Source: Acinetobacter phage vB_AbaM_14/CRR8. Taken from it: a stretch of 64,000 nt of DNA. The translations under genes and the position numbers were made by a program. Under the pieces are notes generated by a model. The model saw only the letters and a program-made list of their open reading frames with translations. It was not told the DNA's origin and did no database searches. Positions 1 to 64,000 of the stretch are shown here, piece by piece (within the stretch, counting starts at the first letter, position 1; every line of letters begins with the position of its first letter). The stretch is taken from sequence record PV611675.1; one strand, written 5' to 3'.

Positions 1-350
1 GGCAAACCTATGTCTCTTTTACAAGTATATTTTTGTAAATTTAAATTTGATTAAATAACTCACAAAAGTTAGACTTTGTCAAGCAGAATTTTCAGAGAAT
101 TTACTGTTTCATAGATGTGCAAGAATGTCAAGAAATATTGAAATTTCCTGAGATTTAATTAAATTAATTGAAATAATAAATAAAGATAACGATTGACAGG
201 ATGAGAATTGACAGGTATAATGATAATAGGATTATAATAATAGACAGGACTGCAATAGATGATGATGATAAGAATATAGTACCATAATTTCTCAAAAAGT
301 CAAGTCATTTATTGTTAAGAATTGTAATTAAATTAATTTAAATTAGTTGT

Positions 351-385
351 TGACAAGATGATGAGAAAGGGCCATAATGGGCACA
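351..385 (+). promoter_or_regulatory. sigma70-like promoter (TTGACA, 17-nt spacer, CATAAT)
   Basis: TTGACAagatgatgagaaagggcCATAAT read directly; lies upstream of a small ORF with a GAGGAG RBS. Confidence 0.5.
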
Positions 386-404
386 TAGTAGAGGAGTTAT
401 ACAA

Positions 405-515
405 ATGAAATGTAACGTACACAATATGATTGACAATGTAGAGTATGTATTCAGTGTTGTTATGGTGATGTTATTCTCACTTGTAGCGTACTTTGCTGGA
501 ATTAACTTATTTTAA
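405..515 (+). CDS. small hydrophobic peptide (36 aa, MKCNVHNMIDNVEYVFSVVMVMLFSLVAYFAGINLF)
   Basis: ATG 7 nt after a GAGGAG RBS and downstream of a consensus promoter; single predicted TM helix; below the 60-aa cutoff of the ORF track. Confidence 0.35.
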   Translation: MKCNVHNMIDNVEYVFSVVMVMLFSLVAYFAGINLF

Positions 516-526
516 GGTGTAAGACA

Positions 527-838
527 ATGACAACATTAAATCAAGCGGTAAATGGTGAATTAGTAAAGGGTACTATTGTACTATCTCAAATCATCCGTGA
601 GACAGATTTCTTTATGGACGACATAGGCAATCGTTACAGCTTGCAAATGTCAGGTGATGCAGACATAGACGGCAATGATGAATATGCATTGCACGATTAT
701 GAAGGTGGAACTCTTGGCTATGTGATTGAGTCTGACATGGTGGCATATACAGTCGATTGTGCTAAGAACATCACTAAGGTCCGTATATGTGGTCTATGGC
801 TACTACCTTATAAGCATGTACCAGTCAAGCTCATCTAA
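527..838 (+). CDS. hypothetical protein (103 aa)
   Basis: ORF with an AAGGTG RBS; followed by a hairpin terminator. Confidence 0.55.
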   Translation: MTTLNQAVNGELVKGTIVLSQIIRETDFFMDDIGNRYSLQMSGDADIDGNDEYALHDYEGGTLGYVIESDMVAYTVDCAKNITKVRICGLWLLPYKHVPVKLI

Positions 839-858
839 TGTGTAAGACAACAAACAAC

Positions 859-886
859 AAGAGGGCCTAGTGTCCTCTTTCTTATT
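859..886 (+). terminator. rho-independent terminator
   Basis: aagagggc-ctagt-gtcctctt hairpin with one G.U pair, followed by a T-rich tract. Confidence 0.55.
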
Positions 887-1247
887 GTCATAATATCAAT
901 AACAATATCACATCATTAACTATTTATTATAACAGCATAGTGCATCAACCAACTGTACACCATACAACATATAAACAATAACAGCAAACACATCACAAAT
1001 TTTATTAACTCCATAGCATACTCTCCTAAAGTATAACACAGATATTCAAATCTATATAGCCAAATATTTACAAATTTTTCACAGATATTCCAATTTTTCA
1101 GTTGACTTATATTTTAGGGTGTGGTAGGATGGGTTAAGTCAACACACTGACTGTACCGTCCCATATGTTTTCCTACCAAGTCCCTCCTAGATATTTTACT
1201 ATGTGAGAATAGTACCCCACCCTTTTATATACGTCAAGTAAAAAATT

Positions 1248-1592
1248 TTAAAAAATTCGATTTAACTCTTCAGAATCTTTTTCCTTAAAATACTCATAAG
1301 AAAGGTCTTCAACCATACCCCAGAATCGACTACCTTGAGGTGTTCGATGCCATACAAAGTCATCCAAGATACGACCTTTAAAATGATGGATACCTGAATT
1401 AAGCACGTGACGTATAAACAAACGACTCTTCAAATGTCGATACGCTTCTGGGTTTAAATTCTTCATCAAGTCCATCAATTCGTAATATCGATAACTTGGC
1501 TGATTACGCTTCAATGTTGTTGACCCAAACTTCCATACACGCTTAAGTGTACGTTTCTTTAGACGGTGTGGTACATGGTTATTCAATTTCAT
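1248..1592 (-). CDS. hypothetical early protein, paralog A (114 aa)
   Basis: N-terminus MKLNNHVPHRLKKRTLKR and a C-terminal W..T.QG..FW motif shared with the neighbouring gene. Confidence 0.5.
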   Translation of the reverse strand: MKLNNHVPHRLKKRTLKRVWKFGSTTLKRNQPSYRYYELMDLMKNLNPEAYRHLKSRLFIRHVLNSGIHHFKGRILDDFVWHRTPQGSRFWGMVEDLSYEYFKEKDSEELNRIF

Positions 1593-1755
1593 TTTAATGC
1601 CTCCAAATAGAATATGACAACAAATCCTACAAACATAAATAGGAAAAATTTAAATGCAGATTTCAAATTTTCCTCTGGTTCAATCCTCATTCAAACTCTC
1701 CTTTACAATATACACAAAGTATAAAACACCCAATTAAGGGTGTCAATACATTAAA

Positions 1756-2133
1756 TTAGAATAAGTCTATTTTAGCCATAGCTTGATCAAAATCTAGGTC
1801 ACGTTGCTTTCGCAACTTCTGGTAAACTTCAGCCCAAAAATTATAACCCTCTTCTGTTTGATACCACTTAAAGCAACCATCTAGAGAATCACAATAGACA
1901 AAGGATGAATCACGATTCTTAACCCTCAACATCTTCTCAAGCTTCGCTGCTGCGACTTTATTAAATCGTTTTACCTCATCAATCATAAGATGAAAGTTGC
2001 GAACCCTTAAATTCTCATGCTCAAATGTAAACATATAAAGATTATTTCTTAAACTCTTCTTCACCACTCGACGTTTAAGCTTATGTGGTGTATGGTTCAC
2101 TACCTTATTAATTATCACAAATACCTCCTTCAA
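1756..2133 (-). CDS. hypothetical early protein, paralog B (125 aa)
   Basis: VVNHTPHKLKRRVVKK and a W..TEEGYNFW motif that parallel the 1248-1592 product. Confidence 0.5.
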   Translation of the reverse strand: MKEVFVIINKVVNHTPHKLKRRVVKKSLRNNLYMFTFEHENLRVRNFHLMIDEVKRFNKVAAAKLEKMLRVKNRDSSFVYCDSLDGCFKWYQTEEGYNFWAEVYQKLRKQRDLDFDQAMAKIDLF

Positions 2134-2380
2134 TTCTTACCACTTTTTCAAATCTACTAATCTTAAAAGAGAATCGCTTATAGTCTTTAATCCACACACG
2201 ATCTCTGTCTCCAGAAATATCCAATTCTTTAACCGTATAGATAGAACCTTTCTTTACCACTTTCTGGCCTGAATCATCTATACAAATAATCTTATCTCCA
2301 TCTTTTAATTCCATATCACTCTCCACACAACTCTCTATAGATTCTTGGATTATCCATAATGATTGATGTAATACCTCCAC
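2108..2380 (-). CDS. hypothetical protein (90 aa)
   Basis: ORF in the compact overlapping leftward operon. Confidence 0.4.
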   Translation of the reverse strand: MEVLHQSLWIIQESIESCVESDMELKDGDKIICIDDSGQKVVKKGSIYTVKELDISGDRDRVWIKDYKRFSFKISRFEKVVRIEGGICDN

Positions 2381-2654
2381 CAGATGAGGTGTACACTATC
2401 GATCTAGCCTGACAGTCAATGACACGATACACATATGTACCTCTGTCTGTTTTAGCAAATTCAGGGTACACAGGTACATTACTATTGCTACGACTAGGTG
2501 TTATATACCCAGTGTATTGTGCTCCAGCTGAATGTGCTGACTGATTAGGTTGTGTGCAAGAGATCACACCAAGTGCCAAAGCAGCCAATACTGGTGCAAT
2601 CCAAATTTTAAATCTCTTCAAACTCTTCCTCCAATTCACCAAAATCACTGTCAT
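2316..2654 (-). CDS. putative secreted or lipoprotein (112 aa)
   Basis: N-terminal signal-like segment IWIAPVLAALALGVISC with a Cys after the hydrophobic core, giving a lipobox-like site. Confidence 0.45.
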   Translation of the reverse strand: MTVILVNWRKSLKRFKIWIAPVLAALALGVISCTQPNQSAHSAGAQYTGYITPSRSNSNVPVYPEFAKTDRGTYVYRVIDCQARSIVYTSSGGGITSIIMDNPRIYRELCGE

Positions 2655-2841
2655 CAGGTAATTCAGCCCAATGAGTTACACTATGTAGGTTAAAGCCAAA
2701 ACGGTCATAACTCGCCACATCAAAATTTGATATTTGGAATCCTTTCTTTGATCTGCGAACAAACACGACCTTATTGTATTCTGGTAGTACGTCACTTACC
2801 TTATGCCACTTAAGTTTAGTCTTCATAAGATTTACACACAC
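2608..2841 (-). CDS. hypothetical protein (77 aa)
   Basis: ORF in the leftward operon; acidic C-terminus. Confidence 0.35.
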   Translation of the reverse strand: MCVNLMKTKLKWHKVSDVLPEYNKVVFVRRSKKGFQISNFDVASYDRFGFNLHSVTHWAELPDDSDFGELEEEFEEI

Positions 2842-3181
2842 TTACGAATGGTAGACAAGTGAGTCCTGCACATTCAATTAATACTGGACCATGTACGTTA
2901 CTCATGGCTTCCCAAATCTGGTTGACAACCTTAAATAAATCAATTTCAGGTTCTTGATGGATACCTATGATACGTTCCATTTCAAACCAACCTGTCATAG
3001 TAGGATCAGCTGCTTGAAAGAACCCATTGATTGGTTCAAATCCTGTATTTTGCTTGATCTGATTCAAAACAGTAGGCATACACAGGTGAAATACCACATC
3101 TTTCTTTAAAGTTACTCGGAACCAGCCTCTGGTCTTATATCCAGCACTCCAACTCATTTGATTTTCCACATTTACCTCCAA
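2816..3181 (-). CDS. hypothetical protein (about 115-121 aa; start uncertain, TTG/GTG/ATG candidates)
   Basis: ORF preceded by GGAGGT on the minus strand. Confidence 0.45.
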   Translation of the reverse strand: MEVNVENQMSWSAGYKTRGWFRVTLKKDVVFHLCMPTVLNQIKQNTGFEPINGFFQAADPTMTGWFEMERIIGIHQEPEIDLFKVVNQIWEAMSNVHGPVLIECAGLTCLPFVSVCKSYED

Positions 3182-3376
3182 TATCGCTAAATTTTCTGCA
3201 TCGTAACATGAATAAAGTAAGTGTGCAAGGACTTTCCCTAAAGAAAGTCCATATAGCTTATTCCTCTATATTCCATACCACAATGTGTACTACACATACA
3301 CCAATCCTTTTGCATCATCCTAAGCTGCGGATAGAACTTAAAACAGTTTGCACACATAAACCATTCTTCTTTAACC

Positions 3377-3718
3377 TTAAAGGTCTTCTGGTTGTACTTC
3401 TGGTACGATTCCAAGTCCTGATAACCCATCTGGTAAGGTATCAGAAGTGGCTCCGTAATTATTGTCCACGGAAACTCCGCTATATTGGTAGTAATATGTA
3501 GACTCATGATCGTACAAAGCTCTACGTACCATATCATCAATATAATTTGCAAGCATGATAGCATTCTTTGCCTCCCCTCTAGTCATTCCACCTTTAAGTT
3601 TTACAGGTTTAAGTTTTCTTGGCTTTGGAGGTTTTCCACCGATAGGTGGTACGGCCTGAACCACACCACATTTCCACACCTCCCAACCCCCACGGCTTCG
3701 CCTTAATTTCAGACTCAT
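3377..3718 (-). CDS. hypothetical basic protein (113 aa)
   Basis: ORF; Lys/Pro-rich N-terminus (GGKPPKPRKLKPVKLKGG). Confidence 0.45.
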   Translation of the reverse strand: MSLKLRRSRGGWEVWKCGVVQAVPPIGGKPPKPRKLKPVKLKGGMTRGEAKNAIMLANYIDDMVRRALYDHESTYYYQYSGVSVDNNYGATSDTLPDGLSGLGIVPEVQPEDL

Positions 3719-4050
3719 AGGCCCATCTCCTCTTCAAAGATTTGTAAGGTTTCATTGTAATCACCATTATGCTGGATGTCGTTGTAGACATTTACAGGGA
3801 CCCATTCATTACCTTGTCTAAGTACATGTCCATCTTTATAAACACCATTATAATGACCATTAACAACCCAAAAGTCTTGCTCCTCTTTACTGTTTACATC
3901 AATGCCATTATCAGTTGAAACTAAATTTAAATGTTTAGGGTTTCTAACGTCCTGTATGATACTGTAAGTCATAGAACAACTCCAAATAACGAATATAAAA
4001 TAAAAGCTCCCATTGTTGTCTTTGTCAGAAATAAAGCCAATGCAAGCCAT
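3715..4050 (-). CDS. hypothetical protein (111 aa)
   Basis: ORF with ATGA start/stop overlap with its downstream neighbour. Confidence 0.45.
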   Translation of the reverse strand: MACIGFISDKDNNGSFYFIFVIWSCSMTYSIIQDVRNPKHLNLVSTDNGIDVNSKEEQDFWVVNGHYNGVYKDGHVLRQGNEWVPVNVYNDIQHNGDYNETLQIFEEEMGL

Positions 4051-4098
4051 AACACACCAAATACTACAAACCCAACAACTGTAGCTAAATCTCTCATA

Positions 4099-4497
4099 TC
4101 ATCCACTTAACCTACCTCCTCTAGTTGTGATAAAATTCTGTATCACCCTTCCATGACAAGGTTGATCTAGGTTACAGAAACAATGGAGTGTCAATGGAGC
4201 ACTCTTGCTGTGCAAGATCAGCTCACCGAGCGCATCATAAGCTTCTGGACTAAGCCTACGACCCACCAGATCGCTCTCAAATCGCTTTACAGCCTCTTCT
4301 GCTGTATCGACGTAGGTCACATCATATTTTGATGGTTTCGAGCTGTATGGGTTCCCTAGAGGGCTTCCACGGCCTATATAGACATCATTTCCAACCTTCC
4401 AGTATGAAGCCTTGTTAAACTTCTCAATTGTCCCATTGTGGATTTTAGCCATACTGACAGGGTAAACTTCAACATCAAACAAAATTTCCATCCTCAT
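4099..4497 (-). CDS. DUF4326-like protein (132 aa)
   Basis: motif NDVYIGRGSPLGNPY resembles the YIGR...WGNPF signature of DUF4326 phage proteins; recalled from memory, not searched. Confidence 0.4.
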   Translation of the reverse strand: MRMEILFDVEVYPVSMAKIHNGTIEKFNKASYWKVGNDVYIGRGSPLGNPYSSKPSKYDVTYVDTAEEAVKRFESDLVGRRLSPEAYDALGELILHSKSAPLTLHCFCNLDQPCHGRVIQNFITTRGGRLSG

Positions 4498-5044
4498 TCA
4501 AGCTTAAATTAATAACTAAAAGATCAGTAAGCTTCTTATGTAATTCAATAACATTACTTAAGTCTAAATCAATTTCTAAACTTAGCTCTGAACGATTATA
4601 CTCAAGTGTAACACTTTGCTCTTGATAACCTATATCAAATGCACCAACTTGTTTTGTGCCACAATTCAGCAAGTGTTCTTTGTACTGCTTAACAAAATCT
4701 TTTAACTCACCAGATTCATTTCCTAAGCGCCAAGTAGACCAAGATTCATCTGTTAATACATGACGTAAGAAGTCTGGATGGTAATCTTTCCATACACCAT
4801 CATGTGTACATCCACTAGATGCTTCACCAAATTCATCCTTCCAATCTTCATCAAGCTCTAAGTCAACCTTACCATGTTGACTTAGGCATTCATAACAGAA
4901 GTAGCCTCGACAATCTTCACACTGGTAATCCATACCACGGTTAATTACATTGTTGCAACCCTCTTGGTCACAATAAGCTTCCACTGAATAACCTATAAAT
5001 CGATACTTGCCGTGGAATTTGGATTGACCTATACCGTAACCCAT
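4475..5044 (-). CDS. Cys-rich putative zinc-binding protein (189 aa)
   Basis: CDQEGC...CEDCRGYFCYEC cluster near the N-terminus; good GGAGG RBS. Confidence 0.5.
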   Translation of the reverse strand: MGYGIGQSKFHGKYRFIGYSVEAYCDQEGCNNVINRGMDYQCEDCRGYFCYECLSQHGKVDLELDEDWKDEFGEASSGCTHDGVWKDYHPDFLRHVLTDESWSTWRLGNESGELKDFVKQYKEHLLNCGTKQVGAFDIGYQEQSVTLEYNRSELSLEIDLDLSNVIELHKKLTDLLVINLSLNEDGNFV

Positions 5045-5099
5045 TTTCTTACCTCCAATAAAAAGACCTCACACATATTAATGCATGAGGTCTGTTGTG

Positions 5100-5555
5100 T
5101 CAATAACTATCTGAGCTAGAACTGCAAGATGAGCTTGAGTCATAAGATGATCCAGAATCACTTGAACTACACGATCCAGAACTATATGACGGTGTACTGT
5201 CAAATGTGCTAACAACGGCAGCTGTTGTCAATAGAGTCATAGCTGGGTCATTTTGTGATGTTGTTTGTGTGCTTGAAGCAACACTTCTTCGATTGCTAAT
5301 TGGTAGCTTTGATGCTTGAAGCTCCTCAATCTTTACATTCATAACATCAGTTTTCGAAACAATGGAGTTGATGGTGCGCCCTTGAGTAACAATAGTACTC
5401 TCAAGGCTCAAAACTCGATCGTTTGTTGCATCAATAGATTTCTTAAGTTTAGCTTCAGACTTACTGTACTTAGAACCAAGTAAGTAAACTATAGCTCCAA
5501 TAATTAATACAGACACAATAATAATTAATACTGACGAACCTAATCCCATAAACAC
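5100..5555 (-). CDS. membrane protein with Ser-rich C-terminal tail (151 aa)
   Basis: N-terminal TM helix (LGSSVLIIIVSVLIIGAIVYLL), then a coiled region and an S/D/C-rich tail; AGAGG RBS. Confidence 0.5.
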   Translation of the reverse strand: MFMGLGSSVLIIIVSVLIIGAIVYLLGSKYSKSEAKLKKSIDATNDRVLSLESTIVTQGRTINSIVSKTDVMNVKIEELQASKLPISNRRSVASSTQTTSQNDPAMTLLTTAAVVSTFDSTPSYSSGSCSSSDSGSSYDSSSSCSSSSDSY

Positions 5556-5622
5556 CTCTTTAATTTAATTAAATAATAAATTAAATATGTGGACCACACC
5601 ACATACCATCCATAAAGACTCA

Positions 5623-5853
5623 TTAAAAACTTACCCTCTTAATTGATGAATCCACACCTGAAGCGGATAAGCCTGATCTTAGACCACTTACAAAATCTTC
5701 AATCAGTTTTACTACAGCATCTGTTGTTAAGCCATATTCACTTGATTGTTGTCGATAGATTTCTACATTAGCAATCTCAACAATGATTTTTGTATGCTTT
5801 CTCTTTTCACCGTGAGCTTTCACGGTTCTGGTTTTTATTAATATTTCAACCAT
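5623..5853 (-). CDS. hypothetical protein (about 76 aa; ORF-track start at 5901 is TTG with a poor RBS)
   Basis: internal ATG with GGAGG upstream on the minus strand. Confidence 0.4.
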   Translation of the reverse strand: MVEILIKTRTVKAHGEKRKHTKIIVEIANVEIYRQQSSEYGLTTDAVVKLIEDFVSGLRSGLSASGVDSSIKRVSF

Positions 5854-5985
5854 AAGATAATTGCACCTCCAATAACCAGTGAGGAGAGATATAAATACCA
5901 AACCTCACTGTATTTATCTTCGTAAAGATAATCAGACATTGCTTGGAACAGGCTTAATAAGACTACTACAAGCAAAGCTCCCATA

Positions 5986-6249
5986 TTAAACTCGACTATT
6001 CACTTTGTATCGACCTTTACCAAACAACTCATCACATGCCTCTTGAGCCTTCTCTCTGGTTGTGGCTTTGAAATATGTCATAAAGTCCATAGCATTCTTA
6101 ATCCAGAAACCCGTAGGAGATTCAAATATACTGAAATTCTTAGGGTTGTCGATGAATACACGACAATTATTGACATAAATAATCCCACCATTTGCCAAAG
6201 CTTCACTGATTTCTACTTCAGTTGAATTTTTTGATTTCTTAGATGACAT
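5986..6249 (-). CDS. hypothetical protein (87 aa)
   Basis: ORF with a GGAG RBS. Confidence 0.45.
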   Translation of the reverse strand: MSSKKSKNSTEVEISEALANGGIIYVNNCRVFIDNPKNFSIFESPTGFWIKNAMDFMTYFKATTREKAQEACDELFGKGRYKVNSRV

Positions 6250-6283
6250 GTGATATCTCCAGTTGTTAGTTATTGGCAGTTAA

Positions 6284-6703
6284 TTACTTAGTTTGAGTTT
6301 TCTTACGAGTGGCTTTTACTTTAGGAGCTTCTTTTCCATCTCCACCACCTGTTCCTGTAGGCTCTCCACCATTATCTTCTGTGTTGCCAGCTCCAGCTTC
6401 ATCTGTTCCACTTCCAGTCTCAGGTCCTGATTCATCACCTGTGGTTTCTCCTGACCGATTTTCTTCACCACCTGTCTCGTTAGGGGTTTCGCTATTTCCA
6501 GCACCAACGCCTTCACCAACTGGCTGCTCATCAACATCTCCTTCTTTTTCCTTCATTGTAATCGTAACACTACCAAAATAATTATGACACTGTGAATATA
6601 CAGGTTCATAACCTTGAAGCGTTGCTTCATGAATGGTTTTCACCATCAAACCAATGTTTGTTCCAATCATAGGGAAACTAGCAACAATTGGGCTTTTACT
6701 CAT
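6284..6703 (-). CDS. hypothetical protein with Gly/Glu/Thr-rich low-complexity region and Lys-rich tail (139 aa)
   Basis: first gene of the leftward operon; strong AAGGAG RBS 8 nt upstream. Confidence 0.5.
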   Translation of the reverse strand: MSKSPIVASFPMIGTNIGLMVKTIHEATLQGYEPVYSQCHNYFGSVTITMKEKEGDVDEQPVGEGVGAGNSETPNETGGEENRSGETTGDESGPETGSGTDEAGAGNTEDNGGEPTGTGGGDGKEAPKVKATRKKTQTK

Positions 6704-6732
6704 AATTAACTCCTTCGTAAATTTGAGTCACT

Positions 6733-6760
6733 ATAGTATCATAAAAAATATGTATGTCAA
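6733..6760 (-). promoter_or_regulatory. leftward sigma70-like promoter for the early operon
   Basis: reverse complement reads TTGACA, 16-nt spacer, TACTAT. Confidence 0.4.
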
Positions 6761-7078
6761 CAAGTAAATGTAAATAATTTAAAATATATTTTGTCTATCG
6801 CCTCAGAGGACTGAGACGAAGACAGGGTTAATAAATTAACTCTTGCACAATTACAATACTTAACAATTTATAACTTGACAAATTAGAAAACAATGATATA
6901 TTAATTATAATCCTGTGAATTATTACTCCTGTCTATTGTTTATATTTACTTGTTATTCCTTTCTATTATCATATTCTCTTATTAACAATTAAAAGTTATA
7001 CCTTAATTATTAATATCCAGCGAATTCAATTTAATTAATAAAATAATTAAATTATTACTTGACATCTTATTTACATTA

Positions 7079-7127
7079 CTTTACAATAAAAGTCTTGACT
7101 TTTGAGAAAGTTGTGGTATAGTATTAT
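7079..7127 (+). promoter_or_regulatory. promoter repeat copy 1 (ctttacaataaaagtcTTGACT, 16-nt spacer, TATAGTatta)
   Basis: near-identical about 48-bp repeat also found at 7368-7416; has -35 and -10 boxes. Confidence 0.5.
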
Positions 7128-7184
7128 TCATAGATCAGAGAAACACAACTTCTGATACCGATTCACCAACCCAAGGAGCAATAC

Positions 7185-7358
7185 ATGAGATGTATTTGTT
7201 GTGATACTCCTTTAACATCTTTTGATGATCCTGATATGTGCAAGGTTTGCATTAAAGCAAGTCAAGACGAATCTACTAGATTCCGTGATCCACAACATGC
7301 ACTCATCACAGATAAAGATTTTAGAAGAAAGTACAAACCACATAAACCTCAACGATAA
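7185..7358 (+). CDS. small zinc-ribbon protein (57 aa, MRCICCDTPL...CKVC...)
   Basis: AAGGAG RBS 7 nt upstream of the ATG; two CxxC pairs; below the ORF-track size cutoff. Confidence 0.45.
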   Translation: MRCICCDTPLTSFDDPDMCKVCIKASQDESTRFRDPQHALITDKDFRRKYKPHKPQR

Positions 7359-7367
7359 GTTACATAA

Positions 7368-7416
7368 CTTTACAATAAAGTTCTTGACAAATCGAGAAAT
7401 TGTGGTATAGTATTAG
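7368..7416 (+). promoter_or_regulatory. promoter repeat copy 2 (ctttacaataaagttcTTGACA, 16-nt spacer, TATAGTatta)
   Basis: duplicate of the 7079-7127 element, positioned to drive the tRNA cluster. Confidence 0.5.
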
Positions 7417-7477
7417 TATAGATTAAATTATTTTTAATTTTAAATATTTACCTCCAATACTCAATAATAAGATATTT

Positions 7478-7566
7478 GGAGGGTAGCGTCAAGGTGACAA
7501 AGTGGACTTGAAATCCATGCCATTGGTTAGTAGCCGATGAAGGTTCGATTCCTTTACCCTCCTCCA
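7478..7566 (+). tRNA. tRNA-Ser (anticodon UGA), type II with long variable arm, CCA encoded
   Basis: acceptor ggagggt/accctcc; anticodon stem gtgga/tccat with loop cuUGAaa; T-arm gaagg-ttcgatt-ccttt. Confidence 0.65.
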
Positions 7567-7619
7567 GATTCTAAATCAATTTAATTATTTATTTAATTAA
7601 ATTCATTTAGGATTTCAAC

Positions 7620-7707
7620 GGTAGAAGAAATTCATAGGTTGTTTCGCTCCCTGCTAAGGAGATGGACTGCTAACGCGGTTGTGTTTCGATTACACCTTCT
7701 ATCGCCA
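7620..7707 (+). tRNA. tRNA-Ser (anticodon GCU) candidate, type II, CCA encoded
   Basis: acceptor ggtagaa/ttctatc with one G.U; anticodon loop cuGCUaa; 4-bp T-stem; D-arm atypical. Confidence 0.45.
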
Positions 7708-7819
7708 AACATACTTCGGCTATTTCGCTACCGAAGGAGTTGGGATTTGCTGGTACAGACTCTTAGGCAAACCAGTCTATGGTAATTTAATTTTTTAATT
7801 AATTTAATTGAGGTGATTA

Positions 7820-8059
7820 ATGTTAGGTTTTAATACATGCTCTGATAAGATCGCAGCAAAAGCTGGTGATGCTTTTTCAGGAATGAAAGCAAAGATTAAC
7901 AAAGGTATTGAGGATATTCAATCTGGTATGAATAACCGTATTGGGCTTTTAGCAAAGGCTGAAGATGAAGTTGCTAAACTTCGTGCTGATATCGAAAAAG
8001 ATAAAGCTAACATTAAAATTCTTCAAACGAAGAGCGAAGCATTGGATGCTTTGATTTAA
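7820..8059 (+). CDS. hypothetical protein (79 aa, coiled-coil-like)
   Basis: GAGGTG RBS; ORF inside the tRNA region. Confidence 0.5.
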   Translation: MLGFNTCSDKIAAKAGDAFSGMKAKINKGIEDIQSGMNNRIGLLAKAEDEVAKLRADIEKDKANIKILQTKSEALDALI

Positions 8060-8126
8060 GTTAGTTGGTGACGTGTTGGATGTTTAGAATAATGGAAGTT
8101 ATTAGAAGTATTTAACGTCACCTGTA

Positions 8127-8214
8127 CCGCCTACTCCCCTCAATAGCCTTCTAAGCTATCGACATGAAATAGAGGGAAGGTAGTCAGAAGGTTCGATTCC
8201 TTGTGGGCGGTCCA
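8127..8214 (+). tRNA. tRNA-like element; possible anticodon UCU, internal arms non-canonical
   Basis: acceptor ccgccta/tgggcgg, T-arm and CCA are canonical; the perfect anticodon-like hairpin atagc-cuUCUaa-gctat is misplaced relative to a normal cloverleaf. Confidence 0.3.
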
Positions 8215-8281
8215 ATTGTTTATATTAGGAAGGGTACTCGACCTACCTTTCACTAATATAAATAACATAGAGGTCGAGTCT

Positions 8282-8698
8282 ATGAAAATTGAAATACAAA
8301 AACCTTTCAATTACAAATTTGGTTATCTCAGAGATACTGAGAGTGGTAGAAAATTGGTTGATTTGTTCAATAGCAACAAAGATCGCACGACAATATCTTA
8401 TGCAAGATACTTGATGTGTGTAAATGTTGGATACATTATCAGTAGTGATTATGAAGTTGATCACAAAGATAATGACAGAACAAATGATGACATAGATAAC
8501 CTACAGATTCTTTCAAAAGAAGATCACAGAAATAAGACTAATTCAACAAGAGTTAGGAGTGTTACAGTAATCACTTGTCCACAATGCGGTCATGATTTTG
8601 AGAGATTTACAAATCAGATAAAGAAAGGTTCCAACCCGAAATGCAGTAGAAGGTGTAATGCCCTATATAGCAGATTCAATTGTGGTTGGGGAAATTAA
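8282..8698 (+). CDS. HNH homing endonuclease (138 aa from the ATG at 8282; the ORF track begins at 8201)
   Basis: motif EVDHKDNDRTNDDIDNLQILSKEDHRNKT plus a C-terminal CxxC zinc site; located between tRNA genes. Confidence 0.65.
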   Translation: MKIEIQKPFNYKFGYLRDTESGRKLVDLFNSNKDRTTISYARYLMCVNVGYIISSDYEVDHKDNDRTNDDIDNLQILSKEDHRNKTNSTRVRSVTVITCPQCGHDFERFTNQIKKGSNPKCSRRCNALYSRFNCGWGN

Positions 8699-8774
8699 GG
8701 GGTTTTAACTCAGTTGGTAGAGTGTCTGCCTGAAGAGCAGAAGGTCAGTGGTTCGATTCCACTCGGCCCCACCA
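8699..8774 (+). tRNA. tRNA-Phe (anticodon GAA)
   Basis: D-arm actc-agttggta-gagt; anticodon stem tctgc/gcaga with loop cuGAAga; T-arm agtgg-ttcgatt-ccact; CCA encoded. Confidence 0.8.
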
Positions 8775-8781
8775 AAATTAT

Positions 8782-8858
8782 AGCGAGTTGTGATGCTGGT
8801 TTCACAGTAGGTCTCATAAGCCTATGCACAAGAGTTCGATTCTCTTACTTCGCTACCA
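8782..8858 (+). tRNA. tRNA-Met or Ile2 (anticodon CAU)
   Basis: anticodon stem taggt/gccta with loop cuCAUaa; T-arm aagag-ttcgatt-ctctt; acceptor pairs 6 of 7; CCA encoded. Confidence 0.6.
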
Positions 8859-8863
8859 AACAT

Positions 8864-8949
8864 GTATGTGTGACCCGAATTGGTAAGGGAGCGGACTGTA
8901 ACTCCGTTGTCAAAAGCAATTGTAGGTTCAAGTCCTACCACATACACCA
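8864..8949 (+). tRNA. tRNA-Tyr (anticodon GUA), long variable arm
   Basis: acceptor gtatgtg/cacatac; anticodon loop cuGUAac; 13-nt variable arm; T-arm gtagg-ttcaagt-cctac; CCA encoded. Confidence 0.8.
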
Positions 8950-8955
8950 AACAAT

Positions 8956-9031
8956 GGTCGATTAGCTCAGTTGGTAGAGCAGTAGCCCGATAAGCTATTG
9001 GTCGCTGGTTCAAGTCCAGCATCGACTACCA
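8956..9031 (+). tRNA. tRNA-Ile (anticodon GAU) with unusual C at position 33
   Basis: acceptor ggtcgat/atcgact; D-arm gctc-agttggta-gagc; anticodon stem gtagc/gctat with loop ccGAUaa; T-arm gctgg-ttcaagt-ccagc; CCA encoded. Confidence 0.6.
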
Positions 9032-9637
9032 AATAATCTCCCGATTGGGTTCGATTCCCGATCGTAACACGCTTTGAAAGTTTGAATATTCATGATAAGT
9101 TCAAATGAGTAGATGGGTTGTGTAAGTTGAAGTTAAGGGCGAGGTGGCCTGTTTCTTCAATGAGAAGGTTCGAATCCTTTGGAGACCAATTTTATTGCCA
9201 CGAATCCGAGCAAGGTGCATGGACCAGACTGTTAATCTGAGGTTAGATGGGTTCGATTCCCATAGTGGTAGCCAAATTAGACCCGAACAGTCTAGTATTT
9301 GTATGTACTTCTTCCCTCCATTTATGGAGTTCTAGTCGGCATACAGGCAGTGAGTATAGATACTTGAGACAAACATTGGTTCTCTCATTTCATCGTTTCG
9401 AAAGATTCTTGCTGTAACAGTTTTGATGCAAAGTGGTTTTCTTTAAAACAGGCTTAGAAAGATACACTGGTAGCAGAAACAGTGATTAAATTCACAAGAT
9501 TATCAGCCATGTGCCTTGGTAATTGTTATCTGTTGGTTGATGTCAGGTATACGTGATAGCTGAGGCTTGATAGTATCATCAACGGCTTTGAGGGATAGTG
9601 ATCATAATACTCATTGCTTACAAAAACCTGAGATTAT

Positions 9638-9708
9638 CATCCGATAGTTTAGTTGGTAAAACACAGACGGTTAGTGCTGGAGTCGCTGTTTCGAAGTCAG
9701 CTCGGATG
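9638..9708 (+). tRNA. tRNA-like element with degenerate anticodon arm
   Basis: perfect acceptor catccga/tcggatg, canonical D-arm gttt-agttggta-aaac and T-arm with ttcgaag loop, but no 5-bp anticodon stem. Confidence 0.3.
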
Positions 9709-9766
9709 TACTGAATGACTTGAGTTTATGCAAACCTTATCAAGTAAATTAAAAAGGTTAGAATTA

Positions 9767-9843
9767 CGGTGTGTTTCGAGAAAGGGTAATCGACTGCCTT
9801 TGGAGCGCAGAATATGTAGGTTCGAGTCCTACCGCACCGACCA
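9767..9843 (+). tRNA. tRNA-Pro (anticodon UGG) candidate with 9-nt anticodon loop
   Basis: acceptor cggtgtg/cgcaccg; D-arm tcga-...-tcga; T-arm gtagg-ttcgagt-cctac; CCA encoded; anticodon stem only 4 bp. Confidence 0.5.
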
Positions 9844-9977
9844 AATTTAAAGACGTGTTTGTCAGTCTGTCCAAGTAAGAAGTTTGCTTAGGAAGAGGGC
9901 ATACAGTGGAAAGGTAATCGCCATGAAGGATTAACTAATCTGGTGAAAATACATGTTAGAGTAACCAGCAAGATTCT

Positions 9978-10053
9978 GGCCTTGTAGCATAGCGGATTAT
10001 GCGCCTCCCTGTCTAGGAGGAATACGTGGGTTCGAGTCCCATCAATGTCGCCA
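9978..10053 (+). tRNA. tRNA-Asp (anticodon GUC)
   Basis: D-arm gcat-agcggatt-atgc; anticodon stem cctcc/ggagg with loop cuGUCua; T-arm gtggg-ttcgagt-cccat; CCA encoded. Confidence 0.85.
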
Positions 10054-10357
10054 AACGTTCGAAGCGGATTGACGTAAATGATCAGGTAGCTCCTGTGACT
10101 GAGAAGTCTATGATATGGTAAGCTAAGTAGCTTCCCTTCGAGAATAGTGAGTGGTGTACAACACGAGCGAAGCGGTGAAGAAGCTACCGTACCTACACAG
10201 AGAACACGGATTTTGCGACAATCTTCTGTACCTCTGCTACTGTGGTATTAAGTGCCTAATGAATTTCAAGAATAGGTCAAAGACTTCCAAACACTCTGTT
10301 GAGATGTTAGAGAAGCAAACGGAGCTGAGTACCTATCTCATATAATAGCTCCCTTTT

Positions 10358-10431
10358 GCTGGTATCGTATAGTGGTATTACGCTGGTCTTGTAATCCAGT
10401 CACGGTTGTTCGATTCCTCCTACCAGCACCA
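10358..10431 (+). tRNA. tRNA-Thr (anticodon UGU) candidate
   Basis: perfect acceptor gctggta/taccagc with CCA; anticodon loop cuUGUaa; weak T-stem, 3 of 5 pairs. Confidence 0.4.
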
Positions 10432-10544
10432 AGATTTTGAGTAGTACGCTGGTAGGCGTGTTGGGTATGTAACAGTCCTTATGTATCGGTTCGATTCCGA
10501 AATTAACTACTCACCAAAATTTGTGGTAACTTTAGAGGTTTGAG

Positions 10545-10850
10545 ATGGAACATATTGCACATGGCAATTATATTTTAGTCGAAGATATCGACAACGAGCA
10601 AGTGACAGATGGTGGTATCGTATTAGCTACTGGTGTTGTGAAGCAAGAAATTTCAAAACGTTCTCGTGTAGTTTCTGTTTCAGAAAAACTTGAGCGACAG
10701 TTTAAAGAAATGGGGTATAAACACTCTATCAAAAATGGTGATGTTATTTACCGTCGATATTTCTCAGGTAATGAGATCAAGACTCGTGATAACAAAACTT
10801 TAAATGCACTTCATATTGATGATGTGTTATCAAAAGAATTTACGGGTTGA
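10545..10850 (+). CDS. GroES-like co-chaperonin (gp31/Cpn10-like, 101 aa)
   Basis: mobile-loop hallmark VTDGGIVLATG and a C-terminal hydrophobic strand pattern matching GroES layout; AGAGG RBS. Confidence 0.6.
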   Translation: MEHIAHGNYILVEDIDNEQVTDGGIVLATGVVKQEISKRSRVVSVSEKLERQFKEMGYKHSIKNGDVIYRRYFSGNEIKTRDNKTLNALHIDDVLSKEFTG

Positions 10851-10914
10851 CCACTGGGTGGTGACGAGGCTCCAAACCTTGTCTTGCTACGTTCGATTCG
10901 TAGTCGATCTGCCA
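10844..10914 (+). tRNA. tRNA-Trp (anticodon CCA)-like element; 5' part atypical and overlapping the CDS stop
   Basis: canonical anticodon arm cgagg-cuCCAaa-ccttg, T-arm ctacg-ttcgatt-cgtag and 3' acceptor plus CCA; 5' acceptor gggttga pairs only via three G.U; D-arm truncated. Confidence 0.35.
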
Positions 10915-10920
10915 ATTAAG

Positions 10921-10960
10921 TCCCACCTCACAGAAAATGTCGCTGGTGGGATATTATTTT
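10921..10960 (+). terminator. hairpin plus T-tract terminator candidate
   Basis: tcccacc, 17-nt loop, ggtggga, then tattatttt. Confidence 0.4.
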
Positions 10961-11076
10961 AAGCGTTGCATCGTTTAAGGTTTTCATAAGTTTTGACCTC
11001 AATAAAGCTTAGTGATTACGCCACATCGGGCTGGTTAGATTAGAATCTTATAAATCCATGTCATGTTGGTTGTAAT

Positions 11077-11152
11077 TGGGACGTAGTGTAGTTGGTTAGC
11101 ACATGAGACTTTGACTCTCATAGATTCAGTTCGAACCTGAACGTCCCTTCCA
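11077..11152 (+). tRNA. tRNA-Gln (anticodon UUG)
   Basis: anticodon stem tgaga/tctca with loop cuUUGac; T-arm ttcag-ttcgaac-ctgaa; acceptor pairs 6 of 7; CCA encoded. Confidence 0.75.
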
Positions 11153-11567
11153 TTTTAAAGATATGTAATCTTGCTTCCGTAGAAGGTACTGACAATCTCA
11201 CCTGATGTGTGCCGAGGTAAGTGGTGAGGATTACATATCTTTGCAATGGTTCATCCTCCGACAATTCTTTTAAGTTGTGCATGACTTACCTGAGTTGGCT
11301 GGTGCTGAGAGGATAAATAGGAATGCTGCTTTAAGTAAAATGCAAATAGCTTAAAGTAAGGTCTTAGTTGGGTTCGATTCCCAAGTGAACTCCCCCAAAT
11401 TATTAAGAGAAGGTAATTCGCTAATATCGACGGGTATTTGATGCTGTATTGATAGGCGCGTTATGAGTTCGACTCTCACAGGCAGATTGGTTGCTATGCT
11501 GAAATTCTAGGATTCTCTACAGTGACATTAATAGTGAGTTATCTTCTCTTAATAATTTGTTTTAGGA

Positions 11568-11642
11568 ATGCCATAATCTAAAGGGACGAAGTACTGGATT
11601 GCAAACCCAGAATAGTGAGTTCGAGTCTCACATGGCATTCCA
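11568..11642 (+). tRNA. tRNA-Cys (anticodon GCA) candidate
   Basis: perfect acceptor atgccat/atggcat with CCA; anticodon loop uuGCAaa closed by an A.C pair; T-arm gtgag-ttcgagt-ctcac. Confidence 0.5.
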
Positions 11643-11724
11643 AAATAAATCGGCATGGTGATCTAGCCTAGTATAGACCCAATGCGACAGCCTTAGAGCT
11701 TACTAGTGGTATTAAACTTATAAT

Positions 11725-11804
11725 GTACAGGTAATGCAAATTGGTAAAGCTACGTGCCTTAGAAGCATGTGATTCTGTGGGTTCGAGTCCCACCCTGTAT
11801 ACCA
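11725..11804 (+). tRNA. tRNA with anticodon UAG (Leu by the code) but a short 7-nt variable arm
   Basis: acceptor gtacagg/cctgtat; anticodon stem cgtgc/gcatg with loop cuUAGaa; T-arm gtggg-ttcgagt-cccac; CCA encoded. Confidence 0.45.
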
Positions 11805-11811
11805 AATTGAG

Positions 11812-12048
11812 GTGTCTATGTTAGATGATATTTTAGCTGAAGGTATTGAGAGTGTTGACTCTGTCGGCCTTGTCAATATTATGTTTAAAACATCTGAACG
11901 TAGTTATTGCTTAAACCTCCAAAGAAGATTTCTCATGCGTTTTGTTTTAAAGAATGATCTCGAATTAAGTGACGAGTGGTTTGATAAGACTGAACAATTA
12001 AATGACTCTGATTACGGTAAATTAATTGAGGTTTTAGGATGTATGTAA
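11812..12048 (+). CDS. hypothetical protein (78 aa)
   Basis: GAGGTG RBS; ORF. Confidence 0.45.
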   Translation: MSMLDDILAEGIESVDSVGLVNIMFKTSERSYCLNLQRRFLMRFVLKNDLELSDEWFDKTEQLNDSDYGKLIEVLGCM

Positions 12049-12338
12049 TTCATTTCGCCCACCAAGTAGACGGGCATAAGAGGTTTATCGACCCTATCTT
12101 TATGGAAGCATTAGAACCTAATGACTTCTACGAAATTCGAGATTGGTTCTCACGTATCACAAACTCTTTACTTGGGTATAGTGATGAAAAATCTTCAAAA
12201 ACTCTTCTTGACATGATGGCCCCAGAGAACATCATATTCAACACTTGGGTTAGTATTACAACACCAGATGATGTGTCTACACTAATCTACTGTATCCGTC
12301 AAGTTCCAGAAAAAGCTACATTCCCTAGAGGTGCATAA
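12039..12338 (+). CDS. hypothetical protein (99 aa)
   Basis: overlapping start/stop arrangement; ORF. Confidence 0.4.
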   Translation: MYVIHFAHQVDGHKRFIDPIFMEALEPNDFYEIRDWFSRITNSLLGYSDEKSSKTLLDMMAPENIIFNTWVSITTPDDVSTLIYCIRQVPEKATFPRGA

Positions 12339-12593
12339 TTGATTAAAAATAAACTTATTAAGTTTGGGGCATCATGGTGTGCTCCTTGTAAAGCTGCAAG
12401 TAAATTCCTTTCCCAATTTGATTCTGAAAAATATATAGAAATAGATGTCACAAATGATGTTGACTTAGCAGAAAAATTCAGTGTCAAACAAATCCCTACA
12501 TTCGTATTAGTGAATGCCAATGGAGATGAGATTGATAGATTCTCTTCATTCAATCCAGCTCTTGTCAAACAAGCAATTGAAAAGATCAAGTAG
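12339..12593 (+). CDS. thioredoxin-like redoxin (84 aa, WCAPC active site), TTG start
   Basis: motif FGASWCAPCK and the thioredoxin-fold length; AGAGG RBS; followed by a terminator. Confidence 0.65.
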   Translation: MIKNKLIKFGASWCAPCKAASKFLSQFDSEKYIEIDVTNDVDLAEKFSVKQIPTFVLVNANGDEIDRFSSFNPALVKQAIEKIK

Positions 12594-12605
12594 ATTTTTT
12601 ACCTC

Positions 12606-12632
12606 AAAGCCCTTCCACGGGCTTTCTTTTTA
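12606..12632 (+). terminator. rho-independent terminator
   Basis: aaagccc-ttccac-gggcttt hairpin followed by cttttt. Confidence 0.7.
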
Positions 12633-12687
12633 AATTTTAAATGATGCAAATAATCCTGTTTGTATCCTTTAGAATTTAGGAGTCGAA

Positions 12688-13059
12688 ATGAGAAAGAAAA
12701 GTGGTAATGCTGATTTACTACGCATCTTCGATGATGAGTTAATTAGAAAAGCTGTAAAGAGGACTACCGAGATTTTGGAAGACCCTTTATCTAAGCGAAC
12801 TGAAGTTCTAAATGCTGCTGACAAAATTATCAAATTCAAATTTGCTTTCCAAGACTCTGTCAGAAGACAAGCTCTTGATCAGATTGATTTTGAAAGCAGA
12901 CAGTTAAAACTTGAAGAACAAAAGATTAAGATGGAGTTGCTGAGAGGCGCTGCCGATCCAAACGCTAAACCTGAAGCGAGGACTGCTTACTCAGCTGTCT
13001 TTGATCCAAAAGATAAGCCAGAAGGGTATTACGACCCTGATCCTGACGAGGAGGACTAG
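12688..13059 (+). CDS. putative terminase small subunit (123 aa)
   Basis: placed immediately upstream of TerL; coiled, charged protein; AGGAG RBS. Confidence 0.4.
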   Translation: MRKKSGNADLLRIFDDELIRKAVKRTTEILEDPLSKRTEVLNAADKIIKFKFAFQDSVRRQALDQIDFESRQLKLEEQKIKMELLRGAADPNAKPEARTAYSAVFDPKDKPEGYYDPDPDEED

Positions 13060-14607
13060 ATGAGGACTCCTAAGAATAAGGTGACGGAAGTAACAACACC
13101 AGAAGCAAGAGATTTGTGCTTACCTAAGAGTAAAAAGCACTATGACTTTGTGTGGTCTGATGCAGATATCACAGTATTTGGTGGGGCAGCTGGTTCAGGT
13201 AAAACATGGCAAGGGTTATGCAGATTTTTACAATTTGCAAATGAACCCCTTTACCGTGGATATGTAATTCGTAAAACACAGGCTTCTTTGAAGCTTGGTG
13301 CTTTTGATACTGCTATTCGATTGTTCTCTGCATGGGACCCAAGAGTTAAGATCAACCGTGTTGATATGACTATTAAGTTTCCATCTGGAGCAATCATCAT
13401 CTTTAAAGGTCTTGATGGTCAAGCCTCTATTGAATATTTCCAAGGTCAAGAGATTTCAGGTGCGCTAGTCGATGAGGCTACACACATTAAGTATGAAGAA
13501 ATTTCTTGGTTAATGACTCGTTTACGTACAAACGCTGCTGTTAAACCTTCTGTATGGTTCACTTGTAACCCCGACCCTGACCACTTTATTGCTGAATGGG
13601 TTGATCCTTACTTGTACCCTAAAAACACGTACAAGACTATCAATGGTCACACTATTGACGTTGGTGGACGTGTTAATCCTAAAGGTAACGGTAGATTACG
13701 TTGGTATTACGTAATTGAAGGTCAGTGGTATTGGAGAGATTCAAGAGAGCAATTGATTGAAGACTTCAAACACCTAATCACAGACCCTAACCAAGTTCCT
13801 ATGTCATTTAGGTTTATTGGTGCAACATGTGATGATAACCCAGTCTTGTTAAGGGACCAACCAAACTACAAATCACAGCTACTTAACAAAACCAAAGTTG
13901 AGGCTGAAAGACTTGTATATGGTAACTGGTACATCCGTGAGGAAGGTGCTGGTTATTGGAAGCATCAATGGTGTAAGAAGATTACAAGATTCCCTACAGA
14001 AGATGATCCAGATGACAAGATTGATAAACGTGTACGCTGTTGGGATTTAGCCTATACAGAACCTCACGATGCCAACCCTGATCCTGACTATACAGCCTCA
14101 GTGCTTATGGCTAGAACTAAGAAAGGCTATTACATCGTAGAGCACGTTATTCGAGCAAGACGAAGAGCTGGTTCATTATATAAATACATCGTAGAGATTG
14201 CCAAGGAAGATTATGCCAATTATGGAATTATTGGACAATTCATCCCTGAAGACCCAGCTGCTGGTAAGTTAACATTCTCGTTCATTAGAGATTTCTGCCG
14301 TCAAAAAGGTATCTTCATTAGTAAGGTTACAGGAAGTAAAAAGGCGAATAAGTTGGAACGTTTTAAGAACTTTGCAGCTGCCTCTGAAAACGGTTCTGTA
14401 TACATTTACGATACTAAACACTTGAAGGGTGTGAAAATTCCTGACAGTGATGATGATAGAAACTGGAATGAATATTATTTCAATGAGTTAGAAGTTTTTG
14501 ATGGAAGTAGTAACGTTAGACATGACGACATGGTCGATGCCACAAGTGATGCGTTCAACGTTTTATATAAGAGACGTAATATTCGAAAGAATGTGACGAT
14601 GTTTTAA
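13060..14607 (+). CDS. terL: terminase large subunit (515 aa)
   Basis: Walker A TVFGGAAGSGKTW; C-terminal nuclease-like acidic motifs; size and position. Confidence 0.85.
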   Translation: MRTPKNKVTEVTTPEARDLCLPKSKKHYDFVWSDADITVFGGAAGSGKTWQGLCRFLQFANEPLYRGYVIRKTQASLKLGAFDTAIRLFSAWDPRVKINRVDMTIKFPSGAIIIFKGLDGQASIEYFQGQEISGALVDEATHIKYEEISWLMTRLRTNAAVKPSVWFTCNPDPDHFIAEWVDPYLYPKNTYKTINGHTIDVGGRVNPKGNGRLRWYYVIEGQWYWRDSREQLIEDFKHLITDPNQVPMSFRFIGATCDDNPVLLRDQPNYKSQLLNKTKVEAERLVYGNWYIREEGAGYWKHQWCKKITRFPTEDDPDDKIDKRVRCWDLAYTEPHDANPDPDYTASVLMARTKKGYYIVEHVIRARRRAGSLYKYIVEIAKEDYANYGIIGQFIPEDPAAGKLTFSFIRDFCRQKGIFISKVTGSKKANKLERFKNFAAASENGSVYIYDTKHLKGVKIPDSDDDRNWNEYYFNELEVFDGSSNVRHDDMVDATSDAFNVLYKRRNIRKNVTMF

Positions 14608-14619
14608 AGGAGTCCTTAA

Positions 14620-16101
14620 ATGGCAGACAATACAAATAATGAGGATCGGAAATCAAAAGTTGCTAAATCTGTAAAACCTGAAATTGGTAGCTTAGGTATT
14701 TCAATCGATTTCCTAGCCATTTCTCGTGAAGCTATTAGGGACTTAACATTTCCATATTCTGTTTCAACTTTTGAAGAGATGTCACGTAGTGCTGTTATCG
14801 CAGCTACTTTAAGTGCTGTTAACACTATCGCAAGTAAGGTTGACTATTTCGTTGCACCTTATGATGAATCTGACACACACAAAGCACGAGCTAAATTCTT
14901 AGAGCAGTGCCTGTTCCAAGATATGGAGACTCCATTCAACCATGTGGTGCGTGATGCACTAACCATGACGAAATATGGTTTCTCCATCCTTGAGAAAGTT
15001 TACCGCTTTAGACGTAAAAAGAAAGGTAGTAAGTTCAATGATGGCAAGGTTGGTATTAAATACCTTCCAATTCGCGCTCAGAGGTCCATTAGGAAGTTTA
15101 TTTACGATGAAGGTAATAGGACACTACTTAAAGTAGAACAGGTCCCATACGGCGTTAGGCGCGTAAATTTGAGCACTAATCCTGTATATATGGATAGAGA
15201 TCGAATCTTACTTTTCAGAGTTAACCCAACAGGACTTTCACCTTACGGAAATAGCCCTTTAGCTGATGCTTACAAATCTTGGCGTGTTCTTGAGAGATTA
15301 CAAGATATCGAGACAACAAGTGCTAACAGGAACTTAAATGGTATCCCTTACCTTAAAGCTCCTTCTGAGGTTCTAGAAGAGGACCCAGATGATCCAGAAT
15401 CAGTTACACGTGTTCGCAAGATTAAGTCTGGTCTTAGCTCAATCAGTTCTGGTGAACAGAGCTATATTTCAGTTCCTTCAGATCGTTACGATGCGAGTGA
15501 GGGAGGTGCTGCTCAGTATGAATTTGGTCTAGTGTCAGGTTCAAGTTCACACCTTTCTGCATTGTCTGGAATCATTACTCGTTATAACAATGAGACATTC
15601 CAAACAATGTGTGCAGATGTGTTGACATTAGATAATGGTCAAGGTGGTGGATCAACAAGCCTCACATCAAACAAACAAACAATGCTTGAGTCATTTGTTC
15701 AGGCACGTATCCAAGAGTTCTTAGAAACTCTTAATAATGACCTAATCCCTGATCTGTGGAGAAAGAATGGATGGGATGACACAAAATGTCCTGTCATTAA
15801 ACATGGTCGAATTGAGAAGATTTCATTAGAAGTTCTTGCTAAAGCGATTCAACAGTTAATGGCTACAAACTCTATTCCAATTACAGTTGAAAACATCAAC
15901 TACATTATGGAAACGTTTGGATTCCCTACACGTCTTAAATCTGGCATGAGTATGAAGGAACTTAAAGATATTTTAGGTTTTGAAGATCAAATGCAAAGTA
16001 GGTCAGGTGATGGGATGAAACGTGGCACAACTGGAAATGGTACAGCTAAAACTGTCCCTAAACAGGATGCTAACGCAGCAAACAGGAGTAAAGATAACTA
16101 A
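14620..16101 (+). CDS. portal protein (493 aa)
   Basis: follows TerL; about 55 kDa; typical portal composition; strong RBS. Confidence 0.7.
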   Translation: MADNTNNEDRKSKVAKSVKPEIGSLGISIDFLAISREAIRDLTFPYSVSTFEEMSRSAVIAATLSAVNTIASKVDYFVAPYDESDTHKARAKFLEQCLFQDMETPFNHVVRDALTMTKYGFSILEKVYRFRRKKKGSKFNDGKVGIKYLPIRAQRSIRKFIYDEGNRTLLKVEQVPYGVRRVNLSTNPVYMDRDRILLFRVNPTGLSPYGNSPLADAYKSWRVLERLQDIETTSANRNLNGIPYLKAPSEVLEEDPDDPESVTRVRKIKSGLSSISSGEQSYISVPSDRYDASEGGAAQYEFGLVSGSSSHLSALSGIITRYNNETFQTMCADVLTLDNGQGGGSTSLTSNKQTMLESFVQARIQEFLETLNNDLIPDLWRKNGWDDTKCPVIKHGRIEKISLEVLAKAIQQLMATNSIPITVENINYIMETFGFPTRLKSGMSMKELKDILGFEDQMQSRSGDGMKRGTTGNGTAKTVPKQDANAANRSKDN

Positions 16102-17450
16102 TGGATTTTTTACAATTCGCACAGTTACTCTTTGATAATCAACTACTTGCAAGTGAAGGTACAGTTCGTGATGTACTAACTAAGTATCAACATGCTATGG
16201 CTCATGGCCCTGAGTATGTTGGATTAGTTAAACGTGAGTCTCTTAACACTATGTTAAATACTGAAGTGTTTAAGGGTTCTGATGGTACACGTATCGGTAT
16301 CCTTCCTGTCAAGGGAGCATTGGTTTATGAAGAGACACAATGGGAAGCAATTTGTGGCATGACCTCTTATGAAGGTTTAGTCGCAAGAGCTGAAAAGATG
16401 ATTCTCGAATTGGGAGCTGAGCACATCATTTTGGAGTTGAACTCTGGTGGTGGTATGGCCTATGGCTGTTTTGAATCAGCTCAACATGTAAGAAATTTAG
16501 CAGATAAACATGATGTCAAGATCACAGCTTATGTGGACGGAGTTGCCTTTTCTGGTGGCTACGCTTGGTGTTGTATTGCTGATGAAGTCGTCGTAAACCC
16601 AATGGGTAAAGTAGGTTCAATCGGTGTTGTTCTACCTCTCGTGAATACTTCCGAGATGGATAAGAAAGAAGGTATTGAGCGAATCTACATCACAGCTGGT
16701 AAGAGTAAAGTACCTTTCGACAAGGATGGTAAGTTCACTAAGGAAGCTATTAGCGATATCCAAGCTAGTGTAAACGAGACTTATGCTATGTTCGTTGATC
16801 ATGTCGCTGATATGAGAAAGATGAACCGTGACGATGTTATAGACACTGAAGCTAAGACATTTGGAACGAAGGAAGCTTTGAAGTTAGGTCTGATTGACCA
16901 AGTAATGACTAAAGAGCAATTTTATGAACATTTAGGAAATTTTAATGGAGACTCAAATATGAGTATTAAAGTAGAAGGCGAAAAAGTTAAGGTTGAAGGT
17001 GAATCATCTGTACATACAGCTCTGGTTGGTCAGATCAATGATCTTAAAGATCAAGTTACAGGCTTTCAAGGTCAGATCACAACTTTGACGGCAGATAAGG
17101 CCAAGTTAACTACAGATTTAGGTGTAGCTCAAGCTCGAATTACTGAATTAGAAAGTCAATTAGCCTCAGCCAATAAGTCAGCTGAAGAGGCTGTTCTAAA
17201 ATCTCGTCAAGCTCGAATCTCAGCGTTTGTTTCTGATGAAGCTGTGCAAGAACATATGGACTTCGTTGAAGGATTTAGTGATGAGAAATTCGACAAATAC
17301 GTAAGCCGTCTTGAGAAAGAGCAAGAGAAAGTTGAGAAGACTTTTGAAGAACAGGGACAAGGTGCGGATGCTGGTGATAAGCCAGATGAAGTTATCTCAG
17401 TTCAAGAGCGTATGGTAACACGTATGCGTGAACGTAACAAAACTAAGTAA
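16101..17450 (+). CDS. prohead serine protease (S49/ClpP-like) fused to coiled-coil scaffolding domain (449 aa)
   Basis: motif LELNSGGGMAYG...AFSGGYAWCCIADE resembles SppA/ClpP-family proteases; C-terminal half is heptad-rich. Confidence 0.65.
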   Translation: MDFLQFAQLLFDNQLLASEGTVRDVLTKYQHAMAHGPEYVGLVKRESLNTMLNTEVFKGSDGTRIGILPVKGALVYEETQWEAICGMTSYEGLVARAEKMILELGAEHIILELNSGGGMAYGCFESAQHVRNLADKHDVKITAYVDGVAFSGGYAWCCIADEVVVNPMGKVGSIGVVLPLVNTSEMDKKEGIERIYITAGKSKVPFDKDGKFTKEAISDIQASVNETYAMFVDHVADMRKMNRDDVIDTEAKTFGTKEALKLGLIDQVMTKEQFYEHLGNFNGDSNMSIKVEGEKVKVEGESSVHTALVGQINDLKDQVTGFQGQITTLTADKAKLTTDLGVAQARITELESQLASANKSAEEAVLKSRQARISAFVSDEAVQEHMDFVEGFSDEKFDKYVSRLEKEQEKVEKTFEEQGQGADAGDKPDEVISVQERMVTRMRERNKTK

Positions 17451-17503
17451 TATTTAATTAATTTAAATATTTAATTTTCTTAATCACATATAAGGATTTA
17501 CTC

Positions 17504-17995
17504 ATGGAAAACTTACAACTTCAAAAATACTTCCCAACATACGGTGATGTATTCCAAGATGAACATGGCGTTGTGACAGGTTACACACGTAAAACAGTTA
17601 AGGTAACTGGTACTGCTGGTCAACAATTACTTATTGGTGACTTTATTGTATTAGATTCACCAACGGCTGAGACTGGTACGATTCCTGCTGACATTGCAGC
17701 TATTAAGGAAGCCCCTACACTAGCCATTTATGCTGGTAATGAAGCTTATCAAAACATGAATACAGACAACCCAAGTTACAACCATAACGTTACTGATTTC
17801 GTTGAAGGACGTTTGGAACAGGAAGTTGTTGTTGTTTATCGTGGTATGACAAACGTTGCTGGTGGTAGCGTTAAGGGTACTACAAAGTGGTTCACAGGTC
17901 TTAAATTCCCTGCTGGAACTACAAAAGCTGATATTAAAGCTGTACATAACAAGCTTGAACTTCAAGGCATTCACATTTTACGTCAAGTACCTTAA
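17504..17995 (+). CDS. putative head decoration or stabilisation protein (163 aa)
   Basis: sits between the protease-scaffold and major capsid genes; Gly/Thr-rich beta-type composition. Confidence 0.35.
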   Translation: MENLQLQKYFPTYGDVFQDEHGVVTGYTRKTVKVTGTAGQQLLIGDFIVLDSPTAETGTIPADIAAIKEAPTLAIYAGNEAYQNMNTDNPSYNHNVTDFVEGRLEQEVVVVYRGMTNVAGGSVKGTTKWFTGLKFPAGTTKADIKAVHNKLELQGIHILRQVP

Positions 17996-18053
17996 TCGGT
18001 ACTTCGACTAAATAGAATTTGATTAATTATTTTAAATAAAGGAATTTTAAACT

Positions 18054-19151
18054 ATGGCTAGAGATATCATCAACCCTAAAGACACCACAGCGATCATCCA
18101 ATTAAATGACGTTATCGAAGAAATTCAAACTGGTGTCGGCTTCATCATGAACTCTGGGTTGTTTACCGAGGAACTGACTAGACGAGACACAATCGTTGAA
18201 GAGATCAAGAAACAAGATAAGCGCGGTATGCTTGGTTTAACGAGTCGTCGTGAACGAAATAAAGTTAAACAGACAAGACGTAAAACAGAGCAATGGTCAA
18301 TCCAAATCCCATACCAAGAAACAATCGAAGACGTGACTAAAGAGGACGTTTTCCAAGTTGCTAAGTCATGGGAAGATGCGACTGAAGAGCAAATCATGGA
18401 TGTTTATGAGCGTAAGCTTATTCCTATGAAAGAGTCGATTGAAAATGCTCGTGAGTATTTATATTGGACTGCTGCTCAAGGTGTTACACGTGATCCACGT
18501 GACGGTTCTGTTGTTCTTGACATGTTTGCTAAGACAGGCATCCAACGTAAGGTTATCGATGTTGACTTAACTGACATGACAATCAACTTGTTAACTTGGA
18601 TGGGTGAGTTCCGTAACCGTGTAACTCGTGACAACAAACGTGGTGGTACACAAGGTGTTATCGAAATCTTCGTTACACAAGAAGTATTCACTAAGTTCGT
18701 ACAGCATCCATCTGTGTTCGCTGCATACCAAATGGCTTACCAAGGCCGTGGTAAAGAGTACATCGACAATGTTGTTCGCCCATTTGGTACATTGAATCGT
18801 GGCCCATACGGTGACGTTTCTGAGTTCCAACATGACAACGTTCGTTTGATCGTAGCTCCACAAACATTCATTCTTGAAGATAGCGATATCTATGATGATG
18901 GTACTGTTGAGGAAGTTGATGCTGTTGAAGCTGGTACAGGTTTCGCAGTAGTACGTGGTGTACGTGATGCATTCCGTGCTTACTTCTCACAAAGCAACGA
19001 CATGATTGATGGTGGTGCATTAGCTAAGACATATGCTTGGCGTTCAGAGATCAAAGACAATGCGTTCTTTGAAATGACTGCAAGTTCAGCTCCTATTGCA
19101 TATACAACTGCTCCAGAGCTTTGCTACCAGTTCAAGTTCAAAACTGCTTAA
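18054..19151 (+). CDS. major capsid protein (365 aa, HK97-fold size)
   Basis: position after the protease-scaffold; size; followed by a strong terminator typical of highly expressed capsid genes. Confidence 0.75.
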   Translation: MARDIINPKDTTAIIQLNDVIEEIQTGVGFIMNSGLFTEELTRRDTIVEEIKKQDKRGMLGLTSRRERNKVKQTRRKTEQWSIQIPYQETIEDVTKEDVFQVAKSWEDATEEQIMDVYERKLIPMKESIENAREYLYWTAAQGVTRDPRDGSVVLDMFAKTGIQRKVIDVDLTDMTINLLTWMGEFRNRVTRDNKRGGTQGVIEIFVTQEVFTKFVQHPSVFAAYQMAYQGRGKEYIDNVVRPFGTLNRGPYGDVSEFQHDNVRLIVAPQTFILEDSDIYDDGTVEEVDAVEAGTGFAVVRGVRDAFRAYFSQSNDMIDGGALAKTYAWRSEIKDNAFFEMTASSAPIAYTTAPELCYQFKFKTA

Positions 19152-19172
19152 TCTTTGATTGAGTAATCCTGT

Positions 19173-19203
19173 GAGGGGCCGTTTTGGTCCCTCCTATTTG
19201 TTT
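19173..19203 (+). terminator. rho-independent terminator
   Basis: gaggggcc-gtttt-ggtccctc hairpin followed by a T-rich run. Confidence 0.65.
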
Positions 19204-19219
19204 GGAGTTTTTAATAACT

Positions 19220-22200
19220 ATGGATAATTTAGACAATGGCTTAGAGTTACTATCAGGTAAATTAGTAGTTTTATTTTTGACTTACGCTTTAGCTCTTGAG
19301 GCTTGTGCTAATTTCCCTGCTGGGACCAGATTAAAAGTTACAAATGATCCTAACCCAGACTTAAATGGTGAGTACACTTGGGATGGGAAAAAGTTAGTAA
19401 AAACTACAAATAACACACTTGAGAAAGCTAAGGATGAGGCTGAGAAACTTGTTGATGACAAACTTGAAACAGTACTTACTCCAGATAAGATTCTCGACAT
19501 CATTTCTGGTCAAATCACTGAAGGTGATTTAGATACACATCTTAGACAACGCATTGATAAAATTGAAAGTGTTGGCCCTATCATTGACGAATTGCAAAGA
19601 GAAGCTGATAAAGTTAAGAAAGACCTTGACGAACAGTTATTCTTTTTGGAAGTTGATTACAACAACCTTAAGAAGTATGTAACTGAATTAGAGCTTGAGG
19701 TTAACATAGACTTCGCTGGTGTTAAGGATCAAATCCAACAGCTTCGTGATCAAGTTGCTGCTGACATGGCAGCTGCTCAAAAACGTATTGATGAGATTCA
19801 AGCTGAGATTGATACTAAATGGCAAGAAGTAGATCAAATCCAGTTAGACTTACAGAAAGAAATCAATGATCGTATTGACGCTGTAAGGGCTGAGACAGAA
19901 GCACGTGTTGCTGAGATTAGAAAGCTGAATGATGGATTGACTCAAGAGATTATCGACCGTAAAGATGGTGATCAGAAACTTTATGAAAATATAGAAAACT
20001 ATAAAGTTTCAAATGAACAATCCCTTGCAAACATTCGTGAAGAGGTAAAAGTTGCTGTTGATACAGCCAATGCTTCTGCTGAAAAAGTTGACGCATTAGA
20101 TGCTCGTGTCAAGGTTGCTGAAGATAACTCAGGTAAAGCTTTAGAAAACTCCGCTGCTGCTGTTAGCAAGGCTCAAGCTGCTGCTGACTTAGCTGGTGCT
20201 ACAGCCACCCGTGTTGATTCATTAGAAGCGGATGTAGTTAAAGCTGTAGATGATTCTGGTACAGCTATTAAGAACTCTGCTACAGCTTTGCAACAATCAC
20301 AAGCTGCTGTAGATAAGGCCAATGCTGTCGCTGAGAGTGTAAACATCGTAGAGGCAAAGTTAAACACAAAGAACTCTACATATCGACAAGATACAGCTCC
20401 AACTAAAGCTGACACTCCTAACTTAACTGCTGGTGATATTTGGATTAACCCTTCAAATAAGAATGAGCAGAAACGTTGGAATGGTGTAGCTTGGGTTGAT
20501 ATCTCAGACATGCGTATCGGTGATAATGCTTCAGCTATCGAGAAATTAACAGCCACTGTAAGTGATCAAGGTGGACAAATCAAGGCTAATGCTGACAAGA
20601 TTACCAACCTTGAGACTACTATTGGCGACATGGCTACATCTGATGCTTTAGAAGCTTTACGCACTGAAGTTAAGAAAAACACTGATGGTATTTCTGGTAA
20701 TGCTGAGAAAATCACAGCCCTTGAAACTACTGTAGGTAAGAACCAAGAAGCCAACTCAAAAGCTTTACAAGATTTAAACACTCGTGTTGATAAAACAGAC
20801 GAGAAGGTTGCATCTAATGCTTCGGCTATCACTTCATTAAACTCAACAGTGAATGCTTCACTTAGTGCTGTAAATATTACAGCTGACCTTGACTTAGATC
20901 ATGATGTGACATATTTCAGAAAGTTTGGTGAAATTGATAAAGTATCTGCTGACGAAGGTACAACCCAAAGAGTTATCCGTGTTGGTAACAATGCTGGTAA
21001 TGATGTTCTATGGATGCACCCAAATACATTCATGCCTTTTGACCCTGATGTTATGTATAAGGTCAGAGCAAAAGTTAGAAGAAACTCAGGTACAGGCACA
21101 ATTTATATTGGTGTCGCTGCCAAAAACGCTGTTAAAACAAAGTATGTAACAACTACAAACACTTTGGCAGATGACATGGGTTCTTCACATTATTTCTTAA
21201 CTGGTAGTACTGTTTCAACTACTCCAGTTGGTCAATGGGTTGAATTAGAGTGGTATATTAAAGGTAGATCAACTGGTTCATCTTTACTGCCACCTACATA
21301 CGGTGTTATTGATAAGCCGATTCAGTTAGCTAAATATGTTGGTTATATAACACCAATGTTTATTGCCAATTATGGTGATGCAGCTGGTCAGGTGGATGTT
21401 GCTTATGTAGTCCTTGAAACGGCTGAAGCATACAAAATGATCTCGGCTAATGCTAACGCATTAACATCTCTTAAAACAGATGTGCAGAAGAATGCTGATG
21501 GTATTAAAGCTGTAGGTGAAGCTGTGACGAATGTTGAGTCTTCTATTACAAATATGGACATTGGTGGTCAAAACCTTTGGAGTATTTGGAATAAGACACT
21601 GACACAACCTGTTACTGGTGGTCCTTATATCAAAGTCGATTGGCTTGAGGGTCAAGAGAATGATGAGTGGTATAGAGCTACAATCATCAAGGATATGGCC
21701 AATTACCAACATTACTTCATAAATGTCTTAGTTGACCAAAGGTATCCAATTGTTATTGGTGAGGAATATACTGTCACCTTTGAGATGAGGGCATCTAAGA
21801 TTGCTAAAATTTATCAAGTTTTGGCTTATTTTGGTGCTTTGTCAACTGTGGTTGATAACCAACAGTCTACCACAACAGATTGGAAGACATACACATTCAC
21901 AGCTAAAGCTAATGGAACTAACACCGCTGGGTCATATCAACTATTTGGTTTCACTCTTCTTAAATCTGAAGGTTGGAACTTGAATGATTGGTATGAAGTA
22001 AGAAGAGTTCAGTTACAGAAAGGTAATAAAGCGACACGTTACCAAAAAGCTCAAGCTGGTTTATTGGCTGGTATCAAAGCTAACTCACAAGCATTTAGTA
22101 CACTGAATGCAACTGTTCAAGAGCATGCAGATACTATTTCCTCACAAGGTCAAGCTATTACAGGGCTTGAGTCTAAAGTGAATGGTATTGATGGTGAAGT

Positions 22201-25200
22201 TAAGGCTAATGCTAAAGCTGTCGATGAGTTGAAGACTACTGTCATTGAACAAGGTGACGAGATTCGATCTCAAGGTCAAGCTATCACATCTTTGGATAAT
22301 ACAGTTAAGATTTCAGCTAAGGCTGGAACCAACTTACTTATCAACTCGAATGTTGTTGGTACTTATGATGGTGTGGGATACCCTCACGTCGTCTACAATC
22401 TTGGAGAAGATTTTGAAGTAGGTGTGCAGTACTCATTAATTTGGTGTGCTGAACATAAGAGAGGTACAGGAGATACAAACTCATCACTTGCTGTATATGC
22501 TGGTGGTGGTTCTCAAAGCCTTCAATCTTTGGTGAACACAAATGGTAAAGTAATTAACAGAATCACTTTTGTTAAGAGTTCTGCTAACTTGTCACCTAAG
22601 AACTTGAACTTCTACATGATCAATAGGCCACCAGCTAGTGCTGGCTCTGTAGGTACAGTTTATTGGGCTGTTTTGGTTAAAGGACCTTCTGTTTTAACAG
22701 ACGTTTGGATTCCAAGCCCTTATGATTACATCCCACAAGCAACGGCTAATGCGAATGCTATTACAGGGCTACAAACTGATGTAAAAGCGAATGAAGATAG
22801 TATCAAGATTCAGGCTGAGCAGCTTACTGGTGTTAAAGCAACTTTAGGTGCTCATGATACAGATAGTTTGGCATTAGACTATAACACAGCCACTCCTTCG
22901 GTATGGGAGAGTTATTACAGTTATGATATGAAGCAGTACTTCAAAACTACTACTTCAGGGAAAATTGGTCCTAACGTATTTAGGAAGGATACAACAAACC
23001 CAGCAAACTGCTTTAACTTCAACCTATCGAAAATCCCTAACAATAGACCTTACAAGGTATCGTTCTGGGCAAGGAGGAGTGCTGATTCTACAGGAAGATT
23101 TGAAATTCCTGTTAGATATGTTAGAGCTGATGGTTCTGTAAGTAACGTTGGTGGTGGTTATGGAGCTTACCCAATTACTCCAGCAATTCCAAACAATGAA
23201 GTTTGGACATTTGTTGAGAGGGTAATTGACGCTTCTAAAGTAGCTGATGCTCCACAGATTCAGTTCGGTATTGCTCTTGGTCATACTGGTACTTCTGGTT
23301 GGTCAGAGATGCAAGGTTACAAAGTTTCTCCTGTATTAAATGCTGGGGATATGGATGCAACTGTTGCTACAGCTGAAGGACTCCAAAACCTTAAGACTAC
23401 GGTTGATAAGAATGGAGCGGACATCAAAGCACAAGGTCTTGCCATCACTGGACTTGAAGCTAAAGTGAATGATATTGACAAGGCTGTCGGTGGTCAAGCT
23501 ACTGCTATTGATGAGTTGAAGACTTCTGTTAAAACTCAAGGTGATACCATTGCAGCACAAGGTCAGTCAATCACAAAAGTTGAGGCTGGCTTAAAGGTTG
23601 CCACTAAGGGAATCACGATGTCAGCATCAATTGATGTCGAGCCAGACTCAGAGTGGATTTATGTGACTAAATCTGGTGAAGTTGCTAGGGCCAATGACCA
23701 ATCTGCTTTAGGTGGAAAGGTTTATAGGCTTGGTAACAATGCTGGGAATGACCATGTGAATATGCGTTCTGTAGCTAAGATACCTTTCAACCCTCAAAGA
23801 TTCTATACTGTGAAGTTGAGATATCGAAGAGTACAAGGTACGGGTACAGTATATGCATCTGTGCTTACAATAGCTGCTGATGGTGTTTCTCATGTTAAAC
23901 CTGATAACAGTATCTCAACAGATTTTGGTGGTAGTAACTACTTCGTAATCAATCAATCTGCATCTTTAGGTGTTTGGCAAGAGGTTGTTGTTTATGTTAA
24001 AGGTAGGTCTACTGGTGCTGCTGTTGGTTCATGGACTATGGATTCCCCTCGTCAAGTTCCAGCTAATACAGCGTTCTTAAGCTTACAATTTCTAGGTAAC
24101 TATTCAAATGCTGCTGGTATTGTTGACTTAGACTACATCCTGATTGAAGAATCGGATGCAACTTTAGAAAACAATGTAACTGCCAAAGCGGTATCAGCAT
24201 TGACGACTGAAGTTGAAAAGGTTGATGGCAAGGTAACTGCTCAAGCTACTGATATCTCAAACCTGAAGGTTTCTGTCAACAACATTGAGAAAGGTAAAGC
24301 TGACGTATCTGCACTTGATGCCTTGAAGGTTGATGTTAAAAGTAATACTGACAACATTAAAATCCAAGCTGAAAAAGTTACAGGTCTTGAGTCTAACCTT
24401 GATGGTGTTAGGTTATCTACTGGACAGAACTTGATATGGAATGGTGATTTTACATCAACTCCAAATGGTTTGGAGAATTGGGGTCAAAACGGTAACGTTG
24501 CAGGTTTTCAGTTATACAACTGGGCTGCGAGAGGTACTAAATGGGCTAGATATGTTAGCTCTGACACCACTACAGCATATAAAGGCTTCAGACAGGTTGT
24601 ACCTATTTCACGAGGGTTAAAGCCGAACATGGATTACACCCTTAGCTGGGATGCTCATGGTAACTACCGAGATTTCAATGGTAAGACTATGGCAATCATT
24701 ATCCATAGACAAGGTACATCATCTGGAACGAATCAAGTTGGCAGTTCTGGCTATGCTACACCAGCTGGAATCCAGAGACATTCGTACACATTTGATACAA
24801 ATGGGATTACAGACCTTAGTTACTTGAATATTATCTTCTACGTACCTCTAGGTTTTGCACCAGATTTCTTCGTTACTAACGTCCAACTGGAGGAAGGTAA
24901 AGTCGGAACTGGTTTTAAGAAATCTAACTCTGAGATGTTGAGTGGTATTAGTGCAAATGCCCAAGCTGTAAGTCAGTTAAAAACTTTGACTGAGACACAA
25001 GGTAATACTATTACTTCACAAGGTCAATCTATCACGGATATTAAAGTTCGTATAAATGACATGGAGAAGGATAACTTACTCAACCCATTTACAGATGTTT
25101 CAGGTGGAGGAGCTAATTACCTTCAGGTTTCTATACCTCTTAAAAAACCTATCGTCATCAAAACTGATGAGAAATATACAGTAAGAGGTAAGTTATCTTT

Positions 25201-27454
25201 TGAACATCCAAATACGTTGACAGCTAGTCAAGGTCTTGGGATTTACTTAGAAGGTAGCCCGATCTTCTCGTCTATCCCACTGTTTAAGCAAGGTGCTGAT
25301 CAGACATTCGAAGGTACTGTCACTATTGTTGCTGGTGTAAATGGTAGAACCATCTCGAATCTAAACTTTTATCTACTGCCAAGTGGTTCAGCTGTTGCTG
25401 GAACTAAAACAACAGTACACTGGGCTGAGTTATTTAAAGGTGATTCGATCCTTGGTGGTACGGCTTCTGCTGTACAATCTTTGAGTGCAACAGTTAAACA
25501 ACAGGGTGATGATATTACCTCACAAGGTCAAGCAATCACTCAGTTGAATTCTTCTGTTAAGGATATACAGAATAACAAAGCTGATGCCTCTGCATTGAAT
25601 AACTACTACACCAAAGCACAAGCTGATTCAGCTATAGCTGGAAGATTGACAGAGTTTAGCAGCTCGTTAATTATCGGTGGAGATAACGTACTTTATAATT
25701 CAGAAGGCCCTAGAAGCTCAACAGCGACATCAAACAGAGAATATTTACTGTATGAGAGAAGTAAAGAGCTTAAAGCTTTTTATGATCAGAACCTTGGACA
25801 GCAAATCTCCATTTCGTTTGAGTTAAGTGTTCCTGTAGCTGGTACTGTTCAAGTTTACTCTTCGAATGGTTCTGCACATACATACACAGGTTCTGTTGTA
25901 GTGGCTGCTGCTGATATTAAAAAGTTTAAACGTTATGAACTTCAAGTTACTCCTGTAGCACATGGTACAACACCAAATGCTCCAGAATCGACTTTAGAGT
26001 TCTACGGTGTGTACGGTACTGGACGTATTCCAACTGTTCGTAAAGTACAAGTTCAAGCTGGTAACAAGGCTACTGCATGGAGTCCAAGTCCACGAGACAA
26101 TACAGCACTCCTTGACGGTAAGATCACTGCTAATACAACAGCTATCGGTAAGGTTGAGACAAGAACAGCTACTCTTGAAGGAACTGTTGAAACTCAAGGT
26201 ACTGATATTCGTGCTCTTCAAAGCAAAGTCAACGACCCTGTTAAGGGTATTGATGCTACTGCGATTGCTATGGGTAAATTGGATACAAGAGTCAAGACTA
26301 CTGAAGACAGCATTGTTGCTCAAGGTAAGTCTATTACTCAAGTTGAAGCTGACCTTAAGAATATCACTGCTGGTGGTAGCAACTTACTTAGAAATGGTAA
26401 CTTTGCTTCAACACCTGATCTAGCGAATTGGGGAAATTGGGGTGGGACAAGTGCTACTCGCTCTGTGACAACTATCTCAGGTAAAAAATGGGTTAGAATC
26501 ACAGCGAATAACACAGCGATATTCCGTGGTATTTCACAGTCAACACCAGCTAATTCATTTAAGCGTGGTGTTCAGTACACAATCACATTTACAGCTCAAT
26601 CTGTAGCTGCGACTGGTGGTGTACAACTGCTGATTCACCAAGCTGGCGATGGGAATAATGACCCACAAATTACTCCAGCGGTGTTCCCAATTACTAATGT
26701 GGCTAAGCGTATCTCATATACGTTTACATCTGCGACAACTGCTAAAACGGCATTTAACGTGATGATTGGGCCACAAAATGGTGTAGCTGGTGACATTTAC
26801 TTGACAGACATCATGTTCACTGAAGGTAACATTGCTACGGCATGGAGTCCTTCAAATGATGAGATCAACGATGGTTTATCTGCTAACGCTAAAGCTGTTA
26901 GTGATCTAAGTGTTGAAGTAGGTAAGGTTGACGGCAGAGTCACTACTGTAGCTAAATCTGTGACAACCCTTGAGGGTAAGGTTGGTGATAACTCAGCTGC
27001 ACTTGAAACTCAAGGTCTAGTTATCGATGGGTTGAAAGTAAGGTGGTCTGTTAAAGCTGACGTAAATGGTATGGTGTCTGGTGTTGCAATGAACAACGAT
27101 GGTAAGACTGCTGATTTCATTATCAGAGCTAATACTTTCGCCATTGCACCTCCTACAACTGCTGGAGCTGGTGATACAGGTAAGTATGCCTTTGTATACC
27201 AGTCAACTGCTAAAACTTTACCTAATGGTACAGTTATTCCAGCTGGTTTATATGTTGATAGTCTGATGTTGGGAGAGATTAATGCTAACAGGATTAATGC
27301 TAATAGTTTAAGTGCTATCAGCGGTACTCTTGGGACATTGACAACCTACAAAGACCCAACCCAACCTAATAAAGCTCGTATGGTTATGCAAGGTAGTCTA
27401 ATTACTGTCTATGATGATAATAATATGATGAGAGTTAGGATGGGACTATGGTAG
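19220..27454 (+). CDS. giant repetitive fibre or adhesin-like structural protein (about 2745 aa from MDNLDNG; the ORF track starts at 19184, inside the terminator)
   Basis: N-terminal coiled coil; at least 6 repeats of a coiled QGQAIT/QGQSIT linker plus an about 250-aa beta-domain ending in GNKATxWSPSP- or VxWAxLxKG-type motifs; C-terminal module ANTFAIAPP...SAISGTLG. Confidence 0.75.
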   Translation: MDNLDNGLELLSGKLVVLFLTYALALEACANFPAGTRLKVTNDPNPDLNGEYTWDGKKLVKTTNNTLEKAKDEAEKLVDDKLETVLTPDKILDIISGQITEGDLDTHLRQRIDKIESVGPIIDELQREADKVKKDLDEQLFFLEVDYNNLKKYVTELELEVNIDFAGVKDQIQQLRDQVAADMAAAQKRIDEIQAEIDTKWQEVDQIQLDLQKEINDRIDAVRAETEARVAEIRKLNDGLTQEIIDRKDGDQKLYENIENYKVSNEQSLANIREEVKVAVDTANASAEKVDALDARVKVAEDNSGKALENSAAAVSKAQAAADLAGATATRVDSLEADVVKAVDDSGTAIKNSATALQQSQAAVDKANAVAESVNIVEAKLNTKNSTYRQDTAPTKADTPNLTAGDIWINPSNKNEQKRWNGVAWVDISDMRIGDNASAIEKLTATVSDQGGQIKANADKITNLETTIGDMATSDALEALRTEVKKNTDGISGNAEKITALETTVGKNQEANSKALQDLNTRVDKTDEKVASNASAITSLNSTVNASLSAVNITADLDLDHDVTYFRKFGEIDKVSADEGTTQRVIRVGNNAGNDVLWMHPNTFMPFDPDVMYKVRAKVRRNSGTGTIYIGVAAKNAVKTKYVTTTNTLADDMGSSHYFLTGSTVSTTPVGQWVELEWYIKGRSTGSSLLPPTYGVIDKPIQLAKYVGYITPMFIANYGDAAGQVDVAYVVLETAEAYKMISANANALTSLKTDVQKNADGIKAVGEAVTNVESSITNMDIGGQNLWSIWNKTLTQPVTGGPYIKVDWLEGQENDEWYRATIIKDMANYQHYFINVLVDQRYPIVIGEEYTVTFEMRASKIAKIYQVLAYFGALSTVVDNQQSTTTDWKTYTFTAKANGTNTAGSYQLFGFTLLKSEGWNLNDWYEVRRVQLQKGNKATRYQKAQAGLLAGIKANSQAFSTLNATVQEHADTISSQGQAITGLESKVNGIDGEVKANAKAVDELKTTVIEQGDEIRSQGQAITSLDNTVKISAKAGTNLLINSNVVGTYDGVGYPHVVYNLGEDFEVGVQYSLIWCAEHKRGTGDTNSSLAVYAGGGSQSLQSLVNTNGKVINRITFVKSSANLSPKNLNFYMINRPPASAGSVGTVYWAVLVKGPSVLTDVWIPSPYDYIPQATANANAITGLQTDVKANEDSIKIQAEQLTGVKATLGAHDTDSLALDYNTATPSVWESYYSYDMKQYFKTTTSGKIGPNVFRKDTTNPANCFNFNLSKIPNNRPYKVSFWARRSADSTGRFEIPVRYVRADGSVSNVGGGYGAYPITPAIPNNEVWTFVERVIDASKVADAPQIQFGIALGHTGTSGWSEMQGYKVSPVLNAGDMDATVATAEGLQNLKTTVDKNGADIKAQGLAITGLEAKVNDIDKAVGGQATAIDELKTSVKTQGDTIAAQGQSITKVEAGLKVATKGITMSASIDVEPDSEWIYVTKSGEVARANDQSALGGKVYRLGNNAGNDHVNMRSVAKIPFNPQRFYTVKLRYRRVQGTGTVYASVLTIAADGVSHVKPDNSISTDFGGSNYFVINQSASLGVWQEVVVYVKGRSTGAAVGSWTMDSPRQVPANTAFLSLQFLGNYSNAAGIVDLDYILIEESDATLENNVTAKAVSALTTEVEKVDGKVTAQATDISNLKVSVNNIEKGKADVSALDALKVDVKSNTDNIKIQAEKVTGLESNLDGVRLSTGQNLIWNGDFTSTPNGLENWGQNGNVAGFQLYNWAARGTKWARYVSSDTTTAYKGFRQVVPISRGLKPNMDYTLSWDAHGNYRDFNGKTMAIIIHRQGTSSGTNQVGSSGYATPAGIQRHSYTFDTNGITDLSYLNIIFYVPLGFAPDFFVTNVQLEEGKVGTGFKKSNSEMLSGISANAQAVSQLKTLTETQGNTITSQGQSITDIKVRINDMEKDNLLNPFTDVSGGGANYLQVSIPLKKPIVIKTDEKYTVRGKLSFEHPNTLTASQGLGIYLEGSPIFSSIPLFKQGADQTFEGTVTIVAGVNGRTISNLNFYLLPSGSAVAGTKTTVHWAELFKGDSILGGTASAVQSLSATVKQQGDDITSQGQAITQLNSSVKDIQNNKADASALNNYYTKAQADSAIAGRLTEFSSSLIIGGDNVLYNSEGPRSSTATSNREYLLYERSKELKAFYDQNLGQQISISFELSVPVAGTVQVYSSNGSAHTYTGSVVVAAADIKKFKRYELQVTPVAHGTTPNAPESTLEFYGVYGTGRIPTVRKVQVQAGNKATAWSPSPRDNTALLDGKITANTTAIGKVETRTATLEGTVETQGTDIRALQSKVNDPVKGIDATAIAMGKLDTRVKTTEDSIVAQGKSITQVEADLKNITAGGSNLLRNGNFASTPDLANWGNWGGTSATRSVTTISGKKWVRITANNTAIFRGISQSTPANSFKRGVQYTITFTAQSVAATGGVQLLIHQAGDGNNDPQITPAVFPITNVAKRISYTFTSATTAKTAFNVMIGPQNGVAGDIYLTDIMFTEGNIATAWSPSNDEINDGLSANAKAVSDLSVEVGKVDGRVTTVAKSVTTLEGKVGDNSAALETQGLVIDGLKVRWSVKADVNGMVSGVAMNNDGKTADFIIRANTFAIAPPTTAGAGDTGKYAFVYQSTAKTLPNGTVIPAGLYVDSLMLGEINANRINANSLSAISGTLGTLTTYKDPTQPNKARMVMQGSLITVYDDNNMMRVRMGLW

Positions 27455-27528
27455 TTTTTATTGCAGTGTTTTTAGTTTTTGTATTGGCTTTAGTGGTGTT
27501 TCGACACCACAAGGTCAAAGGAGATAAT

Positions 27529-27852
27529 ATGCCTCAAGGTTTACAAGCATGGGATGAAGAAGGGAAAATTGTTGTTGATTTAACAGATAGGCAATTGACT
27601 TTATTTAAACAAGCTTTTGTTAAAGCTTCAGGGCCTAATGTATATACACAAGATTTCACATTAGAAGGTATATCGCCTAGTACTACTGTTGCGTATCTTG
27701 AAACTATTCAAGTTGGTACAGATACCAATCATCTTGCTCGTAAAGATGGTATCGCAGCTACAGTAGTTGGGGTGAACACTTTTAGGTTAACTGCGGTGAT
27801 CCCTTTATCTTATGTTAACGATTACACAGTTAATTTTTACTATTTTAGGTAG
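27529..27852 (+). CDS. hypothetical structural protein (107 aa from the ATG with AAGGAG RBS)
   Basis: strong RBS; the ORF track version (27448) begins with a TM-like leader overlapping the fibre gene end. Confidence 0.45.
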   Translation: MPQGLQAWDEEGKIVVDLTDRQLTLFKQAFVKASGPNVYTQDFTLEGISPSTTVAYLETIQVGTDTNHLARKDGIAATVVGVNTFRLTAVIPLSYVNDYTVNFYYFR

Positions 27853-27857
27853 CAGAT

Positions 27858-28502
27858 ATGGAAGGATTCAATGTATTTAATGATAAAGGGGAATTGATCA
27901 TTGATTCTTCTTTAAAAAATATTGGCACTGTAGCAGTACAAACTATTGGTACAGTGACGCTCGCACAAGGTGCAGCAAGACCTTCTTGGTTTGTAGGTGA
28001 TTTAGGTATCCCCAAACTACCTGTTATTGAAGGTCCAATCCCACTCACCTTATTAAGACCTAATGATATGTGTGGTGGATGTGGAGAATCGTACTATTCT
28101 CCAAATGGTGGGGACTTAATTCATCTTAGACAAGACTACCAAGTAGACTCTGGATATTTAGATGTTTTTGATGAATCAGGTACATTAATCTGGTCTGCTA
28201 AAAGTGCTGGTAAAGTGCCACGTGTCACTAAAGTAATTAATGTGACAGCACAACAAATTAAAGACGGTGTTGAGGTTCACATTGGAAATGGTTGCATCAT
28301 GATGAATGGGTGGCCTGCCATCTTCTACCCTGGCCCTATGGGTACTTCACGTATCGGTGGAATATATTGGCAATACAAGAAAAGTACTGGAATGTTGATG
28401 TTGCAATACTCGTTTGTAGGAAATGCTGGGATATCTGATTATATTGGCATGGCTTATGGTGACGTAGGTTTTAATATCTATGTGTATGAGTTTGCCGTTT
28501 AA
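27858..28502 (+). CDS. hypothetical virion protein (214 aa)
   Basis: ORF in the head-tail joining region. Confidence 0.45.
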   Translation: MEGFNVFNDKGELIIDSSLKNIGTVAVQTIGTVTLAQGAARPSWFVGDLGIPKLPVIEGPIPLTLLRPNDMCGGCGESYYSPNGGDLIHLRQDYQVDSGYLDVFDESGTLIWSAKSAGKVPRVTKVINVTAQQIKDGVEVHIGNGCIMMNGWPAIFYPGPMGTSRIGGIYWQYKKSTGMLMLQYSFVGNAGISDYIGMAYGDVGFNIYVYEFAV

Positions 28503-28511
28503 GGAGTATAC

Positions 28512-28979
28512 ATGGCTTTAAGTGAAATTGAAAAGCTAAGGTTAGCAGCTGGTGATACAGACCCAGACTACCCTTGGCTATCGGACGATCAGTATCAATA
28601 CTTCATTGATGAGTTCCCAAACAAAAGAAGACGTGCAAAGGCCATTGATCTGGCTGTATTGGCTGTCAAAGCTAATGATGTACATGAAAGGTCAGGACAA
28701 GAAGAGCGTTGGGGTAATCAGGCGTTTGAAGGAAGTCTTGCACTTGTTAAATTAAAATGGAAAGACCCTACATTCAATGGTTCACAATCGGTTCCTATGT
28801 TTGGTGGTACTTCTCGTGAAGAGATGGCTGACCTTGCTATGGATTGTGACAGAGTTCCAGATACCTTCTACAAAGGCGAAAGCTTCGGGAAGGCTGAATG
28901 GCAAACAAATAGGATTTATCGTTACTTCTGTCGTAATGATGAACCTTATATTTACAGAGTAGTTCCTTATGTCTTTTAA
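28512..28979 (+). CDS. hypothetical protein (155 aa), possible head-tail connector
   Basis: AAGGAG RBS; position. Confidence 0.45.
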   Translation: MALSEIEKLRLAAGDTDPDYPWLSDDQYQYFIDEFPNKRRRAKAIDLAVLAVKANDVHERSGQEERWGNQAFEGSLALVKLKWKDPTFNGSQSVPMFGGTSREEMADLAMDCDRVPDTFYKGESFGKAEWQTNRIYRYFCRNDEPYIYRVVPYVF

Positions 28980-29496
28980 ATTTAAGATGAAGGGTGATTT
29001 AAAGGGCCTCAAGAAGCTTCAGCGTAGACTCAATAAAGTTGCTCGTACTGAAGTTGAATGGGGTTGGATCAATGGTAAAGCCTACCCAAAGAGTGATATC
29101 AATGGTAGGGGAGGTATTCCATTTGCCATTGTAGCTATCCACAACGAATTTGGTGCTTATGTTAAGAACCATAAGAATAGTGGTAAGTTCCTTTATATTC
29201 CACCTAGACCTTACTTTCAACAGTCTACCAAGAATTCAGAGTCTTATTTACGCACAGAGGCCCATGACATGGCTTCTCACATCTTACTTGATGGAGACTA
29301 CCAGCTTAAGCTTAAAGAGCTAGGAGAGGGCAATGTGGCGATTCTGAAGGGTAGTATTGCTAGACAAAACATGACTCCTCTGCATCCTAAGACAGTTGGT
29401 TATAAAGGTGATGATACTCAATGGAGAGATACAGGCCAAATGCTTGAAAATATCTCAAGTAAAGTTGTTTATAAACGAGCTGATTATAAGGGGTGA
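28969..29496 (+). CDS. hypothetical protein (175 aa)
   Basis: ORF overlapping its neighbours. Confidence 0.4.
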   Translation: MSFKFKMKGDLKGLKKLQRRLNKVARTEVEWGWINGKAYPKSDINGRGGIPFAIVAIHNEFGAYVKNHKNSGKFLYIPPRPYFQQSTKNSESYLRTEAHDMASHILLDGDYQLKLKELGEGNVAILKGSIARQNMTPLHPKTVGYKGDDTQWRDTGQMLENISSKVVYKRADYKG

Positions 29497-29894
29497 TTAT
29501 GAGGAGGATGAAATTAGGAAGGCAGAAATATAAAGTCCTTCGGCATCGTGCTGGCGATTATGACGATGATGGCCTTTGGACAGGGGATGTCTGGGAAGAA
29601 ATTGAAGTTAGGGCGAGTTATCATGGTGGACTCTTCTGGAACTCCACAAGGTACTCAACAACTGGTGAGATTTCGAAACAAGCCATCTCTGTCAGGTCTG
29701 ATGATCCATTATACCAATCTTCACCAAATGAGGATGACCAAGAGGGTGGACACCTAGCCGACATCTTTATTGATGAAGATGGAGTTCACTGGAAAGTGAT
29801 GGATTGTAGAAAATATAAAAATCTGAGAGCCACTAAGCACTGGGAAGCTATGTGTGTACGGCTTGATGAGTCTGAAATTCCAAGGAAGAAATGA
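29493..29894 (+). CDS. hypothetical protein (133 aa), possible head closure or tail completion
   Basis: AAGGGG RBS; ATGA overlap. Confidence 0.4.
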   Translation: MIMRRMKLGRQKYKVLRHRAGDYDDDGLWTGDVWEEIEVRASYHGGLFWNSTRYSTTGEISKQAISVRSDDPLYQSSPNEDDQEGGHLADIFIDEDGVHWKVMDCRKYKNLRATKHWEAMCVRLDESEIPRKK

Positions 29895-30427
29895 TGATTG
29901 AGTCAGTAGTTATCAGATGTATCAAGCAACTCAACCCAACCCTTAAACATATCGTTGGTGGTCAGAATGGTTATAACCCTAATCAAATCTTTGTGATTGT
30001 TGAGGAAGTTGACTCATTCTTAGTTGGGACAGCTACAAGAACTCTGACATCTCGTACAGGCAAGTGGCTCCAACAACAAACTAAACAATATGTTGTTCGT
30101 GTTGGTGTTCAAGGAACGGTTAGTCCTGAGTTAAGTGGTATAGCAGAAATGCTTCAACTTTACTTGGACACTCCAATGATTAGGCAAAACTTCCAAGATG
30201 AAGGATACACACTGAAAGTTGGTAGGCAAATCATCCCTTTGGATATGAAGCTTGATTCACACCAATATAAAAGATACTCGATACAACTTGATCTGACAAC
30301 TAGCATTTCACTTGAAGTTGAACAAACACCAATTGAAGGTGTTGGGATCAAAGGTGATTTTGTCATGGAGAAAGACAAGTCTTTAATCTACGAGTATGAA
30401 GATTCCATCACTAAAGATGATGGTTAA
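29891..30427 (+). CDS. hypothetical protein (178 aa), possible tail terminator or completion
   Basis: AGGAAG RBS; position before the sheath candidate. Confidence 0.4.
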   Translation: MMIESVVIRCIKQLNPTLKHIVGGQNGYNPNQIFVIVEEVDSFLVGTATRTLTSRTGKWLQQQTKQYVVRVGVQGTVSPELSGIAEMLQLYLDTPMIRQNFQDEGYTLKVGRQIIPLDMKLDSHQYKRYSIQLDLTTSISLEVEQTPIEGVGIKGDFVMEKDKSLIYEYEDSITKDDG

Positions 30428-30454
30428 TGCAACACTTCAAATAAGGAAGATTTT

Positions 30455-31528
30455 ATGGATTTTATGAAGAATATCGTTGATGTTCAAATCACCAACGTTA
30501 CTGGCAACACTAACACAACTGACTTAAACACAATCCTAATCTTGGCTAAGCATTCAGTATTTACAGCTCCTGAACGTTTCAGAGTTTATCGTGATGCTGC
30601 TGCTGCCAAGTCTGATGGTTTCGCTGATAAGTCGTATGTATACAAGGCACTCCAATTGGCGTTCTCACAAAACCTTCGCCCTACACAAGTGGTTGTTGCG
30701 AACGGTTTAGCTGCTGACGCAACAGTCTCTGCTTATGTAACAGCATTTGATGAAATGCAGACAATCCCACAAGGTTGGTTATGGATGGTTTCAGACCTTC
30801 GTACTCCAGCTGACCAGTTGACATTGGCTAAAGCTGTACAAGCTACAGAGAAATTCTATGCAATTGGTACAAGTGATGTGAATGCCATTGATGCTGCTAA
30901 AGCAACAGACATTGGTTCACTGATCCAGAAAGAACAGCTTACACAAGCTTATGCTTGGTTTGACGTAGCTGACCCTGATCTTGTTAGTTACAGTGCTACA
31001 GAGATTGCATTGTTAGCTCGTTGTGCTGGTAAAACTGCTGGTACAGTTCAGTTCTTACTCAAAGAATTGGTTGGCGTACCTAGCCCTGGCTCTGTGGTTA
31101 AGACACCTACACATCAAACAACATTGACAGCTAAAGGGTACACATTCGCTGCTGTTGGTAATGGTAAGACTTACTCATACGGTTCTGGTAAAGTTGGTAA
31201 CGGTGACTGGATTGACATTCGCTTAGTTATCACTTGGACAGTGGTTAATATCCGTGAGCGTATCTTTAATACATTAACAAGCCTTGACACGCTTGGTATG
31301 GATAATGATGGTGCAAGTGTAATTGAGTCTGATGTTCGTTCAGTACTTATGGAAGGTCAAGACCTTGGTATGTACTCTCGTGATGCTCCTATTACAGTTA
31401 CAGTACCTGATGTGACAATGTTGACTAAGGCTCAACGTCACTCTCGTATCTTACCACGTGTGACATTTGAAGCTCAGCTTCGTGGCGCTATGATCGGTAC
31501 AGTTGTTCGTGGTTCTGTGTACGAGTAA
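30455..31528 (+). CDS. tail sheath candidate (357 aa; P2 FI-like size)
   Basis: gene order and sizes 357 then 178 aa mirror P2 FI/FII; AAGGAAG RBS. Confidence 0.45.
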   Translation: MDFMKNIVDVQITNVTGNTNTTDLNTILILAKHSVFTAPERFRVYRDAAAAKSDGFADKSYVYKALQLAFSQNLRPTQVVVANGLAADATVSAYVTAFDEMQTIPQGWLWMVSDLRTPADQLTLAKAVQATEKFYAIGTSDVNAIDAAKATDIGSLIQKEQLTQAYAWFDVADPDLVSYSATEIALLARCAGKTAGTVQFLLKELVGVPSPGSVVKTPTHQTTLTAKGYTFAAVGNGKTYSYGSGKVGNGDWIDIRLVITWTVVNIRERIFNTLTSLDTLGMDNDGASVIESDVRSVLMEGQDLGMYSRDAPITVTVPDVTMLTKAQRHSRILPRVTFEAQLRGAMIGTVVRGSVYE

Positions 31529-31573
31529 TCGTACCAGACCTTTCAACAATAATTTTTATAAGGATGAATACAT

Positions 31574-32110
31574 ATGGCTGGAAATAAGACTGGTGTTTAC
31601 GATTTCAGTAAAACTATTGTAACTATCAGACACCCTTTATATGACGGTATCGTAAAGATCGATGGCTTCATGAAAGATACCACAATTAACGTACAGCGTG
31701 ATGATCCACGTTGGACACGAAACTCTTCAGGTGACGGTAAGGCTTCTACGTTAGTTCGTAACCCTATTAATGATGGTACGATCACATTCACACTCAACCA
31801 ATCTACAGATGGTTTGGCTAAAATGAACGCTATTGCACAACACGCTAACGTTAGTGATGGACATGACATCATGTTTGAGATCACTGTAGCTGATAAGTCT
31901 TCAGGTTCTATCCACTACAGCCGAGATGCTATTGTGGGTGATCCTGAAAGTGTTGAGTATGGCCGTGAAGAGAATGGTCGTGAATGGGTAATCCAATGTG
32001 GTGAGTTAATTAACAACCTAAATGGTGCTGCTAAGATGCCACGTGAGACTTTAGAGTTTATCCAAGCTTTAGGCTTCACTGTTGACGAAACTCGTGTAGC
32101 AGCTTACTAA
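31574..32110 (+). CDS. tail tube candidate (178 aa)
   Basis: size and position downstream of the sheath candidate. Confidence 0.45.
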   Translation: MAGNKTGVYDFSKTIVTIRHPLYDGIVKIDGFMKDTTINVQRDDPRWTRNSSGDGKASTLVRNPINDGTITFTLNQSTDGLAKMNAIAQHANVSDGHDIMFEITVADKSSGSIHYSRDAIVGDPESVEYGREENGREWVIQCGELINNLNGAAKMPRETLEFIQALGFTVDETRVAAY

Positions 32111-32120
32111 GGAGTAGCAA

Positions 32121-32690
32121 ATGAGCGTTTCAGTTTTAGACCCATCTAAGTTAAGTTTAACTGTGCTTGGATGTCAAGTCGAGGGTTTCTCCAAAGGCTC
32201 ATTTGTGTCAGTGGAGAAAACAGACCCGACATTTTCAACTAGGACCTCTCTCAAGGGGTCCAAGTTAGCTGGAAGAAATAAATTCAAGGATTATACCTTG
32301 ACATTCAGTTTAGATAATACCGCTGGGGCTAATATTTGGCTTCATGCTATATACAAGATTCAAGAGGCATATGGGGTTATCTTCCCAGTCCCAGTAATCT
32401 ACAAAGATTTAAATGGTACAAGTTCATTCTTCTGCCCTGCTGTTATTATCCAAGAGCCTAGGTTAGAGCAAGGTAGTGAGGTATTCCCTACAGAATGGAC
32501 ATTCATTTGTCCTAGAGGAGCCAGTACTATTGGTGGAAGTAATATCGACTCTAAAGTCTCAGACATTCTTTCAACAGTATCTGCACTCATTCAAGCTGCC
32601 AGTCTTTTAGATATCAACGTTTCAGAGATTTCAAGTATTGCCAATAAAATTCGAGATAGGGCTACTTCAACATGGAGGAATTTATTTTGA
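32121..32690 (+). CDS. hypothetical tail protein (189 aa)
   Basis: AAGGAG RBS. Confidence 0.4.
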   Translation: MSVSVLDPSKLSLTVLGCQVEGFSKGSFVSVEKTDPTFSTRTSLKGSKLAGRNKFKDYTLTFSLDNTAGANIWLHAIYKIQEAYGVIFPVPVIYKDLNGTSSFFCPAVIIQEPRLEQGSEVFPTEWTFICPRGASTIGGSNIDSKVSDILSTVSALIQAASLLDINVSEISSIANKIRDRATSTWRNLF

Positions 32691-33124
32691 ACTTTGATTT
32701 GATTGATAAGATTTTGCAGAAGGTTGGCTTCTACAACTTTGATCCATCTGATGTTGATTTCGTCGTTGCTGGGTATAGCATGACAGACTTCACAAGGTTA
32801 AGTATTACACCTACTCAAAAAAGGATCACTATTCAGGGTATTGATAAACTCTATCACACTTACGTCAAAGTTCCACACTACTACAAGATTTCATTTGACC
32901 TACTTCCAGTGTGTAAGGATGTACAGGTTATGGAAGAGCTTAGTATGGTTCTAGATGAATTGGGTGGTGGCTTCGAAGTCATTATCAAAAGCAATGGTAG
33001 ATTCGTCGGTAATTTTAGGTGTTACTTCGAAGCAGACTCAGCTGACATGTTTACAGAAGAGGCTACAGACAAAACATACGAGATGGTGGCAGTGAAGATT
33101 TCTGAAGGTATCAGACAAGCATAA
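32672..33124 (+). CDS. hypothetical protein (150 aa; alternative TTG start at 32687)
   Basis: ORF; possible chaperone. Confidence 0.35.
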   Translation: MEEFILNFDLIDKILQKVGFYNFDPSDVDFVVAGYSMTDFTRLSITPTQKRITIQGIDKLYHTYVKVPHYYKISFDLLPVCKDVQVMEELSMVLDELGGGFEVIIKSNGRFVGNFRCYFEADSADMFTEEATDKTYEMVAVKISEGIRQA

Positions 33125-33137
33125 CAGGAGAATTAAT

Positions 33138-33623
33138 ATGAGTTTTGGTTTAAACCCAAAGGTTAGGGATTTTGAGGGTAAAGACGGACAGCGTGTTGTC
33201 AATTACGATGATGGTGCTCGTATTTACTCGATTAAGCCGTTCAAAGGTAAGAAAGGTACTATCGCAGCTGCCAAGTTAACAAAGTACGTTTCTGAGTCAT
33301 TTGGTGGCGTTCTGGTTGGTGTTCTTGATCAGATCGATGGTGGTACGGATGTTGAGAAACTTGATGCTGTAGGATTCATGATTTCTGGCATTCTAGATGG
33401 AGCTTTTAAGAGCCTTGATGATCCACAACTTCACGAGTTCTACTTCTCATTGTTCGATGAAGTTTACCGTGATGGTCAGCGCATTGAATATGATGATGAG
33501 TTCAAGCTTGAGCAAGAGTATGCAATTGACTTAGTAAGACACATCGTTACATACAACTTTAAATCGGTTTTTCAGCGTCTCGGTATCGCTGCGCTCTTAA
33601 AGAAAAAGGTGTCGGAAGAGTAA
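33138..33623 (+). CDS. tail assembly chaperone (161 aa) with putative -1 frameshift extension to 33847
   Basis: lies immediately upstream of the tape measure gene; an A-rich run sits at its 3' end; the -1 frame stays open downstream. Confidence 0.5.
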   Translation: MSFGLNPKVRDFEGKDGQRVVNYDDGARIYSIKPFKGKKGTIAAAKLTKYVSESFGGVLVGVLDQIDGGTDVEKLDAVGFMISGILDGAFKSLDDPQLHEFYFSLFDEVYRDGQRIEYDDEFKLEQEYAIDLVRHIVTYNFKSVFQRLGIAALLKKKVSEE

Positions 33624-33830
33624 GCGATTCGAGGGTAAACAACAAAGAGTTTGAGAGATTAGAAAAATCTGTCTCTCTACCTACAGAGTGGATTCACATT
33701 TTAATGGCTGAGCCTCCTCTACTCTCACTTGAATACCTTATCAATGAAGCCACCATCACTGATGTATATGATGCATTAGAGATGATGGAAGTCAAAAAAT
33801 ACATGAAGATTGAATCGGAGAAATTTAATA

Positions 33831-35825
33831 ATGACGACAAAGGTTGAAGTAGCTAAGTTTCTCTCTGTATTTGGCTTTGAGATTGATACGGCTCAACTAG
33901 AAAAGTTTGATGCTTTAACACGAGGTGTTAGGGCTTCAACAGTTAAATTAGCTCGTGATTTAAGAGCTACAAACACTCAACTTACTCAGGTATCATCTAA
34001 GTTAAAGTCTGTAAATAATGGACTTAATTCAGTTAACTCACGTAAGGGTACTAATAGTTTAGCTGGTGGTTATGCCAGTTTATCAAGAAACGTAAATGTG
34101 GCTCAAACTTCTTTAGTAAGGATGAACACAACAGTTTCAAATATTGAGCCTAAATTAACTCAGCAAGCTGTTACAGTTGCCAACCTTGCAAGGTCTTGGG
34201 GTCATTACTCTCGTGAAGTTAGACGTGCCAATGAAGATTTAAGAAACAGACCTACACATGTAACTCCTGTAAGACCTTCTAGGGCTGGGTTTGCTACAGG
34301 TGCTGTCGCTGGAGCTGCTGCAAGTAGTGGTAGAGGTGGAGGTGCTGGGGCTGGACTTTTAGGAGGCATGGTAGGTAGATTCGCTGGCAACTTTGCCCCT
34401 TCTGCTGCTTTAGCTGGTGGTGCAGTAACTGCTGGTTATGCTGCCAAAGAGTTGATTCAAGTTGGTCGTGAATATCGTAAGATGAGACAGGTATTACTTG
34501 CCTCTTCTGATTCTCAAGCTGAGTTCAACAGAAACTTAGATTATGCAGAGAAAGTGACAAACAGATTAGGTACTAACGTAATCGAGTTTGGTTCTGCTTA
34601 TGCTAAAACACTACAAGCTGCCAAAGGTAAGCTTACACTAGATCAGACAGAAAAGCTATTCGAACAATTCTCAGAGTTGATGGTAGTTTTAGGTTCTAGT
34701 GATGACGACCAGAAAGGTATCTTCCGAGCAATGTCACAGATGTTCTCGAAAGGTAAAATCCAGATGGAAGAGGTCAACCAGATGGCTGAACGTAACGTTC
34801 CAGCTCTGGCTATGTTGACACGAGCATATAAAGAACTTGGTATGACTCAGGATGAGTTTGAGAAAGCACAGAGGGAAGGTAAATTAGACCCTACCAAGTT
34901 CTTGCCACTATTTGGTAAATATGCTAGTGAGTTCGCTAGAAACAACGATGCCTTAAACAAAGCATTACAATCTAGTGTTACACAACAAGGTATCTTCATG
35001 AACCAAATGAGGAAACTTGCTGACCAAATCATGGAAGCTGGTTTAGATAAGTTACTTGGTCAAATGTTCCAAGGATTAACTAAATTAGGTACTGCTCTTA
35101 CACCACTAGTTATGTGGCTTGTTAAAGTAACTCTAGGATTTGTTGAGTTCACTAAAGCTATGGTTGACTGGTCTAAAGAACATCCGATTATCGCTGGTAT
35201 GTTACTTGGATTGATCGGTGGATTCATCGGCTTAGGTAAAGCAATGAGAGCTGGTGTTCCTTTAGCTTTGGCACTGTTTGGTGTTCTTATTAAAGGTTTA
35301 GCTGGACTTAAAGTTGCTCTGATCCGTACTGGTATCTTAGCTATTTTCGTTGCTGTCGGTGAAGTATTAGCTGCCCTTTATGAGCATATGAATGGTGAGA
35401 ATAACTGGTTGTCTGTAACTATCGCTTACTTATCGTTGTTTGGTGAAAACCTTAAGAACGTCTATGAAAACTTCATGATACTTATGGCAGCGATTAGAAG
35501 AGGTATTGGAGATAGCTTAATTGGTGAGTTCTTCTCTAAGTTATTCAACTTTGATTTTAGTACAGCATTTAATGGACCTAACTCTGGACAGAATTCTGGT
35601 AGGCCACAGTTATCACCTGTAGGTAGTACATTGGCTCAACAGAATCAAGCAGCGGAAAACTTAAGGAATAATACTGCACCTTATCAGAAGAGTTTACCTG
35701 CTCCAGCTAAGCCAGCCTTCTATGGCAGCTTTGATGCCAAGTATACTCTTGATGTTAAGAGTGGCAATCAAATCTTCTCTCAATCGAAGACACAAACCAT
35801 CAACTTAGGAGGATTGCAAAAATGA
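33831..35825 (+). CDS. tail tape measure protein (about 665 aa)
   Basis: N-terminal coiled coil, Gly/Ala-rich tract and several TM-like segments in the C-terminal half. Confidence 0.75.
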   Translation: MTTKVEVAKFLSVFGFEIDTAQLEKFDALTRGVRASTVKLARDLRATNTQLTQVSSKLKSVNNGLNSVNSRKGTNSLAGGYASLSRNVNVAQTSLVRMNTTVSNIEPKLTQQAVTVANLARSWGHYSREVRRANEDLRNRPTHVTPVRPSRAGFATGAVAGAAASSGRGGGAGAGLLGGMVGRFAGNFAPSAALAGGAVTAGYAAKELIQVGREYRKMRQVLLASSDSQAEFNRNLDYAEKVTNRLGTNVIEFGSAYAKTLQAAKGKLTLDQTEKLFEQFSELMVVLGSSDDDQKGIFRAMSQMFSKGKIQMEEVNQMAERNVPALAMLTRAYKELGMTQDEFEKAQREGKLDPTKFLPLFGKYASEFARNNDALNKALQSSVTQQGIFMNQMRKLADQIMEAGLDKLLGQMFQGLTKLGTALTPLVMWLVKVTLGFVEFTKAMVDWSKEHPIIAGMLLGLIGGFIGLGKAMRAGVPLALALFGVLIKGLAGLKVALIRTGILAIFVAVGEVLAALYEHMNGENNWLSVTIAYLSLFGENLKNVYENFMILMAAIRRGIGDSLIGEFFSKLFNFDFSTAFNGPNSGQNSGRPQLSPVGSTLAQQNQAAENLRNNTAPYQKSLPAPAKPAFYGSFDAKYTLDVKSGNQIFSQSKTQTINLGGLQK

Positions 35826-36763
35826 TTTATTCCTTAGTAATCCTCAATGAGAAGGGTGAAATTCAGGAAACAATCTCTTTTGACGCTATTACAAGATTTA
35901 CCAAAGGTATGTCTTCTAGCGTCTCGCAGAGTCCTGTCGAAGAGGGTTTCAGTGTTTCAGATCACGTAACCAAGGGCAACACAAAATTCTCTATTAGTGC
36001 TGTCGTTTCAGATTCATTATTTATGAGGAAAGGGGCAACCTTGCAATATGTCAATGGTAGATTTGTGAGGTTGTATGAGGATGTTGACCCTATCACAGAT
36101 GAATCTCCTTCCAAGGCTATGCAAGCTAGACTTGAAGCCATTTGGGAGAAGAGTGAAATCTTTGGATTATTTGAGTCAAAAACCTCTTCTGAAACTAACG
36201 TTGTTAACCTGATTTACCCTTGTGTCTTAACAGACTTAAGCTTTGAAGAGACGGATGGTTCTGAAGCGGTCTATCCGAATATGACATTCGAAAAGATCAG
36301 AGTCACGAAAGTTGAGACTACAGTTGTTGAGAACCCATCACCTCACTTAATCCCTTATGTTAAGACAAGTAATGCTGGTAATCAAACTGGAGCCACTGGA
36401 GTTGCAGAATTGAGTGGTACAAAGGTTGATGATACGGACTTGATCAAACAAGCCAAAGAGGGTAATAAAGACTTGGTGCAAAAGGTTGTCCCTAAAGAGA
36501 AATCTTGGGCTGACAATAAAGTTGCTGAGATCAATAAGAGACGTGATGAAATGAGGTATACCAATGAAGCTGAGCGTAAGTTCAGGGAAGGCTATAGTAG
36601 CGGAAGGTATAACTTCAACCAGAAAGGCGAGTACACCAAAGCTTATGTTGACACAGCTATGAAGAAGCAGTATGGCGCTGGATGGCAGACAACTTCTGGT
36701 TCACCTAAAGCTCCAGTTACATCTACTGTTGCTGGTGGCGGTACTTGGAATCAAAAACAATGA
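35822..36763 (+). CDS. tail tip or baseplate protein (313 aa)
   Basis: position after the tape measure gene; GGAGG RBS. Confidence 0.4.
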   Translation: MIYSLVILNEKGEIQETISFDAITRFTKGMSSSVSQSPVEEGFSVSDHVTKGNTKFSISAVVSDSLFMRKGATLQYVNGRFVRLYEDVDPITDESPSKAMQARLEAIWEKSEIFGLFESKTSSETNVVNLIYPCVLTDLSFEETDGSEAVYPNMTFEKIRVTKVETTVVENPSPHLIPYVKTSNAGNQTGATGVAELSGTKVDDTDLIKQAKEGNKDLVQKVVPKEKSWADNKVAEINKRRDEMRYTNEAERKFREGYSSGRYNFNQKGEYTKAYVDTAMKKQYGAGWQTTSGSPKAPVTSTVAGGGTWNQKQ

Positions 36764-37098
36764 GTTCATATTTCAATTATGCGTGGGTAGAGTTGCAAGA
36801 CCTACCTACTTACACATTCTTTGCCTCTTGTTTTGAGAAGACTCTTACGTTTAAGGTCACTTGGATTGAGAGGATAAAAAGACGAGCAATTTCTGTAGTA
36901 GGTAGTGACGGCACTGTCTACTTACAAAACACAGTTATATCTCTTAATGAGCCTCTGGATTTTAATATGAATGCTGTTAGTGATGGTTACGAATGTAGCT
37001 TGATCTTGCAGAAGGACCCAGAGTCTTCTAAAGAGATTGATTACTACAATTGGTCAAAGTCGATGTACTTGACTGTCTTTAGGATTACGGAGGATTGA
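36760..37098 (+). CDS. hypothetical protein (112 aa)
   Basis: ATGA overlap with the previous gene. Confidence 0.35.
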   Translation: MSSYFNYAWVELQDLPTYTFFASCFEKTLTFKVTWIERIKRRAISVVGSDGTVYLQNTVISLNEPLDFNMNAVSDGYECSLILQKDPESSKEIDYYNWSKSMYLTVFRITED

Positions 37099-37099
37099 T

Positions 37100-38380
37100 A
37101 TGATCGGTGATGATATCCAATGGGGTAGATATGCAGAGGTGACATTTACCAACTTCAATACTGGTGTCGTCACTTCTATCAAAAGTAGTCAGATTGACAA
37201 TAACAACAATGTTATCGGTGATGGGTTGAGGATCACATTTGAATACACCAAGAATGATGATGAAGGCAACAACTCACCGAACGGTAAGATTGTTATCTAT
37301 GGTTTAACAGAGATGACCTTCAAAAACCTTGGTGAACGGATGAAGGCTGAAGTTGAACTGAAAGCTGGATACCTTAGATCAAAAAGAAATTCACCAAGGC
37401 AGTTATTCTATGCTGTATTAATGGATAAGACTTATGAGTTACAAGGTGGCACAAGTGTTACTACAATCACCGTTCTTGGAGACTTCATTAACAAGAATGT
37501 TGGAACTCAGATGTCAATGAACCTACCTAAACCAACGATGGCAATGATCATGGCATCTATTGCTGAGGCAATGGGTAAGGGTATGGCCCTATACCTTAAC
37601 AGTCCAAACGAAAATGACAACTTAATGGTTGCCGAATATTTTGAAAAGTGGGTTGTCTCTCCATATGGGTATTCATTCTCAAGTACACCACAACAGGAAT
37701 TGAAACGACTTAGAGATGCATATGGTATCACATATCGAGTTGAGAAGGATATGGTGGTGTACGGTATCTTGGATAAGGCTTATCAATGGCACTTGGATGG
37801 TGCTAGGCAAATCTCAGAAAATGAAAGACGTATAGCTGAAACAGCTTTAGTCGCTGAGAATAAAATTGCACAGCAAGTTGTAGAGCCTAAACCTATACCA
37901 CAGAAAGAAGTCAAAATTGATTTGTTAAGCACACATGCTCTCGTATTGTCATCTGCAACTGGTCTGATTGGATCACCTGTTCTTGTTAACAAGATTGAAG
38001 ATAAGAACTACAGCGAAGGGTTAGCTGAAGGTGAAGAAGTTTGGGAGAAAAAATACTCCAAACCTTTGATTGATAAAAAGACTGGTAAGGCTCGTGTAGA
38101 CAAGAAGACGGGTAAAGTTAAGATGTCTAAGACTCCTAAGAAATATAAGGTTTCTAGACAGACAGTTGAGGCAAGGTGTTTTATTAATGCAAGCTTAAAT
38201 TTCGACTGTCAAGTATCAATTGTGACACCTTCTGGTATTACGGATGGCGTGTATAGGATCAGAAACTTGAAAATTAGTGGAGATACCGATGCCAGTGGAC
38301 CTTGGTATATGGATACTGAGTTAAACGGTGAAGGTTACTCAAGTAAAGACTTACAGAATTTAGGAAAATCAAATGGATGA
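37100..38380 (+). CDS. baseplate hub or late-control D-like protein (426 aa)
   Basis: size and position between tape measure and the V/W/J-like genes. Confidence 0.4.
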   Translation: MIGDDIQWGRYAEVTFTNFNTGVVTSIKSSQIDNNNNVIGDGLRITFEYTKNDDEGNNSPNGKIVIYGLTEMTFKNLGERMKAEVELKAGYLRSKRNSPRQLFYAVLMDKTYELQGGTSVTTITVLGDFINKNVGTQMSMNLPKPTMAMIMASIAEAMGKGMALYLNSPNENDNLMVAEYFEKWVVSPYGYSFSSTPQQELKRLRDAYGITYRVEKDMVVYGILDKAYQWHLDGARQISENERRIAETALVAENKIAQQVVEPKPIPQKEVKIDLLSTHALVLSSATGLIGSPVLVNKIEDKNYSEGLAEGEEVWEKKYSKPLIDKKTGKARVDKKTGKVKMSKTPKKYKVSRQTVEARCFINASLNFDCQVSIVTPSGITDGVYRIRNLKISGDTDASGPWYMDTELNGEGYSSKDLQNLGKSNG

Positions 38381-39137
38381 AGTAATCACATTACAACTTA
38401 ATAATGAAGTTGTTGAAAGTGGTTCAAGTGAAGAAATTCATTTGGAGCCTATCTTAAACAACTTCATGGACGACTATATGAGGGAGTTAAAATTCTGTCT
38501 AGTCGGTAGGATTGTTAACGTTCAACACGCTGAAGAATTGAGAGTCGATGTACAACCTTTAAATATGCCTAAGTACAATGATGGTACAACAAAGAAGATG
38601 CCATTGATTACGAACATTCCAATGTTTTGTTATGGTACAGAAAACAGTGCTGTTCTGTTCACGCCAAAGCAAGGTCAAACTGTTATGGTCTTATTCTCCC
38701 AATTAAGTCTAGATGAATTTAAAGGTGGCAGTACAGAGCCTTATGAAGCTAGAAGTAATAGGAAGATGGATGGTCAAGATGCTATTGCATTGCCAAGTAT
38801 ATTTCCATTTAACAGAAGTCCGAATAACAAATTGGCTCACTTCACAGAACACTCACTAGATGATTTAACTGTAGTACATAACTTAGGTACATCTCGTGAA
38901 AATAAGGTGATCTTAAAAAGGGATGGTAGCCTTCAAATTAATAGCCCTAAGTCAGTTGATATTGATGCACCTGTCACCAACGTTTCAAAAGACTTAAATG
39001 TTAAAGGGCTGTTGAACGTAGGTATTGATGTGAAGATCGCTGGACGTAGTGTTAAGACATTTATGGAAACTCATAGCCATAACTATACAGACGATGGTAA
39101 TCCAATGGTTACTGCACCGCCTAATCCAACAGCATAG
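38373..39137 (+). CDS. baseplate spike (gpV-like) candidate (254 aa)
   Basis: position immediately before the W-like and J-like genes. Confidence 0.35.
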   Translation: MDEVITLQLNNEVVESGSSEEIHLEPILNNFMDDYMRELKFCLVGRIVNVQHAEELRVDVQPLNMPKYNDGTTKKMPLITNIPMFCYGTENSAVLFTPKQGQTVMVLFSQLSLDEFKGGSTEPYEARSNRKMDGQDAIALPSIFPFNRSPNNKLAHFTEHSLDDLTVVHNLGTSRENKVILKRDGSLQINSPKSVDIDAPVTNVSKDLNVKGLLNVGIDVKIAGRSVKTFMETHSHNYTDDGNPMVTAPPNPTA

Positions 39138-39146
39138 GAGACTCAT

Positions 39147-39530
39147 ATGGACATTTTAATGCAAGGAGGTGCTACTGCACTAGTTGGCGGTAAACTATTG
39201 CTTACAGCTTCACGTGGGGCCTCTCTAGCACAAAGATTAGTTATTCGATTGAATACATTCTTAGGTTCTTGGTTTTTGAACGAGAACCTTGGTATTGACT
39301 ACTTTAATAAAGTATTCGAAAAGACAATTCCTAAATCCTCAATTGATGCAACCTTTCAAACAGCAATTTATGCAGATAACAGGGTTGAAACAATTACTCA
39401 TTTCAGTAGCCATGTGAAAGCTAACATATACCACATGGAATTCAAAGTAAAGGCCAGAGATGGTGTCGTGAGTGATATGGTAGATGTAACAGTCACAAAT
39501 AATGGTATTACGATTAATGTTGGAGCTTAA
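39147..39530 (+). CDS. baseplate wedge gpW/gp25-like candidate (127 aa)
   Basis: size and position directly upstream of the J-like gene. Confidence 0.4.
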   Translation: MDILMQGGATALVGGKLLLTASRGASLAQRLVIRLNTFLGSWFLNENLGIDYFNKVFEKTIPKSSIDATFQTAIYADNRVETITHFSSHVKANIYHMEFKVKARDGVVSDMVDVTVTNNGITINVGA

Positions 39531-39532
39531 AT

Positions 39533-40975
39533 ATGGCAGTTTTAAATGACAAGGGTGTAGAAATCCAGAAATTGGACGGCATCCTAAAAGAATTACAAGA
39601 TATTGCTAGACGTAGGTTTGCAGACTTAATCAAACCTGACGACGAGCTAGATGTTAGTGAAGTTTCTATCTTAGGTAGAATATTAGCTACAGTGGCTGAG
39701 CCTGAAGCATTCAATGAAGAACTCCTTTTGATGTTATGGCAGTCACTTGACCCAGAACAAGCTGAAGGTATTTTCCTAGACAAGATTCTTGGATTGTCTG
39801 GCATCTTCCGTAAGAATGAAATCAGCGGATTCTCTGGCCTCATCCTTGAAGGTAACATCGGTGTAACAGTACCAGAAAGAAGTTTAGTTTCTAGTACAAT
39901 CACAGGTGACGTATTCGAGACTACAAACGATGTAGTGTTTGGTTTAGAGAATGCTTGTGGTGTTGTTCTACAGATTCCAAATACTACACCAGATCAGACA
40001 TATTCTCTTGGTTACACAGGTACTTATGGTCAAAATAAGTTTCCAACAATCTCATCAAGAAGTGTTGCTGGCGACACCAAGAATATGATCGCTAGACGTT
40101 TCGCTGAAACTGTAAATAGCTCATCAACTCTTCTATACGCTACTGTGGATAATGACGATAACGTTGTTGTTCGATTCCTTAACCTAAACACTGTAGGTTA
40201 CTTTAGTTTAACTGGGAGTTCGTTTAAAGCCATTAAATCATTCATGCCAGTTTCTAGCATCTCAGTAACTGCTGATGCTGGAGTACAAGCTGCTGATACA
40301 TTAACGGTGATGCAAACTCCTGTAATTGGTTGGGTAGGTGTTACTAATCCGTTTGACTCGATTGCTAGTGAACCTAAAGAGGATGACTCTACATTCAGAA
40401 CTAGAGGTAGAATTTCTAAAGCTATGAAGTCTACTGGTAATAGGGTATCTCTTTACACAGAACTCTATTCATTGAATGGTGTCAGATATGTAAACGTACA
40501 GGAAAACATCTATGATAACACAATTAACGGCATTACACCAAAAGGTATTGCTGTTGTTGTATTGGGTGGAGATGATCAAGAAATTGCAGATGTGATCAAG
40601 AGAAACATACCAATTGGTTGTGTTACGAACGGTAATATCGTAGTCCCTATTGTAGATGGTGCAGGTACAGTAGACATTAAGTTTAGTAGACCTGAGTATG
40701 TACAGATCGAAATGAAGATCGGATTACAAACAAATTCAGCATTCCCACAAAATGGTAAGACATTGATTCAAGAAGCTATCGTGAGATACTTCGAGACATT
40801 AGAAGTTGGGGATGATGTTGAGTGGTCAAAACTATTCAATCCTATTAACGAGATTAGAGGACAAAGTGTTAATAGTTTACTTATTGGTGTTAAAGGTCAG
40901 CAACTAGCTACTGGAAACATCTTAATTAGCTACAACCAATTACCTATCATCTCATTTGAAGATATCGAAGTTTAA
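39533..40975 (+). CDS. baseplate J-like protein (480 aa)
   Basis: size and V-W-J-I gene order. Confidence 0.45.
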   Translation: MAVLNDKGVEIQKLDGILKELQDIARRRFADLIKPDDELDVSEVSILGRILATVAEPEAFNEELLLMLWQSLDPEQAEGIFLDKILGLSGIFRKNEISGFSGLILEGNIGVTVPERSLVSSTITGDVFETTNDVVFGLENACGVVLQIPNTTPDQTYSLGYTGTYGQNKFPTISSRSVAGDTKNMIARRFAETVNSSSTLLYATVDNDDNVVVRFLNLNTVGYFSLTGSSFKAIKSFMPVSSISVTADAGVQAADTLTVMQTPVIGWVGVTNPFDSIASEPKEDDSTFRTRGRISKAMKSTGNRVSLYTELYSLNGVRYVNVQENIYDNTINGITPKGIAVVVLGGDDQEIADVIKRNIPIGCVTNGNIVVPIVDGAGTVDIKFSRPEYVQIEMKIGLQTNSAFPQNGKTLIQEAIVRYFETLEVGDDVEWSKLFNPINEIRGQSVNSLLIGVKGQQLATGNILISYNQLPIISFEDIEV

Positions 40976-40986
40976 GAGAGGTTCTT

Positions 40987-42462
40987 ATGGACAAGATTGA
41001 TTATGCATCTTTAGCAAAGTCAAGGTATACAAGCCAATTTGAGAAAGATAAGGTATATGATGCCATCATTCAAACTATCATTGAATACAAGCTTAAAACT
41101 CAAGATTTATATATCAATTTTGCTGAGACAATTCTCGATATTGACAAATCTACAGGAAAGAACTTGGACCTCATTGGTAATATTGTAGGTCAGCCAAGAA
41201 TATTGGTTGACTTCAGTATTGAGAAGTACTTCGGCTTCTTGGGTAATCCAAGAGCTGAACCTTACGATAAAGGTTTATGGTATGACATGTACAGCACTAA
41301 AGGTGCTGATTCAAGAGTACTTAATGATGAGGAATATAGAAGAATTATTAAGGCCAGAATTATTAGGAATAAGACAAACTGTAATCGTGAAGATTTCATT
41401 AAAATTTTAAATCTTATTCTTAATGTTGACCCTAATCAAACCTACAAAAACATTCTTTCTAACAGTAACTTTACATCACCTCTACTTACAGGCAATGCAA
41501 CATACACAGTTACCAAGGGTGTTACATTTAGCGATCCATCCCAAGTTGAGGTAACAAGTACATGGGTTGCACCAAACTTGATTACAAATGGCGCTCAAGA
41601 AGTTACTGGAGGCAGCGCATCACTCCCTGAGTATACACTTTGGAGACGTTCTGCCGAATTGAACTCAGCATACAGTAAAGGTGCTATTGATATCTCTTTT
41701 GATATCAAAGTGTCAAATGTAGGTAATGTCCAAGTTTATTCACAGAATAATACTCCAGATTGGTCATTCACTGTATTAACTAATGTTGATGTGGCAAACA
41801 CTTACGTTAGAAGGACTGTAAGAGTTACACCAACTAGGAATACAGCAAATAATACTGGACAGTCTTCTCTTGAATTCTATGGATTAGCCTCAACTGGTCG
41901 AGTGGTGACAGTTAAGAATGTTGTTATCCAATTAGTGTCTCAACTCACAACAACAATGAGTTTTAACACAAATGTTAAAGCTACTAAATTGGTATCTGGT
42001 AAAGCTTACTCTATCTCAATGAAGGTAGCAAGTAACACAGCAACCAATTCAATGAGTGTTACTGCGAAGGGTGCTAATACGAACGCTCAAAACATTATTG
42101 TATCTCAATCTATATCTAGTCGGGACCCGAAGAGTCCACAACAAATCAGAGTGAACTTTACATCTAATATCACAACTGATGTTGCAGATTTTACAGTGAT
42201 CTTCTCAGGGAAATCTGGAGATAAGTTTTGGGTTTCAGAAATGCAAGTTGTAGAGGGTTCGCAAACAACTACCCCACCTTGGAGTCCATCAAAGTATGAC
42301 TCGCCTAGATATTCTATTGGTAATCCTAGCCACGGGAACATTGATTTGACTGTCAATAATTATGCAGGGGATTTAGGTGTACACTTCCTATCTAACTTTG
42401 AGAAGACAGGTGACTTAATTCCTGTGCCACTAGGTTATAAGTTAAGCGTTTATATGCAATGA
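40987..42462 (+). CDS. baseplate or tail fibre protein (491 aa)
   Basis: shares a ...GNVQVYSQ... and ...LEFYGLASTGRVVTVKNV... motif with a repeat of the giant fibre (...VQVYSSNGS...LEFYGVYGTGRIPTVRKV...). Confidence 0.45.
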   Translation: MDKIDYASLAKSRYTSQFEKDKVYDAIIQTIIEYKLKTQDLYINFAETILDIDKSTGKNLDLIGNIVGQPRILVDFSIEKYFGFLGNPRAEPYDKGLWYDMYSTKGADSRVLNDEEYRRIIKARIIRNKTNCNREDFIKILNLILNVDPNQTYKNILSNSNFTSPLLTGNATYTVTKGVTFSDPSQVEVTSTWVAPNLITNGAQEVTGGSASLPEYTLWRRSAELNSAYSKGAIDISFDIKVSNVGNVQVYSQNNTPDWSFTVLTNVDVANTYVRRTVRVTPTRNTANNTGQSSLEFYGLASTGRVVTVKNVVIQLVSQLTTTMSFNTNVKATKLVSGKAYSISMKVASNTATNSMSVTAKGANTNAQNIIVSQSISSRDPKSPQQIRVNFTSNITTDVADFTVIFSGKSGDKFWVSEMQVVEGSQTTTPPWSPSKYDSPRYSIGNPSHGNIDLTVNNYAGDLGVHFLSNFEKTGDLIPVPLGYKLSVYMQ

Positions 42463-42469
42463 GGTTAAG

Positions 42470-43330
42470 ATGAGATTAATGATTTCTGCCTTCTTTAATG
42501 TTGGCTCATGGGACCGTAGATACCTTTTAAACAAAGAATCTACAGGTTGGTTCGAAGGTAACTTAACCGACCAAGGTCTTGATAGATGTGGTGATAGTTA
42601 CTGGTACTCTGGTGTACACATCGGTTCAGGGATGGCAGATGTCAGCGATACAGCTATCTCACTCTCAAGCCCATTTAAATACCTAAGTGAACCTTTCACA
42701 GATGAATCAAAATCTTTTATTGAGGATGACAAAATCATCTGGGAAAGGGAAATTACATATAAGGTTGAAAATGAGGACATCCCTACAGTAAGTGAGATTT
42801 CTGCTTCTTGGGATAGTGATATTAAAACGTCTGTAGCTTTAGCTAATCTTCCAAAGACAATTAGTCTAGGTGTTGACGACGATTTGATTGTTAAGGTTAA
42901 GTTGGTTGTTAAGCAATCTGCGACAGAGACATTCTCAGGTTCGATAGATTTTGGTGCATCTATCCATTCTTATATTATTAAACCTTGCTACTATAAAAAG
43001 TTTGATAATTTCTTTATTGGTAATGCACTATCACAAAAAGATGGTCGTGTCTACAGTGGTTCAATTCCTTCAGACCTGACATTGGAACCTGAAGGCTCTA
43101 TCGATGCTAACTTAGCGATCTATGATGTATACACATTCAATGCTCGTAGTCGCACATTCTCAAACTTTTTCACTTTAAGTAGTCCCAATTCCGCTACTAA
43201 GACTGCCACTTCACATACTATTGGTATTCCAAGTGCATATGGTGTCGAGTTTGATCCACCAATCGATAAAAGCTTTAACAGAGAACTGACTTTAAATTAC
43301 GTATTAAAATGGGAGAGAGATAATGGCTAA
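42470..43330 (+). CDS. tail fibre-associated protein (286 aa)
   Basis: ORF in the fibre region. Confidence 0.35.
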   Translation: MRLMISAFFNVGSWDRRYLLNKESTGWFEGNLTDQGLDRCGDSYWYSGVHIGSGMADVSDTAISLSSPFKYLSEPFTDESKSFIEDDKIIWEREITYKVENEDIPTVSEISASWDSDIKTSVALANLPKTISLGVDDDLIVKVKLVVKQSATETFSGSIDFGASIHSYIIKPCYYKKFDNFFIGNALSQKDGRVYSGSIPSDLTLEPEGSIDANLAIYDVYTFNARSRTFSNFFTLSSPNSATKTATSHTIGIPSAYGVEFDPPIDKSFNRELTLNYVLKWERDNG

Positions 43331-44405
43331 GATTCAAAAACCTGACTTTACAACTTTGTGGGCTTCACAAGGTAACGTGCAAGCTCCTGACATTTCACAA
43401 GTATTGAGTGGTTGGCAATTAAATCAATTCCCACCATCTAACGTTACTAACTATCAGATGAATAAAGTTGAGTCTGCCATTGCTTACCTATTCCAAATGG
43501 GTATCTCTGAATGGACAGATAAGATTGAGTTCCAACCTAATAGTCTGGCTATGCATCCAAAGGACGGATTAGTCTATAGATCAAAAACTGTGAACAAAGG
43601 TAAGGACCCTCAAACTTCTGGCACAGACTGGGCTATCGCTTTTGATAAGTATGGCGCATCTGAAGACTTAAGACAAGAGGTCATTAAGATTATGTCACAA
43701 GATGGTTACTTACCATTCTATGTGAAAGTCTCTGACCCTGTAATGAATGGCCCAGCTAAAGCTCCTACATTTAGAGCTAACGTAGGTGCTCCATCTGGCG
43801 CTGTAGGTTATGGATTTGCGAACTATTTAACTACAGGTATGTTCAGCCAAGGTGGTGATCTATTACTTGCTGCTGGTGGTAATGTACAAGGACGTATTAA
43901 ATCAGTACCTCCAACTCTGGAAATGAATGACAATACTCTTGTCACAACAGCACTTCTTAAAAAAGTTATTGAAGAGATAAAGATTGCTTCTCAGTTACCT
44001 GTCGGTATGTCTATTATCTCGAACAACAAAGCCAACCCATCTACATACTTAGGTTACGGTACATGGGTTCAAGATATGCAAGGTAAGGCATTGGTTGGTG
44101 TTGTATCTAATGCTGGTACTGATATGCCTGATTGGGTTAAGTATGTAGATAGTACATCTGGCGATAGCTACACAACTAAACTTGATGTTAAAAACTTGCC
44201 ATCATTCAGAGCCAACATTCTACTTAACACATGGGTAGGTGGTGACGATGCTAGTGGTGAGGGTGCTATCTTGACAGCTAACCGTGAATGGAGATCAGGT
44301 ACTCAGATGCCTGATAAATCATATGCTGATTTCCAAGGTGAAAACTTGCCATTCAGTAATGTTCAGCCATCACAAACTAAGTTCATTTGGACTAGAACAG
44401 CATAG
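43323..44405 (+). CDS. tail fibre protein candidate (360 aa)
   Basis: Gly-rich C-terminus; last structural gene before the lysis cassette. Confidence 0.4.
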   Translation: MAKIQKPDFTTLWASQGNVQAPDISQVLSGWQLNQFPPSNVTNYQMNKVESAIAYLFQMGISEWTDKIEFQPNSLAMHPKDGLVYRSKTVNKGKDPQTSGTDWAIAFDKYGASEDLRQEVIKIMSQDGYLPFYVKVSDPVMNGPAKAPTFRANVGAPSGAVGYGFANYLTTGMFSQGGDLLLAAGGNVQGRIKSVPPTLEMNDNTLVTTALLKKVIEEIKIASQLPVGMSIISNNKANPSTYLGYGTWVQDMQGKALVGVVSNAGTDMPDWVKYVDSTSGDSYTTKLDVKNLPSFRANILLNTWVGGDDASGEGAILTANREWRSGTQMPDKSYADFQGENLPFSNVQPSQTKFIWTRTA

Positions 44406-44413
44406 GAGACGTA

Positions 44414-44815
44414 ATGGAATTTCTGACAAGCTTCATGGCTTTCGCTAAGGGCATATTCCCTGCCACTATTGGTTCGGTAGTAGCTGTTTGGCGAAAGCGT
44501 AATGAAGTTAATTTCAGGGAGATGGATGCTTACCAAAAAGCATCTATGATCCTTGTGGCACTGTTTGCCATCTTAGTAGGTGTTTGTATAGGTAAGTGGG
44601 TTGGAGGCGCTGTTGCAGCTTACTACACTACTACACCAATCATTACAACACTAATTGAATTTGTAACAGCCCTAAATGGACTTAAGATCGTAGATAGTGC
44701 AATCAAGAGTGTTGAAGCTGCTTTAGATATCGTTACCAAGAACGTTCCCGTCCTAGTAGGGAATGTTGTTGAACTAATCTCCGATAAAATCGAAAAGATT
44801 TTCGGTAAGAAATAA
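44414..44815 (+). CDS. holin-like membrane protein (133 aa)
   Basis: 2-3 predicted TM helices; charged C-terminus; AGGAG RBS; upstream of the endolysin. Confidence 0.5.
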   Translation: MEFLTSFMAFAKGIFPATIGSVVAVWRKRNEVNFREMDAYQKASMILVALFAILVGVCIGKWVGGAVAAYYTTTPIITTLIEFVTALNGLKIVDSAIKSVEAALDIVTKNVPVLVGNVVELISDKIEKIFGKK

Positions 44816-44826
44816 AAGGTGAATAT

Positions 44827-45144
44827 ATGACTATTGTCCTTATACAAATTATCTTAGCACTTTTCGCAGCTGTAAATTTCTACTGTGAAGTATCAAAGAA
44901 ATATAGAGACTGTGGAATACACGCATCACTACGCTGGTTGTTTATGGTTGCATCACTTATCGCATTGGTAAAGGTCAAGTACCTTGCCATTATGCCTTTT
45001 GTAGTGCAGCTATCAGCCTTGATTATAGTAATTGGATTAACCAAGTTACTATATGATCACGTTCTTAAACGTCAAATTAGGATTGCAAATTTTAAACTTA
45101 AAAAGCTTTATCTTGAAGAGGTTCAGAAACACTCTCACAGATAA
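44827..45144 (+). CDS. holin or antiholin-like membrane protein (105 aa)
   Basis: three hydrophobic helices and a basic C-terminal tail. Confidence 0.45.
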   Translation: MTIVLIQIILALFAAVNFYCEVSKKYRDCGIHASLRWLFMVASLIALVKVKYLAIMPFVVQLSALIIVIGLTKLLYDHVLKRQIRIANFKLKKLYLEEVQKHSHR

Positions 45145-45186
45145 TAATAGACTGATTGTCTAAATTCAACTTAATAGGAGATTTAC

Positions 45187-45486
45187 ATGTTAAAAGGTAA
45201 TCAAGCAATTTTCGTATATGGCGACCCTACATCAACTTTAGCAACTCTTGAAGAGCTTAAAGAGTACATGGGTGGTGGAGATGTTGGCGGTGTCACTAAA
45301 GAGTACGTAGATGGCGAGTTAGCTAAGAAGGCAAATGTATCAGCTTTAACAGCCAAAGCTGACAAGACGTATGTAGATGCAGAATTGGCTAAGAAAATTG
45401 GATTGCCAGCAACAGCGAATGAAGGTGATATCCTAACTTTCACAGGAGGGAAATGGACTGCTGTACCTGCATCTCAACCAGTATAA
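45187..45486 (+). CDS. hypothetical protein (99 aa)
   Basis: AGGAG RBS; lies between the holin-like and endolysin genes. Confidence 0.4.
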   Translation: MLKGNQAIFVYGDPTSTLATLEELKEYMGGGDVGGVTKEYVDGELAKKANVSALTAKADKTYVDAELAKKIGLPATANEGDILTFTGGKWTAVPASQPV

Positions 45487-45496
45487 GGAGTATTAA

Positions 45497-46111
45497 ATGA
45501 AGTTGACTAAGGGTGGTTTCGACATCCTTAGAGCTGAATTGTTCAAATCTTTTACTGAAAGTCAAGTAGAAGCTTTGAACTTCTTGGTTTCTAAGTGTGA
45601 AGAAGCTGGATTGACTTATCCAGAAACAGCTTACGCATTAGCTACAGTATACCATGAAACAGGTGTTGTCAAAGGTGGTAAATTAGTTAGAACCATGCTT
45701 CCTGTAGAGGAACAAGGTAGCGACAAATATTTATCTAAATACGATACAGGTAAATTGGCGACTGCTTTAGGTAATACCCAAGCATTGGATGGAGATGGTC
45801 AGAAGTATAAAGGTCGTGGTTATGTACAGCTTACTGGTACACGAAACTATGCACTATTCGCTAGATTGTTGAAAGTAGACCTTCTCAATAAACCAGAGTT
45901 GGCTATGGACCCAGAAGTGGCAGCCAATATCATGACATATGGTATGTTGAATGGTTCCTTTACTGGTGTTGGGTTCAGGCGTAAGCGTCCAGTTTCCAAA
46001 TATAATAAGGCCCAATACATTGCTGCTAGGAATATCATCAACGGTTCAGATCGTGCTAATGATATTGCTGGATATGCTATGATCTTTGAGAGAGCTTTAA
46101 GAAGTTATTAA
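45497..46111 (+). CDS. endolysin, glycoside hydrolase family 19-like (204 aa)
   Basis: motifs YHETG and KYKGRGYVQLTGTRNY resemble the GH19 chitinase/lysozyme catalytic region; AAGGAG RBS. Confidence 0.7.
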   Translation: MKLTKGGFDILRAELFKSFTESQVEALNFLVSKCEEAGLTYPETAYALATVYHETGVVKGGKLVRTMLPVEEQGSDKYLSKYDTGKLATALGNTQALDGDGQKYKGRGYVQLTGTRNYALFARLLKVDLLNKPELAMDPEVAANIMTYGMLNGSFTGVGFRRKRPVSKYNKAQYIAARNIINGSDRANDIAGYAMIFERALRSY

Positions 46112-46117
46112 CAAAAA

Positions 46118-46150
46118 GAAAGGGAGCCTAGTGCTCCCTATTTTTATCTC
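46118..46150. terminator. bidirectional rho-independent terminator between convergent genes
   Basis: agggagc-ctagt-gctccct hairpin flanked by an A-run upstream and a T-run downstream. Confidence 0.65.
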
Positions 46151-46437
46151 TTGTATCCAACAAATTCTTTTAAAGCATCCACAAAGAATGGTTGCATAAC
46201 AAGTTGCATACACAAAGCTTCATCGAAAATCTTACCAACGTTGACATCTGTTTCAAATCCAATCTCGTCAAAATGTTGATTGATACGTTTAGCAAAGCTG
46301 TCAATACCTCTTGCACATCCAAATATCATAATTCCTATGTCTTTTGGGTCATGTCTCTCAAGCATAAGCTCTTCAAACTCTTCATAGGTCCAGCCTTCCC
46401 TTGAACCTGTAATTAATAATGCTACATGTTTCATCAA
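46144..46437 (-). CDS. SLOG/DUF2493-like small protein (97 aa)
   Basis: motif LITGSREGW...IMIFGCARGIDSFAKR resembles the GxRGxDxxA signature of DUF2493/YspA-like SLOG proteins. Confidence 0.45.
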   Translation of the reverse strand: MMKHVALLITGSREGWTYEEFEELMLERHDPKDIGIMIFGCARGIDSFAKRINQHFDEIGFETDVNVGKIFDEALCMQLVMQPFFVDALKEFVGYKR

Positions 46438-47108
46438 TAATCCTCTCTAAAATATTTGGCATCATCTTTCATCCGACGATTTCTTTCAAGAATATCTATA
46501 TTTGGAATACGCTTGAAAATATCAGAGAAAGAAGTTTTTGGTTGTTCAACATGGTGTGTATTAGCACTTACTTGCTCCATAGCTGCATCAATAGCAGAGA
46601 AGTAGTCATCTAAATCCGACCCATCATCTTCATCTTCAATTAATGGTTCAACAGGTAATTCTTCTCTTTTACCAACTAAATGTTTTAAAGCATCTGGAAT
46701 ACCTTTGACAACATTAGGTCTTGATTCACCTTGTTTCTCAAATGAATCTTCCATTTGTGTCTTTGGTTTAACAACCTTAGATACTTTCTTAACAACTTCT
46801 TTCACAGCTTTCTTGACAATGTTAAGAAGCTTACAAGCTTTTTCAGTAATTGAATAATGTGTAGTACGGGTATGACCCATGTCATGAGAAATGATAATGA
46901 GACCAAAATCAACTAACTTTTTCTTAGCTCTTTGAATTTGACTCTCAGATAATGAGCCTTCGAAGTCTTCAGACAGTTGTTTATTAGTTCGATACACCTT
47001 ATCCACATTCTTAGTCTCAGACCAGAACTTAATGTGGTTAAGTAAGAGAGCAGCTTGAATACCAACTAAGTTAGCTACTTCTGGATTGTAAGATTTAATA
47101 TACGACAT
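46434..47108 (-). CDS. winged-HTH protein, replication-initiator or regulator-like (224 aa from the ATG with GAAGAGGTG RBS)
   Basis: N-terminal NPEVANLVGIQAALLLNHIKFW wHTH-like segment and an acidic C-terminal half; divergent from the replication operon across the putative origin. Confidence 0.4.
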   Translation of the reverse strand: MSYIKSYNPEVANLVGIQAALLLNHIKFWSETKNVDKVYRTNKQLSEDFEGSLSESQIQRAKKKLVDFGLIIISHDMGHTRTTHYSITEKACKLLNIVKKAVKEVVKKVSKVVKPKTQMEDSFEKQGESRPNVVKGIPDALKHLVGKREELPVEPLIEDEDDGSDLDDYFSAIDAAMEQVSANTHHVEQPKTSFSDIFKRIPNIDILERNRRMKDDAKYFREDY

Positions 47109-47214
47109 GATAACACCTCTTCGATGTAGGCAATCATACACACCTTAAAAACTCAGATCAATATTTAATTTTATTTTTAATTTAATTTTATTCTATTAAT
47201 AACATCTGACAGAT

Positions 47215-47330
47215 ACGAAGAATGGATTTTTCAAAAACGATAAATGGATATTTTGAAACTGAAACATGGAATTTATGATATCGAAATATGCATATTTCAG
47301 TATCGAAAAATGGAAAGGAAATAAAAAGAT
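47215..47330. repeat. five imperfect 22-bp periodic (A)ATGGA-containing repeats plus a perfect 16-bp palindrome GAAATATGCATATTTC (47283-47298); candidate origin or operator
   Basis: AATGGA at 47221, 47243, 47265 and 47309, a 22-bp phase; the palindrome occupies the skipped unit, flanked by TATCGAAA direct repeats. Confidence 0.5.
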
Positions 47331-47469
47331 TTGACAACAGAATTTAATATGTGTAGTATGGATATAAATATATAGTAATTGACAGGACTAAAAAATTATT
47401 GTAGATAGTTATAGTACCACAAAAACGGATTTTGTCAAGTCATTTATTGTTACAGAAATGTAAACAGTA

Positions 47470-47504
47470 AGGCTTGACTATTGTCATTTTTACTGTATAA
47501 TAGT
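47470..47504 (+). promoter_or_regulatory. sigma70-like promoter (TTGACT, 16-nt spacer, TG-TATAAT)
   Basis: cTTGACTattgtcatttttacTGTATAAT lies directly upstream of the replication operon. Confidence 0.55.
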
Positions 47505-47531
47505 CGGGTATCGATACATAAGGAGGTTATA

Positions 47532-47960
47532 TTGGAAATTACAAAGCTTAAATATAAACTAGCTTTTATGGGTATGGCTAAAGTCTTCGCAAAGACATCT
47601 GAAGCAAAGAGACTTCAAGTAGGTGCTTTAATTGTGAAGAATAAGCAGATCATATCTACAGGAGTAAATGGTACACCAGCTGGATGGGAAACAAACAATT
47701 GTGAGAACTCAAACAATGAGACAGAATGGTTTGTTAGACACGCAGAAGTTCAGGCATTAAACAAATTAAGAAAATCACACGAGACATCTATTGGGGCTGA
47801 AATGTATATTACGCACAGCCCTTGTAAGAATTGTGCTGTCGAGATTATCGATGCTGGAATTTCTAAAGTTTACTATGACATTGACTATAGAGATTCAACT
47901 GGGATTGAACTACTTAAAAAGTATGGGATTCGAGTTGAAAAACTTCAGGAGGTTAAATGA
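47532..47960 (+). CDS. dCMP deaminase (142 aa from the TTG start 6 nt after AAGGAGG)
   Basis: zinc motifs HAEVQAL and SPCKNCA (HxE...PCxxC). Confidence 0.75.
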   Translation: MEITKLKYKLAFMGMAKVFAKTSEAKRLQVGALIVKNKQIISTGVNGTPAGWETNNCENSNNETEWFVRHAEVQALNKLRKSHETSIGAEMYITHSPCKNCAVEIIDAGISKVYYDIDYRDSTGIELLKKYGIRVEKLQEVK

Positions 47961-50038
47961 GTATCCCAACAAACATGATCTGGAAGAAAGTTAAAGGTGA
48001 GTGGACGATTGGGAAATTCATGGGTGTTGATTGGAGTGGTGTAGAGTGGGATTATGAAGGAAAACAAGCCTGTCCTCATTGTCAAGCACAAGGGAATGAT
48101 AACTCTGGCAACAATCTACATGTGTATGGTCTTGATGACCAAGGTCGTCCACTTGGAGGTAAATGTTTTAGGGAAGAGTTGGTTATCGTGTCTGTTGAAA
48201 AAGCTATAGATGATGCCAATGAAGAAAGTGGTAATGCTGCCAAGGATAAAGTTAAGAGTTTTAGTGGAGGTAAGAAAACAGATATGTCAGCATTTGATGA
48301 GAAGAAGTTGAGTAAGGAAAAAGCTAAACTTAAACGTGAGCGACTTACTAAAGAGGAACTTCAAGAGGTATTGGAATCCACTGGTGATGATCCAAAGCTT
48401 CTACGAGGAATGGACCTTGAGACATCTCAGAAGTATGATATTAGATATCAATATGATGAGAGTACTGGAAAACCAAAAGTAATGATGATCCCAGCATTTA
48501 TTGAAGAGAATGGTGAGTTCGTTATTACGGGATACAAGTGTCGTAACTTCCGTAAGAAGAAAGAGCAAGAGGGTCACTTCTACTCGATTGGTTATGTAGG
48601 TAAATTGAACTGCTTCATGGGTCAAAACATTGCAAAGTCAGCTAACCATGCACTTATCGTTGGTGGTGAAATTGATGTTATTGCAGCTGATGCTTTACTT
48701 AAGAAACATTCAAAACTTAAGCAGTACAACAAGAACTATGTTGTATTAAGTTCTTTAGTTGGTGAACCTGCTACATTTGAGGTTTGTAAACAGAACTACG
48801 AGTTCATGGATCAATTCATGAAAGTTGTTCTTGCATTAGACAATGACGATGCTGGTAGAGATGCTACTGAGCGAGTTAAAGAAGTTTTACCTAATGAAAC
48901 TTTATTCACTGCTAAATTGTCTTACAAAGACCCTTGGGTTTATTGGGAGCAATTTAAAAAGCATAAGAATAAAGAGGTTCCAAAAGAGTTTGAGAATGAC
49001 ATCCATTGGAATAGTAAACTGGTTAAGTCGTTTGGACTTGTTGGCTCGCGCTCTTTACTCTCAAGAGCAATTGAGCATGTGGTTCGCCCTAAGATTCCTT
49101 TGCCAGCATTCTTACAGGATTTAGGTGATTATTTCACTGATGGTATTGGGCTTGGTGAAATCTTCAACATCATTTCCAACACATCTACAGGTAAATCTGT
49201 TTATGTGAATGAGATGATTTCTGACTGGGTTGTAAATGCACCATATAAAATGTGTATCTTCTCACTAGAGGATAACTGTGGTTCTTATGGTACTAAGATT
49301 GCATCACGATTAATCGGTCGATCTATCCATCGTGTTAAGGGTGCAGAGAACCGTAAGAAAATACTTGAGGATAATGCCGATAAGATCATGGAGTTCTTGA
49401 CTGACAAGGAAACTGGTGAAGATGCGTTCTACTTAATTGAGGAAGCATTCAGTGATCTTGAGCAAGTTAAGCAAGCTATTCTTCAAGCTATTAAAGTTCT
49501 TGGATGTAAGATCATTGTTATTGACCCATTGGTTAACTTGATCTCACATAAGTCAAATGAAGAGCAGATTGCATTTATGGTGTTTGAGGAAGAGTGTCGT
49601 CGTATTTATGATGTAACCTTCATTAACGTATGTCATACACGTAAAGTTGGTGGTGGTGGCTCTAAAGCTGCATCTCAAGGTGGGGATATCACAGAAGAGG
49701 ATGTTAAAGGTTCAAGCCAAATTACTGGCTCTGCAACAATTAATATGATCATTCGTCGTGATAAAGGTAATGCATGTGAGATTAAACGTAATACTACAGA
49801 GATCGACTTGATCAAGAACCGTACAGACGGTCAGACAGGTAAATCAGTAGCTAAGATTTTCTATCATGGAGATAGTCATACATTGATCCCTTACTCTATT
49901 GCTGAGGAGAATGATTTCTATCAAGATGGGCAAAAGGTAGATTTCAAGAGAAAAGGTATTACACCTGTAACCACACAGGAAGATGCCGAAGATGACGATG
50001 AAGTTGTTGATCCAGACAAAATGGATTTCACGGATTAG
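47957..50038 (+). CDS. primase-helicase (T7 gp4-like; zinc finger, TOPRIM and DnaB-like helicase; 693 aa)
   Basis: N-terminal CPHC...C zinc ribbon; TOPRIM motifs GGEIDVIAAD and LDNDDAGRDA; helicase Walker-type segments NTSTGKS and IVIDPL. Confidence 0.8.
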   Translation: MSIPTNMIWKKVKGEWTIGKFMGVDWSGVEWDYEGKQACPHCQAQGNDNSGNNLHVYGLDDQGRPLGGKCFREELVIVSVEKAIDDANEESGNAAKDKVKSFSGGKKTDMSAFDEKKLSKEKAKLKRERLTKEELQEVLESTGDDPKLLRGMDLETSQKYDIRYQYDESTGKPKVMMIPAFIEENGEFVITGYKCRNFRKKKEQEGHFYSIGYVGKLNCFMGQNIAKSANHALIVGGEIDVIAADALLKKHSKLKQYNKNYVVLSSLVGEPATFEVCKQNYEFMDQFMKVVLALDNDDAGRDATERVKEVLPNETLFTAKLSYKDPWVYWEQFKKHKNKEVPKEFENDIHWNSKLVKSFGLVGSRSLLSRAIEHVVRPKIPLPAFLQDLGDYFTDGIGLGEIFNIISNTSTGKSVYVNEMISDWVVNAPYKMCIFSLEDNCGSYGTKIASRLIGRSIHRVKGAENRKKILEDNADKIMEFLTDKETGEDAFYLIEEAFSDLEQVKQAILQAIKVLGCKIIVIDPLVNLISHKSNEEQIAFMVFEEECRRIYDVTFINVCHTRKVGGGGSKAASQGGDITEEDVKGSSQITGSATINMIIRRDKGNACEIKRNTTEIDLIKNRTDGQTGKSVAKIFYHGDSHTLIPYSIAEENDFYQDGQKVDFKRKGITPVTTQEDAEDDDEVVDPDKMDFTD

Positions 50039-50095
50039 TTTGTAAAATCAAAAAGATGCTGGTATAATGCTGGCATCTAATTTATTGGAGGTAAT

Positions 50096-50452
50096 ATGTA
50101 TGGTAATTTAATTTTAGAAAAATTTAAATCTAATTCTGAAGATGAAGTCATTCGATTAAATGGTTTTAGATTTTTGTCTTGTGAAGGGACTGAATATTCT
50201 CACTTCTTTGGGAATATCTGGTTGTATGAAGTAAATTTCCAACATCACAGTAAGGAAACCATCAAAGGCCAAGGAGAGGTTCATAACTTCAAATTGACTA
50301 TTAAACAAGCTCATATAGAGAAGTCTAGTATCATCTCTCATGAGGCTTTGAACATAGTAGGTGAAGTAGGTTTGATTAATACAATTAAACGTATGTGTGC
50401 CGAGATTAGTTCACAACGAATTGATGAAATCCTTGGAGGTGATAATGTCTGA
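50096..50452 (+). CDS. hypothetical protein (118 aa)
   Basis: GGAGG RBS. Confidence 0.4.
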   Translation: MYGNLILEKFKSNSEDEVIRLNGFRFLSCEGTEYSHFFGNIWLYEVNFQHHSKETIKGQGEVHNFKLTIKQAHIEKSSIISHEALNIVGEVGLINTIKRMCAEISSQRIDEILGGDNV

Positions 50453-52508
50453 AGAGCGTAAGTATAGATTTTTTGCTGCCGATTTGGAGGCAACAGGTCT
50501 ATTGTGGGACATGGTTAAACAAGGGGATGAGAAGAAATTACATAACTTCTGTGCTATTGAGATCAAGGACCATAAGTTTCAAAATATTGAGATGTTTCAC
50601 CCTCATGATAAGAAGGGGAGAGATGAACTTCAAAAATTTATTGAACATCCAGATCATATCTTTCTGATTCACAATGCTTATACATATGATGTTCATGCAC
50701 TGGAATTATTTGGTTTTGATACATCTAAAATGAAGGTGATTGATACATTGCCATTGTCTTGGTATCTCCATCATGATCGTGATCGTCATGGTCTTGAATG
50801 GTGGGGTGAAGAGTTTGGAGTACCTAAACCTAAGATCGACAACTGGGAAGATTTAACTCAAGAAGAGTATGACCATCGTGTTATCGAAGACTGTAAGATT
50901 CAGCGACTCCTGTGGATGAAGTTGTGTACAGAATTTGGTGAGATGTATAAGATTAAGACTCAGAAGGATGTATATGAACACTTTGCATTCAAATACATTC
51001 AGTTTAAATCTAAACAACTTTCTGAACAGATGAAGAATAAGTGGAAGTTCAATGTTGAGGAAGGTCAGAAATTATTTGATGAGCTTGAAGCTGAGATTGC
51101 AGAGCGTACAGAGAAGTTAAAATCTGTAATGCCTAAAGTTCCAAAGTATGCTAAACGTAAACCTCCAGCTAAACCGTTTAAAGCAAATGGTGAATTATCT
51201 GCTACTGGTGAGAAGTGGAAGAAACTTTGTGAGGAACATGGTTATGAGTTTGGTACTTATAAAGGTGAGATTTTAGAGCTTACTAAGTATGAAGAACCAA
51301 ACCCAGCATCTTCAACTCAAGTGAAAGCTTGGTTAACTAGTTTAGGCTGGGAGCCAATGACATTTGAGTATAAGCGTGAAGCTGATGGTAAGACTCGTGC
51401 TATTCCTCAAGTTAACAAGAAGAACTCAGGTGGATTAGTTTGTGAATCTGTTTCGATGTTGGCTGAGGAAGTTGAGGAAGTATCAGCTCTGGAAGGTCTA
51501 GGTATCGTAAAGCACCGTTTTGCTATGGTTAAGGGTTGGTTGGAGAATCACGAAGATGGATTCTTAATCGCACAAGCTGGTGGGTTTACGAATACGTTAC
51601 GATTGAAGCATAGACAACTTGTGAATATGCCTTCAGGTCGTGTACCATACGGAATGCGTTTACGTGGGTTGCTTGAAGCTCGTGAAGGTTGTATATTGAC
51701 AGGGGCCGACTTAAGTTCTCTTGAGAACCGCTGGAAGTTCCATCATCAATATCCACTTGATCCTGATTATGTAGAAGCACAGATGTCGGATGACTTTGAC
51801 CCTCACTTGGCACTAGCGGAGATGGCAGGTCTATTAACGACAGATGATGTAAACTTCTATAAGTTGTTTGAGAGTGGCTACACCATCCCTGATGAGTGTT
51901 ACACTGATGAACTGAAGAGACGAATTAAGAAAGCTGAGGAAGATGAGGAGTGGAAACACTCTGAGATCAAGCGCATTGCTAAAATTCGTGGTATTGGTAA
52001 GAATGGTAACTATGCACTACAATATGGTTCTGGTGTTGAAACATTAGCCCGTACTGCTAAGATTACCAAGAAACAAGCAACCAAGTTGAAAGAAGGTTAT
52101 GATAAGCTTAACTGGACTATCCCTGTTATTGCCAAGGCACAACGGGTTAAAGATTTTAAACATGGACGATTCTTGTATAACCGTGAGAATAAAATCTGGT
52201 ATCCATTAAAAGCTGAGAAGGATAGATTCTCTACCTTGATTCAGGGAAGTGGTTCGTATACACTAGACTTATGGATCATGAAGTTCTTCCAAATTCGTAA
52301 GAAGGCTATTGCCTCTGGTCGGATTAAGTTTGCTAATTTATTAGGGACTTTCCACGATGAGTTAATCTTGGAGCATTTGGAGGAGGATGCAGAAGAAGTT
52401 AAGAAGATGTTAAGTGAGGCGATCGACCTTGTTAATAAATCTTTGAAGCTTTCTGTAGACTTGACATGTGACATTAAACAGGGTAAAACATACGCTGAAA
52501 TTCACTAA
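50445..52508 (+). CDS. family A DNA polymerase with 3'-5' exonuclease domain (687 aa from the ATG after GGAGGTG; the ORF track begins at 50397)
   Basis: exonuclease motifs FFAADLEATGL, IHNAYTYDVHAL and YxxxD; polymerase motif B RIAKIRGIGKNGNYALQYG and motif C FHDELILE. Confidence 0.85.
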   Translation: MSEERKYRFFAADLEATGLLWDMVKQGDEKKLHNFCAIEIKDHKFQNIEMFHPHDKKGRDELQKFIEHPDHIFLIHNAYTYDVHALELFGFDTSKMKVIDTLPLSWYLHHDRDRHGLEWWGEEFGVPKPKIDNWEDLTQEEYDHRVIEDCKIQRLLWMKLCTEFGEMYKIKTQKDVYEHFAFKYIQFKSKQLSEQMKNKWKFNVEEGQKLFDELEAEIAERTEKLKSVMPKVPKYAKRKPPAKPFKANGELSATGEKWKKLCEEHGYEFGTYKGEILELTKYEEPNPASSTQVKAWLTSLGWEPMTFEYKREADGKTRAIPQVNKKNSGGLVCESVSMLAEEVEEVSALEGLGIVKHRFAMVKGWLENHEDGFLIAQAGGFTNTLRLKHRQLVNMPSGRVPYGMRLRGLLEAREGCILTGADLSSLENRWKFHHQYPLDPDYVEAQMSDDFDPHLALAEMAGLLTTDDVNFYKLFESGYTIPDECYTDELKRRIKKAEEDEEWKHSEIKRIAKIRGIGKNGNYALQYGSGVETLARTAKITKKQATKLKEGYDKLNWTIPVIAKAQRVKDFKHGRFLYNRENKIWYPLKAEKDRFSTLIQGSGSYTLDLWIMKFFQIRKKAIASGRIKFANLLGTFHDELILEHLEEDAEEVKKMLSEAIDLVNKSLKLSVDLTCDIKQGKTYAEIH

Positions 52509-52520
52509 AGGTTAATATTT

Positions 52521-52712
52521 ATGAAAAATTTACAATTACTTGTTGACATTGCAGAAAGTTCTGGTAATATGGATGCCATTGAAGATGATGTAGGATTTAA
52601 ATTTCCAGAATCCACATCTCTACCAAAGCTTGAGGTTATGTCCCTTGAGAAAAGGTTCTTAGAACATTGGAGTGATACATATTCTCCAGTTCATTTAAGA
52701 TATGAATTGTAA
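52521..52712 (+). CDS. hypothetical protein (63 aa)
   Basis: RBS present. Confidence 0.35.
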   Translation: MKNLQLLVDIAESSGNMDAIEDDVGFKFPESTSLPKLEVMSLEKRFLEHWSDTYSPVHLRYEL

Positions 52713-52728
52713 TTAAATAGGTGGTTCT

Positions 52729-52932
52729 ATGTTGTATTCGTTAGTATTAGTAGTATTTCTATCAAACGGTTCAGAAGATAGAACCACTTTAGCAAAAAAT
52801 TATCAAGATTACTCTTGCATTGATTCAAGAGATGTTGTAAGATCACAACTTGATTATTACAACAATCTCGAATCTAAAGGTGATGTTGAGTTTGTTGATG
52901 TTGAGTGTGAAGCTCAAAAAGATTTTATTTAG
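52729..52932 (+). CDS. hypothetical protein (67 aa)
   Basis: AGGTGG RBS. Confidence 0.35.
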   Translation: MLYSLVLVVFLSNGSEDRTTLAKNYQDYSCIDSRDVVRSQLDYYNNLESKGDVEFVDVECEAQKDFI

Positions 52933-52954
52933 TAGTTCCTTAGAGGAGAAATTT

Positions 52955-54160
52955 ATGACAGCTTTTAAAATGCGTAAGGGTACAGGTAATGGCAACGGTG
53001 GTAACGGACCTAAAGTAGACTATGCAGCTATTAATGCTCAGGTTGATGAAGGTTCACACGGTGCTCGTATTGTACACTTAATCGACTTAGGGGACCATCA
53101 AGATTCTGTTAAGTTGGGTGATAAGGGTTACACAGGATTCCTTAGCGAAGAGGATGCTGAGTTATTCATTGAACAGATGAAAGAAAAGCATGGTGAAAAA
53201 CATTCTGCATTCAAAAATGGTGATCCAGAGATTGAGGAAGCGGATGAAGCGGATTTTGATGAGTCTAAGACAAAAACACTTAAACTTACAGGTAAAGGTG
53301 ACAAAGCTCGTTGGATTGAAACAGACACTGATCCAGAGTATGTAGTAAACATCAATGAGTACGGTGGCTTTAAGAAAGATGGTACACCTCTTTTATATCA
53401 AGAGATTGCTCTTGTAGCTGACTGTACAGAGATGGAAATTGATTATGGTGAAGATATTGGTGTAAAACCTTATCGTATCCTGTTGAACAAAACTTGGATG
53501 GGTGATGTTACTGGTTTCCAACTTAAGAAAGTTCCACCAGCTAAAAAAGATGGTGTATGGACAATTAAAGGTAATACCAAGTTAGCTGAGGTAATTACAG
53601 CTTGTGGTAAGAAAGAGCTTCTTGATGTTGATTTGGAAGATGCAGATTTTTCTGAAATTCTTGGTGAAGCATTCAATATCGCAATTGAGAAGAATGGTGA
53701 CAATGACCAGTATGTAAATATCGGTAAAGCCATCCCTCTCAAGAAGAAGAAGGGTGTTCCAGAAGAAGTAGCTGAGCTTTGGGATGAACCATTAGTAATC
53801 ACATTTGAGAATGCAACAGCTGATTTGCTTGAACAAGCACACGTTCGTGGAGACATTATCAAGAAGATTAAGTCTGCTACAAACTATAAAGGTTCTGCAA
53901 TGGAAGAGGCTGTTGAAGAGTATGAAGCTCGTAACAAAGCAAAATACAAAGCTCAAGCTGAATCACAAGAATCTGATTTGGACGATGAAGGTGATGATGA
54001 GGATGAGGATGAAAAGCCACAACGTAAGGTTACTAAAGAGACTAAGTCTAAGTCAACAAAAGCAAAGACTAAAACTAAGAAGGAACCTGAGCCTGAACCT
54101 GAATCAGATGATGATAATGACGATGATGGTGACGACGATGAAAACGATGATTGGGAATAA
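52955..54160 (+). CDS. acidic-tailed protein, possible ssDNA-binding protein (401 aa)
   Basis: GAGGAG RBS; very acidic C-terminal tail (...DDDNDDDGDDDENDDWE) reminiscent of SSB or gp2.5 tails; position in the replication module. Confidence 0.3.
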   Translation: MTAFKMRKGTGNGNGGNGPKVDYAAINAQVDEGSHGARIVHLIDLGDHQDSVKLGDKGYTGFLSEEDAELFIEQMKEKHGEKHSAFKNGDPEIEEADEADFDESKTKTLKLTGKGDKARWIETDTDPEYVVNINEYGGFKKDGTPLLYQEIALVADCTEMEIDYGEDIGVKPYRILLNKTWMGDVTGFQLKKVPPAKKDGVWTIKGNTKLAEVITACGKKELLDVDLEDADFSEILGEAFNIAIEKNGDNDQYVNIGKAIPLKKKKGVPEEVAELWDEPLVITFENATADLLEQAHVRGDIIKKIKSATNYKGSAMEEAVEEYEARNKAKYKAQAESQESDLDDEGDDEDEDEKPQRKVTKETKSKSTKAKTKTKKEPEPEPESDDDNDDDGDDDENDDWE

Positions 54161-54167
54161 GTGATAA

Positions 54168-54428
54168 ATGGAAGCAAGCGTTAACATATCTTCAAATGAG
54201 TTGAAGCGCTTGTTCCACAAAGCTGTAAAGGATGGTGGCTTCTCTGAGAGAGTGATCTCGGAGACAGTCACTAAACTTTTAGATAGGGTAGCCAGAGACT
54301 ACCCACATCTTCTCAAAGGTATTTACCAGAATGCACATCGTAAGTACCAAGCGAGTTTAGCTCTTGGACTCAAGCAGCAAAGAGAACGTAACATGAAACA
54401 AATCTATGGAGGAAAGTATGGGAACTAA
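54168..54428 (+). CDS. hypothetical protein (86 aa)
   Basis: ORF. Confidence 0.35.
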   Translation: MEASVNISSNELKRLFHKAVKDGGFSERVISETVTKLLDRVARDYPHLLKGIYQNAHRKYQASLALGLKQQRERNMKQIYGGKYGN

Positions 54429-54825
54429 ACACATTAATGAATTAGCTACAGAAATTGAAGCAAAGCGTGGCGCTGGTCGCCCATCTGTTGATAATGAATC
54501 TATCCTTGATGAGCTTTTGGCAAAGCCTGAAACACGACAGAAACTTAAAGATCAATTCCGTTATTTAAAAGAGCAGAAGCTTGCTGTAATGGCAAAGCAA
54601 GACATTTATAAAGATGATGTAAAAGCTACCAAAGAAGTATTTGGTCTTTCAAATGGGTTTATTACAAAAGCTGTCGATGCTCTTGTTAAGTCTGAAGTTA
54701 GTAAGAAAATGACTGAAGCTGCTCAATTCTCTGATTTCTTATCTGTTCTTGGTGAAGATGAGGAAGATGTAGATTCAGGCAATTACGACGAAAATGACTT
54801 TGGGGATGAGGATTATGACGATTAA
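54418..54825 (+). CDS. hypothetical acidic protein (135 aa)
   Basis: GGAGGAAAGT RBS; acidic C-terminus (DEEDVDSGNYDENDFGDEDYDD). Confidence 0.35.
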   Translation: MGTKHINELATEIEAKRGAGRPSVDNESILDELLAKPETRQKLKDQFRYLKEQKLAVMAKQDIYKDDVKATKEVFGLSNGFITKAVDALVKSEVSKKMTEAAQFSDFLSVLGEDEEDVDSGNYDENDFGDEDYDD

Positions 54826-55066
54826 TGTCGATTTAAAATACGGCAGTCAATCTCTCTATAAGGTACTTGATGATGAAGATGGTCACAAGTACCTTATTCC
54901 TTTTCAGGAGTATGATGAGGTAAAGGCTCAATTTGATAATATTTTAGAAGCTCAAGATGATGATTTATATGATCAGTTGGAAAACCTCCTTGACACATAT
55001 GAAAAGTTGGAAGGTGCTGACTTTTTAGTAATACTGGAATCGGAGGTGGTTAGTGTCAGGGTTTAA
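54794..55066 (+). CDS. hypothetical protein (90 aa)
   Basis: ORF. Confidence 0.35.
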   Translation: MTLGMRIMTINVDLKYGSQSLYKVLDDEDGHKYLIPFQEYDEVKAQFDNILEAQDDDLYDQLENLLDTYEKLEGADFLVILESEVVSVRV

Positions 55067-56369
55067 GATGCGAAAGGTGTCAGAGGAAGTAAAACAATAT
55101 TATGTACATGAAATTGATTTCCCAGTTTATAAAAAGCGTGAAAAAGTTCTTTTAATCGATGCTGATATCTTAGCATTCAAAGTCTCTTCAGTTTGTGAAT
55201 CAAGATTCAGATTTACACATAAAGAAGACCCTGATGAGGTTTATCTAGCGAAATCCATTAAAGAGTTCCAAGGCTTCCTTGAAGACGAGAAGGCCCGTTC
55301 TGCTCGTAAAGTTGAACGTATTAGTAAGAAGATGATGGAAGCTCGTCATTCTGATGATACCGAAGCTTACGAGAAGCATAAGAAGAATCTTGCCAAAGCT
55401 CGTGAAGTATTCCAAAATTGCTATGAGTTTGAAGATTTTGAACGTGAAGATGTTCAGATCGCTGATCCTTTTGAGTATTGTGCAAAAACATTGAAGGATG
55501 CTCTGGAAAGAGTACTTAAGATGTTGAGAATCAAAAAGTTTGAGATGTATGTAGGTGGTGATGAAAACTTCCGATCTAAACTACCTCTTGTTGAAGAGTA
55601 TAAAGTGTCTGTACGTAAAGATGGTATTCGACCTATACACCTAACTGCTGCCAAAGAATTTTTAATGAAGAAGTATGGGGCAATTAAGGTTAAAGGTATT
55701 GAGGCTGATGACGTATTGCAGATGAGACAATATCAATTACACAAAGCTGGTGTTGATGTGGTCATGTACTCTAATGATAAAGACCGTAAGCAAGGCTGGT
55801 ATGGTAAGTACTATAATCCAGACAGTGAGTCTCTAGAAGTCTTAGATTCTTATTTAGGCACAATCAACGAGAAGGGTAAGGGTTGTGGTCTTAAATGGTT
55901 ATTGTTCCAAATGTCACAAGGTGATCCAGTCGATGGGTACTCGCCTAAAGCATGGTACGATAAAACGCATTATAAGCGTGGCTATGGGCCGAAAGGGTTT
56001 TATAATGACTTTGGTCACATCGAATGTGAAAAAGAGCTTCTGGAGCATTTCATAGTAGTTCACCGTGATAGATTACTCACTCAGGAAATTTATGAGTGGA
56101 CAACTTGGGATAAACGTCGAGTAAAATCAAATTGGCTAGGCATCATTGAGTTGATGTTCTCTTGTGCTTACATGAAGCTTGAGGTTGATGACCAGCGTAC
56201 ATTTAGATCATTGTGTCAAGAACACGGTGTGGATGCTGGAGAATTAATCTGGGATGTTTGCCATGAGTGGGACATTCCAACTGAGGAATTAGGGTGTGTT
56301 CAGAAGGTCGTTAAGGAGGTCTTAGATGAGGCAATTGAGGAAGGGGTCCTTCAAAGATCAAGTGATTAA
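55053..56369 (+). CDS. 5'-3' exonuclease or flap endonuclease (FEN/T7 gp6/T4 RNase H-like, 438 aa)
   Basis: N-terminal VLLIDADILAFKV and the KGIEADDVL motif, matching the EADDxIA signature of 5' nucleases; GGAGG then GTG start. Confidence 0.7.
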   Translation: MSGFKMRKVSEEVKQYYVHEIDFPVYKKREKVLLIDADILAFKVSSVCESRFRFTHKEDPDEVYLAKSIKEFQGFLEDEKARSARKVERISKKMMEARHSDDTEAYEKHKKNLAKAREVFQNCYEFEDFEREDVQIADPFEYCAKTLKDALERVLKMLRIKKFEMYVGGDENFRSKLPLVEEYKVSVRKDGIRPIHLTAAKEFLMKKYGAIKVKGIEADDVLQMRQYQLHKAGVDVVMYSNDKDRKQGWYGKYYNPDSESLEVLDSYLGTINEKGKGCGLKWLLFQMSQGDPVDGYSPKAWYDKTHYKRGYGPKGFYNDFGHIECEKELLEHFIVVHRDRLLTQEIYEWTTWDKRRVKSNWLGIIELMFSCAYMKLEVDDQRTFRSLCQEHGVDAGELIWDVCHEWDIPTEELGCVQKVVKEVLDEAIEEGVLQRSSD

Positions 56370-56973
56370 GTTCCCTTATGATTCATGGAAGTTGCTTAAT
56401 GACCAAGCTGATGCAGTAGCTGAGTGCTTTAGGTTAATGAGAGATTGGGAGGAACCAAATTTGACAGCCCAACTAGGGATTAAAGCAGATTTAGTAACTA
56501 TGGGAAATCATGTACATCATGGTACAGATAACCCATTCATTACAACAACTTCAGGAGAGGTATTTATGTATAGTGATGCTATTAGAGACTCTAATATTAG
56601 TGGTTTAGGTTTACCTACCCGTAGAGGTATTGAAAACACTTTTATTTCAAGCATTTCGGGTGGAGTTGTGTCGATTTCAGGCAAAGTTCATCGTGAATGT
56701 CCACCAAACAAAGTTGTCAAGTATACACAACTGGTTTGGAATATCGCCAAATCTACACGAGATAATTTGGCAGACATGGTGGTTAATGACTACTATAGAA
56801 TTTCAGGTAAATCTGTAGTTCAATTATTGGAAAATGCGACACCTGAACGTTTTGAACTTGAAATTTGGTTTGAGGATGATCGTAAATTCCATATATATCG
56901 AGATGATAAACGAATTTTTGAGAGTAAATCTGCTAAAGAGACTGCTGCATTTATTGAGGGTGGGCTTAAGTAA
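56326..56973 (+). CDS. hypothetical protein (215 aa)
   Basis: AAGGAGG RBS. Confidence 0.45.
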   Translation: MRQLRKGSFKDQVIKFPYDSWKLLNDQADAVAECFRLMRDWEEPNLTAQLGIKADLVTMGNHVHHGTDNPFITTTSGEVFMYSDAIRDSNISGLGLPTRRGIENTFISSISGGVVSISGKVHRECPPNKVVKYTQLVWNIAKSTRDNLADMVVNDYYRISGKSVVQLLENATPERFELEIWFEDDRKFHIYRDDKRIFESKSAKETAAFIEGGLK

Positions 56974-57590
56974 TGGATTTCGGAATTGTTCAAGAGGAAA
57001 CTAAGGGTAAATCGATAGATTTCTCCAAGGTGTCTGATAAAGACCTCAAGCAATTTCTCACCTGCACTAAGCATGTATTTAAATCTGAGTCGGCATTTTT
57101 TACTTGGGTTCGTAGTGGTTTAAGACAAGGTCTTTGGATGAAACACCCGATCAAGATGGAAATGCTCAATTCTCAGAGATATAAGATCAAGAACCCTAGA
57201 CCAAATCCACGTAAAGGTTCAGAGTTGGTGTGGGGTTATGATTGTGCATGTTGTGGTGGTCAATTTACAGCACCAAACGTAGAAGTTGATCATATTGTTG
57301 GTGAACACAGTTTGAAGACAATTGAAGATGTAGTTACTTTCTTTAAGAAAATTATGTTAGTGACTCCATCCGATTTACAAATTGTTTGTAAAGAATGTCA
57401 TGCTATCAAAACTTATGCTGAGCGATATGGTGTTTCTGAGAAGAAAGCAAGAGCTATTAAGAAAGCTATCGCTGCTGTTAAAGATGGCATACATCAAGAG
57501 GAACTTGAGAGGTTAGGTGTTAAGAAATTAGTACCTAAGACAAAGGCTAGAGATATGCTTGCCGATCTCTATGAAAGAGAGGATACATAA
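56973..57590 (+). CDS. HNH endonuclease (205 aa)
   Basis: CACCGG...EVDHIVGEH...CKECHAIKT, a zinc-liganded HNH motif. Confidence 0.65.
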   Translation: MDFGIVQEETKGKSIDFSKVSDKDLKQFLTCTKHVFKSESAFFTWVRSGLRQGLWMKHPIKMEMLNSQRYKIKNPRPNPRKGSELVWGYDCACCGGQFTAPNVEVDHIVGEHSLKTIEDVVTFFKKIMLVTPSDLQIVCKECHAIKTYAERYGVSEKKARAIKKAIAAVKDGIHQEELERLGVKKLVPKTKARDMLADLYEREDT

Positions 57591-58786
57591 TGTACGACTA
57601 CTGGCCTCAATGTAGTCTCTATCACCAGCGATATTACATTCAACATGCTAAGGATATGGAATACAAACATGGCTTGGTAGTTGGCGGTAAATATAGAAGG
57701 AAGACAGGGGAGTTATATTTCTTTAGCCACCAGTATCTATGTGATTTCTTTTACATAAATGCTGAAACTATGCGTAAAGAACACGACTACCCTTCCAACT
57801 TCGTCGTAGAGGAGGATACTTTGAAGGTATTTGAAGAATTAAAACATTGGAAACAGAAGGCATTATACATGCATATGTTCCAAGGAAAAACTGGAGCACA
57901 TATTAGTAGGGAATTGAATATTCCTGAACGTACTGTACAAGATAACCTTAAAAAGCTTAAAGGTAAGATTCGTATTGAGGATATCTATGATCCAGATAAT
58001 GTAGGCAAAAATATTGTTAATGGAGCCAAGATTCTATTCCATGATATTGAAACATCATTGGCGGTATCTTACCACTTTGGACAATGGCAACAAAATTTAG
58101 GTATTAAGCAACAAGTATTTGAAAGTCATTTACTATCACACTCATGGGCTTGGAATGATGGAGAGGTTAAAGGCTCTATCTTAACTCGTGAAGAGGTTCT
58201 TAAACGAGATGATAGCCGATTGGTTATGGAAGTCTGGGCTTTACTAGATGAATGTGATGTTTATGTTGCACACAATGGCAAGAAGTTTGATGTGAAGAAA
58301 TTGAATGGTTTCTTCCTGAAACACGGTCTCCCACCTCCTTCACCATACAAGGTTGTAGATACACTGCAAATTTCTCGTAATAAGTTTGGACTCCCATTCC
58401 ATAATCTGGCATACTTAGCTAAATTCCTAGATGTTACTCGTAAGATTGACAACTCAGGTATTGAGCTTTGGATTAGTTGTGCTCAAGGTGATCAGGAAGC
58501 TCTTGATGAAATGTTAGAATATAACATTGGTGATATTGTAACTTTACGTGAGGTTTATTACAAAATCATTGGTTGGGATAATAACGGTGTCAATATGGCA
58601 TTGTATCAGCCAGTACAAGGTCTTGTTTGTACGCATTGTGGTAATAACGAGATGATTAGGTTGGTTGGTAAGACAGCTACAACTGTACAGATGAAGTATA
58701 ATGTGTATAGATGTACAAGCTGTAAAGCCCCACACCGTGGAAATACTTTGAATGGTGAAGATACTAAACTGTATCGTATTATCTAA
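57590..58786 (+). CDS. HTH (sigma region 4/LuxR-like) plus DEDDy 3'-5' exonuclease plus C-terminal zinc-ribbon protein (398 aa)
   Basis: HTH: KALYMHMFQGKTGAHISRELNIPERTVQDNLKKL; exonuclease motifs ILFHDIETS, VAHNGKKFDVKKL and YNIGDIVTLREVYY; zinc ribbon CTHCGN...CTSC. Confidence 0.55.
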   Translation: MYDYWPQCSLYHQRYYIQHAKDMEYKHGLVVGGKYRRKTGELYFFSHQYLCDFFYINAETMRKEHDYPSNFVVEEDTLKVFEELKHWKQKALYMHMFQGKTGAHISRELNIPERTVQDNLKKLKGKIRIEDIYDPDNVGKNIVNGAKILFHDIETSLAVSYHFGQWQQNLGIKQQVFESHLLSHSWAWNDGEVKGSILTREEVLKRDDSRLVMEVWALLDECDVYVAHNGKKFDVKKLNGFFLKHGLPPPSPYKVVDTLQISRNKFGLPFHNLAYLAKFLDVTRKIDNSGIELWISCAQGDQEALDEMLEYNIGDIVTLREVYYKIIGWDNNGVNMALYQPVQGLVCTHCGNNEMIRLVGKTATTVQMKYNVYRCTSCKAPHRGNTLNGEDTKLYRII

Positions 58787-58811
58787 ATGATTGTTAATTA
58801 ATCAGTTTAGA

Positions 58812-58852
58812 GTTGAAATGGTGAGTTATTATGATATAATACTCACCTAAGT
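58812..58852 (+). promoter_or_regulatory. promoter-like element (TTGAAA, 16-nt spacer, TATAAT) embedded in a ggtgagt/actcacc hairpin
   Basis: read directly from the sequence. Confidence 0.35.
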
Positions 58853-58868
58853 TAATTTGGAGGATGTT

Positions 58869-59510
58869 ATGTCTAAGCATGTAGAATTTGGTGTTGAAGA
58901 GTTTAATAAGTTTTTGGAACAAGAGTTATATCCAGCTGTATTTGAATTTAATGGGGCATGTGGTAAAGACCCAGAGAAGGTTGAAGATATTGATGATGCA
59001 GCCGAAATGATTTTAAATGAATGTAAGCGTGTGATTGAAGAGTGTGATGAAACAATTGCAGCTTATAAAGCTCGTGATACAAAAGAGCGTTTGGATGGTG
59101 TTGTTGATGTGTATTGGACAAGTGCTCAGTTACAACGATTATTAGATGTGCTTATGGTGAAATTCCCTAATATTATTGCACACATGAAAGAGAATTATGA
59201 GTTTGACGAAGTTCTTCAGTTGAATCATGCTCTTGGTTTGTTCCCTATTGCAATTACGTTAGGTCAAGGTACAATCCTTTCTGGTCATCGTATTGCATTG
59301 GCAGCACGTCGAATTATTGCAAACAACAAACAGAAGTATACCTCTAATATTGAAGAGGCTCTTGACTGGGAGAAACATCGACCTGCTGGTGTTGTACTGC
59401 GTAAGTATGAATATAATGGTCAAGAGTTTTATTGTTTGAAACGTACATCTGATGATTATGTTGTTAAGCCTCATACATTTGAGGATGTAAAATTAGGGGA
59501 CTTAGTATGA
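58869..59510 (+). CDS. MazG-like all-alpha nucleotide pyrophosphohydrolase candidate (213 aa)
   Basis: E/D-rich helical motifs (VEEFNKFLEQE, ECDETIAAYKARD, LDGVVDVYW); weak assignment. Confidence 0.3.
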   Translation: MSKHVEFGVEEFNKFLEQELYPAVFEFNGACGKDPEKVEDIDDAAEMILNECKRVIEECDETIAAYKARDTKERLDGVVDVYWTSAQLQRLLDVLMVKFPNIIAHMKENYEFDEVLQLNHALGLFPIAITLGQGTILSGHRIALAARRIIANNKQKYTSNIEEALDWEKHRPAGVVLRKYEYNGQEFYCLKRTSDDYVVKPHTFEDVKLGDLV

Positions 59511-59890
59511 CAAAGAAGTTGGTACGAGGTCCAGACAGAATACCGCCACCAGAACGTCAAGTAAGCTTTAGTGAGTTGACAGTTGGTGACAAGAAGATTG
59601 AACTTGTCCTCGAAAAATGTGGTGTGGATTTTGTATTGGAGAAACTTTGGGGGTTTGACACTAAACATAAGAGTGGCACACCTGAAGGGTTTTATGAAGT
59701 TAAAGAATGTCAACATAGGAATCGTGATGGAAAAATCGTCACTGGTAAACTTTATATTGGAGTCGAGAGACTTGATGATGAGTGGATTTTACAAGGCGCA
59801 CCGTCCGAAAAAGCTAAGTTGGCTGCAAAGCAAGATTTGTCACTGTACAGAGAACTTTCTAGTATGAGTCGATCAATACAGTCTTGCTAA
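59507..59890 (+). CDS. hypothetical protein (127 aa)
   Basis: AGGGGA RBS. Confidence 0.4.
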   Translation: MTKKLVRGPDRIPPPERQVSFSELTVGDKKIELVLEKCGVDFVLEKLWGFDTKHKSGTPEGFYEVKECQHRNRDGKIVTGKLYIGVERLDDEWILQGAPSEKAKLAAKQDLSLYRELSSMSRSIQSC

Positions 59891-59895
59891 ATGTG

Positions 59896-59921
59896 ATCCA
59901 GCCTTAGTGCTGGATTTTTTG
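59896..59921 (+). terminator. rho-independent terminator
   Basis: atccagc-cttagt-gctggat hairpin followed by tttttt. Confidence 0.7.
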
Positions 59922-59939
59922 TTATATAGGAGTAATAAA

Positions 59940-62846
59940 TTGTCAGGAAAATATACATCAATCTTAATGCAAGAAACGAACTCATATGTTGATAGATTCC
60001 CACAGTTCGTTGATGCAATCACATTCCAAAAGGAGGATTTATTCTGGACTGAGAAAGAAATCAAAGTAGAGAAAGATGAACAAGACTTAAAGCATAACAT
60101 CTTGCATTCTCAAGTTCATGCTCTTATGTTTAACCAACGACTATTCACTAAGTATGAGGATGTCATTGGAAATGATTACTGGATCGGTGTTGTACACAAG
60201 AAATACAAATGTCAAGAGATTCGTCGACTAGCCATTTGTTTTGCTGATGTGGAGAATAATATTCACTTCCCATTCTACCGTCGAGTGAATGAAGTGCTGG
60301 GAACTCATAATGATGAGTTCTATGATGCATTTGAAACAGACCCTATCTTGGTTGAACGTGTCAAATTCATGCAAGAGTTGGTGGCATCGAAAGATACACT
60401 AGCATCAATGGGTGGTTTTGCTTTCATGGAAGGTGCAGTATTATTTACAGCATTTGCTATGATTAAGTCTCTTGGTGTTAAAGGTCAGTCATTTATGCCT
60501 AACTTGATTTCAGGCATTAACATGTCGATCCTTGATGAGAATTTCCACATGCAGACAGCTTGTGAGATTTTCCGCACACAGTTAGAGTTAGAGAATCGTA
60601 CAGAAGAGGATATTAGAAAACTTAAAGAGGATATCTTTAAGCATGCACAGAACGTTTTAGAGCATGAGTACATTATCATTAACGCTATGTTAGCTGAAGG
60701 GGATATTCCTTTTGCTTCTAAAAAGGAACTTCAAGCTTTTGCTCGACATCGTGTTAACGTAGTTTTAACAACTCTTGGATTCCCAGAGTTAGCTACATTT
60801 GATGAGACTGATGATACTATCTCAGAATGGTTCTATGAGTTCATGGGTGGTTATACAAGTAATGATAATTTCTATTCTCGTGGTCGTAACTACAAGAAAG
60901 AGTTCTCTGCTGTTGACTACGACATTATCTCAAATGGTGCTGTTGAAGAAGTCCTTGCACAAATCCCTGATGAGTATTTAGATCAAATGGGCATTGACTT
61001 GAATCGTAAGTTTGAAAAGACTTTAGAAGAAGAGTTGGAAGCCCAACGACCTAAACGTAAGAAGCACAACAATGCTGAGGATGCTTTATATGTTCCAGAC
61101 TATAGTCGTGAACGTAAAGAGATGCAAGCACGTGGTGAAGCTCCTGAGTGGATGGCAACGGCTGGATGGCAGCTATTTAAGAAGAAATACCTCAATGGTG
61201 ATGCTAAAACTCCTAGAGATCAGTACATGCGAATTGCTGAGTGTTTGGCACAGTATGCACCTAAATCTTACCCTTCTTGGTGGAATGAGATTGACTACTG
61301 GAAAGGTAAAACATGGAAAGATGCATTCTTCCAGATCATGTGGGATGGCTTCTTAAGTCCTTCGACTCCTGTACTCTCTAACACAGGTACAGATTTTGGT
61401 ATGTCAGTGTCGTGTTCTGGTGCTGTGACTGAAGATAGTGTTGCTGGCTTCTATGATGCTCGTAAGATTAACGCTTTACTTTCTAAGGAAGGTTTTGGTA
61501 CTACGATTGATTTAGATCGTGTACGTGGACGTGGTAAGCCTATGAAGGGCGGTATCGCAAATGGTGCTCTCCCTGTGGCTCGTATGTTCCGTCAAGATGC
61601 TTTAGATATCAGTCAAGGCTCTCAGCGTCGAGGTGCTACTGCTTGGTACTACAACGTAGAAGGTTTAGACTTTGATGAGTTATTGCACTTCTTAGAATAC
61701 GACACTGATGGTAACAATGGTGGTTGGAAAATTACCAACGAACTTATCAACCGTGTTCTTGTTGGTGATACATTAGCCATTGAACGTATGAACAAAATTT
61801 TAGCTGTACGTCACCATGTCGGTCTAGGCTATGAATTGTTTATTGATAAAGTAAACGCTCGTCGTCCTAAGATGTATAAAGATCGTGGTATGATGGTTAC
61901 TACAAGTAACTTATGTACTGAGATTACACTGTTTAGTGATCCAAAACATACATTTACATGTGTGTTGTCAAGTGAGAACTTAGTACGTTTTGATGATCGT
62001 CCAAAGAACTTGGCATTCGTTGGTACAGTATTCCTTGACTGTGTGGCTGAAGACTTCATTCAGAAAGGTTCTAAGATCGAAGGTCTTGAAACTGCTGTTG
62101 AATTCACTAAGAAAGGTCGTGCTCTTGGTTATGGTACAATGGGCTTCGCTTCATACTTAATGCGTAACAACATCGAGTATGGCTCAATGGAATCATTCTG
62201 GAAGAATAAGAAGATTTACTCTACTATTGAAGCGGAAACAAAAGCAGCTTCTCGATGGTTAGCTAAAGAACTTGGTGAACCAGAATGGTGTGAAGGTTAC
62301 GGTGTTCGTAATACTCACTTGATGGCTATCGCTCCAACTAAGTCTACTGGCTTATTGATGGGTGGTGACTCAGAAGGAATCAACGTTCCATCTGCATTTG
62401 TATTCGCACAAGATACACCTGCTGGTACAGTATTCCGTATTGATCCATCATTCTTGTTACTGTTGAAGCGTAAAGGATTATACAACATTGATCCTGAGAC
62501 TAAGCGTATCACACCTGAAACAGAAGCCTTGTTGAAACGTGTGTCAGATAATTTAGGTAGTGTGCAAACATTAACTGATGTTCTGACAGATAAAGAACGT
62601 GCTGTGTTCAAGACAGCTTATGAAATTAACCAGTACCGTCATATTGATTTGTGTGCTCAGCGTCAAGAACATATTGACCAAGCTCAATCGATCAATTTAT
62701 TCATTGCGAATATGTCGGCTCAAGAGATTTCTAAGTTGTATATGTACGCTGCACTTAACCCTAACATTTTGAGTCTTTACTACCATACTGGTATTCGAGA
62801 TTCACGTATTGGAGAGAGTAAAAATGAATGCGAATCATGTATGTGA
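59940..62846 (+). CDS. class I ribonucleotide reductase, single polypeptide with N-terminal R2 (NrdB-like) domain fused to a cone-less R1 (NrdA-like) catalytic domain (about 968 aa, TTG start after AGGAG)
   Basis: R2 motifs VENNIHFPFY (E-x-x-H-x-x-x-Y), FMEGAVLF and ILDENFH; R1 motifs GMSVSCSG, SNLCTEI, LSLYYH and C-terminal CESC. Confidence 0.75.
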   Translation: MSGKYTSILMQETNSYVDRFPQFVDAITFQKEDLFWTEKEIKVEKDEQDLKHNILHSQVHALMFNQRLFTKYEDVIGNDYWIGVVHKKYKCQEIRRLAICFADVENNIHFPFYRRVNEVLGTHNDEFYDAFETDPILVERVKFMQELVASKDTLASMGGFAFMEGAVLFTAFAMIKSLGVKGQSFMPNLISGINMSILDENFHMQTACEIFRTQLELENRTEEDIRKLKEDIFKHAQNVLEHEYIIINAMLAEGDIPFASKKELQAFARHRVNVVLTTLGFPELATFDETDDTISEWFYEFMGGYTSNDNFYSRGRNYKKEFSAVDYDIISNGAVEEVLAQIPDEYLDQMGIDLNRKFEKTLEEELEAQRPKRKKHNNAEDALYVPDYSRERKEMQARGEAPEWMATAGWQLFKKKYLNGDAKTPRDQYMRIAECLAQYAPKSYPSWWNEIDYWKGKTWKDAFFQIMWDGFLSPSTPVLSNTGTDFGMSVSCSGAVTEDSVAGFYDARKINALLSKEGFGTTIDLDRVRGRGKPMKGGIANGALPVARMFRQDALDISQGSQRRGATAWYYNVEGLDFDELLHFLEYDTDGNNGGWKITNELINRVLVGDTLAIERMNKILAVRHHVGLGYELFIDKVNARRPKMYKDRGMMVTTSNLCTEITLFSDPKHTFTCVLSSENLVRFDDRPKNLAFVGTVFLDCVAEDFIQKGSKIEGLETAVEFTKKGRALGYGTMGFASYLMRNNIEYGSMESFWKNKKIYSTIEAETKAASRWLAKELGEPEWCEGYGVRNTHLMAIAPTKSTGLLMGGDSEGINVPSAFVFAQDTPAGTVFRIDPSFLLLLKRKGLYNIDPETKRITPETEALLKRVSDNLGSVQTLTDVLTDKERAVFKTAYEINQYRHIDLCAQRQEHIDQAQSINLFIANMSAQEISKLYMYAALNPNILSLYYHTGIRDSRIGESKNECESCM

Positions 62847-62939
62847 TATGTACGGACTTGGCAAAGAAGGTTGGTATGGAAAAGAAGCTTGGGACTTGTA
62901 AAAAAGTTGTTGACAAGCTAAAAAGTAATCATTAATATA

Positions 62940-62970
62940 GGGACATGTCTTAGGGCGTGTCCCTTTTTTA
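62940..62970 (+). terminator. rho-independent terminator
   Basis: gggacatg-loop-cgtgtccc hairpin followed by ttttttat. Confidence 0.65.
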
Positions 62971-62983
62971 TTGTGAGGTGATT

Positions 62984-63244
62984 ATGGGCTGGTTAAAAGC
63001 TAAGAAACAAATGGTTATAACCATAGGTGAAAATATCTACAAGGTTATTGAATTACGTAGAGATGATGGTAAGCTTTCAAAACTTCGTTTAAATCGTGTT
63101 GTTAATGGAGAGGTGGTCCCTTACATCCACAAATACATAACACTTAATGATGCTTGTTCAATCTATATTGATGGTGTGATTCGATATAAAGTTCAAATGG
63201 AAGATGGTAGCATAGGTTTTATTTCTGCTGGAGCAATACAATGA
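62984..63244 (+). CDS. hypothetical protein (86 aa)
   Basis: GAGGTG RBS. Confidence 0.4.
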   Translation: MGWLKAKKQMVITIGENIYKVIELRRDDGKLSKLRLNRVVNGEVVPYIHKYITLNDACSIYIDGVIRYKVQMEDGSIGFISAGAIQ

Positions 63245-63903
63245 GTCTAATTGGTCGATGGTTTAAGGTAGTTGATGATCGTAAAATGCATGATCTGGAA
63301 ATCCTTAATGGTGATATCTTAAAGGTTCAAGATGAACATAAAGATGTATCTTGGGGTTACGGAGCAACTAAGGTTGAGTGTGTTCGTGGTGGTGAGAGTA
63401 GAGTTCTAACACTTTCAAGATTCAGTGGGTATTGGTGCTACTTTTCTGAAGGTATGATTAAAAAAGGTGAATTGGTTGAGGTCGAGCCTACATTTGAAGA
63501 TGATCAGAAGTCTGATGAAACAGAGTATTTGATGAAAGGTAAGAACGGTGAAAGATTGGCTGAATCTGTTAAAAACATTCGAAGTAAATCATACCTTCAT
63601 GCTCATGGTGTTGAATCTCTAGAAGATCGATACAACAACTGGATTGTTGAAAATATCCATGTGTACGAATTATTCTGTGAATTTGCGATCAAAGCTATTC
63701 AATCAGGTAAGAAAAAGATTTCTCATTGGTTGATTGTAAATCGCTTACGTTGGGAAGTGGAGATTGAAACTAAAGGGACATGTTATCAAGACAAAGACTT
63801 TAAAATCTCAAATGATTATATCGCTTTCTTGGCTCGTGACTTCATGAAAGATTATCCACAATATGGTGAGGTATTTACCATCAAGCAGATGAAGCGAGTA
63901 TAA
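63241..63903 (+). CDS. hypothetical protein (220 aa)
   Basis: GGAG RBS; ATGA overlap. Confidence 0.45.
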   Translation: MSLIGRWFKVVDDRKMHDLEILNGDILKVQDEHKDVSWGYGATKVECVRGGESRVLTLSRFSGYWCYFSEGMIKKGELVEVEPTFEDDQKSDETEYLMKGKNGERLAESVKNIRSKSYLHAHGVESLEDRYNNWIVENIHVYELFCEFAIKAIQSGKKKISHWLIVNRLRWEVEIETKGTCYQDKDFKISNDYIAFLARDFMKDYPQYGEVFTIKQMKRV

Positions 63904-63904
63904 T

Positions 63905-64000
63905 ATGTATATAGCAACTATGATAGTAATCTTCCTTGCTGTTATGATTTGGATGTGGCACAAGGATTATAAAGGGTATCTATTAATACCTATCCTCTTC
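63905..64000 (+). CDS. membrane protein, 5' fragment running off the window
   Basis: MYIATMIVIFLAVMIWMW hydrophobic start. Confidence 0.3.
   Translation, partial: MYIATMIVIFLAVMIWMWHKDYKGYLLIPILF

Follow-up and report, generated by a model that had tools for sequence, protein, structure and literature searches.

In the stretch of DNA analysed here, 64,000 nucleotides of the Acinetobacter phage vB_AbaM_14/CRR8 (PV611675.1; hereafter the window), it was found that both subunits of a class I ribonucleotide reductase (RNR) are encoded in one uninterrupted ORF. It is very likely that the gene specifies a natural single-chain class I RNR, which consists of a beta (R2) core, the beta tail, a flexible linker, and an alpha (R1) part without an ATP cone, and which arose once. 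In the published description of class I RNRs, each of the two subunits is a homodimer of its own, and the long-range radical transfer is gated by their weak and transient association (PMC8463856). Alpha and beta as separate polypeptides is one of the criteria of class I, and the phage enzyme departs from it in that a single ORF holds both. The original prediction of one continuous 979-codon ORF with both class I subunits was borne out by the ORF check and by Pfam.

The fused gene and its domains

In the ORF listing of the window, the uninterrupted frame runs from a GTG at 59907 to 62846 (979 codons). The likely start codon, as read from the sequence, is the TTG at 59940, which would give a protein of 968 aa with the stop at 62846. 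An AGGAG Shine-Dalgarno sequence lies 7 nt upstream of this TTG, a terminator-like hairpin (59895-59916) lies just before, and the consensus KYxSI directly after the TTG is kept in the fused homologues. The source phage is a Saclayvirus-like Acinetobacter myophage. The genome of phi1_092033 is 99.7% identical, and its annotation starts the fused gene at the ATG at 59967 (959 aa). Residue numbers in this study are counted from this ATG, and the TTG start adds nine residues. The features are as follows.

12339-12593, + strand: thioredoxin-like gene (Pfam Thioredoxin, E = 5.1e-11)
59895-59916, + strand: terminator-like hairpin with an 8-bp stem and then a T-run, which ends the upstream gene (hairpin scan, sequence reading)
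59928-59942, + strand: Shine-Dalgarno AGGAG (59928-59932), 7-nt spacer, and likely TTG start codon (59940-59942) (sequence reading)
59940-62846, + strand: coding sequence of the nrdB-nrdA fusion, 968 aa and the stop codon (ORF, Pfam, phrog_30939 end to end, 20 phage records)
59967-60851, + strand: beta (R2) ferritin-like core, aa 1-295 (Pfam PF00268, conservation, AF2, Foldseek)
60852-60977, + strand: beta C-terminal tail, aa 296-337 (alignment to the stand-alone MD-2021a beta)
60978-61091, + strand: fusion-specific linker, aa 338-375, LDQMGIDLNRKFEKTLEEELEAQRPKRKKHNNAEDALY (without counterpart in the split pair)
61092-62846, + strand: cone-less alpha (R1) catalytic part, aa 376-959 plus stop (PF00317 and PF02867, motifs, Foldseek)
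62939-62964, + strand: terminator-like hairpin with an 11-bp stem and then a T-run, downstream of the fused gene (hairpin scan)

Pfam assigned residues 20-275 of the fused protein to Ribonuc_red_sm (E = 1.5e-30) and residues 399-477 to Ribonuc_red_lgN (E = 5e-10), while Ribonuc_red_lgC (PF02867) was matched with an E-value of 1.6e-65. Both halves lay well above the Pfam thresholds, and the N-terminal half does match R2. The alpha half lies below the NCBIfam equivalog cut-offs, the best model being TIGR02510 (NrdE-prime alpha equivalog) with 432.7 bits, below the cut-off of 602.25.

All the motifs quoted in the original prediction are present, namely VENNIHFPFY (residues 95-104), FMEGAV (153-158), and LDENFH (189-194) in the beta half and SVSCSG (480-485), SNLCTEI (647-653), SLYYH (936-940), and CESC (955-958) in the alpha half. 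However, VENNIH had been read as E-x-x-H, and its actual spacing is E-x-x-x-H. The beta metal ligands are E64, E96, H100, E155, E191, and H194, and the radical-site tyrosine is Y104; W72 was also located. A class I alpha is a barrel that has its thiyl cysteine in an N-x-C-x-E loop, a redox cysteine pair, a tyrosine dyad, and a cysteine pair at the C-terminus, and the corresponding residues of the phage alpha are C483, N648/C650/E652, C665, Y938/Y939, and C955/C958. It is known that a class I RNR requires a conserved tyrosine in the flexible beta tail, equivalent to Y356 of Escherichia coli (PMC8463856). The phage tail has an invariant pathway tyrosine, Y309 in GRNYKKEF, and a putative alpha-binding peptide, EFSAVDYDII. 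Across 101 relatives, the six ligands, Y104, and Y309 are invariant, and so is W72. As far as sequence comparison reaches, it was shown that both domains are complete, with the ligand, radical-pathway, and redox residues all conserved.

As had been predicted, the ATP cone (PF03477) has no Pfam match anywhere in the fused protein. The idea that this absence is a special loss did not hold, since a cone-less alpha is the norm in the NrdAi/class Id lineage. In the NrdAi clade, the gene order is beta then alpha, and a cone-less alpha of roughly 565 aa is typical (10.1101/2022.04.23.489257); the alpha part of the phage protein, with 584 aa and no PF03477, is of this minimal type. In Foldseek, the alpha model matched the class Id alpha structures 6dqw and 6dqx with TM 0.91-0.94 and an rmsd of 2.6-2.9 Å. 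Given this structural match to class Id alpha, the missing ATP cone can be taken as normal for the subclass.

The fused gene is the phage's only RNR. Neither the window nor the remainder of the phi1_092033 genome has a second R2 or R1 gene, which confirms and extends the earlier claim that the window has no separate nrdB. The thioredoxin-like gene and the dCMP deaminase gene (47532-47960), both named in that prediction, were identified by Pfam. The product of the former, which the phi1_092033 annotation calls a "thioredoxin domain protein", is a candidate reductant of the C-terminal CESC pair.

Metal site, beta tail, and linker

The second ligand motif of beta, E96-N-N-I-H100, is an ExxxH, and HMMER placed a one-residue gap there in every solved R2. 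The ExxxH is found throughout a large R2 clade that is related to NrdBi and uncharacterised, and no report of an EXXXH motif in RNRs was found in the literature searched. In class Id, a tryptophan seven residues past the first ligand is strictly conserved. The tryptophan W72 lies at +8 from the first ligand with Tyr or Phe at +7, whereas in the ExxH relatives found by that search the Trp is at +7. All characterised class Id enzymes have a lysine four residues after the first ligand, and at this position 96 of the 101 sequences have a glycine (Gly68). On the other hand, a glutamate as the first ligand with a second-sphere tyrosine is a class Id marker (PMC8463856, PMC6754362), and this pair is found as E64 and Y104 in all the 101 relatives.

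Since no characterised class I enzyme has a beta site of this kind, the cofactor assignment is uncertain. The cofactor may be other than the class Id Mn2(III/IV), for example a class Ia-like Fe2-Tyr radical or a new variant. In favour of this possibility are the invariant Y104, the nearly invariant Gly68 in place of the lysine thought to attract superoxide, and the ExxxH spacing with the shifted tryptophan; moreover, NrdBi proteins without the lysine may generate the radical differently (PMC6754362). However, a dimanganese cofactor is still expected in these Lys-less NrdBi proteins (PMC6754362), the Glu/Tyr pair is the published marker of class Id, and for each half the structures closest to it are of class Id, those for the beta model having TM 0.8-0.88. 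I regard a different cofactor as possible, though it is not the favoured assignment. Among the Foldseek matches, 9dws is a beta of Francisella hispaniensis.

In the full-length AF2 model (pTM only 0.68), residues 294-310 are predicted to be disordered, with Y309 inside this low-pLDDT segment, residues 311-337 are confident, and residues 363-399 have a pLDDT below 50 and are again predicted to be disordered; in the A1 alignment behind this model, half-length sequences contribute a few stray residues at the ends, and the domain pLDDT is still high. The beta core has a pLDDT of about 90 in both the full-length and beta-only models. The tail at residues 311-360 is confident (pLDDT 82-94) only with alpha present, a comparison that is weaker for residues 338-360 because the beta-only control alignment was without fused homologues. 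The mean identity of the linker is 43%, as compared with about 80% for the domains, and its length varies by 0-10 aa with the indels in frame. It seems that the linker evolves like a tether.

Such a tether might also allow radical transfer in trans, in a domain-swapped dimer where each beta tail docks on the other chain's alpha. The about 37 disordered residues (363-399) could span roughly 100 Å or more, and both topologies are sterically possible. In addition, asymmetry and half-of-sites behaviour are known of class I holoenzymes (PMC8463856). The higher confidence of residues 311-360 beside their own alpha in AF2 points weakly the other way, the monomer model being one that cannot sample trans. 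Transfer in trans is thus a reasonable possibility, but I do not prefer it.

If the gene encodes a single-chain class I RNR, as is preferred here, two chains would dimerise via the usual alpha-alpha and beta-beta interfaces to form a tethered alpha2beta2. The N-terminal domain would hold a dinuclear metal cofactor, most likely a class Id-like Mn2 center, which would oxidise C650 via Y104, the tail Y309, and Y938/Y939. CESC may then re-reduce the active site, with either the phage thioredoxin-like protein or redoxins of the host recycling the pair. Because neither part has an ATP cone, the dATP off-switch is expected to be absent. The tether would provide a 1:1 stoichiometry and a high local subunit concentration, which would fit rapid phage DNA synthesis. 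One may go further and speculate that the protein is a self-sufficient holoenzyme with the whole path, from the metal site through Y104, Y309, and Y938/Y939 to C650, in one chain, and that its beta is an uncharacterised metal-site variant (ExxxH, Trp at +8, no Lys) which about 75 sequence clusters share and which possibly has a cofactor chemistry of its own, as a further class I subclass; I consider this extended reading rather doubtful.

Distribution and origin of the fusion

The intact fusion was found in 20 GenBank phage records with 88-99.7% nucleotide identity and in 7 protein clusters with 73-100% identity. An IMG/VR entry (L009) carries it as a 976-aa ORF, and PHROG 30939 is the family of the fusion, with phrog_30939 matching the protein end to end. 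The original prediction came with the remark that such a fusion had not been seen described for class I enzymes. This agrees with the literature searched, in which no natural full-length beta-alpha class I fusion came to light and only engineered chimeras of alpha and the beta tail are reported; the term "NrdBA" in a 2013 phage-RNR survey denotes operon order and not a fusion. In the databases the sequence is not new, as the fusion has been in GenBank since KJ628499, where its labels are only alpha/large subunit or hypothetical. The fused protein appears to be a real natural architectural variant of a known enzyme, for which no prior paper was found.

The relatives were searched with beta as the query. 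Among the matches listed (the best 150 of 453), the only other long one is P0227 (829 aa), which was rejected as a second fusion; it is R2-like only in residues 1-212, continues into unrelated low-complexity sequence, and is probably a chimeric assembly. The matches of 410-440 aa and 550-660 aa were also rejected as alpha fusions, since what accompanies R2 in them is an ATP cone, a glutaredoxin, or a LAGLIDADG intein. The R2 clade of the phage beta includes ATP-cone-, Grx-, and intein-bearing members, which show that this RNR lineage readily gains fused domains.

The fused clade is monophyletic in the trees of both the beta half and the alpha half, which argues for a single fusion event. Its sister group consists of phages with separate, overlapping nrdB-nrdA genes. 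In the split pair of Acinetobacter phage MD-2021a, the two genes overlap at TAATG. The stand-alone beta (341 aa) maps to residues 3-337 with 64% identity and the stand-alone alpha (580 aa) to residues 376-958 with 58% identity, while residues 338-375 of the fusion are unmatched. It is likely that in the ancestor of the Saclayvirus-like Acinetobacter phages nrdB and nrdA lay side by side and overlapped, as genes of a phage lineage related to NrdAi/NrdBi (class Id-like), and that the beta stop codon was lost while about 38 linker residues were gained.

The fused ORF might still yield conventional separate beta2 and alpha2 through polyprotein cleavage or an internal start. The linker is predicted to be disordered and is rich in K/R (PKRKK) and would thus be protease-accessible, and a head maturation protease is encoded by the phage. 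However, a sequence scan found no Shine-Dalgarno-like internal start near the junction, so that an internal start for a free alpha chain lacks support, and no + strand promoter or terminator was found in a scan of the junction. No conserved cleavage motif is evident, as conservation is lowest in the central linker, and a stop codon would be a cheaper way to the same outcome; the sister phages have exactly that. Such processing is improbable. It is very improbable that beta is a degenerate, non-catalytic remnant and that the phage alpha uses the host NrdB. Apart from the unusual ExxxH spacing, nothing specific speaks for it, whereas in fused and unfused relatives alike all six ligands, Y104, Y309, and the tail peptide stay invariant or conserved, and within the fused clade the beta core and alpha show equal conservation (81% vs 80%). 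Finally, a sequencing, assembly, or annotation artefact hiding ordinary nrdB and nrdA genes is hardly conceivable, for although the nearest relatives carry separate, overlapping genes and metagenome oddities such as the chimeric P0227 exist, the ORF is intact, without a frameshift, in the 20 independently sequenced phage genomes and the 7 divergent clusters, the linker indels are all in frame, and 38 extra coding residues are more than a stop-codon difference.

Significance and comparison with known systems

If this natural, conserved, full-length fusion is true, the two-subunit layout is not obligatory in class I. Structural studies of the active RNR complex have long been hindered by the transience of the subunit association. 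Artificial fusions of alpha and the beta tail were built to stabilise this complex (PMC11067019). A tethered, stoichiometric holoenzyme from a minimal cone-less lineage would be a candidate for cryo-EM and for the study of radical transfer, and the fusion permits clean cis-versus-trans complementation. I know of no structure of a class Id holo-complex, and none was seen among the PDB matches in an unsystematic look. The fusion also draws notice to an R2 clade that is large and unstudied and whose metal-binding motif is altered. For treating infections with carbapenem-resistant A. baumannii, Saclayvirus phages are candidates; the current annotation of their RNR, either as a class Ia alpha subunit or as hypothetical, is wrong.

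Class Id RNRs (NrdAi/NrdBi) are known from Flavobacterium johnsoniae, Actinobacillus ureae, and Leeuwenhoekiella blandensis (PDB 6dqw, 6dqx, 6cwq, 6sf4/5olk). The phage enzyme shares with them the cone-less alpha of about 570-580 aa, the beta fold, the Glu/Tyr pairing, and the beta-then-alpha order, and its Ser187 corresponds to Thr191 of F. johnsoniae. In contrast to class Id, the phage subunits form one polypeptide, and the identity is 30-33% for alpha and 19-24% for beta. The phage site has ExxxH where class Id has ExxH, its Trp is at +8 and not at +7, and a Gly takes the place of Lys71 (F. johnsoniae) or Lys174 (L. blandensis), although a lysine four residues past the first ligand marks only the characterised class Id subgroup. 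The MD-2021a split pair and about 85 metagenomic relatives belong to the lineage of the fusion and have the same ExxxH site, tail motif, and gene order. On the other hand, the genes of the MD-2021a pair overlap without a linker, and a glutaredoxin-like gene lies directly downstream, which is absent from the Saclayvirus locus.

In the engineered E. coli class Ia PhotoRNR (PMC11067019; PDB 8vhu, "fusion protein of subunits alpha and beta"), alpha is also covalently joined to the beta tail, and the link sets the interfacial tyrosine beside the tyrosine dyad of alpha, as the phage fusion would. However, PhotoRNR is artificial, is ordered alpha then tail, and has 35 beta residues without the metal domain, whereas the phage protein is natural, is ordered beta then alpha, and includes the whole beta. 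The natural ATP-cone-NrdB of L. blandensis and Grx-ATP-cone-NrdB of Facklamia ignava have accessory domains on beta, but in none of these are the two catalytic subunits joined to each other. In the eukaryotic class III NrdD-NrdG fusions (PMC3019208), a catalytic subunit and its radical-generating partner share an ORF, as in the phage. These consist of a glycyl radical enzyme and a radical-SAM activase that acts catalytically, while the phage beta would be a stoichiometric radical store.

The fused gene and its product

An uninterrupted plus-strand frame runs from 59907 to 62846 (979 codons counted from the first GTG). The start at 59940 put forward in the original prediction was found to be a TTG with a Shine-Dalgarno-like context. 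Since the KYxSI encoded directly after this TTG is conserved in homologues, the product of the ribonucleotide reductase (RNR) gene is most likely 968 aa. The annotation of the related phage phi1_092033 puts the start at ATG 59967; residues are numbered here from that ATG, and the TTG start adds 9. No internal start with a Shine-Dalgarno-like sequence was found near the beta-alpha junction. Two hairpins bracket the gene, which may form its own, separately terminated transcription unit. A promoter-like TTGACA-17-TAATAT (62910-62938) directly abuts the downstream hairpin.

Features of the fused gene, its product and two related window genes
59895-59916, +, terminator-like hairpin at the end of the upstream gene (sequence scan)
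59940, +, TTG start, preceded by AGGAG and a 7-nt spacer (sequence)
62939-62964, +, terminator-like hairpin downstream of the RNR gene (sequence scan)
aa 1-295, beta core; putative ligands E64, E96, H100, E155, E191, H194; radical-site Tyr Y104
aa 296-337, beta tail; Y309 in GRNYKKEF; peptide EFSAVDYDII
aa 338-375, linker; K/E-rich centre; length polymorphism of 0-10 aa
aa 376-959, alpha; C483, N648/C650/E652, C665, Y938/Y939, terminal C955-E-S-C958
12339-12593, thioredoxin-like protein (Pfam)
47532-47960, dCMP deaminase (Pfam)

Both halves matched Pfam profiles: Ribonuc_red_sm at aa 20-275 (E 1.5e-30), Ribonuc_red_lgN at aa 399-477 and Ribonuc_red_lgC (E 1.6e-65). Pfam detected no ATP cone, as had been proposed. 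The catalytic motifs quoted from the sequence alone all lie at the expected places, except that the second ligand motif is E-x-x-x-H and not E-x-x-H. The six putative ligands and Y104 are invariant in 101 relatives, fused and unfused. Y309 is also invariant, and I take GRNYKKEF to be the counterpart of the NFFEKRVxEY-type stretch around the interfacial Tyr, Y356 in E. coli. EFSAVDYDII is a putative alpha-binding peptide, similar to the acidic/aromatic ends by which R2 tails bind alpha. Within the fused clade, linker identity is 43%, versus about 80% for both domains. All the listed catalytic and redox residues of alpha are present. No residue that class I chemistry requires is missing from the fused chain, which is complete and conserved.

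Occurrence and origin of the fusion

Megablast matched the 2.9-kb fused gene to 20 records of Acinetobacter phages (88-99.7% identity), among them TAC1, Liucustia, Aci01-1, Aci02-2, Aci05, phiAbaA1 and phi1_092033, which has been placed in the genus Saclayvirus (PMC11984226). A 5.8-billion-protein collection holds seven fusion clusters (959-976 aa, down to 73% identity), PHROG 30939 (977 profile positions) matches the fused RNR end to end, and a 99.7-kb IMG/VR contig has an intact 976-aa fused ORF. The original prediction had left room for a sequencing frameshift or a missed stop. This is excluded because the frame is intact in many independent genomes (the 20 records and seven clusters), the linker indels among fused homologues are all in frame, and there are 38 extra coding residues. 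The fusion is real, and its first interpretation was essentially right.

RNR annotation is inconsistent across the genus. The fused gene is labelled 'RNR class Ia alpha subunit', 'large subunit', 'ribonucleotide reductase' or, as in CP14 and Acba_22, 'hypothetical protein'; OP917929.1 (Acinetobacter phage vB_AbaP_HB01) is the sole case of 'deoxynucleoside kinase'.

The nearest beta chains are stand-alone proteins of 330-363 aa (61-69% identity), and the next-nearest alpha chains are stand-alone and 580 aa long (57-60%). In the Acinetobacter phage MD-2021a, the end of a 341-aa nrdB and the start of a 580-aa nrdA overlap at TAATG. Against the fusion, the MD-2021a beta covers residues 3-337 (64% identity) and the MD-2021a alpha residues 376-958 (58%), whereas residues 338-375 have no counterpart in the split pair. 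In the neighbour-joining tree of each half, the seven fused sequences are monophyletic, beside a large unfused group. This monophyly in both trees points to a single fusion event, within one phage lineage, in an operon that had beta ahead of alpha. The beta-then-alpha order is found in 70 of 104 NrdAi loci (Burnim et al. preprint).

No other beta-alpha fusion was found among the best 150 of 453 matches in an exhaustive phmmer search of 1.84 billion representatives with the beta half. The only other long match among these 150, an 829-aa metagenome protein (P0227), is probably a chimeric assembly; its residues 1-212 are 81% identical to beta and are followed by about 600 unrelated low-complexity residues. 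LAGLIDADG/intein insertions were seen in stand-alone alpha (P0095, P0096, P0105, P0107, P0110) and beta (P0236) relatives, and none in the fused clade.

Subclass, predicted structure and proposed mechanism

Markers of class Id/NrdBi proteins are a Glu as first ligand, paired with a Tyr of the second sphere, and a Trp seven residues past that Glu; a Lys at +4 occurs in the NrdBi subgroup holding every characterised enzyme, and class Id/NrdAi alpha subunits never have ATP cones (PMC8463856; PMC6754362). The fusion has the Glu/Tyr pairing and a cone-less minimal alpha. Its lineage has a nearly invariant Gly at +4 and the invariant Trp at +8, and the second ligand motif is E-x-x-x-H then x-P-F-Y, where HMMER gaps every solved R2. 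The enzyme is therefore called class Id-like here, and not class Id.

The ExxxH/Trp +8/no-Lys pattern (window 60249-60278, aa 95-104; 60156-60182, aa 64-72) is not fusion-specific. It marks a deep R2 group (P0121-P0225, P0228-P0313; about 75 clusters when grouped at 50% identity), usually with one residue fewer ahead of the third-helix Glu; in some members an ATP cone precedes the R2 domain, a glutaredoxin follows it, or an intein is present. The search also reached more distant relatives, which have the ordinary NrdBi pattern (ExxH, Trp +7) or are NrdBk-like (Asp/Gly/Tyr-Tyr). No description of this clade was found in the searched literature; it is a separate lead that may reach beyond the fusion itself.

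The full-length AF2 model has a mean pLDDT of 84.5 and a pTM of 0.68, with low-confidence segments at 294-310, 363-384, 390-399 and 945-959. The alpha half superposes on class Id alpha of F. johnsoniae and A. ureae (TM 0.91-0.94, rmsd 2.6-2.9 A, 30-33% identity). The beta half is closest to class Id beta structures and Francisella hispaniensis beta 9dws (TM 0.8-0.88, 19-24% identity). Over residues 311-360 (tail peptide and first linker part), pLDDT drops from 82-94 in the full-length model to 54-78 in a beta-only control, whose alignment lacked fused homologues, which bears on residues 338-360; the beta core stays at least 90. This fall in confidence suggests that the tail is modelled as docked on alpha of the same chain, in a single-chain prediction that samples docking in cis and not in trans.

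Two chains would form a tethered alpha2beta2 via the usual homodimer interfaces, the tether securing stoichiometry and proximity of the subunits. The radical would pass from the cofactor via Y104, Y309 and Y938/Y939 to C650. Since about 37 residues are predicted to be disordered, transfer in cis or in trans may both be allowed. The CESC pair would carry reducing equivalents from a phage or host redoxin, and the dATP off-switch would be absent.

Genome context and comparison with known systems

As predicted, there is no separate nrdB: tblastn with each half found no second RNR gene in the window or the rest of phi1_092033. The proposed thioredoxin-like and dCMP deaminase genes were confirmed by Pfam. 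Thymidylate synthase, DHFR, dNMP and thymidylate kinases, PRPP synthetase and nicotinamide phosphoribosyltransferase are known from the phi1_092033 record annotation only. RNR and these genes, partly on that annotation, are a self-contained dNTP supply module, as noted for such phages in PMC12893723. In MD-2021a, a 76-aa glutaredoxin-like gene (contig L002, 6808-7038) directly follows nrdA, as in split phages, whereas the fused-gene phages have none after RNR and their thioredoxin-like gene is 47 kb off.

Two upstream annotations in phi1_092033 look unreliable: the 127-aa ORF just upstream of RNR (59507-59890, 'thymidylate synthase') and a 217-aa ORF (58857-59510, 'MazG-like pyrophosphatase') have no Pfam match at E <0.01. 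A 398-aa ORF (57590-58786) labelled 'DNA polymerase exonuclease subunit' has RNase_H_2 and weak matches to sigma-70 region 4/GerE-type helix-turn-helix profiles; its syntenic gene in a divergent fused-clade contig (L004) again has RNase_H_2 and a faint sigma-70 region 4 match.

The original prediction knew of no description of a beta-alpha fusion for class I. No natural full-length example was found in 8 million full texts, a corpus distinct from subscription-only papers and RNRdb, and papers on these phages make no comment on RNR architecture; database curators might have noticed the fusion earlier. It is a new architecture of a known enzyme, already in the databases and unrecognised there. 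The literature records natural ATP-cone-NrdB and Grx-NrdB fusions, eukaryotic NrdD-NrdG fusions, the reassembly of split NrdA, and engineered E. coli chimeras of alpha and the beta tail (PMC11067019; PDB 8vhu).
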